A stretch of 14,046 nt of DNA from Promethearchaeota archaeon (lineage in GTDB: Archaea; Asgardarchaeota; Lokiarchaeia; Sigyniarchaeales; SOKP01). Positions within the stretch are counted from its first letter, which is position 1. Every line of letters starts with the position of its first letter. Shown here piece by piece: positions 1-14,046 of the stretch. A model generated the notes under the pieces. The model did no database searches, had not been told where the DNA came from, and saw only the letters and a program-made list of their open reading frames with translations. The stretch is from positions 1 through 14,046 of the forward strand of contig JBHLME010000117.1 of assembly GCA_048938445.1 (NCBI GenBank), in the 5' to 3' direction. Made by a program: the position numbers and the translations under genes.

Positions 1-275
1 AAACTGTTAATATATACTGAAGCTAATACGCTATAAATTAAAGTTTTAGCGTACTTTTTATCATAAGCTATATATAGTACCCCCATTATCAAGATAAGAA
101 CAAAAGCTTCTCCCATATAAGTAATAATGAAAAAAATCCACTGTATTATGATATTATCAATATAGAATTCAGTATTTAAAGTAAAAATGAGTATGAGGCC
201 TATTGAAAAGATTAAAATCCAAATGATTCCAATGATAATGAGTGCTCTTTTTTATAATCTATTTTCTAATTTCAT
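1..275 (-). pseudogene. 5' part of a PAP2-family-like membrane phosphatase gene with an in-frame TAA at codon 8; runs off the left edge
   Basis: Manual translation from ATG 275: MKLENRL*KRALIIIGIIWILIFSIGLILIFTLNTEFYIDNIIIQWIFFIITYMGEAFVLILIMGVLYIAYDKKYAKTLIYSVLASVYINS. TAA is at 254-252 and the frame is then open to the window edge. The pattern 'IT.MGE...Y...DKK.A..L....L.S..IN' resembles the PAP2 region before the KxxxxxxRP motif, which would lie outside the window. Confidence 0.55.
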
Positions 276-446
276 TTGTTATCTCTTTTTTTTATTTATT
301 AAAAATTAAATTTTTGAAATTAATAACAAATGATTGAATTTAAATCATATTTATCATAAAAAAATTGAATAATTATTGTATTAATGATTAACATGATGCC
401 TTATAAAATTCAATAAGATAATTTATTTGTATTAAAATAAAAGAAT

Positions 447-1085
447 TTAATCCACTTTTATATCTGTTTGTTTTTCATGAATTTTTTTTAACTTAACTTC
501 AAGTATACCATTTTGATAACGTGCTTTTGCATAATCTGAATTAATGGCTACTGGTAATTCTATTTCTTTATAATATCTCCTACCAGGTTCACCAGATTTT
601 GTAGAAATTGTTAATGAATGGGTTGTAGCTTTTAATTCTATATCTTCTTTCGTAACACCAGGCATTTCAGCAATTACAATTATTTGACTTGGTTCCACAT
701 TAATATCCACCAAAGGTTCTCTTACTCCCGCATCAACCTCTGTTGTCCCTTGTTTTCTACCAGAAGGTCTTATATTACCAAAGGAGTCTATTATTGGTGT
801 TCCATCTGGACGAAAATTTATATTGAAACCTGCAACAAAGGGGCTTCCAGGAAAGATTTTTGACTTATTTTTCATGAACCATTTACGAACCTCATCAGGA
901 TCTACATTTTGCATGTTTTGAGGTAAAAATTCAGAGATCTTTTTATATACTTCCCTAAACATTTGTTGGAATTCTTTTGACTTAAATAAATCACCTTCTA
1001 ACATTTTGAAGAAATCGAAAGGATTGTTAAAATTTTCATTCTCCTCATCTTCTTCTTCATCGTCTTCATTATCTCTTTTTGGCAT
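447..1085 (-). CDS. hsp20: Archaeal small heat shock protein Hsp20 (alpha-crystallin domain)
   Basis: 212 aa. Archaeal Hsp20 motifs GF...F.PDG.P.I..FGNI, REPLVD, VIAEMPGV.KEDI, YYKEIELP and A.Y.NGILEV.L, plus a C-terminal IxV motif (IKVD). Confidence 0.95.
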   Translation of the reverse strand: MPKRDNEDDEEEDEENENFNNPFDFFKMLEGDLFKSKEFQQMFREVYKKISEFLPQNMQNVDPDEVRKWFMKNKSKIFPGSPFVAGFNINFRPDGTPIIDSFGNIRPSGRKQGTTEVDAGVREPLVDINVEPSQIIVIAEMPGVTKEDIELKATTHSLTISTKSGEPGRRYYKEIELPVAINSDYAKARYQNGILEVKLKKIHEKQTDIKVD

Positions 1086-1171
1086 TTTCTTTTTTTTCTT
1101 TAAAAAGTTTAATTCATTCTACTTTGTGTCTTAAAATATCATTATATTTAATAATATTACGTTCATTTTTT

Positions 1172-1207
1172 TTAAGAAATTTTCTTAATGTTTCTATATA
1201 GTAACAT
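1172..1207. promoter_or_regulatory. Two abutting palindromes upstream of hsp20; candidate operator
   Basis: TTAAGAAA-T-TTTCTTAA (1172-1188) is a perfect 8-bp inverted repeat. ATGTTTCTATATAGTAACAT (1188-1207) is a palindrome with one mismatched pair. They lie about 90-120 bp upstream of the hsp20 ATG. Confidence 0.3.
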
Positions 1208-1383
1208 ATCAACCGTATTTTTATGCTTAATTTTTCCTGCTATATGTCCACTCCTCTCCTCAAATCTTCAAGCTATCGAAGATTTATTTATCTATATTAT
1301 TTCTGATCTAATTGATATAAATAATATCTCTTTTATTTGAATCATAATATGCTTCTGAAGAAGGTAAATTTTATCAATATTTA

Positions 1384-1758
1384 TTAATCTATAAGCAATT
1401 TCTTGAGTTTTTCATGTAAATCCCAAAAATATTTCGAATATCTTTTAGAAGGGAGTTTCCCCTCAAGAATAATGATAACCAACGTATATTGATTCCCCAA
1501 ATAGTGAAAGCATACGTATACATCAGAATCATCAAAAAATTTAACAATTTCCCCTATAAAACATGGATCCCCCCGTGCAAATTCAATATCAAAGTCTAAA
1601 TACTTCAACATCTCAGGATCTCTTGACGTAGAATAGAGAATTTCTTGCTTGTCATTGAGAATAACCACGGCTCCAACTTTTATCTCTGGATCGGGATTAA
1701 ATTCTAATATATCATAAATTTTTTCACTTAAACCTGGAAAGGAGTCACTTTTTTTCAT
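1384..1758 (-). CDS. Hypothetical protein, possible roadblock/profilin/longin-like fold
   Basis: 124 aa, with AGGAG just upstream of the ATG. The pattern is helix, beta-hairpin (VGAVVILNDKQEILYST), helix, strands (VYVCFHY, YTLVIII) and a C-terminal amphipathic helix. The fold is inferred. Confidence 0.7.
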   Translation of the reverse strand: MKKSDSFPGLSEKIYDILEFNPDPEIKVGAVVILNDKQEILYSTSRDPEMLKYLDFDIEFARGDPCFIGEIVKFFDDSDVYVCFHYLGNQYTLVIIILEGKLPSKRYSKYFWDLHEKLKKLLID

Positions 1759-2328
1759 AATTTTTCTCCTATATCTATTCTATTTTATTTTTATGAAATC
1801 CATCTTTATTTTTTTATATCATTCGTTGTTTGGAAGCATTATTAAAATATTAAAAAAAATCTAATTATGATTTTTTAGTATTTTGATTTTTAAAAATGTA
1901 TAATAATTAGATATAGTATTTCAGATTTGAAATTAAAAAAGGGGTGAATATATCTAACAAAAATATAGGGGACCGATAAGGGAATTTCTTAATTGACCAT
2001 CTAAATCTTGATTCCTTGTTTTTGGAAAAATAATAGCTGATATTTATCTACTATATGGTGTGATGATTATCCGAAGCTATTATTGCTTTTTAAATATTTA
2101 ATTTAAATTAGAGTTCTTTAGCTATTCTAAGGTTAGAGAAATTAATTACATTATTATTTTAAAAAAAGCAAAATAATAACCAAAGAAATAGATTAAATTA
2201 TAAATTAAGGAAAAATATTAATAATAATTAATTAATAATAAAAATAGCAAAATAGCAATTATACTATTAAAATATTATTCTAAATAAAGAAAAATTACTC
2301 AAAGTATAAAAGTTTAGAGGAAAAAAAC

Positions 2329-4137
2329 ATGTATTCAGAACTTTCGGATGACGACAAAAATATGTATTTAGATGTGTTAAGAGACGCACCCATCATGCCT
2401 TTTACCAATTTCGTAAGTCGAGGTGATATAAAAGATAAAGTCGATATTTCAAGACCTCGAAGCGTCATTGATAGAGAGGTTTACCGATTAGTAAAACAAA
2501 CTGCTCAAGATAAATCATCACGTTTAATTCCAATTCTGGGATCAGCAGGAACAGGTAAAACACACGCCTATCATTCTTTTAAGGACAAGGAAGAGGAGAA
2601 CAGGAAAAAACTTGAACAAACGGAGGAAATTGAAGTTGCTCAAATGGAACCCGTGAATTGGACTATAATTTATGTACCAAGCCCTCCTGCAAGTATTCGT
2701 GTTTTACTGCATGTATATACTTGTCTTATAGAAGATGTAGGTCCAGAAATCTTGGATAGAGTTTCATATAATCTCGTGGAAGAGTGGAAAGAAAAATTAG
2801 CAAAAAAGGGGATTTTTCAAAAGCCTAAAATTGAGGAAGTAATCCAAATAGGGATAAGAGAATTTCCTGGAGTATTTGCTGATTGTGTAAAAGCATTAGT
2901 TACCTTCCAAATGGATAAAAATAAAAAAGCTCTATCAGAACGATGGCTTTTGGGTGAAGATCTAGAGCCCGAAGAGTTAAGTGACCTGGGAATTAATTCG
3001 GTTATTGAAGAGGATGATATATGTCTTGCCATGATTAAAATCATTACAGAAAAGATAGATCGAGTTCTTATTTTCTATTTTGATGAGCTTGAATCTCCTT
3101 ATAGAATGCATGGTGAAATTGCTGAACGCAAATTTCTTGAAATATTAAAGCGGTTGTATAATGAAGTAAAAGGATTAGTCATTATTATTGCTGTATTAAA
3201 AGAAATTTGGCCGAGAATTTTAGAAATAGCTGATGATCCATTGAGGAGTAGGATGGAACCAGAGGAAGAATTAAAACCTTTTAGTCTAAATGATTTAAAA
3301 ATATTCTTTTCAAAATCAATGGAAGTCTTCTGGGATGATAACAATCTTAGCCCACCCCTCTATCCGCTATTCCCTTTAAATGAAAAATTAATTGAAATGA
3401 TCTATGAAAAAACTAAAGGAAATCAAAGAAATTCCATAAAACTCTGTAAAAGATTCATTGACATGATTGTAATGGAAGAGATGACTGTAGATGAATTATT
3501 GCAGGCAGGAGTAGAGATTATTGCCACAGCAAAACCACCAGTTGAAGCTGAAGAAGTTGTTGATTTCTCAAAACCAAGAGAAGTAACTAAAGCGACGATT
3601 GAAGATATTCTCAATCAAGAAGAATATGTCATTAATGTTAATCCTCAAAGTGTAGCAGGAGCAGCTTTAAAATGTATTATTAAGATTGGAGAAGATAAAG
3701 GAAAGAAATTCAAGCATGAAATGGAATATAAATTTAAAATTGGGAAGAAGAGCCAAACATTGGCTGCCTTGATTGAATATGATAAGAAGAGATGGGGTAT
3801 GGTCATACCTTCATGTAAAACATTTGATAGAAGTGCTGGAGTTGCCGGATACTATGCAGCTAAAAGATTAAAAGATGCCATGAATGAGAAAGCAATAGAT
3901 GAGGGAATTTTAATCGTGCCTGAAGGGAGCGGTGGAGCCAAATTTGAGTTGATTTTAAATGATAATCCAGAAATTCATAAAGTTGTATTAAACAATGAAA
4001 TGGGAGAAGATTTAATAGCAAATGCATTGAAATATCCTACAAAAGAAGGATGGGAAATTGCAAAGATTGTTTTTAAAGATATTGGTGATTATGTCCCACC
4101 AGTTGTAGAAGAAGATACAACTCAAAATGAAGATTAA
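2329..4137 (+). CDS. P-loop NTPase (AAA+-like) with an extra C-terminal alpha/beta domain
   Basis: 602 aa, GAGG upstream. Walker A is GSAGTGKT, Walker B is LIFYFDELE, the likely arginine finger is PLRSRM and a sensor-2-like motif is GNQR. Confidence 0.88.
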   Translation: MYSELSDDDKNMYLDVLRDAPIMPFTNFVSRGDIKDKVDISRPRSVIDREVYRLVKQTAQDKSSRLIPILGSAGTGKTHAYHSFKDKEEENRKKLEQTEEIEVAQMEPVNWTIIYVPSPPASIRVLLHVYTCLIEDVGPEILDRVSYNLVEEWKEKLAKKGIFQKPKIEEVIQIGIREFPGVFADCVKALVTFQMDKNKKALSERWLLGEDLEPEELSDLGINSVIEEDDICLAMIKIITEKIDRVLIFYFDELESPYRMHGEIAERKFLEILKRLYNEVKGLVIIIAVLKEIWPRILEIADDPLRSRMEPEEELKPFSLNDLKIFFSKSMEVFWDDNNLSPPLYPLFPLNEKLIEMIYEKTKGNQRNSIKLCKRFIDMIVMEEMTVDELLQAGVEIIATAKPPVEAEEVVDFSKPREVTKATIEDILNQEEYVINVNPQSVAGAALKCIIKIGEDKGKKFKHEMEYKFKIGKKSQTLAALIEYDKKRWGMVIPSCKTFDRSAGVAGYYAAKRLKDAMNEKAIDEGILIVPEGSGGAKFELILNDNPEIHKVVLNNEMGEDLIANALKYPTKEGWEIAKIVFKDIGDYVPPVVEEDTTQNED

Positions 4138-4144
4138 TAAATAA

Positions 4145-4166
4145 TTTATTTATTCTATTTCTTTCT
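4145..4166 (+). terminator. Putative archaeal oligo-T terminator after the ATPase gene
   Basis: Pyrimidine/T-rich tract (tttatttattctatttctttct) in the short gap between convergent genes. Confidence 0.35.
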
Positions 4167-5096
4167 TTATATTTTAGAGCCCAGATTTTTCAAATTCTCA
4201 TTTAAATCATATAATTTAGTCGCAAGTTTATAAGCTTCTTTTGTGTCCTCCATTAATTCATTAAAAAGTTTCAACAAATTATCATCTTCAACAAGGTTAG
4301 AAATATAAGCAACTCGCTCAATTGCAGGTAAGACAACTTCATAAGATTTTTTCAATTGAGCAGATACTGTTAATTCTGTAAATGCCCTTTTTACTTCTTT
4401 CAAATATGCTTCACGTTCTTTGAGTAAATCTGGAAAAGTACCAACTTTTTCTCCTTTATTTTGCAGAAATGCCACGATTTCATCCTCTTGAATCAGCGCT
4501 GCCAGCTCTGCTGCTTTCTCAAAGCTCTTTTTAGCTTTCTTAAAATCATTTTCTCTAAAATATTTATCTGCAAGTTGTATTTCTTGGGCTAATTTTAAAG
4601 GGATTTTTTCACCTAATTCTATGAGCTCCCGTGCTTCTTTCAAGTTCCCATTGTCGAGCATTTTTTTTGTTTTTTCATTTATCGTCTCAATGATTAATTT
4701 TGGTTCCTTTAATTTTTCTAACAAGCTTAAAATGGAAGATAAATGATCCTTGAGTAAATTTGTCATGCTTCTTCTATTATCTGAGAAATTTTCAATGATT
4801 TTTTCCTCAGATTTCTCAAAAATGCTCTTTAACGAGATTAAATCTTCATTCTCTAGGAGGATAAATCCTAGATATAAATTATCTTTTCCTATTGATTTAG
4901 CATCGATTTTACTTGAATAATATCTAATATCATTCTTTTTTACTGTAGCATCTACTAATTCCTTTTCAACATGTTTTTCTATGAATTCTTTCAATATTTC
5001 TTGTGAAAGTTTTATATTAGATAAATAATACTCTGCGATAATATTTGGTCCAAAAGATTCGTCAATTTCATATAAAAAAATAGCATTAGGAGACAT
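4167..5096 (-). CDS. Hypothetical protein: N-terminal longin/uDENN-like domain plus a helical (TPR/coiled-coil-like) C-terminus
   Basis: 309 aa. The N-terminus AIFLYEIDESFGPNIIAEY resembles the 'hhhh.FD...GP.h' start of uDENN/longin domains. The C-terminal segment ADKYFRENDFKKAKKSFEKAAELA is TPR-like. Confidence 0.75.
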   Translation of the reverse strand: MSPNAIFLYEIDESFGPNIIAEYYLSNIKLSQEILKEFIEKHVEKELVDATVKKNDIRYYSSKIDAKSIGKDNLYLGFILLENEDLISLKSIFEKSEEKIIENFSDNRRSMTNLLKDHLSSILSLLEKLKEPKLIIETINEKTKKMLDNGNLKEARELIELGEKIPLKLAQEIQLADKYFRENDFKKAKKSFEKAAELAALIQEDEIVAFLQNKGEKVGTFPDLLKEREAYLKEVKRAFTELTVSAQLKKSYEVVLPAIERVAYISNLVEDDNLLKLFNELMEDTKEAYKLATKLYDLNENLKNLGSKI

Positions 5097-5254
5097 TATT
5101 TTTCTTACCGATTACTCTTCTTTTTAATAGATTAATATCTTATTAATAAGCACTCAATTTTAAATTTTTATTTTAAAATATCCTAATATAGCATTGAATT
5201 TAAAAAATAACTTAAACAATTATATAAACAAATTATCCAAGGAGGAATTCTATA

Positions 5255-6367
5255 TTAGGTTAAAAGTTCTACTAAAAATATAGGAAATTCTTTCTCTTCA
5301 TCCAATATCTCAAGACATTTAATATTCCACTCACCAAAAATCTGGTAATTTACAATTCCTAGTTTTTGTTTAATATCATCTTTATTAATTTTTTTTTTTT
5401 TCAAATAATATTCATGTATAATGAAATCATTATAACGTAAATATAATTGAACAAATCTAGAACCTTTATGGAATTTTATTACTATGTCTTTTAAGCTTTC
5501 AGTAAAAGAAGGAGTGAGCTCTTTTAATGGATTAAAAGTAATTTCATTAGTATTTTTAACTCCTTCAATTTCTCTCATTTTTATAAAGATTTTTTTTTTA
5601 AACTCAATATTTCCTATCAATTTTTGTTCGATATAACCATTAAAATGATGTTTTGATAAATGGATTGTTAAACCTGCAATTTCAGTGATAGTTACCAAAG
5701 TATATAGAAAAATTTGAAAAAATAAATAGTTAAGTAATGTAATTTTTTCTTTTTCTTTAGAATTTTTTTGATTCTCTTTAATTTTATTGTATAAAATCCT
5801 CAATTGCTTTATCCGTAAAAAAGGATCAATTTCAAGGAAGCAATTAGAAAATTTAGATGTTATCTCTTTAGAAAATGAATCTTGATTTTTGTATAAGTCT
5901 AAAATTATTTTATAAACATTTAAACTGAAGCTACCAAAATTATTTTGTTTTATTTTTTTTTGAAAAGATGAGCTTGCTTGTAATCGGATATCAAATTTAT
6001 CAGCAAATTGTTGTACTGTTTCTGATACACTTTCTCTTAAAATTAATAGATAATCAATTTTAAGGATAGTTGCTACTCCTTTCATTCTTAGTATTTGTGA
6101 GAAAATACTTTCTGATCTATGTTTGCAATCAATTAAAAAAGTCTTTTTCTCTAAAAATTTTCCAAAAATTATTCCATAACAATCTAAATCTGTTACTTCT
6201 AATTTATCTAAGCTCTCATATAATCTCTCTCCATTTTGGGAGATTTTATATCTAATCGCATAAAGTTTTAATCTAGGAAAAACTAAATATCCATGATCCC
6301 ATAAAAATTGATGTGCGTCTCTTTCTAATTTTAAACCTTTAATTTGATCATCAGTAAAAACACTCAT
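5255..6367 (-). CDS. PD-(D/E)xK restriction-endonuclease-like protein with a helical C-terminal domain
   Basis: 370 aa. Motif I helix is G..LE(15)...FL...GY.V, motif II is TD(60)LD(62) and motif III is LID(80)CK(82). The start overlaps the upstream stop by 4 bp (ATGA, 6364-6367). Confidence 0.82.
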   Translation of the reverse strand: MSVFTDDQIKGLKLERDAHQFLWDHGYLVFPRLKLYAIRYKISQNGERLYESLDKLEVTDLDCYGIIFGKFLEKKTFLIDCKHRSESIFSQILRMKGVATILKIDYLLILRESVSETVQQFADKFDIRLQASSSFQKKIKQNNFGSFSLNVYKIILDLYKNQDSFSKEITSKFSNCFLEIDPFLRIKQLRILYNKIKENQKNSKEKEKITLLNYLFFQIFLYTLVTITEIAGLTIHLSKHHFNGYIEQKLIGNIEFKKKIFIKMREIEGVKNTNEITFNPLKELTPSFTESLKDIVIKFHKGSRFVQLYLRYNDFIIHEYYLKKKKINKDDIKQKLGIVNYQIFGEWNIKCLEILDEEKEFPIFLVELLT

Positions 6368-7584
6368 CCATAATCCCTCAATAATTTTTTTAAATCAATA
6401 CAATGATTTTTAATATCTTCTGAGTTTGAAAAACGAGCTCTATAACCTGCAGCATCAGACAACCACGTCGGAGAATTTTTAACACTTCCAACACTATAAT
6501 CGAATGATTTATTTAGAATTTCATTTGATTCTTTTAATGTTTCTGATTTTAAACTAATCATACGTTTTCTATTAGATGTACTTCCTTCTACTATCTTAAT
6601 AACCCCTTTAACTTCAAGTGGGAAATAATTTAGACCAATATTAGTTGCATTTCCAGCGGTCCCATTATTTACCAATTTATTTAAAAATGCTGGTGGATTT
6701 TCCAATCTACCAAGATTTTTAACAGCATAGACTTCGTTAAATCGAAAATATGCAGCAGTTTCATAAGATAAATCACCATTTTCTAAATCTTTTGGATTGG
6801 TGAATAAAAAATATTTTGTAGTAGCATTAGGCAAAATGACAGGTACAGGTAATAAAACACCTTTAAAGGCACCTTCAATAATTGCATTCTGAATCCTACT
6901 ATCTATAGATTCTAATGGAAATGCGGGAGAAACATTAATTTTTTCAATTTCTTCAATTATTTTATTAGAAGCAATGTCAAATTCACTAAATAAATCTAAA
7001 GTGTCGGAACTAATATTTTTAAATAATGTTTGAGTATAATAATAACTTGATTTTTGAATTATTAATCCTAAATTTTTACAAATATCAAGAATTTTTTTCA
7101 AATTAATTTCATCTTTTACTTCTTTATTGAGAATTTCAAATTTTTTTGGGATTATTGCAGAAATTAAAACCTTGATAAAATTTTTTTGAGAATCATCTAA
7201 TAATCCTTTTTTATCATAATCTTTCCAGATTTTTTCACATAAATTAACTACTTCTTTATAGGATTTTAATTTAACTAAAAAAACACCTTCATTACTTAAT
7301 GATATTTTAGGATCTTCTCCATTTTCTTGATATCTCTCAATTAATCTATCAATCTGATAAATTCCATTCATTGCAGCTAATTTCCTAAAAATGTTTATGG
7401 GAATTTGTTCATACTTTTCATCTCTAACTAAGGCTTCTAAGAAAAATCCAATTTTACCAATATGAGTCAATTCATTATAGTTATATAATAAATCTTCTCT
7501 TTTTTTCTCCCAAATTGCAGATACTAGGTCCATACAGATTTCAAGAATGGTTCTAAAATCAGTATTTTCGATTAAATCTTCCAA
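6364..7584 (-). CDS. Hypothetical protein, coupled partner of the nuclease; possibly several winged-helix-like modules
   Basis: 406-aa ORF with a TTG start preceded by an SD-like GTGAT. Several helix-then-G-hh-strand segments (CKNLGLII, AFKGVLL, LEVKGVIKI) suggest wHTH wings. No catalytic motif recognised. Confidence 0.8.
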   Translation of the reverse strand: MEDLIENTDFRTILEICMDLVSAIWEKKREDLLYNYNELTHIGKIGFFLEALVRDEKYEQIPINIFRKLAAMNGIYQIDRLIERYQENGEDPKISLSNEGVFLVKLKSYKEVVNLCEKIWKDYDKKGLLDDSQKNFIKVLISAIIPKKFEILNKEVKDEINLKKILDICKNLGLIIQKSSYYYTQTLFKNISSDTLDLFSEFDIASNKIIEEIEKINVSPAFPLESIDSRIQNAIIEGAFKGVLLPVPVILPNATTKYFLFTNPKDLENGDLSYETAAYFRFNEVYAVKNLGRLENPPAFLNKLVNNGTAGNATNIGLNYFPLEVKGVIKIVEGSTSNRKRMISLKSETLKESNEILNKSFDYSVGSVKNSPTWLSDAAGYRARFSNSEDIKNHCIDLKKLLRDYG

Positions 7585-7864
7585 AAGATATCACTTTATT
7601 ATTATCTTTAAATTTTTGCCAGATTCGAAAATATAATAATTATCATTTAAAATTTATATGTTTTGAAAAAAACTACATAGGGACTTAATAAAATATTTTC
7701 TATTTAATTCATTTTTCAAAAAAAAAATTATGACTCCCTTAGGTTATAAATTTTAAAATCAATTAGCTATACTATGAAATCAAATATAAAAAAATTAAAC
7801 ATTTTTAAAAATCAAAAAATATAATCTTATGAATTATAAAAATAGATAAAAACAGAGTCTTATT

Positions 7865-9400
7865 ATGTCAAATAAAAAGAGTCAAGTATTAAGTTGTTCC
7901 GAGAATCCTTGTTTCACATATTCTAAAAATACTATTATATCCACTGATCATCATAAAAAACCGATATTTGATTCTTATACAGTTAAGAAGACAAAGTGGT
8001 CATTCATAGATTGGAATAATGAAGGAATCCCTAGGTTATATAATGAAGCAAAAAAAAATGTGAAACATTACTTAAAGAATGAAATTTTAAAAATTAATTT
8101 CCAGAAATTGTTTAAAAATGGTTTTGCTCCACCTTTAATAGAAATACGTAAGCTTAGATGGGATTTTTATATTGCGATTAAAAAAAGAAAGTTTTCTTAC
8201 AGTGAATTGATAGATAGTTTAGGATTAAAAATTTATAAGAAAGAATGGCATAATGCTAAATGGGTAAATTTTGATTGGAATATTTCTGGATTTCCTAGAA
8301 CGAGAGAAGATGCTTTAGAAAATATCAAATTTTTTTTTCAATCTAAGATATTTACAAGAGATTTTAAATTAAAGTTTAATTTATCTAATAATGATGCCCC
8401 TACAAGGAGTAAACTTGAGAAGGGAGGATATAAGAGTTTTCTAATTGCAATTTATAAAAAGGGATTTACTTATAATGAGATGATAGATAGTCTTGGACTT
8501 AAAATAAATAGGCATGTAAAAAAATATTCTAAATTTAATTGGAATAATTCAGGTTTTCCTCGATCATATAAAATGGCAGTTTCAAATGCAACCAAATATT
8601 TATTAAATGATATATTAACAAGTGAATTTAAAAAAAAATATAATCTTGGTGAATATGAAGCACCAACATCGAATTTTTTTGATAATAAAATTAATAGTTT
8701 TGCTCAAGCATTATGGAGAAGAAATATTAGTTATAATGATGTTTTAGAAGAGGGAGATCTTATTCCACATAATAAAAACATATATTCAATAGTAGGTACT
8801 GCATTTCATTGGATTGCTGAACTGATTTTCTTAAGAAATTCAGATTATCAAGGGTGCATTTCTTTTTATGAATCCTATCCAAGTCGATTAAATGAAACTT
8901 TTCAAGATTATCACTGTGATAATACAATTATAGTGGATGAAAACTTCAGGAATTTATCAAAGCATTCAAAAAATATCCCGAAAAATATAAAATTGGTTAA
9001 TATTGATTATTATCTAGGAACAACAGTAAAAAAGATTATAAATAAAAGTCAAAAAGGTTACCAAGACAAAAATAAAATGCTAATACTAGTTCCAATTAAT
9101 TCTAAAAAACCAATTTCTACCCCCTATTATGTTCCTTATAGAGAACACGTAAGAGTACTAGATCCAATAAGTTTTTCATTATTTTTTGGTTATAAAAATA
9201 ATATTAATAATTTATTTTTAAATTATGTCAATTTAGCAAAAAAAGCTACTTACAACTCTGATTGCAGATTAAAATTGGTAAAAATTGCTGAAGAATGCAA
9301 ATTTTTAATTAAGAAGAATTTCAATTTCAAACAAAAAGAATTAGAAGGATTTCTAGAGATGAATAGAGATATAGGGTTGTTAAATTATAATTTTGACTAA
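7865..9400 (+). CDS. Tandem-repeat protein with a C-terminal atypical PD-(D/E)xK-like nuclease domain (homing-endonuclease-like architecture)
   Basis: 511 aa. Three ~88-aa repeats are followed by GTAFHWIAE ... HCDNTI ... VNIDYY ... KSQKGYQ. Confidence 0.75.
   Translation: MSNKKSQVLSCSENPCFTYSKNTIISTDHHKKPIFDSYTVKKTKWSFIDWNNEGIPRLYNEAKKNVKHYLKNEILKINFQKLFKNGFAPPLIEIRKLRWDFYIAIKKRKFSYSELIDSLGLKIYKKEWHNAKWVNFDWNISGFPRTREDALENIKFFFQSKIFTRDFKLKFNLSNNDAPTRSKLEKGGYKSFLIAIYKKGFTYNEMIDSLGLKINRHVKKYSKFNWNNSGFPRSYKMAVSNATKYLLNDILTSEFKKKYNLGEYEAPTSNFFDNKINSFAQALWRRNISYNDVLEEGDLIPHNKNIYSIVGTAFHWIAELIFLRNSDYQGCISFYESYPSRLNETFQDYHCDNTIIVDENFRNLSKHSKNIPKNIKLVNIDYYLGTTVKKIINKSQKGYQDKNKMLILVPINSKKPISTPYYVPYREHVRVLDPISFSLFFGYKNNINNLFLNYVNLAKKATYNSDCRLKLVKIAEECKFLIKKNFNFKQKELEGFLEMNRDIGLLNYNFD
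7994..8776 (+). repeat. Three degenerate intragenic tandem repeats with a 264-bp (88-aa) period
   Basis: Units start at 7994 (KWSFIDWNNEGIPR), 8258 (KWVNFDWNISGFPR) and 8522 (KYSKFNWNNSGFPR). All share later motifs AP(P/T), F..A(I/L) and (S/T)Y.(E/D)....(G/D)L. Confidence 0.92.
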
Positions 9401-9499
9401 AAGATTTTATACTAAGTCAATATTAATTTCAAATATTAGCATATTATTAATAAGAATTAAATATCTATCTATTCATATCTTTTGATAATAATTCAAATT

Positions 9500-9506
9500 G
9501 GAGGGG
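9500..9506 (+). promoter_or_regulatory. Shine-Dalgarno site of ftr
   Basis: GGAGGGG lies 8 nt before ATG 9515. Confidence 0.7.
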
Positions 9507-9514
9507 AAATTAAT

Positions 9515-10444
9515 ATGGTTTCTATTATTGATGACACTTACTGTGAAGCATTTGAGGGATTAGTAGCTCAACTTCAAGTAACGGCTCAAGATATGGAATT
9601 TTTAAATAGAGCAATAAATTCATTTACAGCATTACCATCAACCGTATTTGGTGATGCTGAAGGTGGTATTGTAAAAATGTTATCCGAAAGTGAAACTATT
9701 GATGGAAGAATGGGGGCAATAGTTCAATTATGGGTTACGGGAACAGGAAAGAAATCGACAGCTAAATTTTATGAACAATTAGGAAGGAGAATGCGTCAAG
9801 GGATTCTTGTTGTTCCCACTACATCAGTTTTTGACCACTTTCCAAAAAAAACTGAAAAAAAATTTAACATGATGGATAACGTTGGTCATTGCGGAGATGG
9901 ATATGAGTGGATAGTAGAAAAACATAATCGGAAACTCATCAACGTTCCAATCATGATGGGATTTGATTTTCTAATAGAAGAAGAAATATCATATGATAAA
10001 GGAGTTATGGGAGGTAATCTGTGGCTTTTTTGCGATTCTGTTGGTTCTGGAATAAAGATCGGGAGAGAAGGCGTGAAAATTATTGCGGAAATGGATGATG
10101 TATGCACAACCTTTGATGTATGTTCCGCAGGCTCAAAACCAGTGCCTCCCGATGCGAAATATCCCGAAATTGGACCATCAACAAATCATCCTTTTTGTCC
10201 GACTTTAAAGGATAGATTATCATCAGGTGAATTTCAAGTTCCAGAAGGCGTGCAATCTATTCCAGAATTAGTTTTTAATGCCTTAGATGTCAATACAATT
10301 AAAAATACGATGAAAAATGTAATCGAAGGGATCATAAATATGAATGGGCTAATCAAGATTTCTGCGGGAAATTATGGTGGTAAATTAGGGAAGTTTAATA
10401 TTTATTTACGTGAATTGGGACTAAAAAATAATTTTTTTAATTAA
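9515..10444 (+). CDS. ftr: Formylmethanofuran--tetrahydromethanopterin N-formyltransferase
   Basis: Family motifs IDDTYCEAF, AEGGI, ET.DGR.G, PTTSVFD, GDGYE, VPIMMG.DF, GVMGGN, SAGSK, STNHPFCPTLK and ISAGNYGGKLG. The start is moved from TTG 9482 to ATG 9515 because of the SD and the family N-terminus. Confidence 0.95.
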   Translation: MVSIIDDTYCEAFEGLVAQLQVTAQDMEFLNRAINSFTALPSTVFGDAEGGIVKMLSESETIDGRMGAIVQLWVTGTGKKSTAKFYEQLGRRMRQGILVVPTTSVFDHFPKKTEKKFNMMDNVGHCGDGYEWIVEKHNRKLINVPIMMGFDFLIEEEISYDKGVMGGNLWLFCDSVGSGIKIGREGVKIIAEMDDVCTTFDVCSAGSKPVPPDAKYPEIGPSTNHPFCPTLKDRLSSGEFQVPEGVQSIPELVFNALDVNTIKNTMKNVIEGIINMNGLIKISAGNYGGKLGKFNIYLRELGLKNNFFN

Positions 10445-10507
10445 ACTTAATTTCACTTTTAAATTTTGATTTGAGATATCCGAATTGCTTAAAAAAGCGA
10501 ATTTTTT

Positions 10508-10530
10508 AAAGAAATAAAAAAAAGAAAAAA
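10508..10530 (-). terminator. Putative oligo-T terminator of the membrane-protein gene
   Basis: A-rich tract on + (T tract on -) about 12 nt after the stop at 10542. Confidence 0.4.
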
Positions 10531-10541
10531 TATTTTTTTAG

Positions 10542-11360
10542 TTATACTCCATTTTCAAGTCCGATAAAGAATCCAAATATGATAAAAATAGTTATCAAAA
10601 CTGGAATACTTAGAATGGTTGGCTTTAGGCTTGTGGGTCTGAATCCAATCATTATCATATACAATGAGAGCATCATTAGTAATCTTACGATAAAGAGATA
10701 ATTATAATGATCATGTATTAAAGACCCCAGTATAACAGTATCTGCTAAGATGCATAGTGCAAAGATTGGGGAAGAAATCATTAATACCGTGCTTCTAGCT
10801 TTTAATTCTCCTGCTGTCTTCTGCCTCATTTTACCAAATCCAATTAAAGTAAATGTTGACGTGATTGTGGTAAAAATCCATATTGAGAAATAAAATAACG
10901 TTCCTGGCGCAGCCCAATCATCCATTACTTCCCCATAAACATCATGAAATCTGACAAGTCCTTCTATAAAGTATAGTGAAAGGAAGAAAATGAGATAATA
11001 AGTAATACCGAGCAATATATATATAATTAATATGTTCTTTCTGGTTTTCGTTGATGCCACTAATTCCCAAACAATATAGACAATTGCAAAACAGCCAATC
11101 GGAAGTGTAGAGTAAGAAAAGAATGGAATTAGAAATTCAATCCAATTTGGGGTTGTACCAGTAAATTCAACCGCAAGAAATGAAAGTGTTATACCCAACC
11201 AGCCAACTCCAATTGAACCGAAAAGAAGGATCCCACCTAAATATGTTTTATTTTTTAGTTTTATATAGTAGTATGTACTATCTATTACTAAAAAAAATGC
11301 CACGCATATCAATAGAAGCGTGCTAATCCCATTCAACCATGATATTGAAAAGTTAGTCAT
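10542..11360 (-). CDS. Multi-pass (about 7-8 TM) membrane protein of unknown function
   Basis: The ORF track starts at GTG 11369; the in-frame ATG at 11360 is preferred. There are about eight hydrophobic segments. It is a paralog of the partial gene at 13821-14045. Confidence 0.85.
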   Translation of the reverse strand: MTNFSISWLNGISTLLLICVAFFLVIDSTYYYIKLKNKTYLGGILLFGSIGVGWLGITLSFLAVEFTGTTPNWIEFLIPFFSYSTLPIGCFAIVYIVWELVASTKTRKNILIIYILLGITYYLIFFLSLYFIEGLVRFHDVYGEVMDDWAAPGTLFYFSIWIFTTITSTFTLIGFGKMRQKTAGELKARSTVLMISSPIFALCILADTVILGSLIHDHYNYLFIVRLLMMLSLYMIMIGFRPTSLKPTILSIPVLITIFIIFGFFIGLENGV

Positions 11361-11513
11361 TGTATACACTTTTTTTGATTTTGAGTTAGTATTGTGTAAT
11401 TAAATTACTTAATTTTTATTTCAACGTGTAACTATTTAAATACAATATTCTATATATTTGGATGAAAAATGCATTAAAAATGAGATGATATATAATAAGT
11501 CTATAAAAATTGA

Positions 11514-12263
11514 TTAAAATAGATGTTTTAACTTGTTAGTTCTATATTCTTCTCGCCTTTTAATAGCATACCTTCCCAACGTAGTATCAGGTAAAAAAAG
11601 GGAGGGCGCTTCTTTCTCCAATGCATTTAATAAGTTTAGGAGGTGTAATGAAGCTGAAGAATCACTCATATCTTTATGTGATAAAAGAAATGATACTGGT
11701 TCACGACATTCTTGACGAATATTTATTGCAAATGAATTTAAAGTTTCTAGTGATAGCTCTTTCCCTTGAATTTGTTCTAGACTGCTATTTGAAGCACCAC
11801 AAGGACTCTCTATTAGAAGTTTCGCTTCCTTAATAATTGCTTTTTCATTATTAGAAATTTTTATATTGATCTTATATACAGGCGAGCCGAATTTATTGAA
11901 ATATTCATCAATTTCCTTAATACCCGTGTCTGGGAGAGCATTACACATGCTAATTGGCATTATTATTTGTGGATTCATATCTTTTACTTGTCTTAAAAAA
12001 CCCTCTCCAAAGTCAATGGGTAATATTGTAGGTTTTTGTCGAGAACATATTTCTGCTACGACATCAGCATGTCTTACATATACAATTAATAAATCTGATT
12101 CTTTAATAGCACTCTCAACATTATCTTCGAGTTTCACGTCATCAATTATTTCTGAAGCATTTCTTTCTTCCATTATGATAAATCGTGTTTCGGGAAATTT
12201 ATTTTTTACAACTTGGGCAGCTCTATCACCATATTTCCCATCACTTAATATAGCGATATTAAT
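11514..12263 (-). CDS. DUF166-family-like protein, probably initiated at a non-canonical ATT
   Basis: The ORF track starts at ATG 12173, but the frame extends 30 codons upstream as INIAILSDGKYGDRAAQVV, matching the archaeal DUF166 N-terminus (..I.I..DG.YG.RA). Other motifs are SMCNAL, F...FG.P, SPCGAS and CRE. Confidence 0.75.
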   Translation of the reverse strand: MNIAILSDGKYGDRAAQVVKNKFPETRFIIMEERNASEIIDDVKLEDNVESAIKESDLLIVYVRHADVVAEICSRQKPTILPIDFGEGFLRQVKDMNPQIIMPISMCNALPDTGIKEIDEYFNKFGSPVYKINIKISNNEKAIIKEAKLLIESPCGASNSSLEQIQGKELSLETLNSFAINIRQECREPVSFLLSHKDMSDSSASLHLLNLLNALEKEAPSLFLPDTTLGRYAIKRREEYRTNKLKHLF

Positions 12264-12278
12264 GAAAATCCCTCAATT

Positions 12279-12929
12279 TTATTTTTTCTCTGGAAGTTTG
12301 AATTGGAATTCTGTATAATACTTTCCATATTTTTCAGTAAATATTTTATCTATCTTTTTAATAGGTAAATCATCATAAAGACCCCAATCTTTCACATATT
12401 CTACGAATTTATTCCCTTCATTATCCAAGGGAGCGAGTAATGCGTTATTATCTCCATTAAACTCGACCATTGGAAGATAACCTGCTTTAAAAGCAGTGTC
12501 TTTATCAAAAACAGGAGTGAGTTTTATCCATTTTCCATCTAAATTCAATTCACTATAGCCATGACAGTGAAATATTTTTGTTCCCATAAATTCCTCAATC
12601 CAATCAGGAACTTTATGATTTATTATATCAACCATGTGAATTCGAGCAGGAATTCCTACTGCTCGAGCAAAAGTGGATAATAAAACGGCTTTAGACATGC
12701 AAAATCCATTTTTACGTCTTAATGTAGTTGATGCTTTAAGATTCGTCTGAAATTTTGGTAGATAAGTGTACATGTTATATTTTATTTCATCTCTCACCCA
12801 ATAAAATAATGCTATCGCTTTTTCCTTATCCGTTTTAAGACCATTAATTATATTGAAAGCCGTCTTTTTAACACGTTTATTATCAAAATCAAGAAATTTT
12901 GTGGACTGAAGAGTATTTACATTAGACAT
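12279..12929 (-). CDS. Transglutaminase-like superfamily protein
   Basis: 216 aa. Motifs are A.ALFYWVRDEIKY, AS.TL....GFC.SKA.L...ARA.GIPAR (catalytic Cys), HGYSE..L.GKW (His) and TP.FD (Asp region). Confidence 0.92.
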   Translation of the reverse strand: MSNVNTLQSTKFLDFDNKRVKKTAFNIINGLKTDKEKAIALFYWVRDEIKYNMYTYLPKFQTNLKASTTLRRKNGFCMSKAVLLSTFARAVGIPARIHMVDIINHKVPDWIEEFMGTKIFHCHGYSELNLDGKWIKLTPVFDKDTAFKAGYLPMVEFNGDNNALLAPLDNEGNKFVEYVKDWGLYDDLPIKKIDKIFTEKYGKYYTEFQFKLPEKK

Positions 12930-13125
12930 TTATTATTAGAAACCCCTAATATGATTCAATATAAAATATAATATATTAGTTTAATAATATAAAATAGAAG
13001 AAATTACAATTATTTATTGTCTTAGATAATAAGATATAAATTAAAATCTTTTTTATTCAATACTTAATTAGTAGTCTCTATTTAACTATTTATACTATAA
13101 TAGGAATAATTTTAAATTTAGACCC

Positions 13126-13794
13126 ATGAATGATGATGTAAGAAGTTCAAGAGCACGAGCGCCAGATAAAAAAGCAGAACAGTTCAATAAGATCTTAGAA
13201 ACAGGAAAAGAATTGTTCGTGAAATACGGGTCGCATGGTTTTAGTTTACGAGCATTAGCAAGAACTCTAAAAATGTCTCAATCAAATCTTTATAATTATG
13301 TAAAGTCAAAACGCGAACTCTGGATTGCAATTCGCATTAAAAACTTTACTGAATTTCAGGATGGATTTTCAAAAATCGTTGAAAAATATAAAGAGAATTA
13401 CCTTGAACTATGGATAGAAATGGCAAGATACTTTTTAGATTTCGCTGCTGAGGATTATAAACGATTTGAGATGATGTTTTTCGTGCGCGCACCACCTTCA
13501 GAAAAAATTGGAGAATATGAAAAGAAGTATAAACCACTTAAAATTCAGGATCAGGGTATAGATATCTTAAACCAATCAATTAAAGAAAAAAAATTCAAGG
13601 GAGAAAATCCTACTGAATTTTTCTATTACATGTATGGAGCATGTATTGGTGCTGCTAAAATTGAAGCAGATCTAAGGTTTAATCTTAGCACGATGGAACC
13701 ATTTACCATAGAAAAGAATCCCCTTACCATTTCAGAGTTTAGGAATTATTTCATGAAGGAACTTAGAAATAGATTAGAAAAGGAGTTTGTTTAA
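13126..13794 (+). CDS. TetR/AcrR family transcriptional regulator
   Basis: 222 aa with an N-terminal TetR HTH: ILETGKELFVKYGSHGFSLRALARTLKMSQSNLYNYVKSKRELW. Confidence 0.93.
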   Translation: MNDDVRSSRARAPDKKAEQFNKILETGKELFVKYGSHGFSLRALARTLKMSQSNLYNYVKSKRELWIAIRIKNFTEFQDGFSKIVEKYKENYLELWIEMARYFLDFAAEDYKRFEMMFFVRAPPSEKIGEYEKKYKPLKIQDQGIDILNQSIKEKKFKGENPTEFFYYMYGACIGAAKIEADLRFNLSTMEPFTIEKNPLTISEFRNYFMKELRNRLEKEFV

Positions 13795-13814
13795 AAAAAG
13801 AAAAAAAAGAAAAA
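13793..13814 (-). terminator. Putative oligo-T terminator of the right-edge membrane-protein gene
   Basis: aaaaaaagaaaaaaaagaaaaa on + reads as a long T tract on -, directly after the stop at 13821. Confidence 0.45.
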
Positions 13815-13820
13815 TTCAAA

Positions 13821-14045
13821 TCATAGAATCATAACTGGACCCCAGAAGATAAAAAAAACGACAAGTATGATCACTAAAATAGGAATTACTGCTAGAATAG
13901 GTTTCGAAGAAGATGGTCTAAAAGCAATTAAGATTAAAAACATCCCTAGGATCATTATCAATCTTATCAGATAGAGAAAATCAAGATGATTAGGAAATTC
14001 GAAAATAGGAATGATAGTTAATGATCCAAGTACAACTGTGTCTGC
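13821..14045 (-). CDS. 3' end of a membrane protein, paralog of 10542-11360 (partial; 5' part outside the window)
   Basis: Manual translation: ADTVVLGSLTIIPIFEFPNHLDFLYLIRLIMILGMFLILIAFRPSSSKPILAVIPILVIILVVFFIFWGPVMIL*. It aligns with ADTVILGSL..H...L...RL.M.L....I.I.FRP.S.KP....IP.L in the 275-aa ORF. Confidence 0.88.
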   Translation of the reverse strand, partial: ADTVVLGSLTIIPIFEFPNHLDFLYLIRLIMILGMFLILIAFRPSSSKPILAVIPILVIILVVFFIFWGPVMIL

Positions 14046-14046
14046 C

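Follow-up and report, generated by a model that had tools for sequence, protein, structure and literature searches.

The stretch of DNA analysed here (the window, 14,046 nucleotides of contig JBHLME010000117.1 from a Promethearchaeota archaeon) raises the question of what two neighbouring genes, A and B, are doing between core genes of an archaeal chromosome, and in particular whether they may constitute an antiviral defence system of archaea, as was put forward in a preliminary description of the locus. Neither protein gives any match in Pfam, NCBIfam or PADLOC. The two genes are co-oriented and the TGA stop codon of A overlaps the ATG start codon of B, so that the ATGA overlap noticed at the outset is confirmed, as are the two reading frames (table 1). 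The TTG start codon of A is supported by its homologues, whose N-termini (MED, MDD or MEE) align at column 1. The pair is also as AT-rich as had been claimed: the GC content of B (0.234), of A (0.263) and of the whole island in which they lie (0.242) compares with 0.297 in the remainder of the window, and B and A have a GC3 of 0.14–0.15 versus 0.20–0.24 in the flanking genes.

Table 1. Features of the A/B locus and their positions in the window.
Feature	Position	Strand	Description and basis
Gene A	6364-7584	minus	406 aa, TTG start; ORF list
Gene B	5255-6367	minus	370 aa, ATG start; ORF list
ATGA overlap	6364-6367	minus	stop codon TGA of A overlapping start codon ATG of B; read in the sequence
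Inserted island	~5200-9420		B, A and the 511-aa gene; ~4.2 kb, AT-rich
511-aa gene	7865-9400	plus	co-inserted, divergent from A, outside the conserved pair
B residues 1-150	5918-6367	minus	PD-(D/E)xK (Mrr-like) nuclease domain; AF2 and structure matches
B codon E15	6323-6325	minus	GAA; acidic residue on helix 1
B codons D60-L61-D62	6182-6190	minus	D60 and D62 invariant across phyla
B codons D80-C81-K82	6122-6130	minus	(D/E)xK motif, GAT TGC AAA
B residues 151-370 and stop codon	5255-5917	minus	all-helical C-terminal domain
A residues 130-187	7024-7197	minus	clearest winged-helix domain; VIA-align
A residues 308-329	6598-6663	minus	motif GTAGNATNIGLNYFPLEVKGVI, conserved core of family A

The island, whose boundaries are approximate because they come from an alignment to the intergenic DNA of relatives, sits between core genes at 4167-5096 and 9482-10444; the core character of the flanks, which had been suspected, is borne out by the flanking 602-aa ATPase, found in 39 of 41 related genomes. 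In relatives with an empty site (G005, G015, G003 and G017) a distance of 131–277 bp separates the orthologue of the 309-aa gene from that of Ftr, and since the two flanking core genes are thus adjacent there, the A/B cassette can be recognised as an insertion. An origin of the contig in a binning contaminant is ruled out by the flanking ATPase, which is 83–93% identical in genomes of the same genus. The co-inserted 511-aa gene likewise matches nothing in Pfam or PADLOC and is present in 11 of the 41 related genomes, among which that of the window itself is counted. It was considered as a third component and rejected, being unrelated to the 509-aa gene that occupies the same position in another locus (L002) and showing no recurrence with the pair. 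The window's own island holds no defence gene recognised by Pfam or PADLOC.

Protein B had been read as a PD-(D/E)xK nuclease with the complete signature E15...D62...D80-C-K82 and a long helical extension, and both elements withstand closer inspection. The 17 close homologues share E15, D62, C81 and K82 without exception and D80 almost without exception. In an alignment of 12 sequences drawn from Asgard archaea, Bacillota, Actinomycetota and Vibrio (Proteobacteria), E15, T59, D60, D62 and K82 do not vary, and position 80 carries D or E in all 12. The AlphaFold2 model (pLDDT 87.2) contains the alpha-beta-beta-beta-alpha-beta core of PD-(D/E)xK enzymes, made of helix 6–24, strands 28–45, 48–68 and 74–81, helix 88–101 and strand 106–111, and places the E...D...(D/E)xK set accordingly on helix 1 (E15), strand 2 (D60 and D62) and strand 3 (D80–K82). 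The nuclease fold is recovered by Foldseek (probability 0.98–1.00 to 1y88 and 1xmx) as well as by VIA, with Z scores of 9.8–7.0 to more than 15 restriction-type nucleases, including AF1548 (1y88; 9.8), VC1899 (9.5), Can2 (9.3) and AspBHI (8.2), these four with 100–123 aligned residues. The Pfam Mrr_cat model (PF04471) finds nothing in B at E≤0.1, and the resemblance to Mrr is structural only; Mrr_cat is annotated on 26% of the members of a look-alike cluster in the ESM Atlas. From about residue 140 to its end at 370 the model is all-helical (helices 149–369), and this family-specific domain, which keeps its length and part of its sequence from phylum to phylum, gives only generic helical-bundle matches in structure alignments (Z 6–7).

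Protein A, a family of ~400–440 aa, appears in its AlphaFold2 model (pLDDT 77.4) as roughly four winged-helix-like modules followed by a disordered C-terminal tail, in agreement with the winged-helix segments that had been suspected. The clearest module, residues 130–187, has the H-S-H-H-S-S fold and its top match reaches a VIA Z of 9.5 (rmsd 1.4 Å, 56 of 64 residues); in all, many winged-helix domains match at Z 9.5–8.0 (rmsd 1.1–2.0 Å, 53–58 residues), among them ZBP1 Z-alpha, NolR, Rpa2 and Sso10a, all tied within ~1.5 Z. The nearest likeness of this module, the best modelled of the four, would be to Z-alpha and to other small winged helices that read DNA. The three further modules are deduced from secondary structure and from multi-winged-helix matches in Foldseek, in which the best, though weak, matches of A are proteins such as RPC62, UFL1 and IclR; a Foldseek comparison of the model with viral structures gave nothing at E≤0.001. 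The motif that had looked conserved, GTAGNATNIGLNYFPLEVKGVI, is indeed the best conserved stretch of the family in close and cross-phylum homologues alike: all 21 close homologues share G308, A310, G311, I316, G317, Y320, P322, K326, G327 and V328, and across 20 cross-phylum sequences G311 and Y320 never change and G308 hardly ever does. Many distant relatives align to profile positions ~276–365 only. A lead from the ESM Atlas towards DpdG as a relative of A amounts to just 0.76, and A has no Pfam match.

The two families travel together. In 10 of the 11 metagenome loci (the eleventh contig ends inside A), in all nine plasmid loci examined, on one phage-like contig and in all five evaluable Asgard genomes, the gene directly after A is B, which bears out the expectation that homologues always occur as a pair. 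Their junction is usually tight, with overlaps of four bases (L006, L008, L016, L038, L039 and L041) or one base (L010, L012 and L019) or gaps of 3 to 20 bases (L002, L015 and L017). When all ORFs of 18 loci were compared with each other, only A (18/18) and B (17/18, with B running off the contig end in the remaining locus) were shared; the only other real shared family is a serine recombinase present in five loci, and no third gene recurs beside A and B across the 18 loci. A fourth cluster, seen in three loci, consists of antisense ORFs inside B. A wider conserved synteny was looked for between the window and L002, and only the A/B pair matched. A prediction of the A–B complex from family alignments scored 0.01, which allows no reading either way.

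The pair could not be assigned to any named system, in line with the preliminary description. A search of PADLOC-DB v2.0.0 returned nothing at E≤0.01 for five window proteins or for 39 diverse family members, and nine further pair proteins gave a single sub-threshold match (PDC-S35, E 0.0099, 0 stretches). Profiles of both families run against all PDB chains produced only chance-level matches (E 0.26–1.9). Searches of the full-text literature, also with six RefSeq accessions of family members, yielded no account of the pair; supplementary tables lay outside the scope of these searches, and a prior listing there may exist.

Genes matched by PADLOC defence models at E≤1e-5 occur within ~10 kb in 13 of 17 loci, a tally that includes close relatives (L008/L009, L005/L006 and L010/L012). 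At the same threshold 29 of 88 neighbouring ORFs match, compared with none of 54 ORFs in control loci that were not chosen via a cross-matching family and were not plasmid-matched, whereas in a second control, around housekeeping EndoIII genes, 12 of 25 ORFs matched the models 'REase_II', 'mad2' or 'MTase_II'. Since the restriction-modification (R-M) type models of PADLOC are thus unspecific, L020 (methyltransferase fragments only) and L017 (an ABC ATPase only) count little. On a Bacillus mycoides plasmid the pair is immediately preceded by Lamassu LmuABC (E 1e-45 to 1e-114) and immediately followed by Thoeris ThsA and two ThsB genes (E 1e-61 to 1e-205). Elsewhere the neighbours are PARIS AriA/AriB and PDC-S68 (L008), an AriAB/OLD-like ATPase (L012), a TIR effector (PADLOC) and a Type ISP enzyme (Pfam) in L010, RosmerTA directly upstream in Pseudarthrobacter, Type IIG R-M in Mesorhizobium and L013, a PD-T4-6 kinase in Rubrobacter, E1-E2 and CapP in Mycolicibacterium, and MvaI-type R-M, PDC-S18 and PDC-S11 in L002. 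Four of the 17 loci (the window, L004, L007 and L018) have no PADLOC neighbour, and on some of the plasmids the pair is surrounded by regions for conjugation or replication and not by defence islands. With these qualifications, the enrichment near defence genes on which the defence proposal depends was found.

The distribution of the pair is not that of vertically inherited genes. Protein B was detected in one of 41 related genomes, the window's own, and not in five genomes of the same genus (68–94% complete) or in 35 further relatives; for A, 400 genomes of the phylum were searched and 7 gave a match. Family A has 21 close homologues and 193 clusters (50% identity) at E≤1e-3, and the closest relatives turn up in a scatter of families and also in bacteria. 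The cassette is horizontally mobile: it is an insertion of deviant composition, its occurrence in Asgard archaea is sparse and uneven, and it is carried by bacterial plasmids and a phage-like contig. The original proposal of an antiviral system is thus supported, each of the refuting checks that it named having turned out to favour it, but with the correction that the pair is not specifically archaeal, most of its relatives being bacterial and plasmid-borne.

As the pair usually stands beside known anti-phage systems, an immune system so far undescribed is the probable reading, and we lean towards regarding it as a self-contained, mobile, methyltransferase-less candidate nuclease module that likely protects its host or plasmid from invading DNA. 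A rival reading, which we consider unlikely, takes the pair for a toxin–antitoxin type of module by which mobile elements addict their hosts or compete, with B a DNase toxin and A a DNA-binding antitoxin and autorepressor, serving plasmid stabilisation or the exclusion of rivals and not antiviral defence. The order of the genes, regulator first and nuclease second with overlapping codons, is that of type II toxin–antitoxin operons, and the mobile contexts would fit as well: 16 plasmid records carry a relative (12 typed as mobilizable and one as conjugative), a serine recombinase is nearby in five of nine plasmid loci, a Tn3 transposase is found in L016, and the Rhodococcus and Vibrio pairs lie among transfer genes. 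However, A, with its four domains, greatly exceeds the usual size of antitoxins, and the region of it that is best conserved does not form an obvious repressor fold; the pair is also found on chromosomes, as in the window between core genes, and is usually surrounded by dedicated anti-phage systems. The toxin–antitoxin reading overlaps with abortive-infection defence, and sequence alone does not tell these two cleanly apart.

It is improbable that the pair serves DNA repair, recombination or the processing of mobile elements and has no immune role, B being a structure-specific nuclease that travels as cargo together with a partner that binds DNA. PD-(D/E)xK enzymes close in fold to B do include NucS (2vld, Z 7.8), multi-winged-helix proteins are often scaffolds on DNA, and on the phage-like contig (L015) the pair comes just after DnaB_2 and RecU, genes of replication and recombination; no relative of the B protein of this contig was found among INPHARED phage genomes. 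Yet the extreme patchiness of the distribution and the insertion of the cassette with its deviant composition speak against such a role, which does not predict the defence-gene neighbourhoods either, and no repair genes recur. Highly improbable is the notion that B is the nuclease of a classical R-M system whose methyltransferase is encoded elsewhere. Two N6/N4 methyltransferases do lie directly downstream of the pair in L002 and a methylase pair lies 1 kb away in Mesorhizobium, but these belong to complete neighbouring systems, with an MvaI/BcnI nuclease (L002) and a Type IIG enzyme (L038). No methyltransferase recurs across the 18 loci and, as had been stated, the window has none, judging by 12 of its 13 ORFs of at least 100 aa, the thirteenth (11866-12318) being antisense inside a DUF166 gene. 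Finally, that A and B are lineage-specific housekeeping genes of this Asgard group, as the two core genes flanking them might suggest, is already contradicted by the failure to find B in the related genomes, by the adjacency of the flanking genes there and by the scatter of the closest relatives across families and bacteria.

Returning to the defence module, the best reading of the pair has A as the candidate sensor or regulator and B as the candidate effector, and we infer, as the preliminary description did, that A senses or controls B. The former would bind nucleic acid via its winged helices and would then direct B, or else restrain it. One option is that B would cut DNA as soon as A has detected something foreign, for instance modified or otherwise unusual DNA, a split version of the Type IV, Mrr-like logic; the other is that an infection cue would release B, following an abortive, toxin–antitoxin-like logic. 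Within the defence reading we give direct restriction of invader DNA about one half of the weight and triggered self-damage about one third. A more far-reaching statement, to which we would grant slightly less than an even chance, is that A and B form an undescribed immune system common to Asgard archaea and to five or more bacterial phyla, in which A, as a new family of four-winged-helix proteins, reads some feature of the invader's nucleic acid and then licenses the Mrr-like B, the Asgard copies having been acquired horizontally as a small AT-rich island.

If validated, the pair would be a compact two-gene addition to prokaryotic immune mechanisms, bringing with it two unannotated protein families, and the multi-winged-helix architecture of A could reveal a new mode of foreign-DNA recognition. 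Apart from CRISPR and R-M, the defences of Asgard archaea have been little mapped, and the pair is among the few candidates found both there and on plasmids whose bacterial hosts live in soil, in the sea or in association with animals. Since it also resides on bacterial plasmids, it can be tested in ordinary laboratory hosts, and its position between Lamassu and Thoeris on the Bacillus plasmid lends itself to a cheap and direct experiment.

Several known systems and proteins come close to the pair. Archaeal AF1548 (PDB 1y88), the best structural match to the nuclease domain of B (Z 9.8, rmsd 3.6 Å, 111 residues, 13% identity), differs in being a protein of 184 aa that lacks the helical C-terminal domain and for which neither a partner nor a function is known. 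Next to it, the solved nuclease folds most similar to that of B are the CARF/SAVED-linked Can2, Card1, VC1899 and Cap4 (Z 9.5–9.3 over ~110 residues), non-specific DNases kept inactive until a signal. Pfam, however, finds no CARF or SAVED domain in A or B, the Can2 and Card1 matches cover only the nuclease domain, which is N-terminal in B, and neither cyclase nor CRISPR genes recur near the pair across the 18 loci. END nucleases share with B the lack of a methyltransferase, an all-helical second domain and a setting in defence islands. They are presented in PMC12191111 as nucleases fused to an inactive EndoIII sensor, a PD-DExK variant (END-Mag) included, and as single genes without a co-associated partner; A has no counterpart there. 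The idea that the helical domain of B is itself an inactive EndoIII was rejected, as hhalign comparisons of whole B and of its C-terminal domain, in two alignments, with nine HhH-GPD proteins gave a probability of 0.1–0.4%; by itself, the lack of an EndoIII among the 50 structural matches listed for B would carry little weight. PARIS (AriA/AriB) and RosmerTA resemble the pair as compact two-gene operons of a sensor or regulator and an effector from the same islands, but their domains are unrelated, and A and B have no ATPase, Toprim or metallopeptidase domain detected by Pfam or PADLOC. Type IV restriction enzymes (Mrr, MspJI/AspBHI and winged-helix-fusion endonucleases) likewise combine a PD-(D/E)xK nuclease of the Mrr/AF1548 kind with winged-helix readers, do without a methyltransferase and reside in defence islands; among them, MspJI aligns with B at Z 6.6, below the value for AspBHI, and winged-helix domains are described as modification sensors in PMC11037411. 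What sets the pair apart from these enzymes is that its putative reader and its nuclease are separate proteins, the one with about four winged-helix modules and a conserved core of its own, the other with a helical domain of 220 aa.

The two genes considered here, gene A for a candidate winged-helix sensor or regulator and gene B for a candidate PD-(D/E)xK effector (together, the pair), overlap by the four bases ATGA, with the stop codon of A overlapping the start codon of B, just as had been read from the sequence alone. The TTG start of A is supported, since the N-termini of homologues (MED, MDD, MEE) align with it. The pair is indeed AT-rich, with a GC content of 0.263 (A) and 0.234 (B) versus 0.297 outside the inserted island that carries it, and a GC3 of 0.14-0.15 versus 0.20-0.24 in the flanking genes. 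Neither protein has a Pfam match at E≤0.01, a PADLOC match at E≤0.1 or a meaningful match in NCBIfam. The window had been said to lack a methyltransferase, and none was found by Pfam in 12 of its 13 ORFs of at least 100 aa, the omitted ORF being antisense to a DUF166 gene.

Coordinates of the pair, the inserted island and neighbouring genes
Feature	Position	Strand	Remarks
P-loop ATPase, 602 aa	2329-4137	plus	weak Pfam matches only (BrxC_BrxD, E 0.003; AAA_22, TniB)
Inserted island	~5200-9420		approximate; from alignment with relatives' intergenic DNA
Gene B	5255-6367	minus	370 aa, ATG start
Gene A	6364-7584	minus	406 aa, TTG start
511-aa gene	7865-9400	plus	co-inserted with the pair

The structural model of protein B, folded with 17 homologues (pLDDT 87.2, pTM 0.88), predicts a PD-(D/E)xK core in residues 1 to ~150. 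VIA-align places it closest to AF1548 (1y88; Z 9.8), VC1899 (9.5), two Can2 enzymes (9.3) and AspBHI (8.2), followed by many Type II, IIS and IV enzymes at Z 6-8, and Foldseek agrees, more weakly. The nuclease signature proposed in the preliminary description is recovered in this model, helix 1 carrying E15, strand 2 D60/D62 and strand 3 D80-C-K82. Among 17 close homologues the active-site residues do not vary, apart from D80, which is nearly invariant; across Asgard archaea, Bacillota, Actinomycetota and Vibrio (12 sequences) position 80 is occupied by D or E. Conservation in both sets argues that the active site is under selection. Residues ~150-370 are all-helical and gave generic bundle matches only when the model was searched with VIA-align; that they represent an inactive EndoIII was rejected (hhalign probability ≤0.4% against nine HhH-GPD proteins). 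Full-length structural look-alikes of B (TM 0.77-0.79) occur in the ESM Atlas in bacterial 'hypothetical protein' clusters, one of which has Pfam Mrr_cat on 26% of its members.

Protein A, modelled with 21 homologues (pLDDT 77.4), can be read in the prediction as a series of about four winged-helix-like modules, ending in a tail that the model resolves poorly. The winged-helix segments suspected earlier are best seen in residues 130-187, a canonical winged-helix fold (Z 9.5, rmsd 1.4 Å) whose tied top matches include Z-alpha domains, ArsR/MarR-type regulators and Rpa2, and the whole chain bears a weak likeness to multi-winged-helix scaffolds, among them RPC62, UFL1, IclR and Nse1/3. The motif that had looked conserved (residues 308-329) is the best-conserved region; invariant across phyla are G311, Y320, P146, L304, K346 and, in the tail, R382, with G308 nearly so.

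There are few close homologues (16 for B, 20 for A), none of them named; one comes from a Heimdallarchaeaceae MAG. A profile of A searched against 1.84 billion representatives recovered 193 clusters at E≤1e-3 and 46 at E≤1e-10, mostly of 405-440 aa, the named ones being 'hypothetical protein' (e.g. Granulicella, a Planctomycetota MAG); 35 diverse members gave no PADLOC match and no Pfam match except a single sub-threshold one (Rrf2, E 0.0072). The ESM Atlas neighbours of A are bacterial clusters with 52-227 members. Relatives of B are found in 16 plasmid records, from Bacillus, Clostridium, Rhodococcus, Mycolicibacterium, Pseudarthrobacter, Streptomyces, Rubrobacter, Mesorhizobium and Vibrio, and on a phage-like contig also encoding RecU, DnaB_2, sigma-70 and terminase; the INPHARED phage set yielded none. 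On this IMG/VR contig (L015), of Firmicutes phage or prophage type, positions 8568-10996 encode a distantly related version of the pair (423 aa + 380 aa), located between genes for DnaB_2, an N6_N4 methylase and RecU (replication/recombination) and a sigma-70-like gene with terminase.

The pairing of the two genes extends well beyond the window. B comes directly after A in ten of the 11 metagenome loci (the contig of the 11th stops within A), in all nine plasmid loci examined, in another GTDB genome that a pattern search had picked out and on the phage-like contig (hhalign probability 97-98%, E 4e-11 and 2e-13); at most loci the junction is a 1- or 4-base overlap or a short gap. Matches to A occur in seven of 400 genomes of the phylum, five with B adjoining, one cut by a contig end and one partial without B. 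This last, a 252-aa Asgard protein (L057, G311:C17, 1468-2223), corresponds to the N-terminal winged-helix part of A only (E 9e-13) and may be a stand-alone relative of those modules. In an all-versus-all comparison of ORFs from 18 loci, only A (18/18) and B (17/18, the 18th running off its contig) were common; five plasmid loci had a serine recombinase in common, and a fourth cluster, from three actinobacterial loci, was an artefact of antisense ORFs within B. In one metagenome locus (L004, 4315-5541) gene A is broken into ORFs 4315-4887 and 5200-5541 while tblastn aligns it end to end; a frameshift or internal stop may be the reason, or else a fault in the assembly.

B is not vertically conserved, having been found in one of 41 relatives, namely the window's own genome; it was detected in none of five same-genus genomes (68-94% complete) and in none of 17 high-quality genomes. 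The flanking 602-aa ATPase occurs in 39 of the 41 and is 83-93% identical within the genus, and the contig therefore belongs to the window's lineage. Four relatives (G005, G015, G003 and G017) have the order Hsp20, ATPase, 309-aa gene and Ftr, with 131-277 bp separating the last two, the space that B, A and the 511-aa gene occupy in the window. The ATPase, 47-93% identical across the 39 genomes and always adjoining the 309-aa TPR-like gene, is a core Asgard gene without assigned function and no defence gene. A 36-nt direct repeat (5123-5158 and 9427-9462, 75% identical, 4304 nt apart) flanks the island and includes TTATTAATAAG, also present in the relatives' undisrupted intergenic region; duplication of a target or promoter element would account for it, as would chance, the DNA being AT-rich. 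The 511-aa gene belongs to no recognisable family (neither Pfam nor PADLOC gave a match) and encodes three 88-aa repeats in tandem (spacing 264 nt; starts 8009, 8273 and 8537) ahead of a C-terminal domain. Its homologues have a patchy distribution (in 11 of 41 relatives, the window's own genome among them), are often multi-copy and in some cases form part of ORFs of 900-1100 aa. As a companion of the pair it was rejected, for it does not travel with the pair at other loci; the window and locus L002 have no neighbours in common besides the pair.

The suggested enrichment near defence genes is evident, with PADLOC matches (E≤1e-5) for 29 of 88 neighbour ORFs at 13 of 17 loci. In a plasmid of Bacillus mycoides, Lamassu (LmuA/B/C) and Thoeris (ThsA with two ThsB) flank the pair, which also adjoins a Tn3-family transposon. 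Elsewhere the neighbours are PARIS (AriA/AriB), a PDC-S68 helicase, an HsdR fragment and an IS240 transposase (L008); an AriAB/OLD-like ATPase, a Schlafen/AlbA_2 protein and an HNH protein (L012); a Type ISP enzyme and a TIR effector (L010); an MvaI/BcnI nuclease with two methyltransferases, PDC-S18 and PDC-S11 (L002); an Mrr_cat protein, by Pfam only (L007); RosmerTA directly upstream (Pseudarthrobacter); Type IIG enzymes (Mesorhizobium and L013); a PD-T4-6 kinase (Rubrobacter); an E1-E2 protein and CapP (Mycolicibacterium); and a NucC-like PD-DExK protein (Vibrio). No defence gene was recognised around the pair in the window, L004 and L018. A first control, comprising the relatives' syntenic regions, the surroundings of 511-aa gene homologues and the window's own flanks, gave no match among 54 ORFs; in a second, the surroundings of housekeeping EndoIII genes, 12 of 25 ORFs matched R-M-type models, so bare 'MTase_II' or 'REase_II' matches are weak evidence, in contrast to the strong ones to Lamassu, Thoeris, PARIS, RosmerTA, PD-T4-6 and Type IIG (E 1e-27 to 1e-267). 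PADLOC model PDLC03398 ('Type II nicking endonuclease') matches ordinary HhH-GPD/EndoIII genes at E 1e-17 to 1e-22 (L042-L051), and an adjoining 411-426-aa gene matches 'mad2' or 'MTase_II' in four of eight loci; matches of this sort lead to false defence calls when archaeal genomes are scanned. Five of nine plasmid loci (L016, L017, L019, L038 and L040) encode a homologous serine recombinase no more than ~6 kb from the pair, followed in L016 by a Tn3-family transposase, which suggests that the pair is often carried as transposon cargo.

The observed traits are a conserved nuclease active site, a conserved multi-winged-helix partner, strict pairing, mobility and a defence-island context, and we regard a defence role of the pair as fairly probable. 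A would bind nucleic acid and direct or restrain B, which would cleave DNA. Two versions fit: a split Type IV, Mrr-like enzyme sensing some property of foreign DNA, and a triggered, toxin-antitoxin-like abortive system. Classical restriction-modification is ruled out because no methyltransferase recurs across the 18 loci.

Full-text searches of the literature and look-ups within papers, supplementary tables aside, turned up no description of the pair, and an earlier listing as a candidate is possible. The pair falls outside Pfam Mrr_cat, PADLOC systems, END nucleases, CARF/SAVED effectors and classical restriction-modification, and within only the PD-(D/E)xK superfamily and the winged-helix fold. 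The nearest described kinds are Mrr/Type IV enzymes, Can2/Card1-type effectors, with which the pair has the nuclease fold as its sole common feature, and, going by part of the text of each source, winged-helix-fusion endonucleases (PMC11037411) and END nucleases (PMC12191111). We rate the pair as belonging to a known kind, that of a sensor combined with a PD-(D/E)xK effector.
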